From NCBI GenBank assembly GCA_045603485.1, contig JAZUMF010000117.1, forward strand, positions 24,575 to 88,574: a DNA stretch of 64,000 nt. Direction: 5' to 3'. This stretch comes from Kiritimatiellia bacterium. GTDB taxonomy: Bacteria > Verrucomicrobiota > Kiritimatiellia > RFP12 > JAAYLN01. The position numbers and the translations under genes are program-made. Of the stretch, positions 1 to 64,000 are shown in pieces (position 1 is the first letter of the stretch; the number at the start of each line of letters is the position of its first letter). The notes beneath the pieces were generated by a model that was not told the origin of the DNA, searched no databases, and saw nothing but the letters and a program-made list of their open reading frames with translations.

Positions 1-540
1 GAAAAGAACAAGAAAGTCCTCGTATGGCCCATCCCAGCATTCGCTGCCGTTTTCTGGCTCATTCCAGATTTCCCAATACTCAATGTTGTAATGAAAGCCG
101 TCGGCCCAGCCCTCGTTGTAATGGGCGATAATATGCTCACAAATTTGCGCCCATTTATTAAAATCCTTTGGAGGCTTGGAATCGTATTTTTTTATCCGAT
201 GGTCAATCTTGTTTCCCAAGCGGTAGAAAACCTTCGTTCCGGCTTCGAGAATGCTTTGCGTGTAAAAGTCGGTGCAGGCGAAATCATAGGACGCGGGATC
301 GTTTACATCGGCGTCGAAGTTAGGAAAGATTGCATTGATATCAACCGTGTGTTCACCGCCATAAGAAGCGCAAAATGCCGCGTCATGGTTTCGAGCGTAA
401 GGTATCGATGCTTCCTTGTAGGCTTCAAAGTTGCCTGTTTTTGAAAACATTCTCTTAGGCTTTACAGGGCCGTTGTTTACCGCGTGCATAGGCTTGATGG
501 AGCCGATAATCCTGTCAAAGTCAATCTTAATTTCAGCCAT
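1..540 (-). CDS. GH39-like glycoside hydrolase, 5' part (runs off the left edge)
   Basis: Not in the ORF track. Manual translation from ATG at 540: MAEIKIDFDRIIGSIKPMHAVNNGP...ARNHD...FYRLG...YWEIWNEP. The WNEP motif is the clan GH-A acid/base signature. Confidence 0.8.
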   Translation of the reverse strand, partial: MAEIKIDFDRIIGSIKPMHAVNNGPVKPKRMFSKTGNFEAYKEASIPYARNHDAAFCASYGGEHTVDINAIFPNFDADVNDPASYDFACTDFYTQSILEAGTKVFYRLGNKIDHRIKKYDSKPPKDFNKWAQICEHIIAHYNEGWADGFHYNIEYWEIWNEPENGSECWDGPYEDFLVLF

Positions 541-605
541 AATGTTACAGTCCAAAGTTAGAGTTGCAAAGTAAATCTTATTCAGTTTATCTTATGTAAA
601 TTACA

Positions 606-699
606 ATGTCAAGGCAGCGTTTGCGTGGGGAGAGTTAATCTCGCGCGGAGCCGCGGAGACGCGGAGATGTCAAGGCAGCGCGCGCGTGCGTGGGGAGAG
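606..699. repeat. Direct repeat (ATGTCAAGGCAGCG...TGCGTGGGGAGAG, 2 copies) enclosing three CGCGGAG units
   Basis: Copies at 606-634 and 667-699. CGCGGAG at 644, 652 and 660 (8-nt period). Confidence 0.8.
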
Positions 700-815
700 A
701 CGCCGTTTTGTTTAGTGATACTTTTTTAATGGTTTGCAACGATTGAGGCTCCAGTATTTCACGGCTGTCATTCACAAAGCGGCAAAGGACAAGTTTAATG
801 GAAAAAAGAAAGTAC

Positions 816-844
816 TTGCTTTTTTTTTATTATGCGAGTATAAT
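816..844 (+). promoter_or_regulatory. sigma70-type promoter of the tRNA cluster
   Basis: TTGCTT-17 bp-TATAAT, ending 13 nt before the first tRNA. Confidence 0.8.
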
Positions 845-857
845 ATTTACTCGTTGT

Positions 858-934
858 GCGCCTCTAGCTCAATTGGATAGAGCATCTGACTACGGATCAG
901 AAGGTTGCAGGTTCAACTCCTGCGAGGCGCGCCA
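858..934 (+). tRNA. tRNA-Arg(ACG), copy 1
   Basis: Acceptor stem GCGCCTC/GAGGCGC, anticodon arm TCTGA-CTACGGA-TCAGA, T-loop GGTTCAA, encoded CCA. Confidence 0.97.
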
Positions 935-949
935 TTCTTAACTTTTCGT

Positions 950-1026
950 TGCGGGGTGGAGCAGCTTGGCAGCTCGTCAGGCCCATAACCTGAAGGTCAT
1001 AGGTTCAAATCCTATCCCCGCTACCA
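950..1026 (+). tRNA. Initiator tRNA-fMet(CAT), copy 1
   Basis: GCGGGGTGGAGCAGC...AGCTCG fMet-type scaffold, 1:72 mismatch (U/U), anticodon arm TCAGG-CCCATAA-CCTGA, CCA end. Confidence 0.93.
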
Positions 1027-1029
1027 AAT

Positions 1030-1106
1030 GCGCCTCTAGCTCAATTGGATAGAGCATCTGACTACGGATCAGAAGGTTGCAGGTTCAACTCCTGCGAGGC
1101 GCGCCA
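1030..1106 (+). tRNA. tRNA-Arg(ACG), copy 2
   Basis: Identical to 858-934. Confidence 0.97.
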
Positions 1107-1120
1107 CTTTTTTTCTCCGT

Positions 1121-1197
1121 TGCGGGGTGGAGCAGCTTGGCAGCTCGTCAGGCCCATAACCTGAAGGTCATAGGTTCAAATCCTATCCCCGCTACCA
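1121..1197 (+). tRNA. Initiator tRNA-fMet(CAT), copy 2
   Basis: Identical to 950-1026. Confidence 0.93.
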
Positions 1198-1201
1198 ATT
1201 T

Positions 1202-1278
1202 GCGCCTGTAGCTCAATTGGACAGAGCGTTAGCCTCCGGAGCTGAAGGTTGTGGGTTCGATCCCCGCCAGGCGCGCCA
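1202..1278 (+). tRNA. tRNA-Arg(CCG)
   Basis: Acceptor stem GCGCCTG/CAGGCGC, anticodon loop CTCCGGA, GGTTCGA T-loop, CCA end. Confidence 0.96.
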
Positions 1279-1407
1279 CTTGCGCCTCCCAAAATCTTTT
1301 TTTCAAAAAATACCCTTTACTTTGCCTTTGTGATTCTTTTGACATAAAAAGATTCCGAATGATACAATCTTAACAGATTACAGGTTTCACACTTTTTAGG
1401 AGTTTTT

Positions 1408-3444
1408 ATGGAAACGAGTTCTTCCTTGAATTTGAATTTTGATCCGCTGATTCCTTTCAATAAGGATCTTGTCGGTGTTGAGAATGTCGCTAACGAGCTT
1501 AGGAGTATCAGGGAACGCACTGGCTTTAGGCGTTTTTTGATTACGGGACCGGGCTTTAATGCTGTTATGTACGGCCCTTTTGCTGATGATGTTTATTCAA
1601 AAATCGGCGATGATATCGCGAAGATACAGAGCGAGCTTAAGGATACCGATATCAAGTTGTCATGGTGGTGTGCGCCGACAATCAGGTATTTTTCCGATTT
1701 TAATTCTATTGAAGATGCCGCAGGTAATAAGTGTGTCGACAATAAGAAGTGTCCTCTGGATGAAAGCTTTATCAAGGATTGGACAGCTAAAATCCGCTCT
1801 GTCGCCGAGCGTTGTGATTTGGAGTTTATCGTCATTGAGGATGACTTTGTTATCAATTTTTCACGCGGGTTAAATGAGTCGGGAGGCTGTTATTGCCACA
1901 GGCATTTAGAGCTTTTCGCAAAGCTATATGGAGAGCATTTGACGGCAGAGCAGATTTGGGACGCATTTGTTAACCGCACACCGGAAAACCTTCCAATCAG
2001 GCGTGCCTTTTCAGATGCTCAACGCGAGTCATTGGTTGCACTGGCTAAGCGTGTACGCAGTGAGGTCAATAAGGTCAATTCTAAGATCCGCATTGTTCTC
2101 TGCGAGCCTGGCGGCGCAGATTTGGACGGCGACAGCGCCGAGGCTATTACCCGAGCCTTTGCAGGTGAGAATCGTCCTGCTATCCGCCAGCAGGGTGCAA
2201 TTTACAGTGCAGAGACCACCCCAGCTATGATTCCTTCGGCACTATGTCATGCTATGTGGGTGACAGAACGGTTGCCGCGCGATATTGAGACATTCTATGA
2301 GGCTGATACATATCCTCATAACAGATTTTTCTCGTCGGCAACGGCTATGACTTCTTTGATGAGCGGCGTCTTGATGGCGGGCTCGTCTGACTTTATGTTT
2401 TATTGCACACAGTACCTTGACGATCCTTTGGAGGACGATGGGTACGCTGCTCAATACAAGAGACTTTTGCCTAAATTTGAAAAGGCGCACCGCTTTATCA
2501 TGGAGAAGGAGGCAAGGCTTACAGGTATCCGTCAGGTATGGTCTTCTGATGCGGCTTGGTTAAATAGGCGTGCGAAGAATCTTGATGGCGACCATTGGCA
2601 GAGTCTGATCCATTGGCAGTCATATTTTTATTCCAAGATGGGTTTGCCGTATACGATGCGTGACTGTGATGCGGCGGTCAATTCGCTTATCGGCGGTATG
2701 CCTGATTATTTGAGTGATGAGGAAATCAGGAGGATGCTTTCCGGCGGTCTCTTTATCGATGCTCAAGCTGCAGAGATATTGGCTAAGCGTGGATTTTCAA
2801 AGGAAATCGGCGCTGATGTCGAGCGCGTCGAAAGGATTCCGGCTCTTGGTGAGAAGATTTTGCCGGCCGCAGAATGTCAGTCTCGCGGTAAGCGGATGAA
2901 TGCTTCGTTTATCTTCAATGCCGGCGCCGAGGGCTCTATTAGGCGTTATGCTGTCTTGAAGCCTCATGACGGCACTAAGGTGCTCAGTTCATACCTTGAC
3001 AATTATGATAATGAAATTGCTCCGTCATTTACATATTTCGAGAATGAACTTGGCGGTCGTGTGGCAATCATGCCTACTTCTCTTTGCAACAATAGGACTT
3101 CTTCTCTTTACAATTTGCGTAGGCAGGAGATGTTGCGAAATGTCTTTAACCGCCTTGCCGGTGAAAATGGCCTGCCTGTGAATGTTAAGAACGCGCCCGG
3201 AGTTTGGGTGCTTGCGGCATTGTCTAAGGCCGGTGATGAGATGCTTGTCATGGTCAATAATCTTAACTGTGATGTTCGGGCAGGAGTTAAGCTTGATATC
3301 GGCAAGAATTGGTCTTCGGCGAAGGCATATTTCCTGAATGACGATGGTAATGAGGTCCCATTGGATATCAAGGACGGTGTCATTACAATTGAAAAGCCTC
3401 TCGGGGTTATGATCCCAGAGTTTATCCATCTTTCTCTTCCCTGA
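1408..3444 (+). CDS. Putative glycoside hydrolase-like protein (TIM-barrel N-terminus, GH42 trimerisation-like C-terminus)
   Basis: 678-aa ORF with SD AGGAG; IEDDF and CYCHRH motifs; 'GGLFIDAQAA' and 'ENELGGRV' segments typical of beta-galactosidase middle domains. Family not certain. Confidence 0.55.
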   Translation: METSSSLNLNFDPLIPFNKDLVGVENVANELRSIRERTGFRRFLITGPGFNAVMYGPFADDVYSKIGDDIAKIQSELKDTDIKLSWWCAPTIRYFSDFNSIEDAAGNKCVDNKKCPLDESFIKDWTAKIRSVAERCDLEFIVIEDDFVINFSRGLNESGGCYCHRHLELFAKLYGEHLTAEQIWDAFVNRTPENLPIRRAFSDAQRESLVALAKRVRSEVNKVNSKIRIVLCEPGGADLDGDSAEAITRAFAGENRPAIRQQGAIYSAETTPAMIPSALCHAMWVTERLPRDIETFYEADTYPHNRFFSSATAMTSLMSGVLMAGSSDFMFYCTQYLDDPLEDDGYAAQYKRLLPKFEKAHRFIMEKEARLTGIRQVWSSDAAWLNRRAKNLDGDHWQSLIHWQSYFYSKMGLPYTMRDCDAAVNSLIGGMPDYLSDEEIRRMLSGGLFIDAQAAEILAKRGFSKEIGADVERVERIPALGEKILPAAECQSRGKRMNASFIFNAGAEGSIRRYAVLKPHDGTKVLSSYLDNYDNEIAPSFTYFENELGGRVAIMPTSLCNNRTSSLYNLRRQEMLRNVFNRLAGENGLPVNVKNAPGVWVLAALSKAGDEMLVMVNNLNCDVRAGVKLDIGKNWSSAKAYFLNDDGNEVPLDIKDGVITIEKPLGVMIPEFIHLSLP

Positions 3445-3461
3445 AGAGAGAAGGTTTTTTT
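3430..3461 (+). terminator. Probable intrinsic terminator overlapping the stop codon
   Basis: TCTCTTC-CCT-GAAGAGA stem followed closely by T7. Confidence 0.5.
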
Positions 3462-3663
3462 GACAATTGCTAATGTCAATCGAGTCGCCAAAAAACTGTC
3501 TAACTTACAAACTCGCAACACTGTAACACTTGCAAACTGACAATATACAATGCAAGTTACAAGTGTTGCAGTAGGGATGTTTCGAGTCCGGGAGTTATAG
3601 TTGCCAACCCAAAGTCTAACATCTATCGGTAATTGACAACATTGATATCGGTATCGGCATTTC

Positions 3664-4533
3664 TCAGTTGCGATAGCTGAAGGTGCAGGAGTCACCCTCG
3701 TTCTCGCGGAAGATTTCATCCCACTCGCGAGGCCGTTCCTCGCCTTCTTTAAGGGGAGACGGGAAGAAAAAGTCGCTTTGCTTTAGAGATACGACTGCGC
3801 GATCTTCGTAGGAGCGCATTATTGCAAAGCCGATTGTTCCCCACCATCCCGTTGACGGAACGCACACCTCGCGAGTGACATGGCGTTTAGAAAAACCGCT
3901 GTAGTACCAGTTCTTTATCCATTGATGCTTGTGTCCATAGACATATCCTACAAAATTAGGATTGTCTTCAAAGGTGGCTCGGATATCTTTGCCGTTTATG
4001 CGGAGCTCGCAGGGCGGATGGTGTGAGCCGATGATAAAGGGGCGCTTTGATTCGGCGGCAGCCTTGCAGAGCCATTCGGCCTGTGCTTCGTCAAGGATAC
4101 CCTCAACGGCATTCCAGCCGCCTTCATCGCCGATCTCCTTGAGGGAGTCCAAGAGGAAGAGGTCAAGTGTGCCGAGATCAACGGCAGCGGCGGCGCGTCC
4201 GGGAACTGGTGAGCGCTCAAGACTTTCAGGGTGGTACCTGAAGAAGGAATCGCGATGGTCATGATTGCCAAGCGTTAGTATCAGGTCAATGCCGGCATCG
4301 CGAATTCTGTTTAATTCATCCATTGATTCTTCGTAATCGGCTGAAAGTCCCTTCCAGAGTGAAATATCGCCAAAAATGACAACACGGGCGGGCAGGGGGT
4401 CCATCGCCAGTATTTGGTCTACAGCATTTACGAAGAGGGGATTTTGGTAGACAGGCTGTCCGGCGACCTCTTTGCCGCTTACATGGATGTCTGAAAGAAA
4501 AATCGAAAGATTCTTGTCAAATTTTTTTTGCAT
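3664..4533 (-). CDS. Calcineurin-like metallophosphoesterase
   Basis: Motifs SDIH, FGD, GNHD, SHHP, GHKH. ATG at 4533 preceded by GGAG. Confidence 0.88.
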   Translation of the reverse strand: MQKKFDKNLSIFLSDIHVSGKEVAGQPVYQNPLFVNAVDQILAMDPLPARVVIFGDISLWKGLSADYEESMDELNRIRDAGIDLILTLGNHDHRDSFFRYHPESLERSPVPGRAAAAVDLGTLDLFLLDSLKEIGDEGGWNAVEGILDEAQAEWLCKAAAESKRPFIIGSHHPPCELRINGKDIRATFEDNPNFVGYVYGHKHQWIKNWYYSGFSKRHVTREVCVPSTGWWGTIGFAIMRSYEDRAVVSLKQSDFFFPSPLKEGEERPREWDEIFRENEGDSCTFSYRN

Positions 4534-4691
4534 CGTAAACTCCAAAGGTTTTAATTAAGTTTACAATTCTTTTCCTTTAAGCGCAAGCGTTGTTATGAAT
4601 CCATAGGGTAGCTTGGAACGGGAGCTAGGTAAGGTTGCGGTGTGACGCTGCTAATGTGATAATGCCGCCAACGGAAAATGAATAACTCTAA

Positions 4692-4720
4692 TTGACATAA
4701 ACGAACGAATTAAATAAACT
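4692..4720 (+). promoter_or_regulatory. sigma70-type promoter of the aldolase-rhaA operon
   Basis: TTGACA-17 bp-TAAACT. Confidence 0.65.
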
Positions 4721-4785
4721 ATTATAGTGTTTTTATCTTATGCATCGAGAGTGTTTCCGTTGCAGTTTTGTTGGAGTATTATAAA

Positions 4786-5604
4786 ATGGCAGACAAATCA
4801 CTTTACATCAAGCCGCCGCTTGTTGTTCGTGCTTTTGATTGGACAAAGCACAATCCTAAAACCCGTAAGACGATTGACGCATTTTTCGTCTCTGAAGAGG
4901 TTACTGCAGTAAAGAGGCAGATGGTAGAGGTCGGTCAGCGACTCTACAAGCGTGAATATGTTGATGGAAACGGCGGCAATCTTTCTGTTCGCGTTGCCAA
5001 GGATCTTGTGCTATGCACTCCTACATTGTGCTCAAAGGGCTTTATGACCGTTGAGGATATCTGCCTTGTTGATATGAAGGCAGGTCAATTATGCGGTTAT
5101 CGTCCTGCAACCAGCGAGGTGAGAGTTCATATCGCCATGATGAAGGCCGGTGGCGTAAATGCTTGTGTCCACGCTCATCCTCCTTGCTGCAATGCCTTCC
5201 TGCTGGCTGGTATGGTTCCTCCAAACGGTGTTAATCCTGAGGCCGACATTTTCCTTGGTCAGATTCCTTTGGCTCCATATCAAACTCCTGGTACACCAGA
5301 GGTCGCTGCATCTGTTGCAGAGGCTGCAAAGCAGTCCAATGTCGTCTTTATGGAGAACCATGGCGTTATTTCAGGTGCTGCCGATATTGAGGCTGCGGAG
5401 TGGTATCTTGAAAATGCGGATGCCTATTGCAAGATGCTTCTTTTGGCGGGTCTCCATAAGGGCAGAATCAATCAGGTTAAGGAAAAGTATCTTGATGCCT
5501 TCCTTTCAATCCGCAAGGCAAATGGCTTGGTTGTCCCCGAAGGTCAGCCTCCATATAATATGCGTGAATTCGCAGGCTACCGTATGGGACAGTCGGGCGA
5601 ATAG
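4786..5604 (+). CDS. Class II aldolase/adducin family protein (probable rhamnulose/fuculose-1-phosphate aldolase)
   Basis: GGNLS, TPT, TSE..H, VHAHP and ENHG zinc motifs; directly upstream of rhaA. Confidence 0.88.
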   Translation: MADKSLYIKPPLVVRAFDWTKHNPKTRKTIDAFFVSEEVTAVKRQMVEVGQRLYKREYVDGNGGNLSVRVAKDLVLCTPTLCSKGFMTVEDICLVDMKAGQLCGYRPATSEVRVHIAMMKAGGVNACVHAHPPCCNAFLLAGMVPPNGVNPEADIFLGQIPLAPYQTPGTPEVAASVAEAAKQSNVVFMENHGVISGAADIEAAEWYLENADAYCKMLLLAGLHKGRINQVKEKYLDAFLSIRKANGLVVPEGQPPYNMREFAGYRMGQSGE

Positions 5605-5637
5605 TCTTTCAGGTCTTTTACAGTAAGGAGTTTTATA

Positions 5638-6888
5638 ATGAGTTTTGCTGAAGCTAAAGCCAAATATGCAGCAATCGGTGTTGATGTAGAGGCTGCTCTT
5701 GATAAGCTTTCCAAGGTTCCTGTCGCGCTTCATTGCTGGCAAGGTGACGATGTTATCGGCTTTGACCATGACGGTCCTCTTTCTGGTGGTATTCAGACAA
5801 CTGGTAATTACCCTGGAAAGGCCCGCACTCCAGAGGAGTTGATGGCTGACATCGATAAGGTGCTTTCCCTTTGCCCGGGCACAAAGAAGATAAATATTCA
5901 CGCCTGCTATGCCATTTTTAAGCCCGGCGAGTGGGTCGATCGTGATAAGATTGGTCCAGAGCACTTTGCCAAATGGGTAGAGTTTTGCAAGGCTCGCGGT
6001 CTTGGTGCTGATTTTAATCCAACATTTTTCAGCCATCCCAAGTGCGATCCTTTGACTCTCTCAAGCCCCAATGAGGAGACTCGTCGTTTTTGGATTGAGC
6101 ATGGCAAGTGCTGCGTTCGCATTGCACAATATTTCGCGGAGGAGCTTGGTCAGCCCTGCGTTCTAAATCTTTGGGCCGGTGATGGCTTTAAGGATATTCC
6201 TGCCGACCGTCTTGGTCCCCGTCAGCGTTATCGTGCATCATTTGATGAGATTATCGCAGAACCATTTGACAAGTCAAAGGTTTATATTACCGTTGAGGCT
6301 AAACTTTTCGGTATCGGTGTTGAGTCATATACCGTCGGCAGTAACGAGTTTTGTCTTAAGTATGCCGCAGCCAACAAAGATAATGGCGTGATTTCCTTGA
6401 TGGATGCAGGCCACTATCATCCGACTGAGGTGATTTCCGATAAGATAAGTGCTCTTCTTACTTATGATGATAAGATTGCTCTTCATGTTTCTCGTCCTGT
6501 CCGTTGGGATAGCGACCATGTCGTAATCTTTGATGATGAGACAAAGGAGATTGCTCGCGAGATTGTCCGCTGTGATGCTCTTGACCGCGTCTTTATTGCT
6601 CTTGACTACTTTGATGCGTCAATCAATCGTATCGCGGCATGGACGACGGGCTTCCGTTCAATGCAGAAGGCTCTGCTTTATGCATTGCTTCAGCCATGCG
6701 AGGAAATGAAGGCTCTTCAGGATAAGCAAGATTTTTCACGCCTTCTTGTTATGCAGGAGGAGCTTAAGTTTTATCCCTTCGGCGAAATTTGGGAAGAGTA
6801 TTGCAATCGCTCTGGAGCTCCTGCCGATGGAGCCTGGTTTGAGGATGTTCTTGCATACGAGCGTGATGTCCTCTCGAAGCGAGCATAA
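5638..6888 (+). CDS. rhaA: L-rhamnose isomerase
   Basis: HCWQGDD, TGNYPGKART, DFNPTFFSHP, KLFGIGVESYT, LHVSRPVRWDSDHV, LDYFDASINR. Confidence 0.97.
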   Translation: MSFAEAKAKYAAIGVDVEAALDKLSKVPVALHCWQGDDVIGFDHDGPLSGGIQTTGNYPGKARTPEELMADIDKVLSLCPGTKKINIHACYAIFKPGEWVDRDKIGPEHFAKWVEFCKARGLGADFNPTFFSHPKCDPLTLSSPNEETRRFWIEHGKCCVRIAQYFAEELGQPCVLNLWAGDGFKDIPADRLGPRQRYRASFDEIIAEPFDKSKVYITVEAKLFGIGVESYTVGSNEFCLKYAAANKDNGVISLMDAGHYHPTEVISDKISALLTYDDKIALHVSRPVRWDSDHVVIFDDETKEIAREIVRCDALDRVFIALDYFDASINRIAAWTTGFRSMQKALLYALLQPCEEMKALQDKQDFSRLLVMQEELKFYPFGEIWEEYCNRSGAPADGAWFEDVLAYERDVLSKRA

Positions 6889-6904
6889 TTTTTGCATATA
6901 TATT

Positions 6905-6943
6905 AAAAAAGGCAACCTCCGTAAGGATGGTTGCCTTTTTTTT
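6905..6943. terminator. Bidirectional intrinsic terminator
   Basis: A6-GGCAACC...GGTTGCC-T8 between convergent genes. Confidence 0.85.
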
Positions 6944-6949
6944 GCGGTT

Positions 6950-7507
6950 TTATAGGGCAAATTGCCATGGGATGGCTTTTATGTCGTGCGTTTCAAGTGG
7001 GATGGGCCTCTCTGTAATTTGCTTATGGTGGCAATAACCGACTATGAGTGTGTCTTTGCGGGTATTTAGGAGGAGTCTGTCGTACCAGCCGCCTCCGTAT
7101 CCGAGGCGTGCCCCGTCGGCATTGAAGGCTAATCCCGGTACGAAAATCAAATCAAGGTTTTCGCTGTTTATTAAATGTGGGGATTTGGGCTGGGGGATTC
7201 CCATTGGTCCTGTCTCGAGGTCGGTTTCTTCGGCGAAATGTGCAAATCGGTAGCAATTTTCGCTTTCTATCCAAGCGGGAATGCAGATTTCGCAATTAGC
7301 CTCTCTTAAGACTTTAATCAGGTTGTCTGTTGAGAGCTCTGTCCCAATTGAGATGTATATAGCTACTGATTTGACTGATTGGTTTGTTGAGAGAAATTCT
7401 GATAGTTTTTGAGACGCCAGTTGTGCCTCAAGGTTCATTTCTTCCTGAGAAATCGCTGCACGGACTTTTCTGAAATGGGTTCTAAGTGTTTTTTTGCTCG
7501 TTTCCAT
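6950..7507 (-). CDS. 5-formyltetrahydrofolate cyclo-ligase
   Basis: K..LR N-terminus, DLIFVPGLAF, RLGYGGGWYDR, ETHD. Start placed at METSKK. Confidence 0.92.
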   Translation of the reverse strand: METSKKTLRTHFRKVRAAISQEEMNLEAQLASQKLSEFLSTNQSVKSVAIYISIGTELSTDNLIKVLREANCEICIPAWIESENCYRFAHFAEETDLETGPMGIPQPKSPHLINSENLDLIFVPGLAFNADGARLGYGGGWYDRLLLNTRKDTLIVGYCHHKQITERPIPLETHDIKAIPWQFAL

Positions 7508-8828
7508 TGGGATACTCCCACGCCGCCATGCGTTTTGCGATGGTATCTTCATAGCCTATGTTGGTGGGCTTGTAGTAGCGTGCCGATGTGGGGATGTAGA
7601 CTTGTTCTACATGGTGGTCGGCATAGTCGTGCGGGTAGAGATATGGTTTTGGCTCTTCTTTCCCGGCAGCGGAGACATGAACATTTTTCAGATGCTCGGG
7701 GACGGGAAGAACTCTGCCTTGGCGGATATCTTCTGAGGCAGCTCCTATCGCCAAGTATGACGCATTGGATTTGGGCGCTGTTGCAAGGTAGGTTACCGCT
7801 TGAGCAAGGACGATTCGAGCTTCTGGCATGCCGACAAAATCAACGGCATGATATGCGGAAACGGCTATTGTCAGTGCTCTGGGGTCGGCATTGCCAATAT
7901 CTTCACTGGCAAAAATAACCATTCTGCGGACGATAAAGCGAGGGTCTTCTCCTGCGTCAAGCATCTTTGCGAGCCAATAGATTGCCGCATGAGGGTCGGA
8001 TCCGCGCATACTCTTAATAAAAGCGGAGATTGTGTCGTAGTGCCCATCTTCATTGCGGTCATAGGCAATCATCTTTTTCTGGACGCAATCCTGCATTATC
8101 GCAGTATCGACGATGACTGAACCGTTTTCATTTTTTGGCGTACTGCGAACGGCTACTTCAAGGGCTGTCAGGGCTCGGCGGGCATCGCCTTCGCATATTT
8201 CAGCCAAGAAGGATACAGCTTCATCGGAGACTTGCGGCTTGAAGGACGCCAGACCTCGCTCTAAATCGGAAAGGGATCTGCGAATTAGCGTTTCTATTGA
8301 CTTTGCGTCAAGAGAATGTAATTCAAAAACTAGGGAGCGCGAGGTTAGCGGCGTGTTGATGAATATCTGCGGATTGTGGGTGGTGGCTCCGATAAGTGTC
8401 ACTGTACCATCTTCAATATATGGCAAAAGGACATCCTGCTGAGCTTTATTGAAGCGATGGATTTCGTCGACGAATAGGACCGTTCCTCTAACGCCGAGCA
8501 TTGTGCGAGCCCCTTCGCATACGCTGCGGATTGCTGCGACATTGCTTGTGACACCGCTGGCCCGTTCAAATCTGCGACATGTAGCTTTGGCAATTACTTC
8601 GGCAAGAGAAGTTTTTCCGCAACCGGGAGGACCATAGAAGATTAAGTTGGTTAATCGGTCCGCTTCGATAACGCGTCTAAGGAGGCGACCTTCACCTAGG
8701 ATGTGCTCTTGACCTACAACTTCATCAAGGGTGCGCGGGCGCATCCTTGCAGCAAGGGGAACGGCGACGGAATAATCTGCTTCATCAATGTCGCCATTTC
8801 GTTTGGTACTGGCAAATAAATCATCCAT
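7482..8828 (-). CDS. rarA: Replication-associated recombination protein A (MgsA/RarA AAA+ ATPase)
   Basis: PLAARMRP, GPPGCGKT, DEIHRFNKAQQD, SAFIKSMRGSD, SEDIGNAD, YLYPHD. Confidence 0.97.
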   Translation of the reverse strand: MDDLFASTKRNGDIDEADYSVAVPLAARMRPRTLDEVVGQEHILGEGRLLRRVIEADRLTNLIFYGPPGCGKTSLAEVIAKATCRRFERASGVTSNVAAIRSVCEGARTMLGVRGTVLFVDEIHRFNKAQQDVLLPYIEDGTVTLIGATTHNPQIFINTPLTSRSLVFELHSLDAKSIETLIRRSLSDLERGLASFKPQVSDEAVSFLAEICEGDARRALTALEVAVRSTPKNENGSVIVDTAIMQDCVQKKMIAYDRNEDGHYDTISAFIKSMRGSDPHAAIYWLAKMLDAGEDPRFIVRRMVIFASEDIGNADPRALTIAVSAYHAVDFVGMPEARIVLAQAVTYLATAPKSNASYLAIGAASEDIRQGRVLPVPEHLKNVHVSAAGKEEPKPYLYPHDYADHHVEQVYIPTSARYYKPTNIGYEDTIAKRMAAWEYPNGNEQKNT

Positions 8829-8841
8829 CGGGAAGGGGACT

Positions 8842-8870
8842 AAAAAACAAAAGCCGCGATAAACGCGGCC
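8842..8870 (-). terminator. Terminator after tRNA-Cys
   Basis: Minus strand GCCGCG-TTTAT-CGCGGC followed by a T-rich tail. Confidence 0.7.
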
Positions 8871-8883
8871 TCATTGAAGTTGA

Positions 8884-8957
8884 TGGAGGCGTGGATCGGA
8901 GTCGAACCGATCTAGAAGGATTTGCAGTCCTCTGCCTAACCGCTTGGCTACCACGCC
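8884..8957 (-). tRNA. tRNA-Cys(GCA)
   Basis: Minus strand GGCGTGG...GAGGA-CTGCAAA-TCCTT...GGTTCGA...CCACGCC-T-CCA; U73 discriminator. Confidence 0.96.
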
Positions 8958-8971
8958 ATCAAGATATAAAT

Positions 8972-9000
8972 ACTATATCAAAAGAATGGCTATATGTCAA
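8972..9000 (-). promoter_or_regulatory. sigma70-type promoter of tRNA-Cys
   Basis: TTGACA-17 bp-TATAGT on the minus strand. Confidence 0.8.
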
Positions 9001-9009
9001 ACAAAAAAT

Positions 9010-10233
9010 CTATTTCAGGATGAAATTCGCAAATGTCGGATAGATTTTTTCTGCCAGAAATTCATTTCGGGCAAGGTTTGCCGCGCCATTTTGAAGCTCA
9101 GAATAGAGTGACGGGTTGTTTATGAGGCGTAAGATTGCCTCTTCCAGCGACTTTGGCGAGTTGGCTTCGTAGGTTATTCCGGCATTGTACTGCCGAATGA
9201 GAGATGCACATTCTCCCTTTAAGGAGTTAAGTACCGGTAATCCGTATGATGTATAATCGGGTAATTTGTAGGGGACGGCTACTGCCGACTCGGTGTGCAT
9301 GGGAATGATTCCTATATTAGCCAGAGATAGTTCGCCACTTAGTTCTTGAGCGTTGAGGAATCCGTGGAAATGAATTGATTTGGAATCTTGCGCCATTTTG
9401 CGGAGTCGCATTTCATCGGGACCTGTGCCTACTAGGTCAAGTCTGATATGGATGTTTTTGCTTTCAAGGTTTTTTATGGCGGTGATTACTGTGTCAAGCG
9501 CATAGAAGGCTCCCATATTGCCGACATAGATTATCCGCCATATTTTTTCTCTGTTTTGTGTGCGGGGAGTTTGTGTTATCTTTCTGCAGGTATGGTAGAA
9601 TGATGCCATCGGGACCTTGCTTCCCGCGCTTTTTGCCGCATCAAGATAGTTTTTTGAAATTGCGGTAATTATATCTGCGCCGCAGTATGCTCTGGATGCC
9701 GACTTTTGCGCCGGCGCAAAAAAGGGCAATGAAAGAAGGCGTGTCAGGGCTTTGGGCTTAGGCAGAAGTCTTTCAAAGGCTTTTGGCCAAGCGTCCATTA
9801 TATCAAGGACGATTTTAGAGCCCCATTTTTTTCTGAGGGTATCAGCCGCTTTGTAGGTTGAAAGCGGTGGTGTGCTTACGATGATTATCTCGGGCTTCAG
9901 CCCTCCATCGTCAACTGTGTCTATGGCGATATTAAGCCATTTTTTTGCAAAATCACGATGGCTTTTTATCCTTTTCAGGGATATGTTTTTTTTGTATGGA
10001 AGAGTCGGTATAAGATGTATCTTGACTCCGTTTGGCATAGTGAAGATTTGAGGCAAGGGTGTGCCGTCAGGTGATTGCCTTTTTGCTTTTTTGGCATGGC
10101 TGAAATCGGCGCTCCACCATGTGACGCTGTGGCCTTGTTTGACAAATTCTTCAGCTAAGGAAGCGTAGCGTTGCGGCTTGGCGCCTTCGGCCGGAAGATT
10201 GTCGAATGGGTTGCAGATCCAAATCTCAGCCAT
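9010..10233 (-). CDS. GT4 glycosyltransferase (WbuB-like)
   Basis: GT-B features: STPP, DIMDAWP, YVGNMG, PYKLPDY..GLPV. Confidence 0.88.
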   Translation of the reverse strand: MAEIWICNPFDNLPAEGAKPQRYASLAEEFVKQGHSVTWWSADFSHAKKAKRQSPDGTPLPQIFTMPNGVKIHLIPTLPYKKNISLKRIKSHRDFAKKWLNIAIDTVDDGGLKPEIIIVSTPPLSTYKAADTLRKKWGSKIVLDIMDAWPKAFERLLPKPKALTRLLSLPFFAPAQKSASRAYCGADIITAISKNYLDAAKSAGSKVPMASFYHTCRKITQTPRTQNREKIWRIIYVGNMGAFYALDTVITAIKNLESKNIHIRLDLVGTGPDEMRLRKMAQDSKSIHFHGFLNAQELSGELSLANIGIIPMHTESAVAVPYKLPDYTSYGLPVLNSLKGECASLIRQYNAGITYEANSPKSLEEAILRLINNPSLYSELQNGAANLARNEFLAEKIYPTFANFILK

Positions 10234-11329
10234 TTTTATACCTCTCTATGGCATTAAGATATTCGGTGTGAAGCTCTGATGCGGTTTTGTCCCAAGTGAG
10301 GTTTTCTTTGATGTAGGCAATGGCTCTTTGCCCCATCGCTTGGCGTTCGCTCGATGGAAGCGCAATCAATTTAACCAGCGCTTTAGAGATGTCGTCGACT
10401 GTCGGCTCAACGGTGAAGCCGATTTCTTTCGCGTCAAGCATTTGCCAATAGGAGTTTTTTGTCGCAATCGCAATTTTGCCTAAGGCTAGAGCTTCTCCGA
10501 CGGTCATTCCGAAATTTTCGCTTTGGGATGGCAGTATTAGAGCATCGCATTTGGATAAAAGCTCCCAGCGTTTATCGTGCGAGACCGGGGGAAGGAATTT
10601 TACGGAGTTTTCTATTGCGAGTTCGGAGGCCTGTTTTTTAAGTTCGTTTAGCATGCCTCTTTCGTTTCTTCCGCAAATCGTCAGCGTTGCTCCTTCGTCT
10701 TGCGCGCCGGAAACGGCAAAGGCCTTTAGCAGGATGTCGACGCCCTTTAACGGATGGAGCCGTCCCAGATAGAGCAGGTTGTTGGTTTGACCAATGGCGC
10801 TTTTGGGGAGGTTGCCCTGCGGCCGCTCTATGCCGCAAGGGATTACGGTGATGCGCGGAGGTTTGCCGTTAAGATAGTTAGTTGCCCATTTTGCTTCAAG
10901 CTCGGATGCGGCATGGATAAATGACGCGTGTTTGCAAAGGGTCTGCTGCAACGGCTTAACTAAGGTTTTTTTCCATGCGGAATAGGCAAGCTGTACAGGC
11001 GCAAAAGCCCCATGGGGGGAGTGTACATACGGAACAGAATTTCGTTTGGCGATTCTGGCGGCGGCAATCACTGGGTAGGTCCAGCATCCGTGAATGTGGA
11101 TTATATCGGCTTCCCTTGCATATTTGTCGAGTCCCGAGGCAAAATCTTTGTTGTAATAAAACGGGTTTGCGTTATGGCTTGAAGGGTTCTCTGGGTCGTA
11201 CAGCCCCGCATTAGTGAAGATATTTACCGTGTCACCTTGGATGGCTTGGGCTTCAGCAAGACTTTGCACGAATAGAGCCAGTCCATTGCCGTCATCTGTC
11301 ATTTCTGCTAATACATGCAATATACGCAT
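10226..11329 (-). CDS. GT4 glycosyltransferase
   Basis: IHIHGCW, SPHG, YLGRLHPLKG, PSQSENFGMTVGEALA. Confidence 0.92.
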   Translation of the reverse strand: MRILHVLAEMTDDGNGLALFVQSLAEAQAIQGDTVNIFTNAGLYDPENPSSHNANPFYYNKDFASGLDKYAREADIIHIHGCWTYPVIAAARIAKRNSVPYVHSPHGAFAPVQLAYSAWKKTLVKPLQQTLCKHASFIHAASELEAKWATNYLNGKPPRITVIPCGIERPQGNLPKSAIGQTNNLLYLGRLHPLKGVDILLKAFAVSGAQDEGATLTICGRNERGMLNELKKQASELAIENSVKFLPPVSHDKRWELLSKCDALILPSQSENFGMTVGEALALGKIAIATKNSYWQMLDAKEIGFTVEPTVDDISKALVKLIALPSSERQAMGQRAIAYIKENLTWDKTASELHTEYLNAIERYKNG

Positions 11330-11334
11330 GACGA

Positions 11335-13233
11335 CTAGTCCATGAAGTCAAAGCCCAACTGCCCTGAGACCGTGACCTTGCGTCCTTTTTCAAAGGACGG
11401 GTCAGAGGTGTCGTAGATGCAGAATTTCACATCGGGAAAGCGTTTTGTGAGCGCATCCAAAACATAGTCCTGAACCAGCTTTATGTTACCTTGGTCGTCA
11501 TCTGAAAAGCCGACGCTTACAGGCCGCCAGGTGCCTCCTGTGCGAATCGAGTGTTCTACAATCCGAATGACATGCTCAACAAAGTCGCTGATTGCAAATT
11601 GCTTGCGCTTTTCCGGGTGAACAGGCTGATGCAGTTTGCGTTCGAGCCAATCGCTGAAATCAGGTGATGTTACGGCGTGGTAGCGGTTAAGTGAAAGATA
11701 ATGGTCGAGCTCCTCGCGGTCTGAACCAAAATGCTTTATGCCGTCATAGCAATAACGATAACCGCGTAAATTCGCCATCATCGTTTCGCGTTCTTCATCG
11801 GTTAAAACTTCGTTGATAAATGTTTCAACGCCCATCCGCAATGTTGCCGGAGAGTGCCCTCGCGCAGTGACGATAGCAAAAAGACGACCCTCTACAAGGG
11901 TTTTGCGGAAGGTCGTAAATGAGGGGCAGGGAGGTGTTTCTCCTGAAAGCACCTTCTTTATTGCCTCGCGAGTCTCTCTTAAAAAGGTGTTGTCATTTGA
12001 TGAGCCGCTATCCTGAAAGTCTTTGAAGGCTTCATCTCGGCTATTGTTCAGGAAGCGATAATTTTTTGTGTCTTGACGGACTACGCTATATATAGAGGTT
12101 GAAACTCTATGCGGTTTCCAAGACCCGTCCGGCTGAAGCTTCTCCAAATGGATGCAGGTCGGCATCTTGAGAATATTGTCATCCCAATCAAAGATGTAGA
12201 ATTTGAAATCGCGTGTCGCCACTTCGGTATTTACAGGACGATTGTCGTCAAACTTTTTGTCTATGTCGTCTTGTAAAATCTCTATCGTTTGATCAAATCG
12301 GGAAAATAGCATTCCGTCACGAATCGTTGCCGGGGTCGGGGTTTGCCCGATTAAGAACATATAGACCCATTTGCAAAAGTCGGCTCCTGCGGCGATAGAC
12401 ATTGGAACGCCACCGCCAAAACGGGGATTTATTTCAGTGAAGCGAAAGATGCCGTCATCTCCCTGAAAGCCTTGAACCGTTATCGGACCGATTGGCTTTA
12501 AGAGTGAAATAAGGCGACGGATTTCAGCGACTATCGTCGCATTAAGGTCAATTTGCCCTTTGAGGATTTCTCCGCTTCGTGTCGCGAGGCGTTTGCGCGG
12601 AATTGCTGCCATAAAGCGTGAATCAAAGTCGGCAAAGGCATCTATCGTATATTCCTGCCCCTGTTCGCATTTTTGTACTATCGGATTTTTTACATAATCC
12701 AGGAAAAAATCCAATTCCCGTTTATTTCTAACCTTAAAGGCGTCTACGCTTGAGCTGCCGTCACGCGGCTTGATGAAAAGGGGAAATTGATAATTTCCAT
12801 TTGAAAGCTCATTTTCAGAATAGGTCTCCGGAGTCGCGAAGCCGTTTTCCTGCAAAAAGCGTACGGTTTCAAATTTATCGCTGCAAATGGAAATGACATC
12901 GGGAGATGAGATTAATACTTTTGCGCCAGTTTTTTCAAAAATCTCGTTTTTTGCTTCAGAGAGGAGTAAAAGCTCGGTATCGATAGTTGGAATGATGATT
13001 GAAATCTCATCCTTCTTTGCGATTTCAATTATTGAAGCTATGTAATTGCCGGAGTCTATCCTTGGAATGACGCGAGCTTCATCGGCAAAACGCAATGCAG
13101 GCGCAGATATATCCGCATCGCAGCAGAATATCTTCCCATAGATGGATAGCGCTTCTCTCGCGGCAGCGAAGTTTTTTACAAGCTCTACGCGTCTTCCGGC
13201 GCATGTAATTAGGATGTTTACCTTGGAATTCAT
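11335..13233 (-). CDS. ATP-grasp ligase (polysaccharide-locus type) fused to a HAD-superfamily domain
   Basis: N-terminus ITCAGRR, IPTIDTEL, IKPRDGSSS, EINPRFGGG. C-terminus FDWDDNIL, IVTARG, GFSDDD. Confidence 0.8.
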   Translation of the reverse strand: MNSKVNILITCAGRRVELVKNFAAAREALSIYGKIFCCDADISAPALRFADEARVIPRIDSGNYIASIIEIAKKDEISIIIPTIDTELLLLSEAKNEIFEKTGAKVLISSPDVISICSDKFETVRFLQENGFATPETYSENELSNGNYQFPLFIKPRDGSSSVDAFKVRNKRELDFFLDYVKNPIVQKCEQGQEYTIDAFADFDSRFMAAIPRKRLATRSGEILKGQIDLNATIVAEIRRLISLLKPIGPITVQGFQGDDGIFRFTEINPRFGGGVPMSIAAGADFCKWVYMFLIGQTPTPATIRDGMLFSRFDQTIEILQDDIDKKFDDNRPVNTEVATRDFKFYIFDWDDNILKMPTCIHLEKLQPDGSWKPHRVSTSIYSVVRQDTKNYRFLNNSRDEAFKDFQDSGSSNDNTFLRETREAIKKVLSGETPPCPSFTTFRKTLVEGRLFAIVTARGHSPATLRMGVETFINEVLTDEERETMMANLRGYRYCYDGIKHFGSDREELDHYLSLNRYHAVTSPDFSDWLERKLHQPVHPEKRKQFAISDFVEHVIRIVEHSIRTGGTWRPVSVGFSDDDQGNIKLVQDYVLDALTKRFPDVKFCIYDTSDPSFEKGRKVTVSGQLGFDFMD

Positions 13234-13404
13234 CTCTGTATTTAAGCATAGCAGTAATTCAGTTATCTTTCAAGTAGTCTTGCTCGGTTTATAGGCCAAA
13301 AGCGCCCGGCATTCAGCGGTTGATGACTTCAAGGAGCGGATGGTTTTAGGAGTGAAAAAGAAATTTTGTCAGAAGCATAACTATTTTGATATAATTTAAT
13401 ACTT

Positions 13405-14451
13405 ATGAATAAAGATTGGATACTCATTACTGGCGGTAGCGGCTTTCTTGGAATCAATATGGTTAGAAAGCTGCTTGAGCATGGCGAAAAAAATATCCGT
13501 ATTATTGATATTGCGGAGTTTGACTACCCTGAGCGCGGGCAGGTAGATGCGATTTCTGGCGATGTCCGCGACCTTGATCTTATGCGTAAATGCATGAAGG
13601 ATGTCAAATGGGTTATTCATACGGCAGCCGCATTGCCGCTTTATTCTGAAAAGGATATTGTTACAACCGAGGTTGATGGTATGCGAAATACCCTTATCGC
13701 CGCTGAAGAGGCCGGGGTGGAACGCGTTATCGATATTTCCTCTACGGCTGTTTATGGCGTTCCTGATCACCATCCTCTTTATGAGACCGATAAGCTTGAT
13801 GGTGTGGGGCCTTACGGTAAGGCTAAAATTTTGGCTGAAGAGGTCGCTGTGGAGTTTCGCAAGAAGGGAATGTGTGTGCCGATTATCCGTCCAAAGTCCT
13901 TTATCGGCAAGGAGCGTTTGGGCGTTTTTGTCCTTCTTTACGATTGGGCATATACCGGCCATGGCTTCCCCATGATAGGCAGCGGAAATAACCGTTATCA
14001 GCTTTTGGATGTGGAAGACCTTTGTGATGCTATATGGCTTACTCTGACATCGGATGCAAAGGTCGTTAACGATACCTTTAATATCGGTGCCAAGGAATTC
14101 ACCACGATGAAGGAGGACTATCAGGCTGTTCTCGATAAGGCTGGATATGGCAAGAAAATCCGTCCGTTCCCCGCCAAGCTTGCTATTTTCGGTCTTCGCA
14201 TCCTTGAGAAGCTTGGCCTTTCGCCTCTCTATATGTGGGTCTATGAAACGGCTTGCGAGGATTCTTTTGTCAGTGTTGAGAAGGCGGAGGCCAAGCTTGG
14301 ATATTCTCCCCGTTTCTCAAACAAGGACGCGTTGATTCGCAATTACGACTGGTATGTCGAGAATCTTGACAGCTTTAAGAATAAGTCGGGTATTTCACAC
14401 AGGGTTCCATGGAAGCAGGGCATCCTTTCTCTTATCAAGCATTTCTACTAG
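13405..14451 (+). CDS. NAD-dependent epimerase/dehydratase (extended SDR)
   Basis: TGGSGFLG, HTAA, SSTAVYG, YGKAK. Confidence 0.92.
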   Translation: MNKDWILITGGSGFLGINMVRKLLEHGEKNIRIIDIAEFDYPERGQVDAISGDVRDLDLMRKCMKDVKWVIHTAAALPLYSEKDIVTTEVDGMRNTLIAAEEAGVERVIDISSTAVYGVPDHHPLYETDKLDGVGPYGKAKILAEEVAVEFRKKGMCVPIIRPKSFIGKERLGVFVLLYDWAYTGHGFPMIGSGNNRYQLLDVEDLCDAIWLTLTSDAKVVNDTFNIGAKEFTTMKEDYQAVLDKAGYGKKIRPFPAKLAIFGLRILEKLGLSPLYMWVYETACEDSFVSVEKAEAKLGYSPRFSNKDALIRNYDWYVENLDSFKNKSGISHRVPWKQGILSLIKHFY

Positions 14452-14472
14452 TTGTCAAGCCGGCTTGTCGCC

Positions 14473-15840
14473 ATGTCTAAATCACGCCGTTCTGCAAATA
14501 AAAAAAAGGGAATACGGGCTAATTTGGCGCGCCCTGAGGTGGATGTCACTTTACGCACATCTCTTTACTCTGTTTTTGCCATCGCCGCCGGTGCTGTCGC
14601 CATTCTTTTTATGCTTGGCACAGATTACCTGTACGATAATATCTATCCGGTATTGAGGTCAATGGGCCATGTTGAGCTGATTTTCGGCAGCCTTGTCGCT
14701 ATTGTGCTTGGCGCATTGCTTGTGGGGCTTCTCCAGTCGCGTTATCTTCCGGAACGGCGGCCTAACGCTATTCCTGATTTGAAGGTTTTTTATGCTAAGC
14801 CAAATGAGCGGTTTTCATTTAGGCAGGTTATAATAAATCTTGTTGCCGGTATTGTCAGCTTGGGCAGCGGAGTGAGTCTTGGTCGGGAGGGACCGACGGT
14901 CTTTATGGGCGGTGCTATTGCAACGGCTTGTGCTGATGCCATGGGGATGAAGTCTACCCGTCGTCGTCGTTTGGCTTGCGTTGCCGGCGCGGCTGCCGGT
15001 CTTGCCGCCGCTTTTAATACTCCTATCGCCGCTGTGACATTCGCATTGGAAACTATTACCGTTCGTTTTAATGCTCGACAAATGGGCGGTATTCTTATTG
15101 CTGCTGTTCTTGGAGCATGCGCAAGTTGGCTTGTGATCGGTCGTCACCCGTCGTTTCTTGTTCCTGAACTTTCGTCTCTTTCGGTGACTGGTTATGTTTT
15201 AACGCCTTTTGTTGCATTGCTTGCGGCAATGGTCGGTGTCTTTTTTCAGCGTCAGACCTTGCGTGCCCGTCTCTTTGCTAAGACAAAAACGAGCCTTGGC
15301 CCGTTTCTTAAACCGCTTGTCGGTGGCTTGCTTGTATGGGTAATCGCTATTCTTACTTATTATTTGTCAATGGCCATGGGGGATGCAAGACTAGGTGTTT
15401 TCGGTATGGGCTTTGACGATCTCGAGGCCGCTCTTGCCAATGAAATCCCATGGTGTGTCGCTTTACTGCTTTTGTTTGCCAAATTGGCGGCGACATCGTT
15501 GGCTTGTGCTTGGGGATGCAGTGGCGGTATTTTTGCTCCAACGCTCTTTTTCGGTACAATGACCGGTGTTTCGATTGCCGGCTTGGCTACGCTGTTCGGA
15601 GCTGATTTGGGTGATCATGGTATGCTTCTTTTGGCATTTGTCGGGATGAGTTCATGCTTCGGCACCGTTGTCAGAACTCCGCTTACGGCTCTTCTTATCG
15701 TCTTTGAGATGACTAGCCGCTACGAGATAATCCCGCCGCTTATGATCGCGACGGTTATCAGTCAGGCGTACGCCTATTATTTCAGCGACAAACTTAGTAT
15801 TTATGATGCGATTCTACGCCAAGACGGCGTGGAGCTGTGA
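14473..15840 (+). CDS. ClC family chloride channel/antiporter
   Basis: SLGREGP, GAAAGLAAAFNTP, GGIFAPTL, FEMT, C-terminal SIY; many TM segments. Confidence 0.93.
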   Translation: MSKSRRSANKKKGIRANLARPEVDVTLRTSLYSVFAIAAGAVAILFMLGTDYLYDNIYPVLRSMGHVELIFGSLVAIVLGALLVGLLQSRYLPERRPNAIPDLKVFYAKPNERFSFRQVIINLVAGIVSLGSGVSLGREGPTVFMGGAIATACADAMGMKSTRRRRLACVAGAAAGLAAAFNTPIAAVTFALETITVRFNARQMGGILIAAVLGACASWLVIGRHPSFLVPELSSLSVTGYVLTPFVALLAAMVGVFFQRQTLRARLFAKTKTSLGPFLKPLVGGLLVWVIAILTYYLSMAMGDARLGVFGMGFDDLEAALANEIPWCVALLLLFAKLAATSLACAWGCSGGIFAPTLFFGTMTGVSIAGLATLFGADLGDHGMLLLAFVGMSSCFGTVVRTPLTALLIVFEMTSRYEIIPPLMIATVISQAYAYYFSDKLSIYDAILRQDGVEL

Positions 15841-15850
15841 TTTGCGGCTA

Positions 15851-16654
15851 TCAGATTCCGCGTTCTTTTTTGATGGTGTCCCAGGCAGCGTTGATTCGTG
15901 ACATTTGTTCTGTCGCTTTTGCCATCAATTCTTCGGAAAGTCCTTGTGCCTGCAGTGCGTCGGGATGATACTTTTGCGCCTTTGTACGGTAGGCTTTTTT
16001 TAATTCTTCGTTTGAGGCGTTCTTGTCGCATCCAAGTGTGGCGTATGCGCTATCAAGGTCGTCTTTGTTATTTTGATGCTGCCTGTAGCTGTTTTCGTCG
16101 TTGGATCTACGGTAGTGCGCTTGCCGTTTGGCTTGCTGAAATACAAATAAGAACGGATTGATGCGTAAATGGTGTGTAAGAGTTCTGAGAATTGACAGTT
16201 CTGCGTCTGTTATCGAGCCGTCAGCGAGTGCCAAATCCCACAGGATGTCGTACAGGATTTCGCGGATTTCAAGATTAGGCTGCGCGCTGGTGAAGGAGTC
16301 GGCATATTCGAAAATAGTGTGATTGTCATCCTTTGCTTTTCTGAAGACGCGAATGCAGTATTCTCTTTTTTCAGGTGTCAGTCCCAGTCTTTGAAATGCC
16401 CTTTCGGCACTTTGAATCTCAGCCATTGAGATATGACCGTCAGCTTTGGCGAGTTTCGCCATCATCGCCGCCATTCCTGCCAAGAAGACGAGCTCGTTCT
16501 CCTTAGCGTCGCCGATTGCCTCTTCAGCTTCTTTTCTCTCTCGGCGACGCTCTTCGATGATGCTGCCGATGACAGTGGTTATCAGTATTCCCAGTGGCCC
16601 AATGCCTAAAATTCTGCCAAGCAGGAATCCCAGTCCTGCGCCTAACCATCCCAT
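15851..16654 (-). CDS. djlA: DjlA-like co-chaperone (TM, TerB-like and J domains)
   Basis: Gly-rich TM N-terminus, AKLAKADG, ALADG, C-terminal AY.TLG...KYHPD...RINAAWD. Confidence 0.9.
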   Translation of the reverse strand: MGWLGAGLGFLLGRILGIGPLGILITTVIGSIIEERRRERKEAEEAIGDAKENELVFLAGMAAMMAKLAKADGHISMAEIQSAERAFQRLGLTPEKREYCIRVFRKAKDDNHTIFEYADSFTSAQPNLEIREILYDILWDLALADGSITDAELSILRTLTHHLRINPFLFVFQQAKRQAHYRRSNDENSYRQHQNNKDDLDSAYATLGCDKNASNEELKKAYRTKAQKYHPDALQAQGLSEELMAKATEQMSRINAAWDTIKKERGI

Positions 16655-16670
16655 AGTAGAATCCTTAATT

Positions 16671-17426
16671 CTAGATGTGTTCTTCAAAACCTCTGAAGCC
16701 GACATTTAGGTCGTGAAGTGGTGCAATCAAAGTTCCAAGCGGCGTGCCTTTTGTATGCTCTGCAAGGGCATTGACATCTTTTGGAAAGCACTTGCCGCCG
16801 TAGCCGCGATTACCATCAGGGCCGGGAACGAAGGTGTGTGTGTCATTTATGTAGCCTGACAGGAGGCAACCGCGTTGAACCTTGAGGTAGTCAGCCCCGA
16901 AACGGCGGCAGTAGTCTTCAATGCAGTTGAAGTATGTGACTTTTAACGCTCCAAAGACATTATGGGCATATTTTGTGATTTCGGCTTCAAATGGCGTCAT
17001 CGTCACATAGTATTTGCCGGGGAATATCTTTTTGAGCAGTTCCTCTTCGCCGGTAAATACCATTGGCTGGCGCTTGAAATCTTCAATGTATGTGCGTTCC
17101 GTAAGAAACTCAGGCATAAAGCGGACTTGATGACCGGTTTCTTTTGTCAGAAGCTCTGAGGTGCCGGGTAAAATAGTCGTTCGGACGAAGACCGGCTTGT
17201 TTGGGAGCTTTGAAATAAGTTCTTTCATCAATGTGAGGTCTTGTTTGCCTTCATCATTTGTAGGAACATGTATTTGCAGAAAATATACATCTGCGCCTGA
17301 GATGTCGTCATTCATCCCCTTGGGAGGGTCGCTGACGACAATTTTCACATCTTTGTTGTTCTCTTCAAGCCATGCCTTCAACGCACCGCCGACGAATCCA
17401 CATCCGATAATTCCAACGGTAATCAT
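16671..17426 (-). CDS. Short UDP-glucose/GDP-mannose dehydrogenase family protein
   Basis: GCGFVG, VPT, FMPEFL, K..HN, GYGGKCFPKD. Ends about 30 aa after the catalytic Cys. SD GGAGG before ATG 17426. Confidence 0.85.
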   Translation of the reverse strand: MITVGIIGCGFVGGALKAWLEENNKDVKIVVSDPPKGMNDDISGADVYFLQIHVPTNDEGKQDLTLMKELISKLPNKPVFVRTTILPGTSELLTKETGHQVRFMPEFLTERTYIEDFKRQPMVFTGEEELLKKIFPGKYYVTMTPFEAEITKYAHNVFGALKVTYFNCIEDYCRRFGADYLKVQRGCLLSGYINDTHTFVPGPDGNRGYGGKCFPKDVNALAEHTKGTPLGTLIAPLHDLNVGFRGFEEHI

Positions 17427-17621
17427 TATTAGAAACCTCCAAAAGTGTTGATAGAACGATACAATCTTGACCGACATTTCTTTCCATTATATAACTTTTT
17501 CTTAAAAAAGTAAAAAAATAGCGAATGAAGCGCACCTGTCCACATAGACGGATGTGGCCGCCGGAAGAATAGCGCTCGGTTTAATGATATACGCAAGGGC
17601 AACGCAGCATTGCTGCTAATG

Positions 17622-17891
17622 CTACCTGCGAGGGATTGTGTTGTGCCTGTAGAGGTAGTACAGGACGAGGTCTGTGCCGATAATTATGAAGTTAAGGACA
17701 TAGAGCCAAACGCGCCAATCATATTCGGGCGATGTAACCTTGTAGAGAATACCTGAAACATAGCCCATTTCAATAAGTACCATAAAGAGCGGGCTTTTGC
17801 CTGCAACGATATGTGTGCGAAGTGCCTTGATAATTGAAAAAGGCCAGCTTGATGCAAAGCACAAGAGCATGATAACTTCAAAAATCGCCAT
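17622..17891 (-). CDS. Small 3-TM membrane protein (PQ-loop/SemiSWEET-like)
   Basis: 89 aa hydrophobic ORF, SWPFSIIK...GKS, SD AAGGA; in line with ruvA. Confidence 0.7.
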   Translation of the reverse strand: MAIFEVIMLLCFASSWPFSIIKALRTHIVAGKSPLFMVLIEMGYVSGILYKVTSPEYDWRVWLYVLNFIIIGTDLVLYYLYRHNTIPRR

Positions 17892-17921
17892 TTTATTTCC
17901 TTCTTAAGGTTGGATTGTTCT

Positions 17922-18512
17922 TTATCTTGACGCAAGAGCCTTCCTGACGAGTTCGTCGGTGTGACTCTTATCAGCACCGGCCTCAATTGCCGCAAGAACC
18001 ATTTTGTACGCCTGTTCCTGTGAGAAGCCAAGCTGGGAGAGCGCCAATACGGCATCGCGTGTATTGGCGTCGACGGTGCTGGTGCTGTTTGGCGATGCCA
18101 TAGCTTCAACAGGGTCGATTTTGCCTTTGAGTTCAACAACGATGCGCTCCGCCGTTTTTTTACCGACGCCCTTTACAGTTCCTAATCTTTTGGCATCGCC
18201 ATTGACGATGCAGCGTCGGAAGTCCGTGATTGACAGACCGTCAAGGACGGCTATCGCGAGCTTTGGACCCACTCCTGAAATCGCAAGCAGGAGGTCAAAG
18301 ATCTTTCGTTCATCTTTTGATGCGAAGCCGTAGAGTTGTTCGTCGTCTTCTCTAACTACATGACGGGTGTGAATACGGCACTCTTGCCCTATGGAGGGGA
18401 GCTCATTGTAGGTGCCGATGGTGATTGTCACTTCATATCCGACACCGCCGCATTCAATAATTGCGGAATTAGGCGCCTTTTCAAAGAGAATGCCATGGAG
18501 CATCGCTATCAT
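17922..18512 (-). CDS. ruvA: Holliday junction DNA helicase subunit RuvA
   Basis: MIAMLHG, GVGYE, VRED..LYGF, SGVGPK, GVGKKTAERIVVELK. Confidence 0.97.
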   Translation of the reverse strand: MIAMLHGILFEKAPNSAIIECGGVGYEVTITIGTYNELPSIGQECRIHTRHVVREDDEQLYGFASKDERKIFDLLLAISGVGPKLAIAVLDGLSITDFRRCIVNGDAKRLGTVKGVGKKTAERIVVELKGKIDPVEAMASPNSTSTVDANTRDAVLALSQLGFSQEQAYKMVLAAIEAGADKSHTDELVRKALASR

Positions 18513-20320
18513 TTGTTTTCCTTGTGGAGATTTTGGTAGGCTTCAAAGCCTTCGGTTCCCATGTAGCGTTTGAGTATGCGATGGTCGACATCGGGAATGT
18601 TTACGGTTATGAATCCATCAAGACAATAGTTAAAGGCAGGGTCGACATTAAAGCAGACGATTTTACCGCCCATCTTTACATATTGCCTTATCAGGACGGG
18701 GATGTTCTTTTGGTCAGGCTCAATGTCCTGGATTATTTTTGCTGTCGTTTCAAGGTCTGCTATGTATTGCCTGTAATCAGAATGCATCCATTCGGCATTT
18801 TTTAGCGGTTTTGGCGCACAGCGGGACTTGACTAAGGCGGCGAGATCCGATCTGTAGCTGGAGAGCTTGAGCGAATTCATAAGCATCCACTTTGAAGCGT
18901 CAAGGAAGTCATTTGAGATGCTCACTGGACCAAAGAAGCTTTTATAATGCGGGTTTTTGGCAACGAAAATGCAAAGCCCTTTCCATAAAAGCATTAGGGA
19001 TGAATAGGCGCGCTGGTATTCCTTGCGAACCCATGAACGACCAAGCTCGATTGCCGGCTGGAGTTTTTGGACGAAGTCATCTCCATAGTTAAAGCAGGTA
19101 TGAGAATAAAGCCCCTTTACGCCGAGCTTAGGCATAATTTCATCGGCAAGCCCGAGTCGATAGGCACCAATTATTTCCTTTTTTTGTGGATTCCATACAA
19201 ACAGATGCCGATAATATTCATCGTATTGATCGATATCTATTTCTGTTCCTGTTCCTTCACCGACATCTCGATAGGTTATTTCGCGAAGTCTGCCGATTTC
19301 GCGAAGCGTTTGAGGAATCTGCGCCGATTTGGCGCAATACACAATCAAATCATCACCTTCACAGAGTGTGTTCTCAAGTGGAAATGCCGCAATTTCAGCC
19401 TCAATCACTTCTGCCGGTATCGGGTCTATAATCTTCTCTTGCGCCGTTACGCTTGTTTGTGAAGAAAGCGTTTGTTGCGTCTTAGCGGTAGGGCGTTCCG
19501 CCAAGGCATAAGAACGAAGGCGCATAAAGTTTATGAGCTTTTCATCGGTGTCGTAGATTTCCGTTTCCTGCGGCAAAATCGGTTGACCGATTTCAATGTG
19601 AATCGTCTTCGATTTTTTGTTTACAAGCTGCTTGGGAAGTTGTAATGTGCGTAGACGAGGATGTATAAGCCCGAGGAGATTGAATAATTTGCCGTTGTTG
19701 CCGCAAATATGCATTGGAATAATTGTGGCCCCTGTGCGGCGCGCCATTTTAGCTATGGTGGAACTCCATATGTTGTCGCGGACGAGTTTTGATTTTAAGT
19801 CTATGCTGGACACCTCACCGGCAGGGAAGACACCCAACAGATGTCCCTCCTCAAGCCACTTTATGCATCCCTTCATTGATTTAAGATTGTTCTTTTTTGC
19901 CTCGGAACCGCCAAACGGGTCGACAAAAAAGAAGTCTTCACGGAATTCCGGCATTAGGGAAAGCAGGTAGTTAGCCATCACCTTTGCGTCAGAGCGATAT
20001 TGCTCAAGTAATGCCAGAAGTATAACACCCTCAATGCCTCCGAAGGGATGGTTGGAGACGACAATTACCGGCCCTTCTTGGGGAATGGGATTGTCGAAAG
20101 GAGCGTTAATATCCCATTTGACATCCATATAGTCAAGAACTTTTCTTGAGAAGGAGATATCCTTGTCATTTGCTCTTGCGCCGTTGTATATCTCGTTGAG
20201 ACCTTTGAAGCACAAAAGCTTCTCAACGAACGGGCGTGAGATTTTTGCCATAGTCCTTAGAAGAGGGTTGGATATCTTCTTAGGATCTATCCTGAAGATG
20301 TTTTCGTCTGTAGTATTCAT
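18509..20320 (-). CDS. Bifunctional acyltransferase (PlsC-like plus GNAT; OlsF-like amino-lipid synthase)
   Basis: SNHPFGGIEG, FPAGEVS, then EIGRLREITYR, GAYRLG, ELGRS, LLWKG, FNVDPAF. Confidence 0.85.
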   Translation of the reverse strand: MNTTDENIFRIDPKKISNPLLRTMAKISRPFVEKLLCFKGLNEIYNGARANDKDISFSRKVLDYMDVKWDINAPFDNPIPQEGPVIVVSNHPFGGIEGVILLALLEQYRSDAKVMANYLLSLMPEFREDFFFVDPFGGSEAKKNNLKSMKGCIKWLEEGHLLGVFPAGEVSSIDLKSKLVRDNIWSSTIAKMARRTGATIIPMHICGNNGKLFNLLGLIHPRLRTLQLPKQLVNKKSKTIHIEIGQPILPQETEIYDTDEKLINFMRLRSYALAERPTAKTQQTLSSQTSVTAQEKIIDPIPAEVIEAEIAAFPLENTLCEGDDLIVYCAKSAQIPQTLREIGRLREITYRDVGEGTGTEIDIDQYDEYYRHLFVWNPQKKEIIGAYRLGLADEIMPKLGVKGLYSHTCFNYGDDFVQKLQPAIELGRSWVRKEYQRAYSSLMLLWKGLCIFVAKNPHYKSFFGPVSISNDFLDASKWMLMNSLKLSSYRSDLAALVKSRCAPKPLKNAEWMHSDYRQYIADLETTAKIIQDIEPDQKNIPVLIRQYVKMGGKIVCFNVDPAFNYCLDGFITVNIPDVDHRILKRYMGTEGFEAYQNLHKENK

Positions 20321-20358
20321 TTTGATTCAATTATTATAGCAAATCTTTGGGATAAGGG

Positions 20359-21024
20359 CTATTTGTCGACTAGTTTGTCCAAGTCGATATCATAGCCAAA
20401 GACGATTAACCGATCGGTCGCCAGAACCTGTTCGGTCCCGCTGGGAATGAATGTTGTGCGGGGAAGACGGGGGTCTGCCGTCAGGCGTCGTATGGCAAGG
20501 ATTGTTATTGAATATGTTTGCCTTACGGCACCTTCTGCGATTGTTCTGCCAACAAGCTCAGAGGGAGGCTCGATTTCTGCGATAGAGAGACCGTCGGCGA
20601 TTTCAAAGACATCTACAGCCGTTCGCGAAATCAGCGATTTTGCAAGAGACTGGGCTCTGTCGCGGTCAGGATAGATCACAATGTCGGCTCCAATTCGCTT
20701 TAGAACCTTGCGATGCACTTCAGAAACGGCACGGGAAATTACGGTCTTTACGCCAAGCTCCTTGGCATTGACCGTTGCCAAAATGGAGCCCTCCATGTCA
20801 CCGGCTATGCAAACCACGATTTCATCGCACTCGTCGAAACCGGCCTCCTTGAGTACGGCGGGATTGGTGGCATCGCCCTGAACAACTCTTGTTACGATGT
20901 CAGCGAAAAGGTTGACACGATCTTCATTTGAGTCGATAAGGAGCAGTTCCACATTTTCTGAAGATAGACTTTCGACCAAAGCCTGGCCGAAGCGACCGCA
21001 GCCTATAATGCCAATTCGTTTCAT
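20359..21024 (-). CDS. ktrA: Ktr/Trk potassium uptake regulatory subunit (RCK domains)
   Basis: GCGRFG, GDAT, IGAD..YP, C-terminal TrkA_C domain. Confidence 0.9.
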   Translation of the reverse strand: MKRIGIIGCGRFGQALVESLSSENVELLLIDSNEDRVNLFADIVTRVVQGDATNPAVLKEAGFDECDEIVVCIAGDMEGSILATVNAKELGVKTVISRAVSEVHRKVLKRIGADIVIYPDRDRAQSLAKSLISRTAVDVFEIADGLSIAEIEPPSELVGRTIAEGAVRQTYSITILAIRRLTADPRLPRTTFIPSGTEQVLATDRLIVFGYDIDLDKLVDK

Positions 21025-22409
21025 CCTACAATTACGCCTTCCTCTGGGTATTTTATGGTGGTTGGTGTGTTATTGGAGCGTCCAACGGAGAGAGCCACAG
21101 CAAGCGGGCCGATGCGCCCGATATACATTGCGGCAATGATTATAATGCGCCCTGGGGTTGATAGCATGGGTGTTTCGTTGAGTGAAAGCCCCGTTGTGCT
21201 CAGAGCTGAAATCGACTCAAAGAGAATCGGAATCGGAAGATTCGATGCTGTCGTCTGCTCTGTGACGAGCAACAATCCTATTACCAAAACATTGAAAAAA
21301 GCCGAAAGCATAAAGACGGCTATAGCACTGCGAATGACCGCTCCGGGGATGGTGCGGTTTTTGAAGATTGTGGCATTTTTATTTCGGATAATCGCTATTG
21401 TCGTCAGGATAAGAACTGCGGCTGTTGTCGTTTTCAGACCGCCGGCCGCAGAGCCGGGTGCACCGCCGATGAACATGCCCAGCATAGTTGCAAATTGAGT
21501 TGAAAAATGAGTGTCGGTCATATCAACGGCTGTAAATCCGCTTGTTCTTGAAGCAAATGCCTGAAATGCCGATATGGTAATTTTTTTCATAATGCTCAAA
21601 CCATTAAGGGCATTGTCCCATTCTGGAATCAGGAAGGTGAAAAATCCGGCAATACCTAGGATAATCGCCATGCGGATTATAAGTGCGCTATGTATAGAGA
21701 GATGGCTGCGTCGGACCTTTTTTCTGTTCAGCGGACGCAACTGAAGTATCTCTGAAATTACGACGAAGCCCAAGCTTCCGATCATTACAAGCATACAGAT
21801 CGTAAGAAGTAGAGTAACATCTCCGCATAAACTTATCAAACTGTCAGACTGAAGTGCAAAACCGGCGTTGCAAAATGCTGAAACCGCATGAAAAACGCCA
21901 TGCCAGACGGCATTTCCCCAATCCAGACCGATAGCCTTGAAGCGCAGTGCCAATATGACAGCTCCGATTGCTTCAACACTTATCGCTAACGAAACTGTGC
22001 GAATCAGAAGAGCCTTCAGAGATATTGTTTCACTGCCGCCTATAGTGCCGTTAATGATATTCTCGCTCTTGCATGAGAGGTGCTTGCCGAGAATAATTGC
22101 AAAGAAGGTCGCAAATGTCATGATGCCGATTCCTCCCAGTTGTATAAGAGAAAGGATTATGACTTGACCGAATATGGAGAACTGATTTGCAATATCTACG
22201 ACAGAGAGCCCTGTAACGCAGGTGGCGCTTACCGCTGTAAAAACGGCATTGAGGACAGAAAGCTCGGGGGCCCCAAATTTGCGCGCGTGGGGCGACGCTA
22301 AGAGCATTGCCCCAATTGTAATTACGACAAGAAATGTTCCCAGAAGCGTCGCTTCGGGACTCGTGCTTGGGACCTTTTTGAATTTGCGGATGAATTCCAG
22401 CCGTGTCAT
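21021..22409 (-). CDS. ktrB: Ktr/Trk potassium uptake membrane subunit
   Basis: SATCVTGL, SAFCNAGF, RTSGF, MFIGG.PGS.AGG, SALSTTGLS, YIGRIGP. Confidence 0.92.
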   Translation of the reverse strand: MTRLEFIRKFKKVPSTSPEATLLGTFLVVITIGAMLLASPHARKFGAPELSVLNAVFTAVSATCVTGLSVVDIANQFSIFGQVIILSLIQLGGIGIMTFATFFAIILGKHLSCKSENIINGTIGGSETISLKALLIRTVSLAISVEAIGAVILALRFKAIGLDWGNAVWHGVFHAVSAFCNAGFALQSDSLISLCGDVTLLLTICMLVMIGSLGFVVISEILQLRPLNRKKVRRSHLSIHSALIIRMAIILGIAGFFTFLIPEWDNALNGLSIMKKITISAFQAFASRTSGFTAVDMTDTHFSTQFATMLGMFIGGAPGSAAGGLKTTTAAVLILTTIAIIRNKNATIFKNRTIPGAVIRSAIAVFMLSAFFNVLVIGLLLVTEQTTASNLPIPILFESISALSTTGLSLNETPMLSTPGRIIIIAAMYIGRIGPLAVALSVGRSNNTPTTIKYPEEGVIVG

Positions 22410-22411
22410 GC

Positions 22412-23362
22412 TTAATTCGCAGAGCCTCTTTGTGTCTGTTCCGCTTTGAGCGGCTTACCGTCCTCCCCAAGGAGAAGGACCGTATATTTAGCGGTCATCG
22501 TGTGCTTTTCGCCTGGCTTAATGGTAATTGGCCTCATTGCGGTATTGGCGGTTTCAACGCAAACGAAATTACGCCAATCGTCATCATTCATATCTGCGGT
22601 TCTGGCGGCCTTTTCAATCCAGGGATTCCAGACAACGGTAGAATTACTACCATCCTTCTCAATCGCTATACGGCGGTTTATACCCGAGTCGGTAATGATT
22701 GATACAGAATCATGGTGGTGATAGACGCTGTCAGTTTCTTTATCAAAAGCGACAGCACCGCTTTGTAGCTTTTCGCCACCATTAGGAGTTGTGTCTGTGT
22801 AGGGCTGTCCGTCAAGACCGGTGACGCTTGTTTTTTCAATATCCTTAACGCGGAAATAGGTATGGAGCGCTTCAGTTATAACGAAAGGCTCCTTGTCCAG
22901 GTTTTCGGTTGTCAGTTCAAGCTTTAGAGTTTCCCCCAAAGTAATAGTCAAGGATAAAGCGAAATCGTGTGGCCAAAGCCTATAGTTCGCCTGAGTAGGG
23001 GGAAGACCCAATGTTATTGCGGTTTCATCCTTGTCATATTCAGTTCCCAAGACAACCCATTCTTGGGTTCGCGCAAAACCATGACTTGGCAGGCCAGGCG
23101 TTGCAGCCGCACCAAACCAGGGCCAACACACAGGGATGCCTCCGCGAATGGCCTTGCCCGGCTCAAGTGACTTATAGCTGTCGGCAAGCCACAGGACAGG
23201 AGAGTGACCGGTAGGACGATAGGAGAGCACATGCGCTCCATAGAGCGAAATTTCAACGGCTCCATGAGGCGAGACCAAAACAACAACAGGAGCAGGGGAC
23301 GCATCGCGAAATGCGATACGCCCAGCAACAGCAAATTTTGAAAGATTATCGTTCATATTCAT
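22412..23362 (-). CDS. D-hexose-6-phosphate mutarotase (YeaD-like aldose 1-epimerase)
   Basis: GAHVLSY, AIRGGIPVCWPWFG, HGFAR, ALHTYF, VVWNPW, FVCVE. Confidence 0.95.
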   Translation of the reverse strand: MNMNDNLSKFAVAGRIAFRDASPAPVVVLVSPHGAVEISLYGAHVLSYRPTGHSPVLWLADSYKSLEPGKAIRGGIPVCWPWFGAAATPGLPSHGFARTQEWVVLGTEYDKDETAITLGLPPTQANYRLWPHDFALSLTITLGETLKLELTTENLDKEPFVITEALHTYFRVKDIEKTSVTGLDGQPYTDTTPNGGEKLQSGAVAFDKETDSVYHHHDSVSIITDSGINRRIAIEKDGSNSTVVWNPWIEKAARTADMNDDDWRNFVCVETANTAMRPITIKPGEKHTMTAKYTVLLLGEDGKPLKAEQTQRGSAN

Positions 23363-23561
23363 TTAAGGCTTGCGCCTTGTAGATTAAGTTAGCGGATTTT
23401 GTTTGTCTTTTCAATAAAAGACGAAAACAAGGCATTTTGTAATTATACCATAAATTTATTTATTATTACCACTTTTGCGATATCACAGATTTTTCCGAAG
23501 TCGGGGTGACTTTTGGAAATATAGCGTATTAACCAGTCTCTCCGTTGTCACCGATATCGCC

Positions 23562-23739
23562 GGTCAGTTTTAGGCGAGGCATGCGGATGAGGATGAGGTA
23601 AGAGGTAAGAGGTAAGAGGTAAGAGGTAAGCTGATGAGGTCAGTTTTAGGCGAGGCGTGCGGAGGAGGATGAGGTAAGAGGTAAGAGGTAAGAGGTAAGC
23701 TGATGAGGTCAGTTTTAGGCGAGGCGTGCGGAGGAGGAT
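23562..23739. repeat. Three copies of a 33-bp block separated by (GAGGTAA)5 and (GAGGTAA)4
   Basis: GGTCAGTTTTAGGCGAGGCRTGCGGAKGAGGAT at 23562, 23638 and 23707; unit lengths 76 and 69 bp. Confidence 0.95.
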
Positions 23740-23754
23740 TTCGACGCGGTTCTA

Positions 23755-23783
23755 TTGACTTGGCACTAAAATAGATGTAGACT
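23755..23783 (+). promoter_or_regulatory. sigma70-type promoter for the first LRR gene
   Basis: TTGACT-17 bp-TAGACT. Confidence 0.65.
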
Positions 23784-23822
23784 AAAAAAGTGTTTTTTAA
23801 TTTCAGAAATAAGAAGGTGGCA

Positions 23823-25361
23823 ATGAGAAATTTAAAGTGTTTGTTTGCTGCAGTTGCGATTTTTTCGGTTGGCGGACTCTTAGCCGATACCAATATGCTT
23901 CATATCGCGACTTCGGTCGCGACAACCTCAGGTATGGAGCCGCCCGTTGGTAATTATGCCGTTCCGGAGGCTGTTACATGCACAGCGCCGGTTAGTGTCG
24001 ATACAAACGATGTCCGTTATACCTGCACAGGCTATACGCTTGAGACATACGCTGACGGAGTATGGTCGCTTGTTGATACTGTTACCGGTTCAACTTCTTT
24101 CAATTGCCCTGCCGATGGTACTCCTCGCCGAATTACTTGGCAGTGGGAGGCTACACACTTTAAGGTGACGATTCAGCTTGTGCCTGCCGATTCAGGTTCG
24201 GTTACTGTTGAGCCGGCCCTTCCAGAAGACGGTTATTGCGTTAAGGGTACTAAATTGACTATGACGGCAACTCCTAACGAGGGGCGCGAGCATATCGGTT
24301 GGGCGACGGCAAGTGCCGGGTATTATACTTCTCAATTTTCAATGACCGTCAATACTGCTCAAACAATCAAGGTTGGCATGGCAGGCAAGTGGACTTGCAG
24401 TGGTAAGACCTTGGCTAACGGTGTGTGGAGCCTTAAGGTCGATGGCGGTCAGATGGTATCTTACTATAGCGGTTTCGGTAAGCTCGATTTAAGCGATGTT
24501 TATTCCGATACAGGTATCAAAATCACATCAACCTATCAAACAATATTCCAAAATAATAAAATGATCAAGTTCTTTGTCGCTCCTGATGTGACCAGCATGG
24601 GGCAAAGATCTTTTCAGGGTTCGGGCTTGCAGGATGCAAGGGTTTCTGAAAAATGCTCAAAAATCAACACATATTGCTTCCGTGACGCCACTTCCCTTAC
24701 AAATTTTGAACCCAAGGTAAGTTCTAGCCTTAAACAAATTAGCTCCGACGCTTTTCGCAGTTGCAAAAATCTTGTCGGTGATTTTTATTATCCTAACTTG
24801 ACATATGTTGGTGATTCTTCATTTTATGAGACAAAGATTTCATCTATTAATTTCCCCAGTTTAACATCAGTGGGGATTAGCGCATTTAATACTTGTTCTT
24901 CGTTGACTAATGCCGTTATTGCCGGTTCGTCGATTGGGACATCGGCATTTCAGAGCGCCTCTAAACTTAATAATATCCATTTTACATATTCGGGTTCAAC
25001 GCCACTGCCTAAATGGATTTTCAGAGCTGCTCCTTCTTCATTAAAAGTGTGGTATCATGGATTAAAGGCGCCGACATCGATACATAATGAGGCTTTTTAT
25101 CCAAGAAATTCCAATAAGCCATTCACAAGGATATACATAAAAAACGCTGCGGATGAAGCTAATTGGCTAAAGTTGGCAAATTATCTTCTAAAGCCCGGAG
25201 AAACAGGAAAGCCCGAGCTTAACGCGTCATATAAGGATGATGCTGATTATCCTGGCCGCACTCGCACAATCGGTCTTAGATATGATACAAGTCTCAATAG
25301 CAAGCCTGTTTGGTTTGTAAAATGGCCCGTTGGACAATTCTCGTTTTTTACAGTGCATTAA
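23823..25361 (+). CDS. Secreted BspA-type leucine-rich repeat protein with N-terminal Ig/InlB-B-like domains (paralog 1)
   Basis: Signal peptide; 'TMTATPNEG...GW' repeat domain; LRR_5-like units (IxxxAFxxCxxL). Start at MRNLK after AAGGTGG. Confidence 0.85.
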   Translation: MRNLKCLFAAVAIFSVGGLLADTNMLHIATSVATTSGMEPPVGNYAVPEAVTCTAPVSVDTNDVRYTCTGYTLETYADGVWSLVDTVTGSTSFNCPADGTPRRITWQWEATHFKVTIQLVPADSGSVTVEPALPEDGYCVKGTKLTMTATPNEGREHIGWATASAGYYTSQFSMTVNTAQTIKVGMAGKWTCSGKTLANGVWSLKVDGGQMVSYYSGFGKLDLSDVYSDTGIKITSTYQTIFQNNKMIKFFVAPDVTSMGQRSFQGSGLQDARVSEKCSKINTYCFRDATSLTNFEPKVSSSLKQISSDAFRSCKNLVGDFYYPNLTYVGDSSFYETKISSINFPSLTSVGISAFNTCSSLTNAVIAGSSIGTSAFQSASKLNNIHFTYSGSTPLPKWIFRAAPSSLKVWYHGLKAPTSIHNEAFYPRNSNKPFTRIYIKNAADEANWLKLANYLLKPGETGKPELNASYKDDADYPGRTRTIGLRYDTSLNSKPVWFVKWPVGQFSFFTVH

Positions 25362-25425
25362 ATTGCCATCTTTGGCATAAATACTGGCTGCATTGCTTTT
25401 TGATTTCTTAGAGAAGAGGGAAATA

Positions 25426-26961
25426 ATGAAAAAATCCAAGTCTTTGTTTGTGGCGGCAATCTTTTTGTTGGTTGGCGGGCTTTTTGCCGATACCAATATG
25501 CTTCATATCGCGACTTCGGTCGCGACAACCTCAGGTATGGAGCCGCCCGTTGGCAACTATGCTGTTCCTGAGGCTATTACATGCACAGCTCCGGCTAGTG
25601 TCGATACAAACAGCATCCGTTATACCTGCACAGGCTATACGCTTGAGACATACGCTGACGGAGTATGGTCGCTTGTTGATACTGTTACCGGTTCAACTTC
25701 TTTCAATTGCCCGGCAGACGGTACTCCTCGCCGAATTACTTGGCAGTGGGAGGCTACACACTTTAAGGTGACGATTCAGCTTGTGCCTGCCGATTCGGGG
25801 TCGGTTACTGTTGAGCCGGCACTTCCGGAAGACGGTTATTGCGTTAAGGGTACTAAATTGACTATGACGGCAACTCCTAATGAAGGTCGCGAGCATATCG
25901 GTTGGGCGACGGCAAGTGCAGGGTATTATACTCCTCAATTTTCAACGACAGTCAATGCTGCTCAAACAATCAAGGTCGGCATGGCGGGTAAGTGGACTTA
26001 CAGTGGCACGACCATGGCTAACGGTGTATGGAGCTTGAAGGTTAAAGACAATGAGGTGACATCTTATTATAGCGGGTTTGGCAAGCTGGATTTCAGCAAT
26101 GTCTACTCCGATACGGGGACTAAAGTTACAAAAATTTATAATCAAACATTCCAAAACAATAAAATGATCAAGTTCTTTGTCGCTCCTGATGTGACTTCTT
26201 TAGGATCGAGAGCATTTCAATCTTCAGGCTTGCAGGACGCAAGGTTTACCGACTCTCTTAAATCGTTAGGCGGTACATGTTTTTCAGGTGTTACATCTCT
26301 TACAAATTTTGAACCTAAGGTAAGTAATAACCTTACATCAATAGGTGGCGAAGCCTTTAAAAATTGCAAAAACATGAGGGGCGATTTGGTTTATTCAAAT
26401 TTAGTAAGTTCGTCTACCTATTGTTTCTATGGAACGGGGATAACATCTGCAAATTGTCCTAAGCTTTCTCCAAGTACATCTTTCTTTGCTGCGTGTGAAT
26501 CTTTAACCAATGTCGTAATTTTGGGAACTACGGTAGGAAAGACTTTGTTTTCTGGTTGTACAAAATTGCAAAATGTTCATATACTGTCACCAACGGGGGC
26601 ATCATCTTTTCCTCAATGGGTATTTAGAGAAACTCCTACTTCATTAAAGATTTGGTATTATGGACGCAAGGCTCCATCTTCAATAGCGTCTGATGCCTTT
26701 TTCCCATCGAAAGGTGCCCCATATATAAGAATATTTATTAAAAACGGCTATGACATAGAACAGTGGCAAGTCCTTTCAGAGCGAGTCCAAAATCCCGGGG
26801 CGACTGGTATTCCAGCTTTGACCACAGCAGATAAAAATATTTCTAACTATCCCGGTCGTACACGCACAATTGGAATCGGTCATAAGGGGCGTGTTAACAG
26901 CAAGCCGGTTTGGTTTGTAAAATGGCCTGTCGGTCTCTTTTCGTTTTTAACTCTGCATTAA
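25426..26961 (+). CDS. Secreted BspA-type leucine-rich repeat protein (paralog 2, tandem duplicate)
   Basis: N-terminal part nearly identical to paralog 1; divergent LRRs; same C-terminal KPVWFVKWPVG. Confidence 0.85.
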   Translation: MKKSKSLFVAAIFLLVGGLFADTNMLHIATSVATTSGMEPPVGNYAVPEAITCTAPASVDTNSIRYTCTGYTLETYADGVWSLVDTVTGSTSFNCPADGTPRRITWQWEATHFKVTIQLVPADSGSVTVEPALPEDGYCVKGTKLTMTATPNEGREHIGWATASAGYYTPQFSTTVNAAQTIKVGMAGKWTYSGTTMANGVWSLKVKDNEVTSYYSGFGKLDFSNVYSDTGTKVTKIYNQTFQNNKMIKFFVAPDVTSLGSRAFQSSGLQDARFTDSLKSLGGTCFSGVTSLTNFEPKVSNNLTSIGGEAFKNCKNMRGDLVYSNLVSSSTYCFYGTGITSANCPKLSPSTSFFAACESLTNVVILGTTVGKTLFSGCTKLQNVHILSPTGASSFPQWVFRETPTSLKIWYYGRKAPSSIASDAFFPSKGAPYIRIFIKNGYDIEQWQVLSERVQNPGATGIPALTTADKNISNYPGRTRTIGIGHKGRVNSKPVWFVKWPVGLFSFLTLH

Positions 26962-26971
26962 GTTGCTGTTA

Positions 26972-26988
26972 TTGGCATAAATATTGCT
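26972..26988 (+). promoter_or_regulatory. sigma54 (RpoN)-type -24/-12 promoter
   Basis: TTGGCATAAATATTGCT = TGGCA-N6-TTGC with exact GG-N10-GC spacing, 45 nt before the DUF4838 ATG. Confidence 0.7.
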
Positions 26989-27033
26989 GTAAGTTAAATC
27001 ATATGTTTTTTTAATTCTTCAAGGAGTTTGCTT

Positions 27034-29880
27034 ATGAATTGCATTATATTCCGCAAGTTGGTTGTTGCGTTGTCTTTTGTTGCGGCTTCTGCAATGGTTG
27101 TCACTGCGAAGCCAAAGGATCTGGTTTTGGCCCAGGATAATATGGCACGAGCTGTGATTGTCGTTCCCGATGAGCTTGATCACGGTATGAAGTTTGCCTC
27201 CAAGGAACTTGCCGATTATCTCAATAAGATGACGCAAGGTCGTTTTATGGTCAATGATGAAAAGGTGAGCGGTCTTGCTACTATCCGTCTAAAGTATGAT
27301 GACTTGGGTAATGACGAGGCTTTTTCAATCAAGGTCGGCAAAAAGGAGCTTACGATTATAGGTGGCGGACAACGCGGCCTGGTTTATGGCGTTTATGATT
27401 TGCTTGAGTATCTTGGCTGCGGCTTTTGGTCGATGGATAATGAAACGGTTCCCAAGTGTGATACGCTGACAATTCCGGTTGGCTATGAAAAGTCAGATGC
27501 CCCCAAGATTTCAATAAGGGCGTCGGATACTCCATTCGGGAGTTTTGAATACCATCTTAAAATTCGTGCCAACTGGTCCCGTATCAGCAATTCGGTTGAG
27601 GCTGAGCTGGAGAAGTTTGGTGGCTCAAAGAGCCTTGATATTATGCACTCGATGACGAGATGGTCGTGTATTCCGCACTCTGTTTACTTTGATAAGCATC
27701 CTGACTGGTTCGGTTTGATGAAGGTTAAGAATCCTATTTATTGGCCATATATTAAAAAGTGCGGTAAATACAATTGGGATAGTTATGTTCCCGAGAAGCT
27801 TCGCGGTGAATGGGTCCGCTGCAAGGCTGTTATATGTACAACAAATCCTGAGATGCGCAAGGAGCTTCTGAAGCGTATCGATAATTATCTTTCGAAGAAT
27901 TATCCGAGAATCAAGACTTTTTCGCTTTCTCCTGAAGATACTCTTGAGGTCTGTGAATGTGATAATTGCACAGCCGTAGTTGAATCTGATACAGCAAAGA
28001 CGCCAAGTGTATTGTATATAAATCTCTGCAATTTTGTAGCCGACCACTTTAAGGACAAGTATCCTGAGATGACCTTTAATCTTTTGTCATACGGCTCAAC
28101 TTTGTGGCCGCCGAATGATACCGAGCGGTTTAAGATGCGTCCCAACACAGGTGTTGCGGTTGCGATGCTTTGGCGTAATCATGGTTTACCTGTAAACTGT
28201 GCGGAGCGTTTTTATTCCAGATTTGAGAAATGGAGTAAAATCTGCAATAACTTCTATTATTGGGATTATTACACCTGCTTTACGGCCTATATGAATCCAT
28301 TCCCCAACCGTTTGATTCTTTCTGATGCCTATAGATTTTATTATGATAATGGCTTTAAGGGCGGCTTTGCTCAAATGTCTCGCAACCGCTTTACCCCATT
28401 TGTCGATATGCTATGGTGGGTTAAGGGACGAATCGCATGGGATCCTTATGCGGATGTCAATGCTTTGACGGACTTTTACATTAAAGGTGCATACGGAGCC
28501 GCAGCACCTCAGGTCAGGCGAATGCTTGAGATTATGGAGCACGCGCGAAACCGTGAGCGTTCTTTGTGGATGGGATGTTATGTGTCAGATACGACACCTC
28601 TTCTTACCGTTGATGATATTATGGAGATATATAAGCTCAGCAGGAGTATCGAAAATATTTTAAGTAAGGATCCCAATAGCGGCAGGCGTTTAGCCGGATG
28701 GCGCTTCGGTTGTATCGGCGATTATCTCTATGCTGTGCGCTATCCTGATATTGATGCCACAATAAAGAACAGAAAACTCAGAAAGATTGAGCCATGGCGT
28801 AATTACATCAGCCGTGTACATTCGCGTATTAATGATTGGCGAAATTCAAAGGAGATGATGGGTGAGGTTTGTCTTCTCAGTGAAAATGGCCTTAAATCAA
28901 TCTGGTCGCTTCTTGAAAATGTCTATACAGAGGAGTTTGAGCAGCTTAAAATCGTTCCAAACCAGCCGAATTCATTCTCTATTTCGGCGGATAAACTTAA
29001 TCCAAAAGCCAAATCAACGACTCTTGAGAAGGATTCAGACGGCACGCTTGTCTCAAAACTTAACTTTAAATGGGGAGCAGACGAGCCTAAGTATATGACG
29101 CCGGATTACAGCGAAACCGGCTTTAATGTGACCAATGAAATGGTCGGTACTTGGTATGTCTTTGCCGATGTTCGTGCAGGTGCAACGGTAAGCAATGACG
29201 AGGCGACTGCTTATTGCGGCATCTATTCACCTTGGTATATCGGCAACCGCATAGTTAAGAGCGGAACGATGGAGATTGCGTCACGCCGCATCGAGCGTTT
29301 GCCCGAAGATACCGGATTCAGGCTTGAATCCCTTGGCAAATGGAGGCTTACGCCAAATACCCGCATTTGGGTTATGCCCGGCATTATGCACCCGACTACA
29401 AATGTTGCGGTCAGGGGCTTCCATTTGTTGAAACCGGCTTTGCTCGAGAAGAATTATTATTCTCCGAATGTTTCCAAAACGGCAAAGTGGCCGGTTGTTA
29501 AGCGTGATCAGATAGACCGTTACGATTACTGGGTGCTGTCACCTGACGAGGGTACAAATACCATTTCAAAGGGCAAGTATATCCAGCGTTATTTTGGCAG
29601 AGCCGAAGGGAAAAAGCATATATTCGCCCGTGTGATAGTCAAGTCTAACGCATGGTTTGACAACCACGCGGCCCGTATTGAGTATGTTCGCAAAGGACAG
29701 GTTATTGCCTCTCGTCACATAACATCACAAAAGGGCGACAATGCGTGGCAGCTTGTTTCATTAGGTGAAGTTGATGTATTGGCAGGAGATATTGTGCGAG
29801 TGGTCCCAGATTCAAGTTATGTAACTGAGATTTCCTTACGCTCGTTTTATCTTGTGGATCCTAAATACTTTGCATACTAA
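27034..29880 (+). CDS. Secreted DUF4838-family protein (GH20/GH67-like N-terminal domain) with C-terminal extension
   Basis: Signal peptide; A..ELA.YL.KMT, RGLVYGVYDLLE.LG, HPDWF, CTTNP, CECDNC, LSYG, WDY. Confidence 0.8.
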   Translation: MNCIIFRKLVVALSFVAASAMVVTAKPKDLVLAQDNMARAVIVVPDELDHGMKFASKELADYLNKMTQGRFMVNDEKVSGLATIRLKYDDLGNDEAFSIKVGKKELTIIGGGQRGLVYGVYDLLEYLGCGFWSMDNETVPKCDTLTIPVGYEKSDAPKISIRASDTPFGSFEYHLKIRANWSRISNSVEAELEKFGGSKSLDIMHSMTRWSCIPHSVYFDKHPDWFGLMKVKNPIYWPYIKKCGKYNWDSYVPEKLRGEWVRCKAVICTTNPEMRKELLKRIDNYLSKNYPRIKTFSLSPEDTLEVCECDNCTAVVESDTAKTPSVLYINLCNFVADHFKDKYPEMTFNLLSYGSTLWPPNDTERFKMRPNTGVAVAMLWRNHGLPVNCAERFYSRFEKWSKICNNFYYWDYYTCFTAYMNPFPNRLILSDAYRFYYDNGFKGGFAQMSRNRFTPFVDMLWWVKGRIAWDPYADVNALTDFYIKGAYGAAAPQVRRMLEIMEHARNRERSLWMGCYVSDTTPLLTVDDIMEIYKLSRSIENILSKDPNSGRRLAGWRFGCIGDYLYAVRYPDIDATIKNRKLRKIEPWRNYISRVHSRINDWRNSKEMMGEVCLLSENGLKSIWSLLENVYTEEFEQLKIVPNQPNSFSISADKLNPKAKSTTLEKDSDGTLVSKLNFKWGADEPKYMTPDYSETGFNVTNEMVGTWYVFADVRAGATVSNDEATAYCGIYSPWYIGNRIVKSGTMEIASRRIERLPEDTGFRLESLGKWRLTPNTRIWVMPGIMHPTTNVAVRGFHLLKPALLEKNYYSPNVSKTAKWPVVKRDQIDRYDYWVLSPDEGTNTISKGKYIQRYFGRAEGKKHIFARVIVKSNAWFDNHAARIEYVRKGQVIASRHITSQKGDNAWQLVSLGEVDVLAGDIVRVVPDSSYVTEISLRSFYLVDPKYFAY

Positions 29881-29959
29881 ATGCCATAATGGCAATGCGA
29901 AGACTTAAGAATTTCCGTAGTTTTTAGCTTACGCTTACTGCGCATTAGACGAAAGTAGA

Positions 29960-30066
29960 GTTAGCGTTGAATCGCTAACGCGATTGAAGCATCGCTGGAG
30001 CACACACCCGAGGCTTTGCCTCGGTGGCGCATTCGGCGATGCTTCATCTTTACGGGTTTCGTGAAG
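29960..30066. other. Run of stable hairpins (REP/MITE-like element or structured ncRNA)
   Basis: GTTAGCG/CGCTAAC; TGAAGCATCGC...CCGAGGC-TTT-GCCTCGG...GCGATGCTTCA; CTTTACG/CGTGAAG. Confidence 0.6.
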
Positions 30067-30070
30067 TGGT

Positions 30071-30560
30071 AAGGCCTGTCCCCAGAAAAGTTAGTAAATA
30101 GGTAATAGGTAATAATGAATAATTTTTGTAGTTTTTAGGTTAAGTTTTTTGTGCCTTTTTCGAAGTACACAAAAGGAGAACTTTTGCAATTTAATGACGG
30201 ATAAGTTAAAAATTCTCCCGCAAAGAACGCAGAGATTTCGTGAGATTTTGTTCCGCACCGTAATCTCATTTTGGGTGTAGAAAAAAAATAGAATGTTTAT
30301 TATTTAGGATATTGCGAATGGGAAAGGACTGTCCCCTTATAAATGAATAGTGAATAGTGAATAGTGACGAATGATATTTCGTGTATTTGAAAATGAGATT
30401 ACGATGCAAAGCGAAATTTATTTGGTGTTTGATAAGTTGTAATTATGTTGATTTTTATGCTAAAGTAGAATCAAAAAGGCCAGTCCCCCAAAAAGTTATC
30501 AAGATTGTCTCCAAAACTTCGAGTCTCCTAAATGAAATGGCCTGTCCCCTTAACAAGTTA
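30071..30560 (+). repeat. Four dispersed copies of GGMCWGTCCCC (three followed by AAGTT), with heptamer tracts and an internal inverted repeat
   Basis: Copies at about 30071, 30322, 30473 and 30534; GGTAATA x2; GAATAGT x3; CGTAATCTCATTTT (30259-30272) / AAAATGAGATTACG (30390-30403). Confidence 0.75.
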
Positions 30561-30845
30561 TTTTTAACACAAAGGCGCAGATATACAAAGTTCCATTTCG
30601 TAATCCTGTTTAATCTTGTAAATCCTGTCAAAAAACTTTATCCGCAAATCATCACAGAGACGCTGTGATTTTGCAGTTTTGTACTTAGAGATTGTTCGGT
30701 GTGTTTTGCGGCTAAAGTTTGCAGGTATAAAAAGGCGGTTTGAGGAATGAATAAATAAGGATGAGTCTATTATATGGGGCGACCGAAATAGGGGTAGATG
30801 TTTTTTAATCAGGTATTTTTTGATATAATAACTAGACTTGTTTTT

Positions 30846-31637
30846 ATGGAAGATACCGGCGAAAAAGTACAAAATGGCGATTACAAGGTGGACCTTGGTG
30901 TATTCGAGGGCCCGCTTGATTTGCTTTTGTATTTGATTCATAGAGATGAGCTTGATATTTACGATATTCCGATTGAGCGTATCACAAGGCAATATATCGA
31001 ATATCTCGACGAGATGAAGAGGCTCGATATCAATGTCGCTGGTGAATTTCTAGTTATGGCCGCATCTTTAATGCTTATCAAGAGCAGAACTCTTCTTCCT
31101 GTTGAGCGTAGAAATGACGATGAGGAGGAAGAGGAGGAGGATCCCAGACTTGATTTGGTAAGGCAGCTTGTTGAGTACAAAAAATTTAAGGACGCTGCCG
31201 GTACTTTAATGGTTCGCGAGGCGGAACAGTCTGAATGTTATTTAGCGGGCGGTAATGTCGTTATCGGTGATAATGTCGAGGATAAGAATGATTTGCGACT
31301 TGCCGATATTTCAATTGTCGATTTGGTTAAGGCATTTCAGGAGATTTTGAAGAATCGCCCTGTCGCGCCTGTAAACCATTTGAAGCCGATTGTTTGGAGT
31401 GTTCCTGAAAAGATGGAGCTTATCGTTTCCAGCGCCAGGCGTGACGGAGCATTGAGATTTACCACTCTATTTAATGAGAATACTGAATCGGGTGAAATTA
31501 TTGTCACATTTCTTGCGATGCTTGAGTTGATTAAGCAGCATAAGATTTCTGCCCATCAGGAAGATGCTTTCACTGAAATCGTAATTGTTGCATTTGGAGA
31601 AGAGGGAACCGATGGAGACGCCACAAGTGGAATCTAA
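30846..31637 (+). CDS. scpA: Segregation and condensation protein A
   Basis: FEGPLDLLLYLI, EFLVMAA, IKSRTLLP, DPR..LV, TFLAMLEL. Confidence 0.96.
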   Translation: MEDTGEKVQNGDYKVDLGVFEGPLDLLLYLIHRDELDIYDIPIERITRQYIEYLDEMKRLDINVAGEFLVMAASLMLIKSRTLLPVERRNDDEEEEEEDPRLDLVRQLVEYKKFKDAAGTLMVREAEQSECYLAGGNVVIGDNVEDKNDLRLADISIVDLVKAFQEILKNRPVAPVNHLKPIVWSVPEKMELIVSSARRDGALRFTTLFNENTESGEIIVTFLAMLELIKQHKISAHQEDAFTEIVIVAFGEEGTDGDATSGI

Positions 31638-32283
31638 TGATGTCACAATAGATAACACGACTGAGGTTATGGCAAGCATTGCCGAGGCTTCAAGTCTTCG
31701 TCAGGTTGTCGGGGCTTTGGTCTTTTCCAGTTCCGCACCAATTTCAGCCGAGGCAATCAAGAATTCCATTCGCAATCAACCGATGGAGCCAGGCGAGTCA
31801 AATCCATTTGCCAAGATAACTGTCAAGGATGTCAAGGACGCCCTTGAAGAGATTGCCCTTGACCTTCATCGTTTGGGGCTTGGTATGGATCTGGTGGAGG
31901 TTGCAGACGGCTGGCGTTATCAAACTCAAGCTGGTTGCGGCAAGTGGGTGCGCACACTTTTGAAGGCTGATAAGCCTGCCCGTCTTTCTAAGTCAGCTTT
32001 AGAGACTCTTGCAATTATCGCATACCGTCAGCCGATTGCCCGTTCTGAAATAGAGGGTATCCGCGGTGTTGCCGTGGATCATGTAATCCGGGCATTGACC
32101 GAAATGCACTTGATCAGGATGACCGGGCGTAGCGACCTTCCCGGCAAGCCATTTCTTTATGGCACTACGCCACTCTTTCTTGAGCATTTCGGCCTTAAGA
32201 ATCTTGATGAACTTGAGGAGCTTGATCCGACGCTTCGTCGCCCCGACACGCAGCCTGTGCAGTCGGAGCTTCCGATTAAGTAG
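31612..32283 (+). CDS. scpB: Segregation and condensation protein B
   Basis: LSKSALETLAIIAYRQP, IEGIRGV, YGTT..FLEHFGL. Confidence 0.96.
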   Translation: METPQVESNDVTIDNTTEVMASIAEASSLRQVVGALVFSSSAPISAEAIKNSIRNQPMEPGESNPFAKITVKDVKDALEEIALDLHRLGLGMDLVEVADGWRYQTQAGCGKWVRTLLKADKPARLSKSALETLAIIAYRQPIARSEIEGIRGVAVDHVIRALTEMHLIRMTGRSDLPGKPFLYGTTPLFLEHFGLKNLDELEELDPTLRRPDTQPVQSELPIK

Positions 32284-32291
32284 CTTTGCCG

Positions 32292-33098
32292 CTACTTTTC
32301 TTCGCGTGGATCAATCTCAAAGTCGAGATTGTTGAAGAGATCGCGGGTCGCACGGAGCAGGGGCTTGTCTTTGTGACCTGCGACTGTGTAGCGCTGCACG
32401 CAAAGGACCATGCACGAGCCGAAAATCGGCGATAACGGACGCAATGCTCTGCCGTATTTTCCAAATAGAATATGGAAAGATGGGACGGGGAGTTCGCGGT
32501 TCATGCGAATGGTTGTCTTTACGGCGTCAGGAAGCTGGTCTTCTCTTTCAATGTTTTGGGCGACTTTGATAAAGTCGGCTCCGCGGGCTGCCATCGATTT
32601 GGTGCGCTTGAGAACGATTTCGCTATCGAAGTAGGGACCGAACTGGTGATATGAGCTCAAGACCTGGGCTCCCTCGGCATGAACTGCGGCGGCGAATGCT
32701 TTTTGTTTGGCAACTGCCGAGCGAAGGTCGGTATAGCCGCAATCGGGGTCTGCAAGTCCAAACTTCTTTCCGTAAATATCAGCTGGCATATCGACGCATG
32801 CGGCACCCGCAAGGACGGCCTCGAACTGGAAGTCCATAAGCTCTTCACTTGTCAGATTGCGGTCGTATCGGTAGTTTAATGACATTACGGGACGGTCTTG
32901 CGTCATATCAAAGATGCGCTTGAGAGATTCGCGGTTGCGGTATTGTTCTTGAAGTTTTTCGGTATGGAGCAGGAATCCGTCAGCACCGTCAAAGATGGCA
33001 TTACGAATAGTCGCCTGGAGCTCTGCCGGATTATCATCCGTAAGCGAGCAGACGAGTATGGGGCGCTTGCCCTGTTGCTTAAATAGTGGTCGTGACAT
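32292..33098 (-). CDS. Divergent type I 3-dehydroquinate dehydratase-like TIM-barrel protein
   Basis: GAD..L, SSYH, GADFIKVA (His and Schiff-base Lys positions), R...PIFGS. Confidence 0.65.
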   Translation of the reverse strand: MSRPLFKQQGKRPILVCSLTDDNPAELQATIRNAIFDGADGFLLHTEKLQEQYRNRESLKRIFDMTQDRPVMSLNYRYDRNLTSEELMDFQFEAVLAGAACVDMPADIYGKKFGLADPDCGYTDLRSAVAKQKAFAAAVHAEGAQVLSSYHQFGPYFDSEIVLKRTKSMAARGADFIKVAQNIEREDQLPDAVKTTIRMNRELPVPSFHILFGKYGRALRPLSPIFGSCMVLCVQRYTVAGHKDKPLLRATRDLFNNLDFEIDPREEK

Positions 33099-33119
33099 GG
33101 TTTGTCCTTTTTTGGGGAT

Positions 33120-33869
33120 TTAAGTGAGAAGATTTCCGCCATCGATAAAGAAATTGGAGCCATCGATAAAAGCTCCGTAATCGGAGGCTGTGTAAAGGAT
33201 GAAGTTTACAATTTCAATAGGGTCGGCAGCGCGGCCAAGCAAGGTGGGCATTTTGGACATCGCCTGACGGGTTAGCACCGGCCCTGGCGATACGCAATAA
33301 GCTCTTACACCATGGGCTGCACCAGCCTTGGCGAGACCTTTTACAAAGTTGAAGAGACCACTCTTGGCTGTTCCATACATCGAGCCTCCGCCATCACCAT
33401 CCATGCCGGTCACGGAGCCGAGGCAGACAATAACGCCGCTGCCTTGCTTTACCATTGCAGGCATACATGCGCGGGAGAAATAAATGGGGCCTTTGAGGTT
33501 GACATCCAAGCCCCAGTTGATTACCTCAACGGGTTGCTGGTAAAAAGGAACAGGGCTCTTGCAGCAGCGAGCCTCATTACCTCCCGCAAAACAGATAAGA
33601 AGGTCAATCTTGCCGTAATTCTCAAGTGCTGCAGCGGCGGCTTTTTCGGCATCGGAAAATTCGCGGACATCGGTTTGTACGGCAATTACATCGCCGCCCT
33701 CATCTTTGATTGCCTGAGCAGCCGCGTTGAGGGATTCAATGTTTATATCGCACATAACGACCTTGGCTCCCGCCTTTGCCAGTTCCTGCGATGCCAGCAA
33801 CCCCATTCCGGAGGCTGCGCCCGTTATGACGGCAACCTTGCCGTCATAGTTTAGTTCAAGTATTTTCAT
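33120..33869 (-). CDS. Short-chain dehydrogenase/reductase
   Basis: TGAASGMG, DVR, YGTAK, VSPG, IDGG. Start MKILEL after AAGGA. Confidence 0.93.
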   Translation of the reverse strand: MKILELNYDGKVAVITGAASGMGLLASQELAKAGAKVVMCDINIESLNAAAQAIKDEGGDVIAVQTDVREFSDAEKAAAAALENYGKIDLLICFAGGNEARCCKSPVPFYQQPVEVINWGLDVNLKGPIYFSRACMPAMVKQGSGVIVCLGSVTGMDGDGGGSMYGTAKSGLFNFVKGLAKAGAAHGVRAYCVSPGPVLTRQAMSKMPTLLGRAADPIEIVNFILYTASDYGAFIDGSNFFIDGGNLLT

Positions 33870-33882
33870 GGTGGTATCCTTA

Positions 33883-35376
33883 TTAAAGATGTTCTGTCGG
33901 TTTATGCTCTCCGCCGTCCTCGAGACATGAGATGGAAACATTTTTTAACTCAAGGCCATCAACATTGCGGGCGAGCATTCCCGTTAAACCGGCAACGGTG
34001 ACATTTTCAAGGACGACTCCGTCAATGTGCTGCTCGGGAAGTCCGCAAATGTAAATCGCCTTTCCGTAAAGGGTGCGAAGGTTAATGTTGCGCATTGTGA
34101 TTTTGCCGATGTACGGAGTTTGAAGTGTCACGGGCTCCGGTGTCATCGGATCGTAGTCTTCAATGCCGTAGAATTGGTCTATGTAGATAGCACCCCTGAA
34201 CCAGACCATTTCACGAATTTCAGGGTATTCGTTCAGGAGGTTGCAGTCTTCGTATGTGATGCGCTCGATATGTCCACCTCGAACTCTGCGGTTTTTGAGG
34301 CTTGCTATGCTGTAGGAATTGTGGTAGTTGCAGCCTTGAACATAAACATCATAGACGCCGCCAGCCGTTTCACTGCCCATTGCGACGCCAAAGCCATAGT
34401 AAAATTCACAGCTGCTTATCCAAATGCGTTCACTGGGAATGCCAACATCTCTCCCTTCGTCATTTTGTCCTGACTTGATTGCAATGCAATCATCCTGAGT
34501 TTCGACGCGGGAACTTAAAATCGCGACATCTTTACATGAGTCGATATCAATGCCGTCGCCGTTGTGAAGCCCGTAGAAATTACCGTCCTTGTCAACGCGG
34601 TTTATGAGCGATATGGAATTGATTGTCACATGGTCGCAGAAGACGGGGTGAAGACACCAAAATGCCGCTTCTCTGACGGTAACGCCTTGGAGCAGAAGGC
34701 GCGAAACATTGCGAAGGCAAATCGCGCTGCCGCGTTTTGCGACTGTGCTATGCTCCTCAGGAAGGAAGAGATTTTTGCCGTTGGCATCAATTGTCCCGTC
34801 TCCATAGATGCGAATGTCGTGATACTTGCCGTCCCCTGGAGGAGTGTTAAGAAGGCTTGCGTGGTTGAATTGCTCGCGTCCCTCATAGCGGTAGGTAAAT
34901 GGAGGATAGTCATCTGGGTTGGCACTGCCAAAGAGGATTGCACCTTTTTCAAGTTTAATAGAGGTGTTGGATTTAAGGAAGAGGGCGCCGGTAAGCCACT
35001 TGCCCTCAGGGAAGACAAGGGTGGCTTTTGCTTCAGCACATTCGTCGATAGCCTTTTGAATTGTGGCTGTATTAAGATGTTCACCATCGCCGACCGCACC
35101 AAAATCGGTGACGCAAACCTCTTTGAATTCTGCTGGAATAACGACGCGCCTGATGGTGCTCCGCTTAACAACATCACCATTATCGTTTAACGCTTCAACT
35201 CTAACATGATGAGTTGAGTCAGGGGAAAGGGTGCTTATGGTGGCATCAAGCTTATTTGTGGTAATCGTTACGGCTTCATCAATAAGCACATTGTATTTTG
35301 ATGCACCGAGTGCCTTTGTCCAATACATTGCAAAGCCATTGGGAAGCAAAGACTCTTCCAGAATCGTAATGGTCAT
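33883..35376 (-). CDS. GH28 polygalacturonase with N-terminal FN3-like domain
   Basis: FGAVGDG..NT..IQ.AID, TGALFLKS, NGDGID, QDDCIAIKSG, GSET.GG. Confidence 0.93.
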   Translation of the reverse strand: MTITILEESLLPNGFAMYWTKALGASKYNVLIDEAVTITTNKLDATISTLSPDSTHHVRVEALNDNGDVVKRSTIRRVVIPAEFKEVCVTDFGAVGDGEHLNTATIQKAIDECAEAKATLVFPEGKWLTGALFLKSNTSIKLEKGAILFGSANPDDYPPFTYRYEGREQFNHASLLNTPPGDGKYHDIRIYGDGTIDANGKNLFLPEEHSTVAKRGSAICLRNVSRLLLQGVTVREAAFWCLHPVFCDHVTINSISLINRVDKDGNFYGLHNGDGIDIDSCKDVAILSSRVETQDDCIAIKSGQNDEGRDVGIPSERIWISSCEFYYGFGVAMGSETAGGVYDVYVQGCNYHNSYSIASLKNRRVRGGHIERITYEDCNLLNEYPEIREMVWFRGAIYIDQFYGIEDYDPMTPEPVTLQTPYIGKITMRNINLRTLYGKAIYICGLPEQHIDGVVLENVTVAGLTGMLARNVDGLELKNVSISCLEDGGEHKPTEHL

Positions 35377-35486
35377 TTAATACTCCTAAAGGGTGTTGTT
35401 TTATTTAAGCGCCTCAGTCCTTCTATTATTATAACATTATTTTATGATTATTCGCCATAATCAACCAGAATTCAGGAAAGGGAATC

Positions 35487-35529
35487 TCGCACTTTACATC
35501 ACAGTTATCGTAACTTCTGATCGCGTTTT
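35487..35529 (-). repeat. Orphan copy of the pbpC 3' end (att-like direct repeat, copy A)
   Basis: 39/43 identical to 36280-36322. Encodes KTRSEVTITVM* versus KTPAEVTIVVM* in pbpC. Confidence 0.9.
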
Positions 35530-35532
35530 CCT

Positions 35533-36156
35533 TTACAATGCACCAGCGGCTTTCATTAAAAGATATTGCCGCTTCCATTCTCCGGATAGAACAGTGTTGT
35601 AAAAGTTGATGGATTCGGTGTCACCTCTTTTTATTGCATAACTTCTCATGCGTATAATTATATTACTGACAATCGGACTTTCATAATTCAACGGCAATTG
35701 CGATTCCATTGGCGTCCCGTATGGCCCCGATAAAAATTCGATTGATTCCCAATAATTTGTTCCGGGCACGGGAGCTGTTTCGCAAAAAGTTAAAAATCTG
35801 TCGATAAAATTGGTATAGTTATTGTATCCTGAATATCCTACTGCGCTCAGTGTCGTAAATCTGACCATTTCATTCGTCTGATAGGTATGCCAGTCAGACG
35901 CAATCGCTCCGTAATTATTTGAGACGACATTAACAATAAGCTTGAAGCGTTGCATTTCATCATCAAAAAGTTCGAATCGTATGCCACCCCCGCGCACACC
36001 AAAAAATCTTGATTTTGCAGGATGAGGACTTCCGTGGAGCCGAAATCCGTCATACAAATTTATGGTCTGATAATAAATATTTGATACTAACGCTGATTGA
36101 GCAAAAAAACTGCTGCCAATAACGCAACAACATACCAGCAAAATTACTTTTTTCAT
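35533..36156 (-). CDS. Hypothetical secreted protein (orphan)
   Basis: MKKVILL signal peptide after SD GAGGAG; no recognisable family; appears more AT-rich than its neighbours. Confidence 0.75.
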   Translation of the reverse strand: MKKVILLVCCCVIGSSFFAQSALVSNIYYQTINLYDGFRLHGSPHPAKSRFFGVRGGGIRFELFDDEMQRFKLIVNVVSNNYGAIASDWHTYQTNEMVRFTTLSAVGYSGYNNYTNFIDRFLTFCETAPVPGTNYWESIEFLSGPYGTPMESQLPLNYESPIVSNIIIRMRSYAIKRGDTESINFYNTVLSGEWKRQYLLMKAAGAL

Positions 36157-36286
36157 GTCACTCCTCATGTACATAATATCACAATTTTTAATGATAATGA
36201 AATAGTTTTGGATAAACTTTGCAACGCCGATTTCTATGATGTTTTGTTACATTGTTTTCTCAATTTTACTTTTGCACAGTCGCACT

Positions 36287-38380
36287 TTACATCACAACTA
36301 TCGTAACTTCTGCTGGCGTTTTTTGCGGATCTAACGGTACGGCGGTTATAGTATGTTTACCAACTGGAAAGTTATACGATTTTGTATTTTGCTCTAATGG
36401 ATTTCCATCTATAAACCAGACGACATCGTTATGGCTAGATCTCAGTAGGAGAGTTACAGATGTTTCTTCACCGTTTCTATGGTAAACCTTTGGCGCAGGG
36501 GATAAAATCACAACCTTGCCGACGGTTGTATTGCAGGGGACGCAAGGGTTTAGCGGAATGTTTTTCAAAGCCCTTCCGTTCGATTTTTCTTTGCAGCCGC
36601 TTGTTGCTAAAAGCCCCGATTCTTTGCAGAGCTCTACGCGTTCAGAGTAGTCATTACGCTCAAGCCAGAAGGGTGGTTTCTCTTTAGCGTAAAGCATTTG
36701 GAATATTTCGCCGACAACAGGAGCGGCAACTTTTGCGCCAATTAAACTTGATGAGCGTTCTCCGTTTTTATTCCCGAACCAAACCCCAAGAACATAATCG
36801 GTTGTGTAGCCTACACACCACGCATCGCAGTTGTTGTTTGATGTGCCTGTTTTCCAGGCTATCGAATGCGATGTGCCCGGTAACGGGTTGCTTCTTAATA
36901 TTTCTGCTAGCATAGCTCTTGCGGAATCGTTGATGGGGCCATTTATTTCAGGGATAATTCTTTGATATGCCTTTACGATATCGTAGAGCCGATATCCGGC
37001 AGTTCCCAACGCCAGCGAAAGTCCATTTGTCTTGACTTGGTCGTCAGTTGCCAGACCAAGCGAAGAAAGGGTTCTGTTTATCCGTGCTTCACCAAGGTGT
37101 GACAAAAGGCGTATTACCGGGGTATTATACGAATTTGACAGCGCTTCAAAGACTGGCACTCTGCCTCTGAATTTTCCGTCAAAATTTTTTGGCTTATATC
37201 CGGCATATCTTACCGGCGCATCAAGCAATGTCGTGTCGCTTACGATATAACCGGCGCAAAGAGCTTCATAATAAATGAAGGGCTTTATGAGAGAGCCTGC
37301 ACTTCTGATTGACTTTACGACATCGACTTGTCCGCCATCTGGTGACTTAAAATCTAAAGTTCCGACATAGGCTATAGTATCTCCGCTCTTAGCATCAATA
37401 AGAAAAGCGGCTGCATCTCTGACATCGGGAAGCGTGTTGACTTTTTTTGAGAGGATGTTACGGATGCGGTCTGTGATTCTTGAGTCAATAGTCAATATTT
37501 GAGTTTGAGGATCCCCGTGAACAAACGGCTTGTCCGTATCAATTATAAAGCCGAGCTCGCGGGCCTCGCTTGCCTTTTCAAAATCGGCAGGCTCATCAAA
37601 ATTTCGATATGGCAATCTCTCGTGATAAAATATCCTATCTGCCTCTTCTCTCGTCATGTATCCTTCACGCACCTGAGAATCCAATACTCTGCTTTGCCTG
37701 ACCTTTGCCAAATCAGGATGCCTGTCTGGCCGAAAGCGGTTAGGCAATTGCGGAATGCCGCAAAGCACGCTTGCTTCGACTATTGTTAAATCTCCTGGTG
37801 TTTTTCCGAAGTAATATCTTGACGCGGCACCTAACCCATAAATTGAGCCTCCATACGGAACATTGTTGAAGTAGGCCTCCAAAATTTCCCGTTTGGAATG
37901 AAGACGCTCCATCTTTCTTGCTTTAGCCGCCTGAAGAAATTTCTCCCCTAATTTACGCCTTCTTCCCAAATAATCCATCGCCGCAACTTGCATGCTGATA
38001 GTAGAGGCTCCTGACAGTACGCGCCCGGCGATGAGATTTTGAGTAAAGGCTCTTGCGATAGCTATATAGTCAACGCCGTGATGGTGAAAAAACCGTTCAT
38101 CTTCGGTGTTTATCATAAACGAGACCACATCGTCAGGTATATCATCAAGCGACACATCGAATCGCCATTCGTAATTCCATGTGCGTTCATAATACAGCGG
38201 AATCCCGTTTCTGTCACACCAAATTCTAACAGGTGTACGCTTATAGACTTTAGGTAGTGGGTCGTCTACAAAATATGGCGCCAAAAGCCAAGCTGCCGCC
38301 ACACAAATTATCAGTGTGGCGACAGTAATTCCGACATAACGGAAAGTGCGATATATACGCTTCCTGTTACCTTGTTTCAT
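36287..38380 (-). CDS. pbpC: Penicillin-binding protein 1C
   Basis: EDERFFHHHGVD, SGASTISMQ, SAGSLIKP, SYN, KTGTS; directly downstream of alpha-2-macroglobulin. Confidence 0.93.
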   Translation of the reverse strand: MKQGNRKRIYRTFRYVGITVATLIICVAAAWLLAPYFVDDPLPKVYKRTPVRIWCDRNGIPLYYERTWNYEWRFDVSLDDIPDDVVSFMINTEDERFFHHHGVDYIAIARAFTQNLIAGRVLSGASTISMQVAAMDYLGRRRKLGEKFLQAAKARKMERLHSKREILEAYFNNVPYGGSIYGLGAASRYYFGKTPGDLTIVEASVLCGIPQLPNRFRPDRHPDLAKVRQSRVLDSQVREGYMTREEADRIFYHERLPYRNFDEPADFEKASEARELGFIIDTDKPFVHGDPQTQILTIDSRITDRIRNILSKKVNTLPDVRDAAAFLIDAKSGDTIAYVGTLDFKSPDGGQVDVVKSIRSAGSLIKPFIYYEALCAGYIVSDTTLLDAPVRYAGYKPKNFDGKFRGRVPVFEALSNSYNTPVIRLLSHLGEARINRTLSSLGLATDDQVKTNGLSLALGTAGYRLYDIVKAYQRIIPEINGPINDSARAMLAEILRSNPLPGTSHSIAWKTGTSNNNCDAWCVGYTTDYVLGVWFGNKNGERSSSLIGAKVAAPVVGEIFQMLYAKEKPPFWLERNDYSERVELCKESGLLATSGCKEKSNGRALKNIPLNPCVPCNTTVGKVVILSPAPKVYHRNGEETSVTLLLRSSHNDVVWFIDGNPLEQNTKSYNFPVGKHTITAVPLDPQKTPAEVTIVVM

Positions 38381-41300
38381 TACTCGATAACTATAGTCTT
38401 GCCGGGAATATAGTCACCGCGGAGGTCCGGGTTGTACATATCCTCAATTATGATTTGAGGTATTGTGTATACGCCGGGTGTGACGGCACGAAGTGTGTAA
38501 GTGATCGTGGATGGGGTGTCTTTGTCAGCCTTTGGAAGGTATCCGAACCACAGCCACCTGTCATCGCGGATTTCAGATGATCCATGCAATTTACTGTTGT
38601 TAGAGAGATTTGCATTAGGGATGACACTGGAGCGCGTAGCCAAGGTCACATCCTCAAGTTCAAAGCCTCCAGGCACCAAATCAACAAGAACCGTTCTGTC
38701 AATATCCACTGGAGAGGCGATATTGACAACAACCGTTATAAGGCTTCCAGATGCAACCTTTGAAATGGGATTGCCATCATCATCTACATACGATTTTGAG
38801 ATTGAAATCATATTGTTCCTCTTAATCGGTTTTTTAGGAATACCGGCAGTTTCAACCTTGGCGAAGAGCATATCCTTTGAACGAATCTGAATCAAGTCGT
38901 CAATTTTCCTTTCAACGACAAATGGCTTTTGAGAAACATTAAACTCTTTTTCAACTGTTCCAACTTTAACAGTTCCCGTTGCATTGCCGATTTCAAGCAT
39001 TTGAGCGAATGATGCAAGACCCAGTACAGACCAGCTGTTGTCCCTCGTTGTACCCCAAGCGGAGCCGTCGTCACGGAGAGAGTTGTTCAAGATCGCGATG
39101 ATTGGTGTAAGCTTGGCATAATCGCGATACCCCGCCTTGGCAGCCATAAAGAGGGCCATGCCGAGGTTTTTGATACGGTCCCAATCCGATTCGGTCTCCC
39201 ATGCCCGCGATGCTATTGCCTTTTCAAATATTGCAATACCCTCTGAAGCATATCCAAACCTCATCATTGCAGCAGAGACAACCAATGCCGCAAAATCATC
39301 ATCGCCTTGCGATATCACATTAAGGGCATTGATAATAAAGCTGCTGTCGCCGTTTACCGCGAGAGCATAAACGGCATATGCTCTATCCATGCGGTTTTCG
39401 GGAGCGGCATTGGCAGCAACATCTCTTAGCCACGACCTCTGAAGGTTGCGGAATCTATTGTCAATCTTGAGAAGCCCCATCCTTTCAGCCTCAAAGATGA
39501 AGTGGTTCGCGAAGATTGAACCGTAAATCCACGGTGAACGACCGTTGGGCCACATCGCAAAGGAGCCATCACCGCATTGCATCTGCATAATCAGGGCAAA
39601 GGCCTCCTTGACTTTAAGATTTGCCTGAGCGTCAAGTGTTTCATCTATAACGCCAAGCTTCAAAAGGTCACCTGCGACAAGAAAGGGGAAGGCCGCCGAT
39701 GTGGTCTGCTCCAGACACCCGTAGGGATACTCGGCAAGCCACTCAAGCGATTCTGAGATTGCGAGCAGCGGCATTGAGGAGAGTTCTACTTTAGAGAGTG
39801 TATTGCTATGCCAATCGTCGGCAAGCGAAGCTAAATCCAAGACGCCATTCGTAAGTGCCAGATACTCAACAGATGTCACAGTAGCCATTTGAGGACGAAC
39901 GGTAATAAAGACCTTCTCCTCCACAACGCTATTTCCAAGTGTAAGCTTAAATGAGATTATCTTATCACCTTGAGCTTCATTCGCAATCGCCATCTCAAAG
40001 TCTTCAATGGTGGACGCGCCCTTTGCGAGACGCCCATTGCGCTTTAAAATAGTTTTGCCATCAGAAGAAAGACCATCAGGTAAAGCGACCTCAAGTGTCC
40101 ACTCGCCCTCATCCGTCTCATGGTTGAAAATTGTCGATGTAAGCTTAAAGCGGTCACCGCCGACTGCAAAGCGGGGAGCAGACGGTACTACAGATATCTT
40201 ATTTCGAAGAATAATCGTCTCCTCGGTTGAGCCGACAGCGGAATCATTTGCCGCTACGGCTGTAAGACGCAGCGCGCCAAGATGTTCGGGGAAGGTTACA
40301 TCTACGGTAGCAACACCATTGGTTGAAACATAGATCGGGGGTAGGGTAAACCGCGCCGTCTCCTTTTGCTTTACAATCGAGTCACGCCTTTTGGAAGGTG
40401 CCATTAACGCAAGGTCACCGCCAAAAGTGCCATCGGGTAAAAGCTTTAACTCAGGATAGATTAAATGGAAGTAGTCAAAAAATGAAAACGGTAAACCAAA
40501 GTCGCGATCATAGAAGTGCTTATAAGCATTAACAACATGGAAGTTGCTCATTGCAGCCACGCCCTCATCGATGGCGCCAATCTTAACAACGCCAGAGACC
40601 GGTTCGCCATTTCTGTTTTTAAGCGTAACCTTAACCTTGGCAGTTTCACGGGGAAGAACCTTCTCAGGAAAATCAAGGGCTACATTAAGAAGTCTGGATT
40701 GAGTTGAATCGATCTTGAGCTTGGCAGTGCCGACAAGTCGACGCATTGTACCGTTCGCACCATCAGAAACCAAAGTGACGAATATGTTGTAGCAGCCAGC
40801 GATAATATCCGACGGAATCTGCAAAGATATTACATTCTTTCCGGCTACAACCTCTTGCGTCAAATAGTCGTTTATGCCATTAACTCCCGCGACAACCAGC
40901 AGGCTGCCTGAATTAGGCGCATAAAACGAAACCTCAGCCTTATCGCCAGGCTTAAAAGATGGCGCAAGCGGTGTCAGTATCAGATCGGCGATATTCTGAG
41001 TACGCTCGCTGCTTTCTCCTTCCCAATGCCAAAATTCAATTGTAGAGACTGTATTGTTATCGCCCTTGACTGTAAGAATATACTGCCCTGCCGGAAGCTC
41101 ATTGGATGCATACTCAATAGACCCGGTATAGGAGCAGGGGCTTTCAACTGCAATCTTCAAGGTTCTGGATAACTCATCAAGCTTTACCAGCTCCTCACGC
41201 CAATCAACATCTATTTTACTCTGAGAATAGTTAGATACCAGATGCCGCTTCCATTCCTTACGGGCAAGAGAGACCGATATCTCATTAAACGGCAATGTCG

Positions 41301-43251
41301 AGTTTGTCGTATTATAAACGGCCGGCAATAGAGTAACATCGAACGACACCTTGTCGTCGGTGGTTTTACCCTCACGAAGTCCCAAATACCAGTCACTCTC
41401 AAAATATGTAACCGTATCGCTGGCAGAAACTGTTCGTCCGCCAGGTTCTTGAACATCAGCTAAAGCCGTAAGAGCCACCGGATAAGACGTACCGGAAACC
41501 GAGTTCTCCTTTAAGCTGGAGTAAGTGTAGGAAAACTTGCCGTTTTCAAGTTCAGGCTCAACCTTTAGCATTTTCTGTTTGAAAGGCAGATTAGTGCCGA
41601 CTGTCCAACCTCGCCAATGGCGAGGTTTTTTAGCGCGGTTGACGATAAATGTAATTTTGCAGTCTCCGTTAGCCACAGGCTCGCCAAAGTAATAATCGGC
41701 ATTACCAATAAATTCAACCTTATTGTCAAAACCCACAACCTCATCAACTGATGACTTAAGTCCTACCGCAAATCGGTCAGGAACATAAGCTGCAATATAC
41801 ATCGGCATAGAGTGCAGTTGTGAAGAGCCAACCTTACAGTAAACCATCCATTCGCCGACAGCCGCATCAACCGGCACCTTCCAAGATGTCGATGCCAAGC
41901 CATGGTCGTCCGTCACAAGACGCCTAGATTCAATCAAGTTGTAATTGGCATCATAAAGTGAAAGTTCGACAGGGGCGCGAGTCATAGCCTTTGAACCGTC
42001 TTTTGCGGCAGTCCGCACCAAAACGGAAGATTCAAATGTTTCGCCCGGGCGACAAAGCTCGCGCTCTGAAAATACGAGAGCTGATGGTCCATTGTAAGAC
42101 TTAAAAGAGTTAGACGCTTCCTTCAGATTGGTACAATCAAAATCAATATAAGTAAAGTCGTCTTCAGTCCTGACTTCAACACCGACGATCTTTTCATTGC
42201 CGTCATATTTAAAACGGGGATCCGGCTTAATAATTGCAAGACCGCGGGAGTCGGTAGTGGCCGTGCCGGCAATCTGATGCGTCTTCGTATATGCAACAAC
42301 CTTCGCGCCGGAAACGGCTTTTGCATCGCTAAAACCCGTTACAAAAACCAATAAACGGGAATTAACGCCGGGCTCAGTGAAAACCTGCGGCGCTAAATCT
42401 GTAAGAGCAAAGGTAAACTCGTCTCTGGCATTAGTTTTTTTATCAAAGAGTTCAACTTTATAGAAGCCCTTGTTGAAATTAGTCATAAACTGAGATAAGT
42501 CAAGCATGCTGTGAAGCATCAGATCTTTTGGACCGGTGATTTTTGCATGTCCTTTTACAATAAGGGCACTCTTTTGAAAAATCATTGCCCAATTCGACCA
42601 AAAGACGCTGCTGAAACCATAGATGGGAAGATTTGAATCGTATGCTTTAAAAATCGAAACTTCATATTCTTCAACTCCAAGAGATGAAATCGGAAATTTA
42701 ATTCCATCTCGTGACGCAGGATAGAAAAGTCCGTTGTTTATCGCCCTCAAGATAGGTATAGCCTTTGCGGTTTTATAAGACCGCTCAATTTCCGATGAAA
42801 GTTTCAAGCCGCTATCTGTAGCCCAACCGCTGGCAAATGTGAAGGTATATGAGGTGTCAGCCTTAAAATCGCCATCAAGCCTGACACGGCCATTGCCGAA
42901 AACTTTCCATGAGAAATTCTTTACCTCAGGAGAAACCTTAATTGCCACACCATTTGTCGGAGGTAAAAGATTTTCCTCAACAGGACAAAAGTTGGCAACC
43001 AGATATGAGTCGTAATATGTATCAGACTTTTGTATTGGTGTTACGGTTAATGGCACAGAGACTTTAGCCTTTGCGGCATCAAGTATGGCTGCATTTGCAG
43101 TCTCTTGTGAAATAGCTTGAGCCTCTGACCGTGAAATCGTATTCTGCTCATAGCGTCTTTGCTTCAAAAACAAAGAAAGAGTTGAAATTCCAAAAAATAC
43201 CACCAACATGGAAAGTATTACAAGAACGGTTATAGTGCATTTCTTTGACAT
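38380..43251 (-). CDS. Bacterial alpha-2-macroglobulin
   Basis: 1623 aa; ER.LCRPGE, YVPDRF, AIDEG, PRF..GD, thioester YPYGCLEQ, DLVPGGFE, RAVTPG.Y, EDMYNP. Confidence 0.95.
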   Translation of the reverse strand: MSKKCTITVLVILSMLVVFFGISTLSLFLKQRRYEQNTISRSEAQAISQETANAAILDAAKAKVSVPLTVTPIQKSDTYYDSYLVANFCPVEENLLPPTNGVAIKVSPEVKNFSWKVFGNGRVRLDGDFKADTSYTFTFASGWATDSGLKLSSEIERSYKTAKAIPILRAINNGLFYPASRDGIKFPISSLGVEEYEVSIFKAYDSNLPIYGFSSVFWSNWAMIFQKSALIVKGHAKITGPKDLMLHSMLDLSQFMTNFNKGFYKVELFDKKTNARDEFTFALTDLAPQVFTEPGVNSRLLVFVTGFSDAKAVSGAKVVAYTKTHQIAGTATTDSRGLAIIKPDPRFKYDGNEKIVGVEVRTEDDFTYIDFDCTNLKEASNSFKSYNGPSALVFSERELCRPGETFESSVLVRTAAKDGSKAMTRAPVELSLYDANYNLIESRRLVTDDHGLASTSWKVPVDAAVGEWMVYCKVGSSQLHSMPMYIAAYVPDRFAVGLKSSVDEVVGFDNKVEFIGNADYYFGEPVANGDCKITFIVNRAKKPRHWRGWTVGTNLPFKQKMLKVEPELENGKFSYTYSSLKENSVSGTSYPVALTALADVQEPGGRTVSASDTVTYFESDWYLGLREGKTTDDKVSFDVTLLPAVYNTTNSTLPFNEISVSLARKEWKRHLVSNYSQSKIDVDWREELVKLDELSRTLKIAVESPCSYTGSIEYASNELPAGQYILTVKGDNNTVSTIEFWHWEGESSERTQNIADLILTPLAPSFKPGDKAEVSFYAPNSGSLLVVAGVNGINDYLTQEVVAGKNVISLQIPSDIIAGCYNIFVTLVSDGANGTMRRLVGTAKLKIDSTQSRLLNVALDFPEKVLPRETAKVKVTLKNRNGEPVSGVVKIGAIDEGVAAMSNFHVVNAYKHFYDRDFGLPFSFFDYFHLIYPELKLLPDGTFGGDLALMAPSKRRDSIVKQKETARFTLPPIYVSTNGVATVDVTFPEHLGALRLTAVAANDSAVGSTEETIILRNKISVVPSAPRFAVGGDRFKLTSTIFNHETDEGEWTLEVALPDGLSSDGKTILKRNGRLAKGASTIEDFEMAIANEAQGDKIISFKLTLGNSVVEEKVFITVRPQMATVTSVEYLALTNGVLDLASLADDWHSNTLSKVELSSMPLLAISESLEWLAEYPYGCLEQTTSAAFPFLVAGDLLKLGVIDETLDAQANLKVKEAFALIMQMQCGDGSFAMWPNGRSPWIYGSIFANHFIFEAERMGLLKIDNRFRNLQRSWLRDVAANAAPENRMDRAYAVYALAVNGDSSFIINALNVISQGDDDFAALVVSAAMMRFGYASEGIAIFEKAIASRAWETESDWDRIKNLGMALFMAAKAGYRDYAKLTPIIAILNNSLRDDGSAWGTTRDNSWSVLGLASFAQMLEIGNATGTVKVGTVEKEFNVSQKPFVVERKIDDLIQIRSKDMLFAKVETAGIPKKPIKRNNMISISKSYVDDDGNPISKVASGSLITVVVNIASPVDIDRTVLVDLVPGGFELEDVTLATRSSVIPNANLSNNSKLHGSSEIRDDRWLWFGYLPKADKDTPSTITYTLRAVTPGVYTIPQIIIEDMYNPDLRGDYIPGKTIVIE

Positions 43252-43293
43252 AGCAATTTTCCTAAAAATAAGTAAAGAACGAAAAAAAATAAT

Positions 43294-43314
43294 CTAGACT
43301 TCAAACAAGTCTAG
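43294..43314. promoter_or_regulatory. Palindrome upstream of the alpha-2-macroglobulin operon (possible operator)
   Basis: CTAGACTT-CAAAC-AAGTCTAG, perfect 8-bp arms, 42 nt from the start codon. Confidence 0.4.
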
Positions 43315-43394
43315 TTTATATAAAAACTTTACCATTATTATAGATATTATAATGATTTTTTTTGATGTTTTCAATAGAAAAAAATCGGCGCAGA

Positions 43395-43489
43395 GGCTGC
43401 GCCTGGCGAAACCCTATTGGGACTGCGCCTGGCGAAACCTGGGCTGCGGTTGGCGAAACCCTGTTGGATAGGCTGCGCCTGGCGGGACC
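43395..43489. repeat. Four 19-bp REP-like direct repeats (GGCTGCGCCTGGCGAAACC consensus)
   Basis: Copies at 43395, 43421, 43442 and 43471; internal CGCC-T-GGCG palindrome; the array ends 6 nt from the HUH gene stop. Confidence 0.9.
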
Positions 43490-43495
43490 AGCTTT

Positions 43496-44491
43496 CTAAC
43501 GATGATGAAGAAGAGCTTGAGTAGTTGGTTTAGAGCCGAGGTAGCTGATCGCTTCGGAATCAATGCCGCAAATTTCAGCTCCAAGCGCATTTATCGCGAA
43601 GCAGCGTTCGCGCGTAAGGGGCTCTTTCTTCGTAATCGGCGCAAAGGGCGAGAGCATCAGGAGCTTCCCGTCGGCGCAGGCTGTGAAGTAATCACCTTGC
43701 GGTTTGAAATAGGGCCCGAAGCCGCGCGGAATTATCGCAATAAGAGGCAGCGACGCTTCGCGCACGGCCTTGGCGACGGCTTGCTCGCCCGGCGAGATGC
43801 ATCCGGATACCGCAACTCCACCGCGCTCTCCGTGAAGAAGAGCTTTTTCAACAATTGCCGCGATTTCGCTCTCGCTCGCTCTTCTCGAAACCTGGATAAG
43901 CATTTTATCGGTCGCGTCCAAGAGAAAGTGATTTCCTACGGCATCACACCTTTTATCATTCGGGAGCGCGATCGAGCGCGTTACTTTGAAAAGTTCGGGA
44001 TTTTGCATGACAGCCCAGCGTCTTTCGACATTTTGATGAATGTAGGCTGCCTTTCTTTTAAGCTGACCTTTCGAAAAGAGAATCGTGTCGTAAAGGCCGG
44101 GGAACCAGAAGGTCGGCGAACCATCAAAGAGTATCGGAGTTTCAAGTGCGGCATTGGCCTTGGTGCATGCGATTTTGAAGCTGCGGATGATTTCTCCGAG
44201 AGGCGAATCAAGGCGCTTGTGAATCCTGATAATCCCATGGAAATGTTCGGGCATTACCGCATATTCGCAAGGCTCAACTTCGGGGAAGACGGAGCTGAGA
44301 TTTCGCCAAGCTTCGGTAACTTTTTCACCGAGCGGAGAGAGGGTCATTTTACTGTCAATGATTTTGCCGAGAATGGGGCGGCGTTCTTTAACCGTAAGCG
44401 TAATCATATAAATCCATGGCTGGCAATAATCCCAACCCGGGAGGCGAATTCCAGATTTAAGATGACCATTTTTATCGCGGCGGCTTTTCAT
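43496..44491 (-). mobile_element. HUH/Y1 tyrosine transposase (RAYT/IS200-like) fused to a DprA/SLOG-like C-terminal domain
   Basis: IRLPGWDY..PWIYMIT, VMPEHFHGII (HUH), FW..GLYD, YI.QN (catalytic Tyr); then AVGN..LL, VSRR, VSGCISPGE, GKLLMLSP. Confidence 0.85.
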
Positions 44492-44594
44492 GGCGATTAT
44501 TATAGCAAAAAAAAGTTGTTGTAGGTGAAATGAGTTTTTTATAAAATTATCTCAGTAAAAAGTTAAATTAACTGATTGGTAGATAAAGGAGGTC

Positions 44595-45434
44595 ATGATG
44601 AATAAGGGTATTGTCACATCGCTTGTTTTGGCAGCATCGATTTGTTCTGCTGTTGGGGATATTCAGCTCCCTTCACCGAGGAAGCGCGGCGGAAAGGATA
44701 TGATGGAGGTCTTTGCCGAGCGCAAATCTGCCCGTGATTTCTCGGAACAGGAGCTTTCTCTTAAGACGCTTTCTGATTTGCTTTGGGCTGCTAATGGAAT
44801 AAACCGCCCTGACGGTCACCGTACTGCACCAACGGGGATGAATGTTCAGGATATCGATGTCTATGTAATGCTGCCGTCAGGCGTTTACATTTATGATGCC
44901 AAGTCCAATCTTTTGAAGCTTGTCAATTCAGGCGACCATAGGGCTGTCGCCGGCAAGCAGGATTTTGCCCAAAAGGCCCCTCTCAATCTTTTCTATGTGC
45001 AGGATCGTTCCCGTACCAAGAAGGCTGATGAGGCGGGAGCGCAATTGTATGCGGGTGTCCATTCGGGTGCGATTATGCAAAATGTTTACCTCTATTGCGC
45101 AAATGCAGGCTTGATATCGGTTGCAAGGGCATTTTTGGACTATGAGGCTTGCTCGAAGGCCTTGAAGCTTGGGGCAAATCAGCGTTTGGTTTTGGGGCAA
45201 TCTGTAGGCTATCCGTCATCTGACGGCTATATCGGCAAGAAGGCTGCGCTGGATGCCGCCTTTAAGCATGCCGGCGTTGCCGAGGCTGATGCCCGTAGGG
45301 TTTCTTGCAAGCTTGACCGTGATGACGGTGTTATGGTCTACGAGATTGAGTTTAAGAACAACGGCTTTGAGTATGACTATGAGATTGACGCAAAATCAGG
45401 AAAGATTTTAGAGTCATCAAAGGAGCGTGACTGA
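44595..45434 (+). CDS. Exported nitroreductase-family (SagB/ThcOx-like) protein with C-terminal PepSY domain
   Basis: Signal peptide; RKSAR.F, LSDLLWAANGINR, RTAP, QNVYL, QSVGYP; then I...AL..A...LD.DDG..VYEIEF...YDYEIDAKSGKIL. Confidence 0.87.
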   Translation: MMNKGIVTSLVLAASICSAVGDIQLPSPRKRGGKDMMEVFAERKSARDFSEQELSLKTLSDLLWAANGINRPDGHRTAPTGMNVQDIDVYVMLPSGVYIYDAKSNLLKLVNSGDHRAVAGKQDFAQKAPLNLFYVQDRSRTKKADEAGAQLYAGVHSGAIMQNVYLYCANAGLISVARAFLDYEACSKALKLGANQRLVLGQSVGYPSSDGYIGKKAALDAAFKHAGVAEADARRVSCKLDRDDGVMVYEIEFKNNGFEYDYEIDAKSGKILESSKERD

Positions 45435-45462
45435 TTTTCAGTCCTGCCATTTACTTTGGTAT

Positions 45463-45504
45463 AAAAAACGCCAAATGAGTTTTTGCTCGTTTGGCATTTT
45501 TTTT
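45463..45504 (+). terminator. Intrinsic terminator
   Basis: GCCAAATGAG...CTCGTTTGGC followed by A-T8. Confidence 0.75.
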
Positions 45505-45689
45505 GGAAGTAGAATGTAGTTTAATCCGACAGTATATGGGTAAATGGTGAAAATGTGTATGGTATTTCCACATTTTGCACTGTTGACAACGATGTTTTAA
45601 AGGGGGTAAAATATGAATTAAAGGCACACTACATTTTTTTGCACTGAATGTAATGTGTTTTTTTCTGTAGGTGCAAAAAGGAATAGACA

Positions 45690-47057
45690 ATGAAAAATTT
45701 GTTAGTCACTAAAAGTGTTTTATTTTGTATTGCCATAATTGTTGGGGGAATTGCATTTCTTCTCTATTCATTAAGTAATAATAGCGGGGATGATATAACA
45801 AAAAGGCCTACTCTTAAAGCGGAACAGGGCGATGCGGTGGCTCAGTTTAATCTTGGCTTGAAGTATGCCAATGGCCACGGCGTAGCGCAAGACTACGTCA
45901 AGGCTGTTTATTGGTATACAAAGTCAGCCGAGCAGGGTCATACTGATGCGCAGTATAATCTTGGCTCGATGTATGAAAATGGCCGAGGCGTAGCACAAGA
46001 CTACACCAAGGCAGTCTATTGGTACACGAAGTCAGCTGAGCAAGGGAATGCACAGGCGCAGTGTGTTCTTGGCTTGATATATGGCATAGAGCAAGACTAC
46101 ACGAAGGCAGTCTATTGGTACACAAAGTCAGCCGAGCAGGGTGATGTTGGCGCACAGTATAATCTTGGAGCAATGTATGCCATCGGCCAAGGTGTAGCAC
46201 AAGACTACACCAAGGCAGTTTATTGGTTCACAAAGTCAGCCGAGCAGGGTAATGCTGATGCGCAGTATAATCTTGGAGCAATGTATGCCAACGGCGAAGG
46301 CGTATCGCAAGACTACACCAAGGCAGTTTATTGGTACACAAAGTCAGCGAAACAGGGTAATGCTTGGGCTCAGTTTAATCTTGGATTGATGTATGACAAT
46401 GGTCGAGGCGTAGCGCAAGATTACGCTAAGGCAGTCTATTGGTTTACGAAGGCAGCGGAGCAGGGTAATGCTTGGGCTCAGTGTAATCTTGGCTCGATGT
46501 ATGCCAACGACGAAGGCGTATCGCAAGACTACACGAAGGCTGTTTATTGGTTCACAAAGGCAGCCGAGAAGGGTGATGTCAGTGCGCAGTATAATCTTGG
46601 CGTGATGTATGAAAATGGCAAAGGCGTAGCACAAGACTACACGAAGTCAGTTTATTGGTACACGAAGTCAGCCGAGCAAGGGATTGCACAGGCGCAGTAT
46701 AATCTTGGCGTGATGTATGAAAATGGCAAAGGTGTAGCACAAGACTACACGAAGGCAGTCTATTGGTACACAAAGTCAGCCGAGCAAGGGAATGCACAGG
46801 CGCAGTATAATCTTGGCGTGATGTATGAAAATGGCAAAGGCGTAGCACAAGACTACACGAAGGCAGTCTATTGGTACACAAAGTCAGCCGAGCAAGGGAT
46901 TGCACAGGCGCAGTATAATCTTGGCGTGATGTATGAAAAAGGTCGAGGCGTAGCGCAAGATTACATTAAGGCAGTCTATTGGTACACGAAGTCCGCGGAG
47001 CAGGGTAATGCTGATGCACAAAAAAGACTTAACAGTCTAAAATCCTTGGCTAAATAA
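45690..47057 (+). CDS. Membrane-anchored Sel1-like repeat protein (11 repeats)
   Basis: N-terminal TM; AEQG...AQYNLG.MY..G.GVAQDY.KAVYWYTKS units of 36 aa (108 bp). Confidence 0.95.
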   Translation: MKNLLVTKSVLFCIAIIVGGIAFLLYSLSNNSGDDITKRPTLKAEQGDAVAQFNLGLKYANGHGVAQDYVKAVYWYTKSAEQGHTDAQYNLGSMYENGRGVAQDYTKAVYWYTKSAEQGNAQAQCVLGLIYGIEQDYTKAVYWYTKSAEQGDVGAQYNLGAMYAIGQGVAQDYTKAVYWFTKSAEQGNADAQYNLGAMYANGEGVSQDYTKAVYWYTKSAKQGNAWAQFNLGLMYDNGRGVAQDYAKAVYWFTKAAEQGNAWAQCNLGSMYANDEGVSQDYTKAVYWFTKAAEKGDVSAQYNLGVMYENGKGVAQDYTKSVYWYTKSAEQGIAQAQYNLGVMYENGKGVAQDYTKAVYWYTKSAEQGNAQAQYNLGVMYENGKGVAQDYTKAVYWYTKSAEQGIAQAQYNLGVMYEKGRGVAQDYIKAVYWYTKSAEQGNADAQKRLNSLKSLAK

Positions 47058-47505
47058 TCCCAGTATCGGGGACGATGAGTAGAGGGCAGGGGGCGTAGCG
47101 AGCTACCTTTGATGCAGTGCTGCCGAAGAGGAGGGAGCGCAGCAGGCGTGGCTTGGGCCGACCCAGGACGATTAGAGAAATTTCATGTTCTCGTGCAAAT
47201 TCGATAATTTGCTGTGCCGCGTTGCCGACTCTGTAAAAGGTTTCTGATGAGAGACTTTCGGGTAATTCTTTGAGGTAGTCTGCGGTCAGTTTTTCGTGGA
47301 GTGCGCCACGCGATTTAGCTTCGAGGTCTTTGCCGTCTTCGACGATATATCCTTTCCAGAATTGGGCGTCGGCTTCGGGCAGAACATGGAGTATGTAAAG
47401 TTTCGCTTTGTTGTTCTGGGCTGATGTTACGGCATATTTGAAGGCTCTGGCGGCACCTTTGGAGAAGTCTGTGCAAAAGAGTATGCGTTTGAATCCTGCT
47501 TCCAT
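47050..47505 (-). CDS. Universal stress protein (TeaD-like position)
   Basis: RILFCTDFS, LHV, LIVLG, LLFGSTA.KV..APCPLLIVP; SD AGGAG. Confidence 0.92.
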   Translation of the reverse strand: MEAGFKRILFCTDFSKGAARAFKYAVTSAQNNKAKLYILHVLPEADAQFWKGYIVEDGKDLEAKSRGALHEKLTADYLKELPESLSSETFYRVGNAAQQIIEFAREHEISLIVLGRPKPRLLRSLLFGSTASKVARYAPCPLLIVPDTGII

Positions 47506-47516
47506 TGTTTTGTCTC

Positions 47517-48818
47517 CTATTTTATTACCGACGGCAGCCATGTGGCGATTTCGGGAAAGAGCAGTAACAGTACAACCGTTGCCGCCAGAGCCAGCAGAAA
47601 CGGTGTAGTGCCTTTGAAGACTTCCTGAATTGAGACTGTTCTGTCTATGCCGCTGACTACATAGACATTGACTCCAACGGGGGGCGTTATGACGCCCATT
47701 TGTGTAATAACAACAACCAGAACGCCGAACCAAATTGGGCTATATCCGAGGCTGATTATTACCGGATAAAATATCGGTACTGTGAGCATTACCAATGCGA
47801 GTGAGTCGACGAAGCACCCGGCAACGAGGTAGAAGAAGCCTATTAAGAGGATGACGAGCCAGCTGGGAAGTGGAAGTGATGCAAGCCAGTGTGCAAGCAT
47901 TGTGGGGAGCCCGGTGACTGCAAGGAAGTGTCCAAAGACGGTTGCGCCTGCGACGATAATCATTACCATACATGAGGTGCGGATGGTTTCATCGAGTGCT
48001 CGGCGAAGCATTGCAAATGTGAGTTTTTTTGCCATTGCCGCTATAACAAGCGAACCGGCCGCACCGATTGCCGCGCCTTCGGTTGGTGTGAACCATCCAA
48101 GGAACATTCCTCCTAAAACAAGGAGAAAGAGGAGGAGTGTCTCAATTATGCCTTTGAGTGATTGAAGCCGCTCTTTGAATGTAAAATGCGGTCTCTCTGG
48201 CGCAAGAGCCGGGTTTAAGATACATTGAATTGCAATTACAACGCAGAAGAGGAGCGAAACGACTATTCCGGGGATTATGCCTGAAATAAAGAGGCTGCCA
48301 ATGGATTGCTCCGTGAGAATGCCGTATACGATAAAGACTACGCTTGGCGGAATGAGCATTCCAAGGCCGCCGCCTGCCGCTACCACACCTGCCGCAAGAG
48401 AGCCGTTGTAGCGGTATTTTCGCATTTCAGGGAGTGCGGCGGCAGCCATTGTTGCAGCGGTGGCGGGCCCGGAACCGCAAATCGCTCCAAATGCTGCACA
48501 CGCGCCGACTGTTGCCATGGCAAGGCCGCCGGGCAATGCTCCGAACCAGCGGTTTGCCGCATTGAAGAGTTTTGTGCTGATTCCCGAATGAAAGCAGACT
48601 TGCCCCATAAAGACGAAAAGTGGAATTACCGAAAGCCCGTAATTCATGAAGGAGTCGAGAAAGTCTACCGACAAGACTGCAAGTGCAGCATGAGGCGATA
48701 TGATTGCTGCAAAGCCTACTGCTCCGACAATTGCCATTACAAAGGCTACTGGGAGACTTGCTATCAGAAGCAGCAATAGGGCTATAAGCCCGATTATTCC
48801 GCAGATTGTGGGGGTCAT
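47517..48818 (-). CDS. dctM: TRAP transporter large permease
   Basis: IPLFVFMG, PGGLA, GGLGMLIPPS, FTPTE, ITPPVG. Confidence 0.93.
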   Translation of the reverse strand: MTPTICGIIGLIALLLLLIASLPVAFVMAIVGAVGFAAIISPHAALAVLSVDFLDSFMNYGLSVIPLFVFMGQVCFHSGISTKLFNAANRWFGALPGGLAMATVGACAAFGAICGSGPATAATMAAAALPEMRKYRYNGSLAAGVVAAGGGLGMLIPPSVVFIVYGILTEQSIGSLFISGIIPGIVVSLLFCVVIAIQCILNPALAPERPHFTFKERLQSLKGIIETLLLFLLVLGGMFLGWFTPTEGAAIGAAGSLVIAAMAKKLTFAMLRRALDETIRTSCMVMIIVAGATVFGHFLAVTGLPTMLAHWLASLPLPSWLVILLIGFFYLVAGCFVDSLALVMLTVPIFYPVIISLGYSPIWFGVLVVVITQMGVITPPVGVNVYVVSGIDRTVSIQEVFKGTTPFLLALAATVVLLLLFPEIATWLPSVIK

Positions 48819-49354
48819 GGTTTAAGGAGTTCCTTCCCTGGGCAGATGAGATGGTAGAAAGTAATTGCCGCTGTGATAAGACACATCAGCGCAATTAACC
48901 ATGCAAGCCAAAAAATCGGGATTTGAAGCGTTGGCGTGACTTCTCCTTCATTTAAAAGGTTTACGCCTTTTATGGCGAAGGCCCAGGATGCGATAGCGAA
49001 GCCTGTCAATTGAAGCGTTCTCATTAGAGAATCGACGATTATTCGGCCTTGTTTTCCAAGACGATGGAAGAAGTACTCGATTGCGACATGGCCTTTTACT
49101 GCCGTTGTAAGGGGGAGAGAGGAGGCGATTGTAACTCCTCCTGCAAGGCGCACGAGGTCATAGGCACCGGGAATGGATGAGCCGAGCCTTCGTAATATTA
49201 CATCGAGGCAGGTTATGGCAATCATTGTCAAAATCCCCAATCCGGCTATATTTGCGGAGTATTTTATAAGCGCGGAAAGGAGCTTCAGGAGCGGTTGCCT
49301 GTCGTTATTTGGTTGCGTCACTTGATACCTCGTTTTCTTTTGCTCTGACGGCAT
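48815..49354 (-). CDS. dctQ: TRAP transporter small permease
   Basis: 4 TM segments, DVILR, GHVAIE; between dctP and dctM. Confidence 0.88.
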   Translation of the reverse strand: MPSEQKKTRYQVTQPNNDRQPLLKLLSALIKYSANIAGLGILTMIAITCLDVILRRLGSSIPGAYDLVRLAGGVTIASSLPLTTAVKGHVAIEYFFHRLGKQGRIIVDSLMRTLQLTGFAIASWAFAIKGVNLLNEGEVTPTLQIPIFWLAWLIALMCLITAAITFYHLICPGKELLKP

Positions 49355-50372
49355 TATTGCGCTTTACCGAATTAAGCATATCACTGAGGAAGGCTTTGCC
49401 GGGGAGACCGCGGGCTTCGGCATTGTCGGCATAGAGGTCTAAAATCGGGCGTACTTTTTCCTGCCATTTTTGGGTCTCCTCTTCTGTAAGCACTATGGTT
49501 TCTTTGCCCATTTCTTCCAGCATTTTGCATGCTTCGCTATCGGCGTCGTTCCATGCTTTGCCATGTTTGTCGATCCATTCTTCGCTGACTTCTTCAAAGA
49601 TTGTCTTGATTTCGGGGGGAAGTGAATTCCATCTTTCAAGATTCATTGTCACGAACATTGCGGTCGTATAACCTATGGCGGGCGTTTTCGTTACATAGTT
49701 TATGACTTCACCCTGCTTCCAACCTTTGAGTGTTTCTATTGGGCAAAGAGTCGCTTCAACAACCCCTTTTTGAAGAGCTTCGTAGGTGTCATTTTGAGGC
49801 ATACCGATTGAGTTGCCACCTAGTAGGTCAACGATTTTGGCAGAGAAGCCTGTGCCACGGCAGGAGAGCCCTTCGGCGTCTTTGAGGCTTCTTACGGGTT
49901 TGCGCGAAGCCAGCACACCGGGACCATGGGCATGGAGGAAAAGAATATGTGTGCTTTTCAGCTCTTTGGGCTGATATTTGGCGAGCATTTCGTTTGCGAC
50001 ACGGGTAGCGGAGATGCCATCGTAGTATCCAAGGGGTAAATCGAGACCTTCAAGGAGCGGGAAACGCCCTCGCGTATATGCAAAACTGCTCATGCCTATG
50101 TCTGATATGCCATCGACAACGCCTGAGTAGCACTGGTCTGCTTTTGTCAGGATGCCGCCGGAGAAGAGTCTGATTTGAACACGCCCGGAAGAACGCTTTG
50201 CAATTTCATCTGCCCAATCTTGAGCCAGTTTTGTGTGGATATGCGTCGGCGGAAAGAAGATGCTGTAATTCAGCCGTATGATTTTTTCTTCAGAATCTTT
50301 TGCGCATCCGCAGCAAAAGATTACCGCCAGAGCAATAACGGCGGCAAAACTTTTTTTTAAAAGGCTATTCAT
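49305..50372 (-). CDS. dctP: TRAP transporter substrate-binding protein
   Basis: Lipoprotein-like signal, SSGRV.I, GRFP..E.LDLP, YEALQKGVV, MN..WNSLP. Confidence 0.92.
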   Translation of the reverse strand: MNSLLKKSFAAVIALAVIFCCGCAKDSEEKIIRLNYSIFFPPTHIHTKLAQDWADEIAKRSSGRVQIRLFSGGILTKADQCYSGVVDGISDIGMSSFAYTRGRFPLLEGLDLPLGYYDGISATRVANEMLAKYQPKELKSTHILFLHAHGPGVLASRKPVRSLKDAEGLSCRGTGFSAKIVDLLGGNSIGMPQNDTYEALQKGVVEATLCPIETLKGWKQGEVINYVTKTPAIGYTTAMFVTMNLERWNSLPPEIKTIFEEVSEEWIDKHGKAWNDADSEACKMLEEMGKETIVLTEEETQKWQEKVRPILDLYADNAEARGLPGKAFLSDMLNSVKRNNAVRAKENEVSSDATK

Positions 50373-50381
50373 TTCAGCGCT

Positions 50382-52754
50382 CTATTCGAAACCGATCGAG
50401 AATACGAATCTTTCGGTGCGGGTGTAGTCGTCATCCCGCTCAAGCGGCATGGCGTAGTCTAGGCGAATCGGGAAGCCCGGTATGTCAAAGCGAATGCCGA
50501 AGCCCCATGTTGACGCAAGCTCGCCAAAGTCAAAATCAAAGGCGTCGCTCCATACATTGCCGACATCGTAAAATGCCGCTATGCGGAATATTTTGGCAAG
50601 CGGTATATTGTATTCGGCAGAGAACATTCCGAGCGTCTGACCGCCAACGGGGTGGGCGCGTCCGCCGTTTTCTTCATTGGGGAGGGCCTTTGGCGCAACT
50701 TCACGATGGCGATAGCCGCGGATTGTGCGCGAGCCGCCGAGGAAGTAGCGGTCGTTGATCGGTACTTCGTCGGTGTCGCCGTAGGTGTCGACAGATTCGG
50801 CGCGGAGGCGCAACGAGAGGTAGTGGTTGAAGAATGCCGGAATATACTGCCTTAAATCGGCACCGAGTTTGTAGAGGTCGTAGTCTGAACCGAGACCTGA
50901 GTTCTGAATCTCAAAAAAGACATTGTTTCTTGAGCCTTTTGACGGCACGAACGGGTGGTTGCGCGTGTCGTATGACCATGAGACGCGGAATGGAACGCGG
51001 AAATACTCATCTTCGATGTCCTTAAAGCTGAATTCGCCGTCAGGGTCATCTTCAAGGTGGTAGATGCCGTCGAGGAAGTCGTCGTTGGAGACGAGTTCGG
51101 CACCAAGTTTTGCCGAGAGGCGACCATATTTGAGCGGCACAGCCAAGGTTATTTCGCCGCCTATGCGTGTCTCGTCATATTCGCTGTATCCGTATTCGCG
51201 GCGGAAAAGTGTGACATTGAAGGATTGCTGACGGTCCAGGAACCAGGGGTCGGTCCAGGAGATTTCGCCTGAATTAGAATCTGAACCGATGGATGTCGTG
51301 AGGCGAATCTTTTGCCCGCCACCGCGGAAGGTTGGCCAGTTGAAGAGGTCGAAGTTGTTTTGCGAGATGTCGATATATGCCAGAAAATCATCAACATTTG
51401 ATGTGCCTATACCTGCCATCAGAGTGCCGGTCGATTTTTCAGTGACATCAAAGACGACATCACGAAGCGTGGGGTCGTGAGGAGAGGGGACTTCTGTGAA
51501 TCTGACATTCTCGAAGTATCCAAGGTTTTCAATCCTTTTGCGGGAGCGTTCAGCGAGAACCTCGTTCATAAGCATTCCCGGAGCAATTGCGAGTTCGCGC
51601 CGTATGACTTTGTCTTTAGTGTAGGTGTTTCCGCGTATTGAGAGTGAACGGATATGGGCAAGAAAGCCTTCTTTGACATTGATTTGCAGCGTTGAGGGAA
51701 TGCCGCTTTCGTCGGCCGCAACCTCCTGCAACGGGATCGTTTTTACGGAAACTCTGGTTTCGACATAGCCACGGGAGCCATAGTAATCGCGGACGGCTTT
51801 TTCCGCTGCCTTGATTGCGGAACCTGAGGCCGGGGTGCCGACCTGCAGAGCGGAGGAGACGAGTGAACGAATCTCACGCTCAGGGAAGAGCGAGACGCCA
51901 TTGATGGAGGCTGCGGAAATTTTGTATCTTTGACCTTCTTCAATGGAGATGTGAAGAATCGGAGCCTTGTCTGGTGACGATTGTTGAAGCTCCGGCTTGC
52001 CGACAACTACATCAAGATAACCTTCTTCGCGATATGCTTCGGCAATTCTGTCGCGGACGAGCGAGCGGTCAAAGGCGTCGATGCGCCATTGGGAGTAGAA
52101 TATTTTAAGCGGGTTCCACGGCGAAGGTCTGCCCAATACAGAACGCAAGGCTGAGGATGAAATTGCCTTATTACCTTCAAATTCGAAATTTGCCAGTTTT
52201 TCTTTTGTGCCTTCATCTATGGTGACTGTCACAACCGCGAAACCTTTTTCATTGGTATTTGAGATGGAGGCTTTAATCTTCACATTGTTGTAATAGGATT
52301 TGCGATAGGCTTCCCGAAGTTTGTCGCAGGCAGTATCAAGTCTTGCCCTGTCGATACGGTCGCCCGGCTCGAGATCGAGGTTTTTGCGTACCTTGCGAGC
52401 CGAGAAGGCTTTGTTGCCTTTAACGACGATTGGGTTGTCAATTCGAGGGGCGACCTTGACATCGTATATCACGCGGACGCCGTCATCTGCCTTTTCCAAT
52501 AAAATCTTTACATCGGCAAATGTGCCTGAGTCCAGAAGCAAACGCTGGTCTTCGGCGAGATCTTTTTGCGAGACGAAATCGTCTTTTTTTGTTGAAACAT
52601 GCGATGTTACAAAATCATGGGCTTCAATGCCGAGTGCACCGTCAGAGGTCCTGACTACGACATCTGTTACGCGTTGACGAAAGGGCGATGCTTCCTGTCC
52701 AGCTGCAGTAAACACCGTAAATGCCAAAAGTAATAAAAAAAGATTCTTTTTCAT
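50382..52754 (-). CDS. bamA: Outer membrane protein assembly factor BamA
   Basis: POTRA-type GN...S motifs, TKDKVIRRE, LGG.RTIRGY, FYDVGNV, PIRLDYA, FSIG C-terminus. Confidence 0.93.
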   Translation of the reverse strand: MKKNLFLLLLAFTVFTAAGQEASPFRQRVTDVVVRTSDGALGIEAHDFVTSHVSTKKDDFVSQKDLAEDQRLLLDSGTFADVKILLEKADDGVRVIYDVKVAPRIDNPIVVKGNKAFSARKVRKNLDLEPGDRIDRARLDTACDKLREAYRKSYYNNVKIKASISNTNEKGFAVVTVTIDEGTKEKLANFEFEGNKAISSSALRSVLGRPSPWNPLKIFYSQWRIDAFDRSLVRDRIAEAYREEGYLDVVVGKPELQQSSPDKAPILHISIEEGQRYKISAASINGVSLFPEREIRSLVSSALQVGTPASGSAIKAAEKAVRDYYGSRGYVETRVSVKTIPLQEVAADESGIPSTLQINVKEGFLAHIRSLSIRGNTYTKDKVIRRELAIAPGMLMNEVLAERSRKRIENLGYFENVRFTEVPSPHDPTLRDVVFDVTEKSTGTLMAGIGTSNVDDFLAYIDISQNNFDLFNWPTFRGGGQKIRLTTSIGSDSNSGEISWTDPWFLDRQQSFNVTLFRREYGYSEYDETRIGGEITLAVPLKYGRLSAKLGAELVSNDDFLDGIYHLEDDPDGEFSFKDIEDEYFRVPFRVSWSYDTRNHPFVPSKGSRNNVFFEIQNSGLGSDYDLYKLGADLRQYIPAFFNHYLSLRLRAESVDTYGDTDEVPINDRYFLGGSRTIRGYRHREVAPKALPNEENGGRAHPVGGQTLGMFSAEYNIPLAKIFRIAAFYDVGNVWSDAFDFDFGELASTWGFGIRFDIPGFPIRLDYAMPLERDDDYTRTERFVFSIGFE

Positions 52755-52865
52755 GTTATTTTCCTAAAGTACTATTTTACAATAAAATAGCTGTCCAGTC
52801 CAATTTTTATGGAAACCTTCAATTACATCTTGCAAAGATAAAAACTAAATGATAGAATTTTCAAT

Positions 52866-53627
52866 ATGAGAGGTTTTCGCAATTCCCAAATGCCTGGTGG
52901 CAATACCGATGCAGAAAGAAAGTTCAATGAGGCAAGGCTTGGCCATCAAGCTGGTGATCCTCGTGGAACTCGCGCGTTGGCTTATTGTTATCTTGCGGGA
53001 TATGGCACTGCCCGGTCTCTTGATAAGGCTGTTACTCTTTTGACTTCTATAAAGGATTTTGAGGGTGCAAGGGCGCCTTATCATTTGAATCGCCCTGACA
53101 AAGTTGAGGGCGGACCCAGTTTTGTTGATGCCTTGAAAATCGATTTCAAGCCTTTACAGTCTATTCCTTTGCCTATTACCGGGGGATGGGGTTACGAAAA
53201 AGAGTCAGCTATCGTTATTGACCCGTCCATTGTAGATCCCGGTTACCATAACGGTGATCCTTTTGATTTTGAGGGATTGAAAAAGCTTCTTGTGACTCAT
53301 CGTATATATGAGGAATGCTGCGTTCGCCAATTTGACCCTCTGGACGGTCTTTCATGGGAACTTGACGACAGTGAGGAGATAAGAGAGGACAATGTCGTTT
53401 ACGAGCATTTGACTTTTACGGTTTGCGGTTACCCGGCATGGGTATGGAGTGCTTTAAGGGATGATTGGATTTCAGCCGGTCGCCATTTGAATGCCTCCCG
53501 CGGCCGTTCGCATGATTTTATTCGTCAGTGGTTTGCCAAATCGTTTAAGGTAGATTACTGGTTTGACATTTCGTCTTCATTCGAAGACACTTCACAACAA
53601 AAAAAGGATGACTATGAAAGTCCGTAA
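52866..53627 (+). CDS. Hypothetical protein with one N-terminal Sel1-like repeat
   Basis: LAYCYLAGYGT.RS..KA followed by an unrecognised domain (LPITGGWGY...YWFDIS). Confidence 0.7.
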   Translation: MRGFRNSQMPGGNTDAERKFNEARLGHQAGDPRGTRALAYCYLAGYGTARSLDKAVTLLTSIKDFEGARAPYHLNRPDKVEGGPSFVDALKIDFKPLQSIPLPITGGWGYEKESAIVIDPSIVDPGYHNGDPFDFEGLKKLLVTHRIYEECCVRQFDPLDGLSWELDDSEEIREDNVVYEHLTFTVCGYPAWVWSALRDDWISAGRHLNASRGRSHDFIRQWFAKSFKVDYWFDISSSFEDTSQQKKDDYESP

Positions 53628-54687
53628 AGACGCAAAATATGGTATCGCATGCCTTTCAAGTATGGGTTTGCGAATTACCCCCGAAAACCGCATGGCGGTT
53701 CAAAACTCAGATCGCTTTCTTCTTCAGGCAACAAGTGCTGAGACGAATGTCCTTAATGTGACATCTTCTCTCGGCCCCGAATGTCTTGTGCTTACCCGAT
53801 TTGTCGAGGGTAGCCCTATGGCATCCTTTATCAAGTCAAGCCTTCGTTCACGCAATATCGCCTATGTGGGGCCCGATATTCCACAGGGCGGGCCATGGGG
53901 ATACCGCCACCAATTCAATATTGCCGATTCGGGCTTTGGTCTTCGCGCTCCCCGCGTGTGGAATGATCGCGCCGGTGAAATCGGGCGCACCTTGAATGCG
54001 AAGGACTATGATACCGATGAGATTTTCGGCAAGCAGGGTGTTGCGATTTTCCACCTTTCGGGTCTTATTGCGGCAATGAGCCCTGAGACGACAAAGGCTT
54101 GCCTGGCTCTTGCAAAGGCGGCTCATAAGCATGGAACCTTGGTTTCATTTGACTTGAACTACCGTGCAACATTCTGGAAGGGCCGCGAAGAGGAACTTGC
54201 AAAGGCCTTTCATCAGATTGCTTCTGTCGCCGATATTCTCGTCGGTAATGAGGAGGATTTCCAGCTTTGCCTTGGCTTTAAGGGCCCCGAGGCTGGCGGC
54301 AAGGATCTTAAGTCAAAGATTGACAGTTTTAAGGATATGATTGAGAAGGTCGCCAAGAAGTACAAGAATGCAAAGTTCTTTGCAACCACTCTTCGTCAGG
54401 TCATCTCTGCCGACCATCACCTTTGGGGAGCGATTGTCAGAGCCGACGGCAAGTGGTTTGTAGAGGAGCCTCGCGATATCGATGTCCTGGACCGTATCGG
54501 CGGCGGCGATGGATTTACGGGCGGTCTGCTCTATGGCGTTCTCAATGGATGGGATGGCGAGAAGTGTCTTCGCTTCGGTTGGGCCTCCGGTGTCTTGGCT
54601 GCATCGTCGCTCTATGACTATGCTCAGCCTGCTGATGAAAAGCAGGTCTGGGATGTCTATGCGGGCAATGCACGCGTTCAGCGGTAA
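53614..54687 (+). CDS. PfkB-family sugar kinase (2-keto-3-deoxygluconate kinase-like)
   Basis: SAETNV, SFDLNYR..W, GNEEDFQ, DRIGGGDGF. Confidence 0.9.
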   Translation: MKVRKDAKYGIACLSSMGLRITPENRMAVQNSDRFLLQATSAETNVLNVTSSLGPECLVLTRFVEGSPMASFIKSSLRSRNIAYVGPDIPQGGPWGYRHQFNIADSGFGLRAPRVWNDRAGEIGRTLNAKDYDTDEIFGKQGVAIFHLSGLIAAMSPETTKACLALAKAAHKHGTLVSFDLNYRATFWKGREEELAKAFHQIASVADILVGNEEDFQLCLGFKGPEAGGKDLKSKIDSFKDMIEKVAKKYKNAKFFATTLRQVISADHHLWGAIVRADGKWFVEEPRDIDVLDRIGGGDGFTGGLLYGVLNGWDGEKCLRFGWASGVLAASSLYDYAQPADEKQVWDVYAGNARVQR

Positions 54688-54690
54688 AAT

Positions 54691-54721
54691 AAAAAGCCCC
54701 GCCAACACGGGGCTTTTTTTT
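54691..54721 (+). terminator. Intrinsic terminator
   Basis: AAAAAGCCCCG-CCAACA-CGGGGCTTTTTTTT. Confidence 0.85.
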
Positions 54722-54737
54722 GATATAATACTTCTTT

Positions 54738-55907
54738 ATGAAAAACGAACTTTATCAAGAGACGCTCAAAAAATTCCGTGAGCATTTTGGATGTGAACCA
54801 GAGCTGGTCGCTTATGCGCCCGGTCGTGTTGAGGTTGTTGGAAATCACACCGACTACAATGAGGGATATGTTCTCTCGGCAGCGATCAATTACGGCACAT
54901 TTTTTGCCATTGCCAAGAATGATTCGACTGAATGTCGCCTTGTGGCGGGTGATCTGATGCATGAGGTTCGCTTCCCTGTAAGCAACCCTACACCTTCAAC
55001 CGAAGATACTTGGTCAAACTACTGCAAAGGAGTTTTGGCGGGATTGCTCCCGATGGGTGACTTTAAGGTAGGCTTCAAGGGGCTTTTCTTTGGAGATATT
55101 CCTCAAGGGGCCGGTCTTTCGAGCTCAGCCGCTCTTGAGGTGACAACCGGCCTTGCTATAGCAGGTCTATACGGCATTACAGCCAGCAAGCTTGATTTTG
55201 CAAAGATTGGTCAGAAGGCCGAGCATACCTTCGCAGGTGTAAAGTGCGGTCTTTTGGATCAGATTTCTTCTCTTTACGGTGCTGAAAATATGCTTGTAAA
55301 GACAGACTTCCGCTCTTTGGATGTTGCGAATGTCCCGTTGAGTGCCGATTGCGTTTTGCTCGTTTGCAAGTCGGGCGCGAAGCATGCCCTCGTCGATGGC
55401 GCATACAATCAGCGTCGTGAGGATTGTGAGGCTGCAAGGGATTTCTTCAAAGGTAAGCTTGACCACAAGGTTGATGCTCTACGCGATGTCTCTTGGGCGG
55501 AGTGGGAAAAATATCACAGCGAGATGGCTGAGCGCATAGCCAACCGTTCGGCTCACCCGATTGGAGAAGATGAGCGCGTCCTTAAAGGTGCAGAGTTGCT
55601 CGATAAGGGCGATACCGCAGCCTTTGGCGCCATGATGTTTGAGTCACATGAAAGCTCAAGAAAATATTTTGAAAATTCATGCGAGGAGCTTGATGTTCTC
55701 GTTGAAATTTCAAAGAGCGTAGGTGGCGTTCTCGGAGCGCGCCTCTCCGGTGGCGGATTTGGCGGCAGTGTTGTAGCTCTCGTTAAAAAGGATGAGGCTG
55801 AGAGTGCGGCCAAGGCAATTTCAGATGCCTATAACAAGCATTACGGACGCCCATGTGAAATCCTCTTTATCGTGCCTTCCGAGGGTGCGAGAATCGTGAA
55901 TGCGTAA
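54738..55907 (+). CDS. galK: Galactokinase
   Basis: APGRV..GNHTDYN.G, GAGLSSSAALE, CGLLDQ, YNQRR, GARLSGGGFGG. Confidence 0.96.
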   Translation: MKNELYQETLKKFREHFGCEPELVAYAPGRVEVVGNHTDYNEGYVLSAAINYGTFFAIAKNDSTECRLVAGDLMHEVRFPVSNPTPSTEDTWSNYCKGVLAGLLPMGDFKVGFKGLFFGDIPQGAGLSSSAALEVTTGLAIAGLYGITASKLDFAKIGQKAEHTFAGVKCGLLDQISSLYGAENMLVKTDFRSLDVANVPLSADCVLLVCKSGAKHALVDGAYNQRREDCEAARDFFKGKLDHKVDALRDVSWAEWEKYHSEMAERIANRSAHPIGEDERVLKGAELLDKGDTAAFGAMMFESHESSRKYFENSCEELDVLVEISKSVGGVLGARLSGGGFGGSVVALVKKDEAESAAKAISDAYNKHYGRPCEILFIVPSEGARIVNA

Positions 55908-55917
55908 GGAGTGGCAG

Positions 55918-56718
55918 ATGAGTCGCAGAGGGGACAGTCGCCCACGCGGAGGACGCGGTGGAGATAGTCGCAACGGCGAATGGCTTTACGGCCGTCGCCC
56001 CGTTTTAGAAGTTCTTCGTGCAGGTCGTCGTTCCTTCTACGATTTGTGTATCAGCGAAAGCGCACGCGAGGCTTGCTCCGATGAAGAGCTTGCCGAGATC
56101 CGCACTCTGGCTTCGCATTATGGTGTCAGGGTGCGCACGGTCGACCGTAAGAGCTTAAACGACCAGCTCGGCCCCGTAAACCATCAGGGCGTGGCAATCA
56201 GCGTAAGCTCATATCCATACAAGTGTATGGAAGAGCTTATGGCTGAGGTCGAAGACGACCCTGAAGCCGTCGTCTTGATATTAGATCATATCGAAGACCC
56301 TCAAAATGTCGGTTCGCTTTTGCGGACAGCCGATGCCGCAGGAGTCAAAGGTGTAATAATCCCCGAAGATCGCTCTGCCGGTGTTACTCCTGCAGCCGTT
56401 CGCGCCTCGGCAGGTGCAGCAGAGCACCTCTGTGTAGTCAAGGTCGTTAATATCGTTCGCGCTATTGAAGCGTTGAAGGAGCAAGAGGTTTGGGTTACAG
56501 GTCTTGACTTTGGCGACGACGCCAAGGATTATGCCGATATCGACTACAAGGGCCGATGCGGATTGGTAGTCGGCAACGAGGGTAGGGGCATCTCTCGATT
56601 GGTCCGTGAAAAGTGCGATTTTATAGCGATGCTTCCAATGGTTGGCGCAGTGTCTTCGCTTAATGCTTCTGTTGCCGGAGCGTTAGTGATGTATGAGGCT
56701 TTACGCCAGAAGAGATAA
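55918..56718 (+). CDS. rlmB: 23S rRNA (Gm2251) 2'-O-methyltransferase, SpoU family
   Basis: YGRRPV.E, HQGV, DPQNVG..LRTA, GNEG.G, SLNASVA. ATG at 55918 follows AAGGAG. Confidence 0.94.
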   Translation: MSRRGDSRPRGGRGGDSRNGEWLYGRRPVLEVLRAGRRSFYDLCISESAREACSDEELAEIRTLASHYGVRVRTVDRKSLNDQLGPVNHQGVAISVSSYPYKCMEELMAEVEDDPEAVVLILDHIEDPQNVGSLLRTADAAGVKGVIIPEDRSAGVTPAAVRASAGAAEHLCVVKVVNIVRAIEALKEQEVWVTGLDFGDDAKDYADIDYKGRCGLVVGNEGRGISRLVREKCDFIAMLPMVGAVSSLNASVAGALVMYEALRQKR

Positions 56719-56754
56719 TAGTTTCAGATTGATGCCAAAGCTTTGAAATTATTG

Positions 56755-56987
56755 AAACGAAAAGGACTGTTCCCTTAACAAGTTTTAAGCAACAGCAGAA
56801 TGTTGCCAATGTTTTTACCGCAAAAACCGGGACAACCGAGACACCCAAGACAACCGGGACGAATGAGACGGCGCAGTCCCGAATGACTTGGTCACGGATG
56901 TCTCGGGAGTCCCATTTACGCAAGGGCTGGAAGATGGTTAATGGCTCTTCTTTAAAAAAACGAAAAGGACTGTCCCCTTAACAAGTT
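56755..56987. repeat. 30-bp direct repeats enclosing 9-mer tandem and inverted repeats
   Basis: AAACGAAAAGGACTGTYCCCTTAACAAGTT at 56755 and 56958 (29/30 identical); AACCGRGAC-like x5 (56825-56869), then inverted GTCNCG units (56876-56913). Confidence 0.9.
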
Positions 56988-58209
56988 ATCTGACGATTAG
57001 GATGGATGGGTCTTTGTTAGACCAACGGGTAATCCAGGCGTTTCTTCTGTTTGAGTTTAGAACGCCAATAATCGGTTCTTTCGGTGCGCCGGCTTGTGTT
57101 CGATCGCTTTCGGTTAAGTTTGGCGGGATGCGTGTGCAGAGAGCTTGCCAATTTTCTTTGTCTTTTCCTCTAGAAACATGGATAGTTACCCATGAACTGT
57201 CATGTGCAATAAAATTGGCTTCTGAGATAGATGTTGGAGCGGTATCACCTAACCACCAAATATTTGCACCTGGAGCTATACAATAAAAGGCAGCAACCGA
57301 AATTGTTGGAGATGAATGAATGACAAAATTGGTTGCTGATTTGCAATTGCTGAATGAATAGCTTGCGATTGATTTTACATTGGGAAGGTTGAAGGATGTG
57401 ATTGATGCGCAGGAACTGAAGGATTGAAAACTTACAGATGTAAGAAGTGGTGCGGTAATATCACCCTCTAAAGCCGGGCAAGATGAAAAAGCGTAACTTC
57501 CGATAGAAGTTACATTAGTCCAATTTAGCGGATAAAAGGTTTTTAGCGCGGTACACCCATTCATCGCATCGGAGCTGATTGTCTTTAAGGCAGGTGAGAG
57601 CGTTATATTTGTTATGGCTTTTTGAACTGCAAATGCATAGCCACCCAATGCAGTTGTATTTGGTGCATAGCATGATGTGATTTTTGTTCCATAAAAGGCA
57701 TAAGAATTGATAGTTTGAATTTTTTCTAACTTAAAATCTCCAACTATAGGAGCTGGCCTGAAGGCATTTCTGCCTATATATGTCAGTTCAGGCAATGTTG
57801 TAGGTGAAAATCTTTGCAATGACGAAGAATTGTAAAATGCTTCGTCTCCGATTGTCGTAATATCTTTTGATACTACCACATTCGTAAGGCTTGAGCAGGC
57901 TTTGAATGAATAATATCCTAAAGATGTCACGGAAGGAGCGATAAGATTTGTAATCGCTGTATACGAGGTACATGCAGAGCTGCCAAATGCAGTTACCGGA
58001 TAGCCGGTGTCATTTTCCACAGATGTCAGGTCTAGTGTATCTACTCCAGCTGTCACTTTTGTGACAGTAAGGCTATTGTTTTTTAGGGAGACAGATAGTT
58101 GCCAATTGCCATCGGTGAGGGTTGTCGGTGATGTGGGGGAGTCTAATGTCCACGCAGCATTTGCCGCTATTGACAGCAATGCGAATAATGAAGTGAGCTG
58201 TAATTTCAT
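56986..58209 (-). CDS. Secreted BspA-type leucine-rich repeat protein (paralog 3, lacks the Ig-like N-terminus)
   Basis: Signal peptide after AAGGAG; TxIGxxAFxxCxxL repeats; shares LDL..V..DTG, APTSI and W..L blocks with paralogs 1 and 2. Confidence 0.88.
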   Translation of the reverse strand: MKLQLTSLFALLSIAANAAWTLDSPTSPTTLTDGNWQLSVSLKNNSLTVTKVTAGVDTLDLTSVENDTGYPVTAFGSSACTSYTAITNLIAPSVTSLGYYSFKACSSLTNVVVSKDITTIGDEAFYNSSSLQRFSPTTLPELTYIGRNAFRPAPIVGDFKLEKIQTINSYAFYGTKITSCYAPNTTALGGYAFAVQKAITNITLSPALKTISSDAMNGCTALKTFYPLNWTNVTSIGSYAFSSCPALEGDITAPLLTSVSFQSFSSCASITSFNLPNVKSIASYSFSNCKSATNFVIHSSPTISVAAFYCIAPGANIWWLGDTAPTSISEANFIAHDSSWVTIHVSRGKDKENWQALCTRIPPNLTESDRTQAGAPKEPIIGVLNSNRRNAWITRWSNKDPSILIVR

Positions 58210-58261
58210 TGTAGCCAAAATCTCCTTTAATGTCATAAAGTTAGTGATTATATTTTATCAC

Positions 58262-58295
58262 AAAAAAAGGCAGAAGCAATGGCTTCTGCCTTTTT
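58262..58295. terminator. Intrinsic terminator after the DUF4838 gene
   Basis: A7-GGCAGAAGC-AATG-GCTTCTGCC-T5. Confidence 0.85.
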
Positions 58296-58309
58296 GTTGG
58301 CTGTTTTGA

Positions 58310-60619
58310 TTACTTCAAAACGGAGCCTTCGATAAGCTTGGGTGAGACAAACTTGAATTCTTTGATATCAAAGTAATCGACTTTGTTGAGAATTCCGTTC
58401 ATTAGCCATACGCGAGTTCCCGGGATGAAGCGGCGCTTGCCCAGGCATATTGTGCGCCATTGCGTTTCGCCACCCCATGCGTTTACGGGCATATCGGCGA
58501 TTTCGGCAAGGTTTTTAAGCTTATAGCCGTTTGAGACTAGCGGTGTGTAGATTCCGAAATAGAAGGCGGCTTGATCGTGAGGAACGGTTGTTGATACGCG
58601 TACTGTAGCAAAGACATACCAGTCACCGGCTTCTTCTTCGGTTGCCGTAAAGCCAACTTCACCGTATTTGGGCTCCATCCAAAGATGGTTTACATCTTCA
58701 GTAAGAGATACCGATATGCGAGCATACTCGAAGCCCTCTTTGGCCTTTTCCTTCTTCATGTGGATACCGCCTGTCATTTTGGCAGCGGGGATTACAATGG
58801 AGGAGTATTTATCCGAGAATTTGGTCGGAGCGGTTGGGCCGCTATTTAGGACGCCGTCAACCATAGCGCACCATTTTGAATATATCCAAGGATGCTCAGC
58901 ATAAGCATTTGAGCTGTAGTTGTTGCTTGAGTCACTGCATATATTCTTCCATTCCTGTACATAATCGGCCAGCGGACGAAGTTTGAAGTTGAGTTTCTTG
59001 GCTGGCTCAATCATATTGTTATACTCAAAAATTGTATTTATGAGCGCTGCGATTTTTGCACGACGAACGAGGACTCTTTGAACTCTAGGAAGTCCCTTGA
59101 TGGCGTCGGCCTTTTCGAATTCCCTTAGTATACGGACGGAGTCCTCTCCGGTTAGATAATGATTTGCCGTTGTTACATAGCAGCCATACCATGTATAGCG
59201 TTGACGGAGGCGGGCATGCTCGAGAATATCGAGATAATTGAGAATATGCGGCGCCGCGGCTCCATAGGTGGCCTTGACATACTTTTCGGTCAACTTTTGG
59301 ACATCTTGATATGGATTCCAGTGGAGCTTGCCGAAGAGGTAGAAGTTAAGGGTATTCATATCGGAGATGATACCAAAGGCGGTCTGCGAATCAACGCCTT
59401 GGACTCCCGACTTGTGATAGTAACGAAGTGTTTGCGGGAGAATTGTATGGTTTGGAAATGGGAGCATGTAATTTGCGAAGTTTGCAAGATAATCCCAGAT
59501 GAAGATGCCTGTTTTTTCAGGAATTAGATTATGCAGGCGGGCCAGAGCCGCCTCGGAGCGTTCATTGTTATCTGCAGAGAGGCAGTGGTTGCGCCAAAGT
59601 TCGGCAACACCGGCACCGACATTGGGCTCGACCTTGAAGTCGGGATGGTCTGGCATCAGGTCGCCGTAGTTGAGGAAGTTGACCTGAATGTGCGGGAAGC
59701 GCTTTGCAACGCGATTCGCAATTACGAGCATTTGTATGTATGATTGTTCATAACCGCTTTTAAGTGGATATTTGGCAGCAATGGCTTTGCATGGATCGCA
59801 TTCGCACATACGGCACCCGTCAGAGAGACCGACAGAAATGTGACGCGTGGGCTTGCGTTTTAACTCTTCTTCAATTTCTTTGAAGAGCTGCTCATACATT
59901 CCTTCACTTGATGCGCAGACCCAATTGCCGCGGCGCTTTAGTGTTGTGTGATCCCAGGCATACCATTCAGGATGGTCTTTGAAGTATTTGCGAGCTTGAA
60001 GATATTTGCCGGGCAAGGTTTGGTCAATGTTGTATGGCAACTGACCGATTTCGTTCCATCTTGCGTTTCCTCGCCCGGGCTGAATGCGGTGCTTAAGAGA
60101 GAATTGCCAGTTATTCCACAGATCACCCCATGCGCAACGCCATTTGAAAACGGGGGCGTCTACCTTTTTGTAATCGCCGGCGATAGAGAGGCAGTTTGTG
60201 GATGGGATATATTCGTATTCAGGTGAACAGAAGACAACACCAAAGGACTCAATTAAGTCATATACGGCAAAGGTGGGGCCAAATGGCGCATCACCGGTAA
60301 TCTCAAGTGTGTTTTTATCGGCAACGCGAATTGAAATTTCGTCGGGCTTTTGAGCCTTATACGGTGTTGCGACCTTGATGGTTTTAAAGCCGGGAACAGG
60401 CTTGTCCGTTACCATAAAGTCGGTCTTTGAGATGGCGCCAAGGTATTTGGCAAGCTCAAACGCGGCATCACGATTTATGGATGTCGTGTTTTTATCGACA
60501 ACGATTACCGCCTGCGGCAGCCCGTCTTTTGCAAGAACAAAGGGCTCTTGTGCGATTGCGCAAGATGCAATGACCAGCGTAGCCGCTATCAGAGCATGTA
60601 TGTGCTTGTTAATGTTCAT
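58310..60619 (-). CDS. Secreted DUF4838-family protein (paralog of 27034-29880)
   Basis: AA.ELA.YL, HPEWY, CECDPC, LWRNH, WDY, LEHAR.R, WYVFA.VR are shared with the first copy. Confidence 0.8.
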   Translation of the reverse strand: MNINKHIHALIAATLVIASCAIAQEPFVLAKDGLPQAVIVVDKNTTSINRDAAFELAKYLGAISKTDFMVTDKPVPGFKTIKVATPYKAQKPDEISIRVADKNTLEITGDAPFGPTFAVYDLIESFGVVFCSPEYEYIPSTNCLSIAGDYKKVDAPVFKWRCAWGDLWNNWQFSLKHRIQPGRGNARWNEIGQLPYNIDQTLPGKYLQARKYFKDHPEWYAWDHTTLKRRGNWVCASSEGMYEQLFKEIEEELKRKPTRHISVGLSDGCRMCECDPCKAIAAKYPLKSGYEQSYIQMLVIANRVAKRFPHIQVNFLNYGDLMPDHPDFKVEPNVGAGVAELWRNHCLSADNNERSEAALARLHNLIPEKTGIFIWDYLANFANYMLPFPNHTILPQTLRYYHKSGVQGVDSQTAFGIISDMNTLNFYLFGKLHWNPYQDVQKLTEKYVKATYGAAAPHILNYLDILEHARLRQRYTWYGCYVTTANHYLTGEDSVRILREFEKADAIKGLPRVQRVLVRRAKIAALINTIFEYNNMIEPAKKLNFKLRPLADYVQEWKNICSDSSNNYSSNAYAEHPWIYSKWCAMVDGVLNSGPTAPTKFSDKYSSIVIPAAKMTGGIHMKKEKAKEGFEYARISVSLTEDVNHLWMEPKYGEVGFTATEEEAGDWYVFATVRVSTTVPHDQAAFYFGIYTPLVSNGYKLKNLAEIADMPVNAWGGETQWRTICLGKRRFIPGTRVWLMNGILNKVDYFDIKEFKFVSPKLIEGSVLK

Positions 60620-60673
60620 TTTTTGGATTCTCCTTTGTAATGATCAGTTAGTATTGCTACTGTTTTTGAAATA

Positions 60674-60690
60674 AGCAGTTTTTATGCCAA
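60674..60690 (-). promoter_or_regulatory. sigma54 (RpoN)-type -24/-12 promoter
   Basis: Minus strand TTGGCATAAAAACTGCT, GG-N10-GC, 54 nt before the DUF4838 ATG. Confidence 0.65.
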
Positions 60691-60693
60691 TTA

Positions 60694-61674
60694 TCATTCT
60701 TCTTTGGGAATTCCTCCCAATTCTTGAAGTCGTTTAATGGCTATTGCCGCTAATCCTGTTTTGCCGGCTTTCAGAAGTTTTTTTGATATTGCATCAAGAA
60801 AGATGCAATATACTTTTAATTCTCCAAAGTTGTTTAGGTCGCCTTCTTCGTAGTATGACATTAAATCGGGAAGCAATTCGTAGGCACCTTCAGTCGACCA
60901 AATCGATTTTTCAGTGTCGCCGGTGAACTTTCCTGATGTTATCATTACGACGAGATTCTGCTGCACCATTCTACGGAGGGCTTCAAGCTCAAAGCCTGTG
61001 GGATTTAGGGCAAGCCCCTTCCATGCCCAATAAATCGCATGAGACTGGGGAAGACGCCAATCTATTTTTCCGAATCTATTTTCGATTTCAGCAACAACGG
61101 ACTGATCCAATTTGGGACTGTCTTGTTCGCCTTTTTGCACGGATTCAACCTCGCGGGCAAGGGCGAGCTTGTAGGTTATGTGAGCCGGGTCGTCTGATGA
61201 GCCTATTTTATTTTGATAGAGCCAGCCTAGCTCTCGGTATAGTGATGGAGTAGTGGGGTCTGCCGGTATCGCCTTGTCGCGCATTAACGAGATGCCGGCT
61301 TCGACCCATTTTTGCCGTGAGTTGTGGTCTGGAATCATTGCGCTTATGTTGTAGGCGAGATTCCAGGCGTTGAATGCCCAAGCGTCAGCGGCTTTCGGGT
61401 CAAGTGCATTTATCCAATCTGTAAGCTGCACTAGCTCAAAGTAGCGTCCTTGCTCTTGGAGGCGGGTTGCCCTAAGCCATAATATCTCAGAAATGATGCC
61501 TCTAAAGCCGCCAAGTCCAACCATTACATAACGAACCCAGAGCGTTTCTGTTGTTTGAACAATGCCTTGGGAGAGGCGCGCGTTGGCAAGCTTTGAGCCA
61601 AATACGGCCATGAGCAGCCAAGAGACAATGATGAGCATTGCGGGGAAAAATCGCTGAAGAGAGCCTTTTTTCAT
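60694..61674 (-). CDS. Membrane-anchored helical accessory protein of an ABC module ('IRE-like' PVC family)
   Basis: LGGFRG...LWLRA, WAFNAWNLAYNIS, LYRELGW; coupled to the permease by an ATGA overlap. Confidence 0.65.
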   Translation of the reverse strand: MKKGSLQRFFPAMLIIVSWLLMAVFGSKLANARLSQGIVQTTETLWVRYVMVGLGGFRGIISEILWLRATRLQEQGRYFELVQLTDWINALDPKAADAWAFNAWNLAYNISAMIPDHNSRQKWVEAGISLMRDKAIPADPTTPSLYRELGWLYQNKIGSSDDPAHITYKLALAREVESVQKGEQDSPKLDQSVVAEIENRFGKIDWRLPQSHAIYWAWKGLALNPTGFELEALRRMVQQNLVVMITSGKFTGDTEKSIWSTEGAYELLPDLMSYYEEGDLNNFGELKVYCIFLDAISKKLLKAGKTGLAAIAIKRLQELGGIPKEE

Positions 61675-63005
61675 TCAGGAAGCTCCTTTCGTGACATTGT
61701 AAACGAGGAGCATATCATGAGTATGAATGGAAGAAGTATTCCATTCCACTTTATCGATTCGACTATTTCACTGTTGGGAATCAAAACGCAATTTGCCAGA
61801 TTTTGAATTGGCGTTGGGGTTACTGCTGAATATGAAAGCTTGTGCAATGAGCGTGTGGTTACAGAGGCAAGCTTGGTATTCATTGCATAGAGCGGCGTTT
61901 GATTTGGTATTTCTGAAAAATCCAATCCGTCAGGATCCGATATCACATAAGAGGCCGTGAAGACGGCAATTATAAGCCCAGTTGCCGTGAATAAGGCAAC
62001 CGGAAGTGAAAACAGTGCGCCAAAGGTTAGACCAATGGCAATCAACAATGACAAAATCGGGAGCATTGCAAGAAATGTTCTTAACAGATTTTCTTCTAAG
62101 GTTGCCGCAGGCCTAAGAAGAAAAAGTCCCTGTCTCGGTTGCAGCATTATTGGACTTGATTTCTCATTGCCTGTATGGGCGATTCCTAGCTCAAGCTGGT
62201 TGCCGCCGACAAGACTTTCGGATGGAATTTTGATTCGCATCTCTCTAGATGTGAAATTTGAAATCTGAAATGTAGGTGGCTTGGGAGCATTTGAACCTGT
62301 TTTTGCGACATCGCGAAGGTAACAGGATGCAGAAAGCGGTGTTGATGAATACGAGTCAGAGGAAAATGTGACGAGAAGGGCTACAGGCCGCTTTGCATCT
62401 ATTGGCTTGTCAGTATTAAAACGCCAGAGCCATTTGCCGCCCGGCTCTAAATCAATTGTCGCATATGGGACCTGATTGCGTAATTGACGACGAAGCTCCC
62501 GCAGACCTTCTTTTGTAGTCACGCTGCCGGACTTAATTTCTTCTTGAATCGTCTTTTCAATTTGCTCATCAATCGATGGCAGTACAGGTGGGATTTTTGC
62601 ATAAGCGATTCTGTGAGATTCAAGGCTGTTTATCCTAAGCCAGACTCCCAAAAGTGTAAGTATAAGGAAGAATCCGAATAGAGCGTTAAGCCCTATCCAT
62701 TTGCCGAGCCAAAACCGCCACATCTTCAACGGCTTTACCCTTGCGAGCTGAAGAGTGCGAGACTTTGCCTCGGATGAAATGGCGGCGGCGGATGACCAAA
62801 GAGCCGTTGTGAATAGAAAGATGGTAGATAGGATCAGCGTATAGTAAGTAAGGGTTTGCGCCAATCCTTCTCCGCTGCCGTCGCCCTTCATGACAAAAGG
62901 CATGCCGCCGACAATAAGTATCAAAGCTACCGCAACGGCTATTGCAAGCTTTGAGCGAATAGCCTCTCTGAAGGTAAGTATTGTAATTGAAATTATCGAG
63001 CGCAT
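61671..63005 (-). CDS. ABC-2-type permease with a large extracytoplasmic insert
   Basis: LTFREAIRSK, E..SRTLQL..VKP....FWLGKWIG, TM segments at both ends. Confidence 0.8.
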   Translation of the reverse strand: MRSIISITILTFREAIRSKLAIAVAVALILIVGGMPFVMKGDGSGEGLAQTLTYYTLILSTIFLFTTALWSSAAAISSEAKSRTLQLARVKPLKMWRFWLGKWIGLNALFGFFLILTLLGVWLRINSLESHRIAYAKIPPVLPSIDEQIEKTIQEEIKSGSVTTKEGLRELRRQLRNQVPYATIDLEPGGKWLWRFNTDKPIDAKRPVALLVTFSSDSYSSTPLSASCYLRDVAKTGSNAPKPPTFQISNFTSREMRIKIPSESLVGGNQLELGIAHTGNEKSSPIMLQPRQGLFLLRPAATLEENLLRTFLAMLPILSLLIAIGLTFGALFSLPVALFTATGLIIAVFTASYVISDPDGLDFSEIPNQTPLYAMNTKLASVTTRSLHKLSYSAVTPTPIQNLANCVLIPNSEIVESIKWNGILLPFILMICSSFTMSRKELPE

Positions 63006-63011
63006 TGCAGA

Positions 63012-63821
63012 TTATTTCTCAAGAAGGAAGGGGGCGATTGGAGGAGTTTTTTCACTTTTGACTACATCCAGGAAGAAGGATTCAAGACGAACGGCATCTC
63101 TTGCAAGTGTGCGATTAGGGATAAGCTCGTCAATGGAGCCATTGGCGCGAAGGTCTCCATTGCATAGTATTGCAATTTGGGTCGCGACATCCTCGACATC
63201 TGCCAAAAGATGCGATGTCATAAAGATGGTCTTACCGGCCTTTGCAAGTTCACCAATCCATTCTTTTACCGAGTTGGAGCCAATCGGATCAAGACCGGAG
63301 GTCGGCTCGTCAAGGATTATCAGCTCGGGATTGTTTATCAGTGCTTGGGCAATTCCTACACGCCTTGCCATACCCTTTGAGAACTGACCGATCTCGCGAT
63401 CGGCCGCTGCTGTAAGACCAACCATCTCAAGCAACTCGTTTGTGCGCCTCTTGGTTGTCGCCTTATCCAGCCCGAAGATTCCTGCATAGTAGTGGAGAGT
63501 TTCGCGAGGCGTAAGAAAGCGGTGAAGGTTTGTTACCTCTGGAAGATAGCCAAGTCGCCGCTTTGCAGTTATCGATGACGGCTTTTCTCCGAGAATCGTA
63601 ACACTCCCCGAGGTCGGCGTTATAAGTCCTAAAACGAGTTTGATGGTGGTGCTCTTTCCTGAGCCATTTGGACCTAAAAGACCAAAAATATCGCCCTTAT
63701 TGACGGTAAGATCAAGATTCTTGAGGGCGTGAACGGTAGGACGATTCCAAAAATCCTTATAGGTTTTTGTAAGAGACTCAGCTTGAATAATTGTCTTTGA
63801 AGCCATTTTTTCCAACCTCAT
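63012..63821 (-). CDS. ABC transporter ATP-binding protein
   Basis: GPNGSGKST, FSKGM, ILDEPTSGLD, SH. Confidence 0.95.
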   Translation of the reverse strand: MRLEKMASKTIIQAESLTKTYKDFWNRPTVHALKNLDLTVNKGDIFGLLGPNGSGKSTTIKLVLGLITPTSGSVTILGEKPSSITAKRRLGYLPEVTNLHRFLTPRETLHYYAGIFGLDKATTKRRTNELLEMVGLTAAADREIGQFSKGMARRVGIAQALINNPELIILDEPTSGLDPIGSNSVKEWIGELAKAGKTIFMTSHLLADVEDVATQIAILCNGDLRANGSIDELIPNRTLARDAVRLESFFLDVVKSEKTPPIAPFLLEK

Positions 63822-64000
63822 TAAAGGATTTCAGGCGTTGCACTTGGCGCATCTGTCATGCCTGCATTTTTCATTCGAAGCTCTTTCAAGTCCGCGCGAT
63901 TTTTGTCAATGCGATAAATACATGCACTAGTGGTTATGATTTTGCGCCAAAATATCCATGCAGAGAATGAACCGGAGCTTTTTGTCTCAGTCTTTAAGTC
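63821..64000 (-). CDS. 3' end of an unidentified CDS entering from the right edge
   Basis: Open frame DLKTETK...ATPEIL*; its TAA overlaps the next ATG (TAATG). Confidence 0.6.
   Translation of the reverse strand, partial: DLKTETKSSGSFSAWIFWRKIITTSACIYRIDKNRADLKELRMKNAGMTDAPSATPEIL

Follow-up and report, generated by a model that had tools for sequence, protein, structure and literature searches.

The question raised by this locus is what is done by a gene that joins a RAYT-like Y1 HUH nuclease to a DprA-like Rossmann domain and that is followed, within a few nucleotides, by an array of short repeats. The answer we favour, and consider somewhat probable, is a REPtron-like unit in which a RAYT-type Y1 HUH enzyme has been fused to a DprA/ShosA-type domain and has its cognate element, a hairpin with a conserved foot, adjoining the gene. 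The gene lies on the minus strand of the window, by which we mean the whole 64-kb stretch of DNA that was analysed, and its product is divided as follows.

43496..44491, minus strand: open reading frame of 331 aa, encoding the fusion of a Y1 HUH nuclease and a DprA-like Rossmann domain (sequence, homologues).
43997..44491, minus strand: RAYT/IS200-like Y1 HUH domain, residues about 1-165, with H83, H85, Y150 and N154 (NF047646, 4er8, 2vhg).
43523..43993, minus strand: DprA/ShosA-like Rossmann (SLOG-superfamily) domain, residues about 167-323 (8zva, 4ljk, 3uqz; profile search).

A sequence-only reading of this DNA had proposed the fusion on the strength of short motifs, and each of them was found where it had been placed: R16-L-P-G-W-D-Y22, M80-P-E-H-F-H85 and Y150-I-H-Q-N154 on the RAYT side, and G186-N..LL, S202-R203, V228-S-G and L277-L-M-L-S-P282 in the Rossmann half. 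A homologue search with the 331-aa fusion gave 501 proteins at E <= 0.001 out of 3,828 candidates. Most among the matches listed align over most of its length, and the fusion is therefore conserved. From 120 listed homologues, 37 sequences spanning 37-87% identity were chosen for a protein alignment. All 37 keep the HUH motif H83-F-H85, and H83, H85, Y150 and N154 are invariant throughout (37/37). The C-terminal half has invariant positions of its own in the same alignment, namely G186, N187, Q200, S202, R203, S229, C231-S233, G235 and E236, followed by K263, P264, R294 and N301. The AlphaFold2 model built from the alignment had a mean pLDDT of 89.6.

The N-terminal half was compared with sequence models and with known structures. 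The NCBIfam model NF047646 (REP_Tyr_transpos) matches residues 27-155 with an E-value of 6e-10, at 39.1 bits against a cut-off of 80, and it is matched by 37/37 family members at E <= 0.01 (best 2e-15); at the same threshold the IS200 model is matched by 1/37 members and Pfam Y1_Tnp by 4/37. The Pfam search of the 331-aa protein itself returned nothing at E <= 1, Y1_Tnp included. By structure, residues 11-165 resemble 4er8, the REP-associated transposase of E. coli (Z 12.8 and rmsd 4.5 over 132 aligned residues), and IS608 TnpA (2vhg; Z 11.9 and rmsd 2.8 over 107), and Foldseek agrees with a Y1 fold, its matches including the TnpA proteins of IS608 and ISDra2. The class-2 TnpA_Y1 signature is a single catalytic tyrosine in Y-x3-N-P, according to the sections of PMC6006769 drawn on here. 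Distant members of the family have N-P at this place after the tyrosine (Tyr150 in the query), where N-V or N-A is found in the query and in its close clade. Judging from its sequence, the domain is probably an active RAYT-type single-strand-DNA endonuclease/ligase.

For the C-terminal half, residues 167-323, the best structural match was ShosA (8zva; Z 15.1, 140 aligned, rmsd 2.8), followed by DprA of H. pylori (4ljk; Z 12.6) and of S. pneumoniae (3uqz; Z 11.7) and by 3maj (Z 10.7). Unrelated structures scored Z <= 8, well below these matches, and Foldseek concurs. At the sequence level the resemblance is fainter. A profile built from 39 domains, chosen out of 94, placed H. pylori DprA on top of the PDB sequences, yet only with an E-value of 0.006, and its alignment sets G-N..LL...SR of the family against G-D..LL...TR of DprA. 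Pfam PF02481 was found in 1/39 of the domains, at E 0.03, and not in the 331-aa query; the whole-protein profile against the PDB was uninformative (best E only >= 0.08). The Rossmann-like fold of DprA/Smf and ShosA (4LJK, 3UQZ, 8ZVA) is thus shared together with the order of their motifs: G-x-x-x-LL, a strand ending in [ST]-R, a VSG...G-[DE] loop and a late R..N helix. Unlike DprA, the fusion has no SAM or other DprA accessory domain, has a nuclease as its partner and is unmatched by PF02481. By curated sequence thresholds the fusion belongs to neither the RAYT nor the DprA family. On the other hand, the matches to 4er8 and to ShosA/DprA bear out both halves of the proposed HUH-DprA(SLOG) architecture, which is therefore right at the level of fold, and the similarity to DprA on which the C-terminal half of the claim depended was found.

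The match to ShosA, which belongs to the ShosTA defence system, also brings up the idea of a conflict or defence protein whose SLOG-type domain would sense a nucleotide or phage ssDNA and turn on the HUH nuclease. The PADLOC and PHROGs models gave zero matches to the fusion. The neighbours are housekeeping genes, encoding an alpha-2-macroglobulin, a PBP, a nitroreductase-PepSY protein, a Sel1-repeat protein, a TRAP transporter and BamA; their Pfam search showed no TnpB, integrase, defence gene or ShosT-like partner. Unlike ShosTA, the locus thus has no adjacent ShosT phosphoribosyltransferase toxin and no PADLOC match. A defence role would moreover leave unexplained the tight link to a specific hairpin that is described below, and we consider it very unlikely. 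The remark in the sequence-only reading that TnpB and terminal IRs are missing stands for the neighbourhood examined. In the ESM Atlas, the clusters found for the fusion were labelled 'hypothetical' or 'transposase family', and nothing else.

The surroundings of the gene carry the following features.

44507..44514, minus strand: T8 run on the gene strand, with the insertion site of other strains at 44509-44511 (strain contigs).
44499..44507, minus strand: extended -10 TGCTATAAT, with 7 nt between its end and the ATG; start probably leaderless, Shine-Dalgarno absent (sequence; alignment).
43421-43439, 43442-43460 and 43471-43489, minus strand: three truncated units, consisting of foot, left arm and a loop-like triplet, without the right arm (unit mapping).
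43404..43413, minus strand: conserved 5' foot GGTTTCGCCA, of family pattern GGTYYYGCC[AG], with GCCA as its last letters (foot/hairpin counts).
43387..43403, minus strand: complete hairpin, reading GGCGCAG-CCT-CTGCGCC on the gene strand; it forms the core of the cognate element and is also terminator-like (folding, pattern counts).
43378..43384, minus strand: T7 tail 3' of the hairpin, intrinsic-terminator-like (terminator scoring).
43346..43374, minus strand: promoter-like TTGAAA-17-TATAAT (11/12) of the downstream alpha-2-macroglobulin gene, abutting the T-run of the element (promoter scan).

The array had been described as four 19-nt repeats with spacers of 7, 2 and 10 nt, beginning 6 nt past the stop, and all of this is exact. 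The units lie at 43395-43413, 43421-43439, 43442-43460 and 43471-43489, with 0, 1, 2 and 2 mismatches. When matches to the unit were counted in 100 dinucleotide shuffles of the window, none (0/100) reached four, and the mean was 0.03. The further proposal, that this unit holds a CGCC-T-GGCG palindrome, is correct as to the letters, but such a palindrome is unable to fold, as its loop would be 1 nt. A hairpin that can fold overlaps the first unit. On the forward strand it reads GGCGCAG-AGG-CTGCGCC, with a 7-bp stem and a 3-nt loop, and folding of the single-stranded DNA predicts it at 43387-43403 (z -2.98). In gene-strand orientation the array thus finishes distally with the foot GGTTTCGCCA, GGCGCAG, the loop CCT, CTGCGCC, GA and seven T. 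The claim of a cognate repeat tied to the gene holds, but the functional unit is the foot plus hairpin, not the 19-nt unit; three of the four units are shortened copies and only the distal one is complete. This hairpin is absent from the sequence-only reading. An Rfam scan gave chance-level matches only.

From its sequence, the complete hairpin with the T7 tail also looks like the terminator of the gene. A hairpin followed by a T-run would act as a terminator whatever the protein does. One alternative accordingly takes the hairpins as passive, that is, as terminators or insulators with slippage-prone repeats on a horizontally moving cassette, and places the substrate of the protein elsewhere, for example in host ssDNA repair or recombination by a domesticated RAYT. 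In its favour, hairpin and T7 score as an intrinsic terminator and abut the promoter of the next gene. At the other end of the gene, the earlier suggestion of a leaderless-type promoter fits the extended -10 TGCTATAAT, whose columns are conserved in an alignment (A3) with four close relatives, L087-L089 and L002; a consensus promoter scan passed over it because it has no -35. Also noted earlier was a CG-rich unit between AT-rich flanks. The contrast is seen (GC about 0.46-0.62 across the gene versus 0.28-0.35 in the two intergenic flanks), but it is ordinary for intergenic DNA and by itself no sign of an island.

Relatives at 58-87% protein identity have the same type of element, and its position varies among them. 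L087-L089 and L002 have it 5' of the ATG, and L087-L089 have it also past or within the 3' part of the ORF. The inter-domain linker is its place in L001 and L090-L106; there it is in frame and forms 27- or 30-nt units encoding peptide repeats, which leave the ORF intact. Relatives also differ by hairpin indels at the ORF's 3' end. Perfect hairpins of the form xGCGCxx, with a 7-bp stem and a 3-nt loop, were counted in the gene +-200 nt of relatives with at least 58% identity. They were present in 25/26 loci, which include near-identical metagenome contigs and hence are not independent. The density was 54 in 37,962 nt (1.42/kb), against 1 in 69,350 nt (0.01/kb) elsewhere in the same loci and 1 in 592,470 nt of distant loci; the 64-kb window has one, at 43387-43403. 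Had the homologues no flanking repeats, the link to the gene would have been in doubt; most carry them in or beside the gene, so the claim was not refuted.

The foot was assessed in a set of 58 hairpins, made up of the clade hairpins, the window, the same-genus locus L141 and the second site of this genome. It is present on one side only in 54/58; in 32 of these the element runs in the sense direction and its loop is rich in pyrimidines, and in 22 it is inverted and has the complementary loop. Taken alone, a loose foot pattern was followed by a perfect hairpin at 31/215 sites, while the reversed control pattern had 6 or more of 7 pairs at 0/185 sites. The stems vary by changes on both sides (CAG/CTG, CAC/GTG, CTC/GAG, CGC/GCG). 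A strict 3'-foot regular expression was dropped, as most of its matches fell on one conserved coding site, +172 in the gene. Taken together, the gene is real and probably functional, and the hairpin is probably its real cognate element. For passive hairpins, these relatives cut both ways. In L087-L089 a hairpin with a T-run lies immediately 5' of the gene's own -10, which is in favour of this alternative; against it, the same type of hairpin is kept in frame in the linker of the ORF, where termination is impossible, and the conserved 10-nt foot goes with the hairpin in both orientations.

The locus was also compared between strains, using Logan contigs from four runs of four studies over the region 42900-45000. 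The locus is covered in all four, and the genes on either side of it are the same. The strain contigs carry 1, 3 or 4 repeat units, although these are assembled contigs and not reads, so that exact repeat copy numbers, like rare variants, are uncertain. In X5 the contig joins 43393 to 43470, skipping 76 nt, which equals three units, with 15 letters in common at the joint; in X1 26 nt are missing, which equals one unit. The contigs of X8 break within the array, where there is a 38-nt contig of depth 79 versus 24, and X9 shows several small gaps. Upstream, 4/4 runs have an insert of about 83-112 nt at 44509-44511, in the T8 run 5' of the -10. As the window lacks it, the window is thus the empty form of this site. 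In X1, X5 and X8 the insert shows hairpin-element sequence, with a stem-loop-like string, then a copy of 43444-43483 and then 58 more letters; the insert of X9, of 83 letters, is known by length only. When filled, the site has the order element, T-run, TGCTATAAT, ATG, as it does in L087-L089. Apart from the array and the upstream insert, in which they differ, the strains are 95-99% identical, and the system therefore looks to have been active recently. The copy number of a tandem array can also change by replication slippage, without any nuclease.

Foot-bearing hairpins flank the gene on the 3' side only in the window, and in other strains and relatives they flank it on both sides. This arrangement is what would be expected of an IS200-like autonomous transposon, with the hairpins as its subterminal ends and the fusion as its transposase, of which the window holds an immobilised copy that has lost its upstream end. 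The resemblance to IS200/IS605 elements (IS608, ISDra2) extends to the Y1 fold, which matches the TnpA of both. Moreover, the homology among relatives ends at the outermost hairpins, and a synteny search found the neighbours of the query at no relative's locus, the same-genus genome included. On the other hand, the cassette is at the same locus in strains from four studies, and the genome has no identical or near-identical second copy, its paralogs being at most 38% identical. IS ends, unlike these hairpins, do not lie within the ORF or form inverted pairs, and the N-terminal domain scores as RAYT in 37/37 members versus IS200 in 1/37. The locus further differs from IS200/IS605 in having no TnpB and an extra DprA-like domain. 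We therefore judge an autonomous transposon of this type to be improbable.

Within this genome the element is rare. The following counts refer to an assembly of 3.05 Mb that is 96% complete and in which repeats may be under-assembled. With up to 2 mismatches the 19-mer is confined to the locus, and allowing up to 4 adds C5:41654 and no other convincing site. The complete hairpin pattern is present at 2 sites in 3.05 Mb versus 0.11 expected. The second site, C5:41645, has a compensated stem, is intergenic and abuts a 9-nt tandem array of 22.7 copies. The fusion itself has two more full-length paralogs (C126 and C22), which are 29-38% identical to it over the matched stretches, and the copies on C5 and C77 look broken or truncated. 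No cognate hairpins were found at the four paralogous loci, C126 being empty and C5, C22 and C77 having unrelated single hairpins only. The gene had been put forward as a driver of the repeat mosaics in the window. The counts do not support this: neither unit nor hairpin occurs elsewhere in the 64 kb, there is one other site in the assembly, and a repeat that is not dispersed is therefore no driver of the other repeats of the window. The term 'REP-mobilising' used earlier remains plausible, but here at very low copy number only. As a counterpoint to the REPtron-like reading, there are two element sites here and little sign of dissemination. The rarity of the element and the paralogs without cognate hairpins also suit passive hairpins, as does the low-copy, divergent state of class-2 TnpA_Y1 genes within genomes that is reported in the sections of PMC6006769 drawn on here.

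The family is much wider than this clade, and a scan of species genomes gave at least 566 loci. It is abundant in gut/rumen Bacteroidota and PVC bacteria; the nearest relatives are gut and rumen Kiritimatiellae and Verrucomicrobia, and most of the distant ones belong to Prevotellaceae. In the same order it is found in 24/31 genomes, this one counted (E <= 1e-10), each having several divergent copies and at most about ten matched stretches. A close ortholog, of 71% identity, is present in only one of the three genomes of the same genus, and the same-genus homologs of the nitroreductase gene are just 43% identical.

Of 107 non-clade loci, 96 remained as full-length after 11 partial matches had been removed, and these were searched for GC-rich, perfect hairpins with a stem >= 7 and a loop of 3-6. 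Such hairpins occurred at 1.38/kb in the upstream 200 nt, 1.03/kb in the gene and 1.64/kb in the downstream 200 nt, with a background of 0.27/kb in the rest of the distant loci and 0.15/kb in a 0.99-Mb sample of this genome. At least one was present in the gene +-200 nt of 72/96 loci and none in 24/96. The hairpin sequence is lineage-specific and recurs within a locus at typical places, namely upstream, at about +300-440 nt (between HUH and Tyr) and at the 3' end. Quentin et al. 2018 (PMC6006769) report that TnpA_Y1 genes of subclass 2.4 contain REPs in the stretch from HuH to Y, and the hairpins at +300-440 nt match this description, as far as the sections drawn on here give it.

Two cognate patterns were counted genome-wide in five genomes. 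One of them had 2-3 sites in each (controls 0-1), and the second had 10, 1, 16, 2 and 0 sites (controls 0). The 10 and 16 sites are spread over 9 and 11 contigs, and the elements can therefore disperse, but modestly. Repeat coverage by 10-mers, a crude measure, was 11.7% and 8.6% in the flanks versus 5.8%, or 1.5-2-fold; by 12-mers, equally crude, the signal was weak (15/76 downstream versus 11/77 upstream). Lineage-own hairpins at recurring positions, with 10-16 dispersed copies in some genomes, speak against passive hairpins, and with the evidence on both sides in view we find that alternative doubtful.

We therefore return to the REPtron-like unit. Among known systems, REPtrons (RAYT/TnpA_REP; E. 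coli YafM, 4ER8; consulted sections of PMC6006769 and PMC8266576) have the Y1 HUH fold and its motifs in common with the fusion. As at this locus, they have one divergent gene copy with cognate short hairpins adjoining, a short conserved foot 5' of the palindrome and elements in both orientations. The group-3 REPs described in part of PMC8266576 have an 8-bp perfect stem and a 3-nt loop, and the element here, of 7 bp and 3 nt, is of the same scale. The main difference is the roughly 160-aa DprA-like Rossmann domain fused C-terminally; the C-terminal domains in PMC6006769 are HTH/DnaA_C-like and subclass-specific, and 'DprA' occurs 0 times in its text. The foot is GCCA here versus GTAG in REPs, the query clade has N-[VA] versus N-P after the tyrosine, and the score is under the NF047646 cut-off. 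Many dispersed REP-like copies were not found (2 sites in 3.05 Mb), and the very low copy number is joined by arrays of truncated units. A literature search for fusions of RAYT/HUH with DprA/SLOG/Rossmann domains, which covered the main text of PMC6006769, found no description. The closest known kind is the REPtron, and in the literature searched the fusion is an undescribed sub-kind of it.

How such a REPtron-like unit might work can be outlined from its relatives. RAYT binds the folded REP in single-stranded DNA, using the foot tetranucleotide and the palindrome, and cuts at a dinucleotide 5' or 3' of the REP, strand transfer being possible (PMC8266576, in the passages cited here). ShosA and DprA bind ssDNA, ShosA having been shown to do so in vitro (PMC11961720, in part). 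The analysis shows the two folds, the invariant catalytic residues, the tie between hairpin and gene, and the polymorphism among strains. We infer for the fusion that its element is cleaved, that the DprA-like domain takes part and that the enzyme, not slippage, makes the rearrangements. The region would become single-stranded at replication or transcription, and the hairpin would extrude. The HUH domain would recognise foot and hairpin and cut nearby, forming a Tyr150-5'-phosphate link, and the ends would be rejoined. By analogy with ShosA and DprA, the DprA-like domain may meanwhile hold the flanking single strand and, if its fold is a guide, hand it to RecA. If cutting and rejoining, or repair, recurred at the foot, units would be duplicated, deleted and occasionally relocated. 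Such a cycle would explain the tandem foot-plus-arm copies and the changes in copy number between strains, and likewise the hairpins of the relatives that lie upstream, downstream and in frame inside the gene.

A bolder form of this scheme, which we hold to be unlikely, makes the protein a writer of hairpins: Y1 would nick the foot-hairpin, the DprA-like domain would capture the strand and load RecA or anneal it, and units would be copied, deleted and re-planted. If that were true, the system would make terminators, promoter insulators and in-frame linker repeats in its own protein, hairpin sites would become programmable recombination points, and RAYT biology would gain a recombination arm that is absent from the literature searched. 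Apart from this, the spread of REP hairpins and the cellular role of RAYTs are unsettled, and the fusion suggests a testable link from nicking to ssDNA capture or recombination. The strain polymorphism provides direct data on natural variation, and the defined hairpins can serve as substrates for a biochemical test.

The assembly from which the window comes (G000) holds four further members of the fusion family, with identities of 22-38% over the matched stretches:

G000 contig C126, 14022-14882: fusion-family member
G000 contig C22, 15617-16549: fusion-family member
G000 contig C5, 18418-18927: fusion-family member
G000 contig C77, 83356-83802: fusion-family member

Two of the four paralogs are full length, and one of these adjoins ORFs that, judged from their sequence, are putatively glycosyltransferase-like. 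In another paralog the HUH part lies upstream in a different frame, and one is truncated, its Rossmann domain reaching no further than the first strand. Cognate hairpins were found at none of the four loci. A disrupted homolog was also seen in a Kiritimatiellae MAG from goat rumen (locus L002, 3001-3970), where several frame changes or stops interrupt the fusion gene, and direct repeats of approximately 90 nt, built from hairpin elements, lie on either side of it.

Elsewhere in the G000 assembly, an intergenic region carries a solitary second foot-hairpin element with a compensated stem and, immediately adjoining it, a tandem array in which a 9-nt unit is repeated 22.7 times (together G000:C5:41645-41873, the same stretch as L140 4646-4873). 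Tandem arrays (19 nt x4 and 9 nt x4) likewise lie beside the hairpin feet at L089, a locus of a relative.

Within the coding sequence of the fusion gene, a site at 44290-44311 (around residues 60-66) is similar to the arm and foot of the repeat and shows 77% complementarity to 43427-43448; in relatives, the equivalent site matched the foot regex at +172. The entire gene is covered by an antisense open frame of 340 aa (43502-44524, + strand), which appears to be a shadow ORF arising from the GC-rich coding strand opposite; no evidence for this frame being a gene was found.

The window also encodes a protein with 11 Sel1 repeats (45690-47057, + strand). Its internal coding repeats, which have nothing in common with the 19-nt unit, may make up some of the "repeat mosaics" mentioned in the sequence-only reading. 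Finally, the stretch between the promoter-like site at 43374..43346 (- strand) and the ATG of the alpha-2-macroglobulin gene (43251) contains a palindrome (43294-43314) whose 8-bp arms match perfectly around a 5-nt loop and which has T/A-rich tails on both strands. This palindrome might serve as an attenuator or as a bidirectional terminator.
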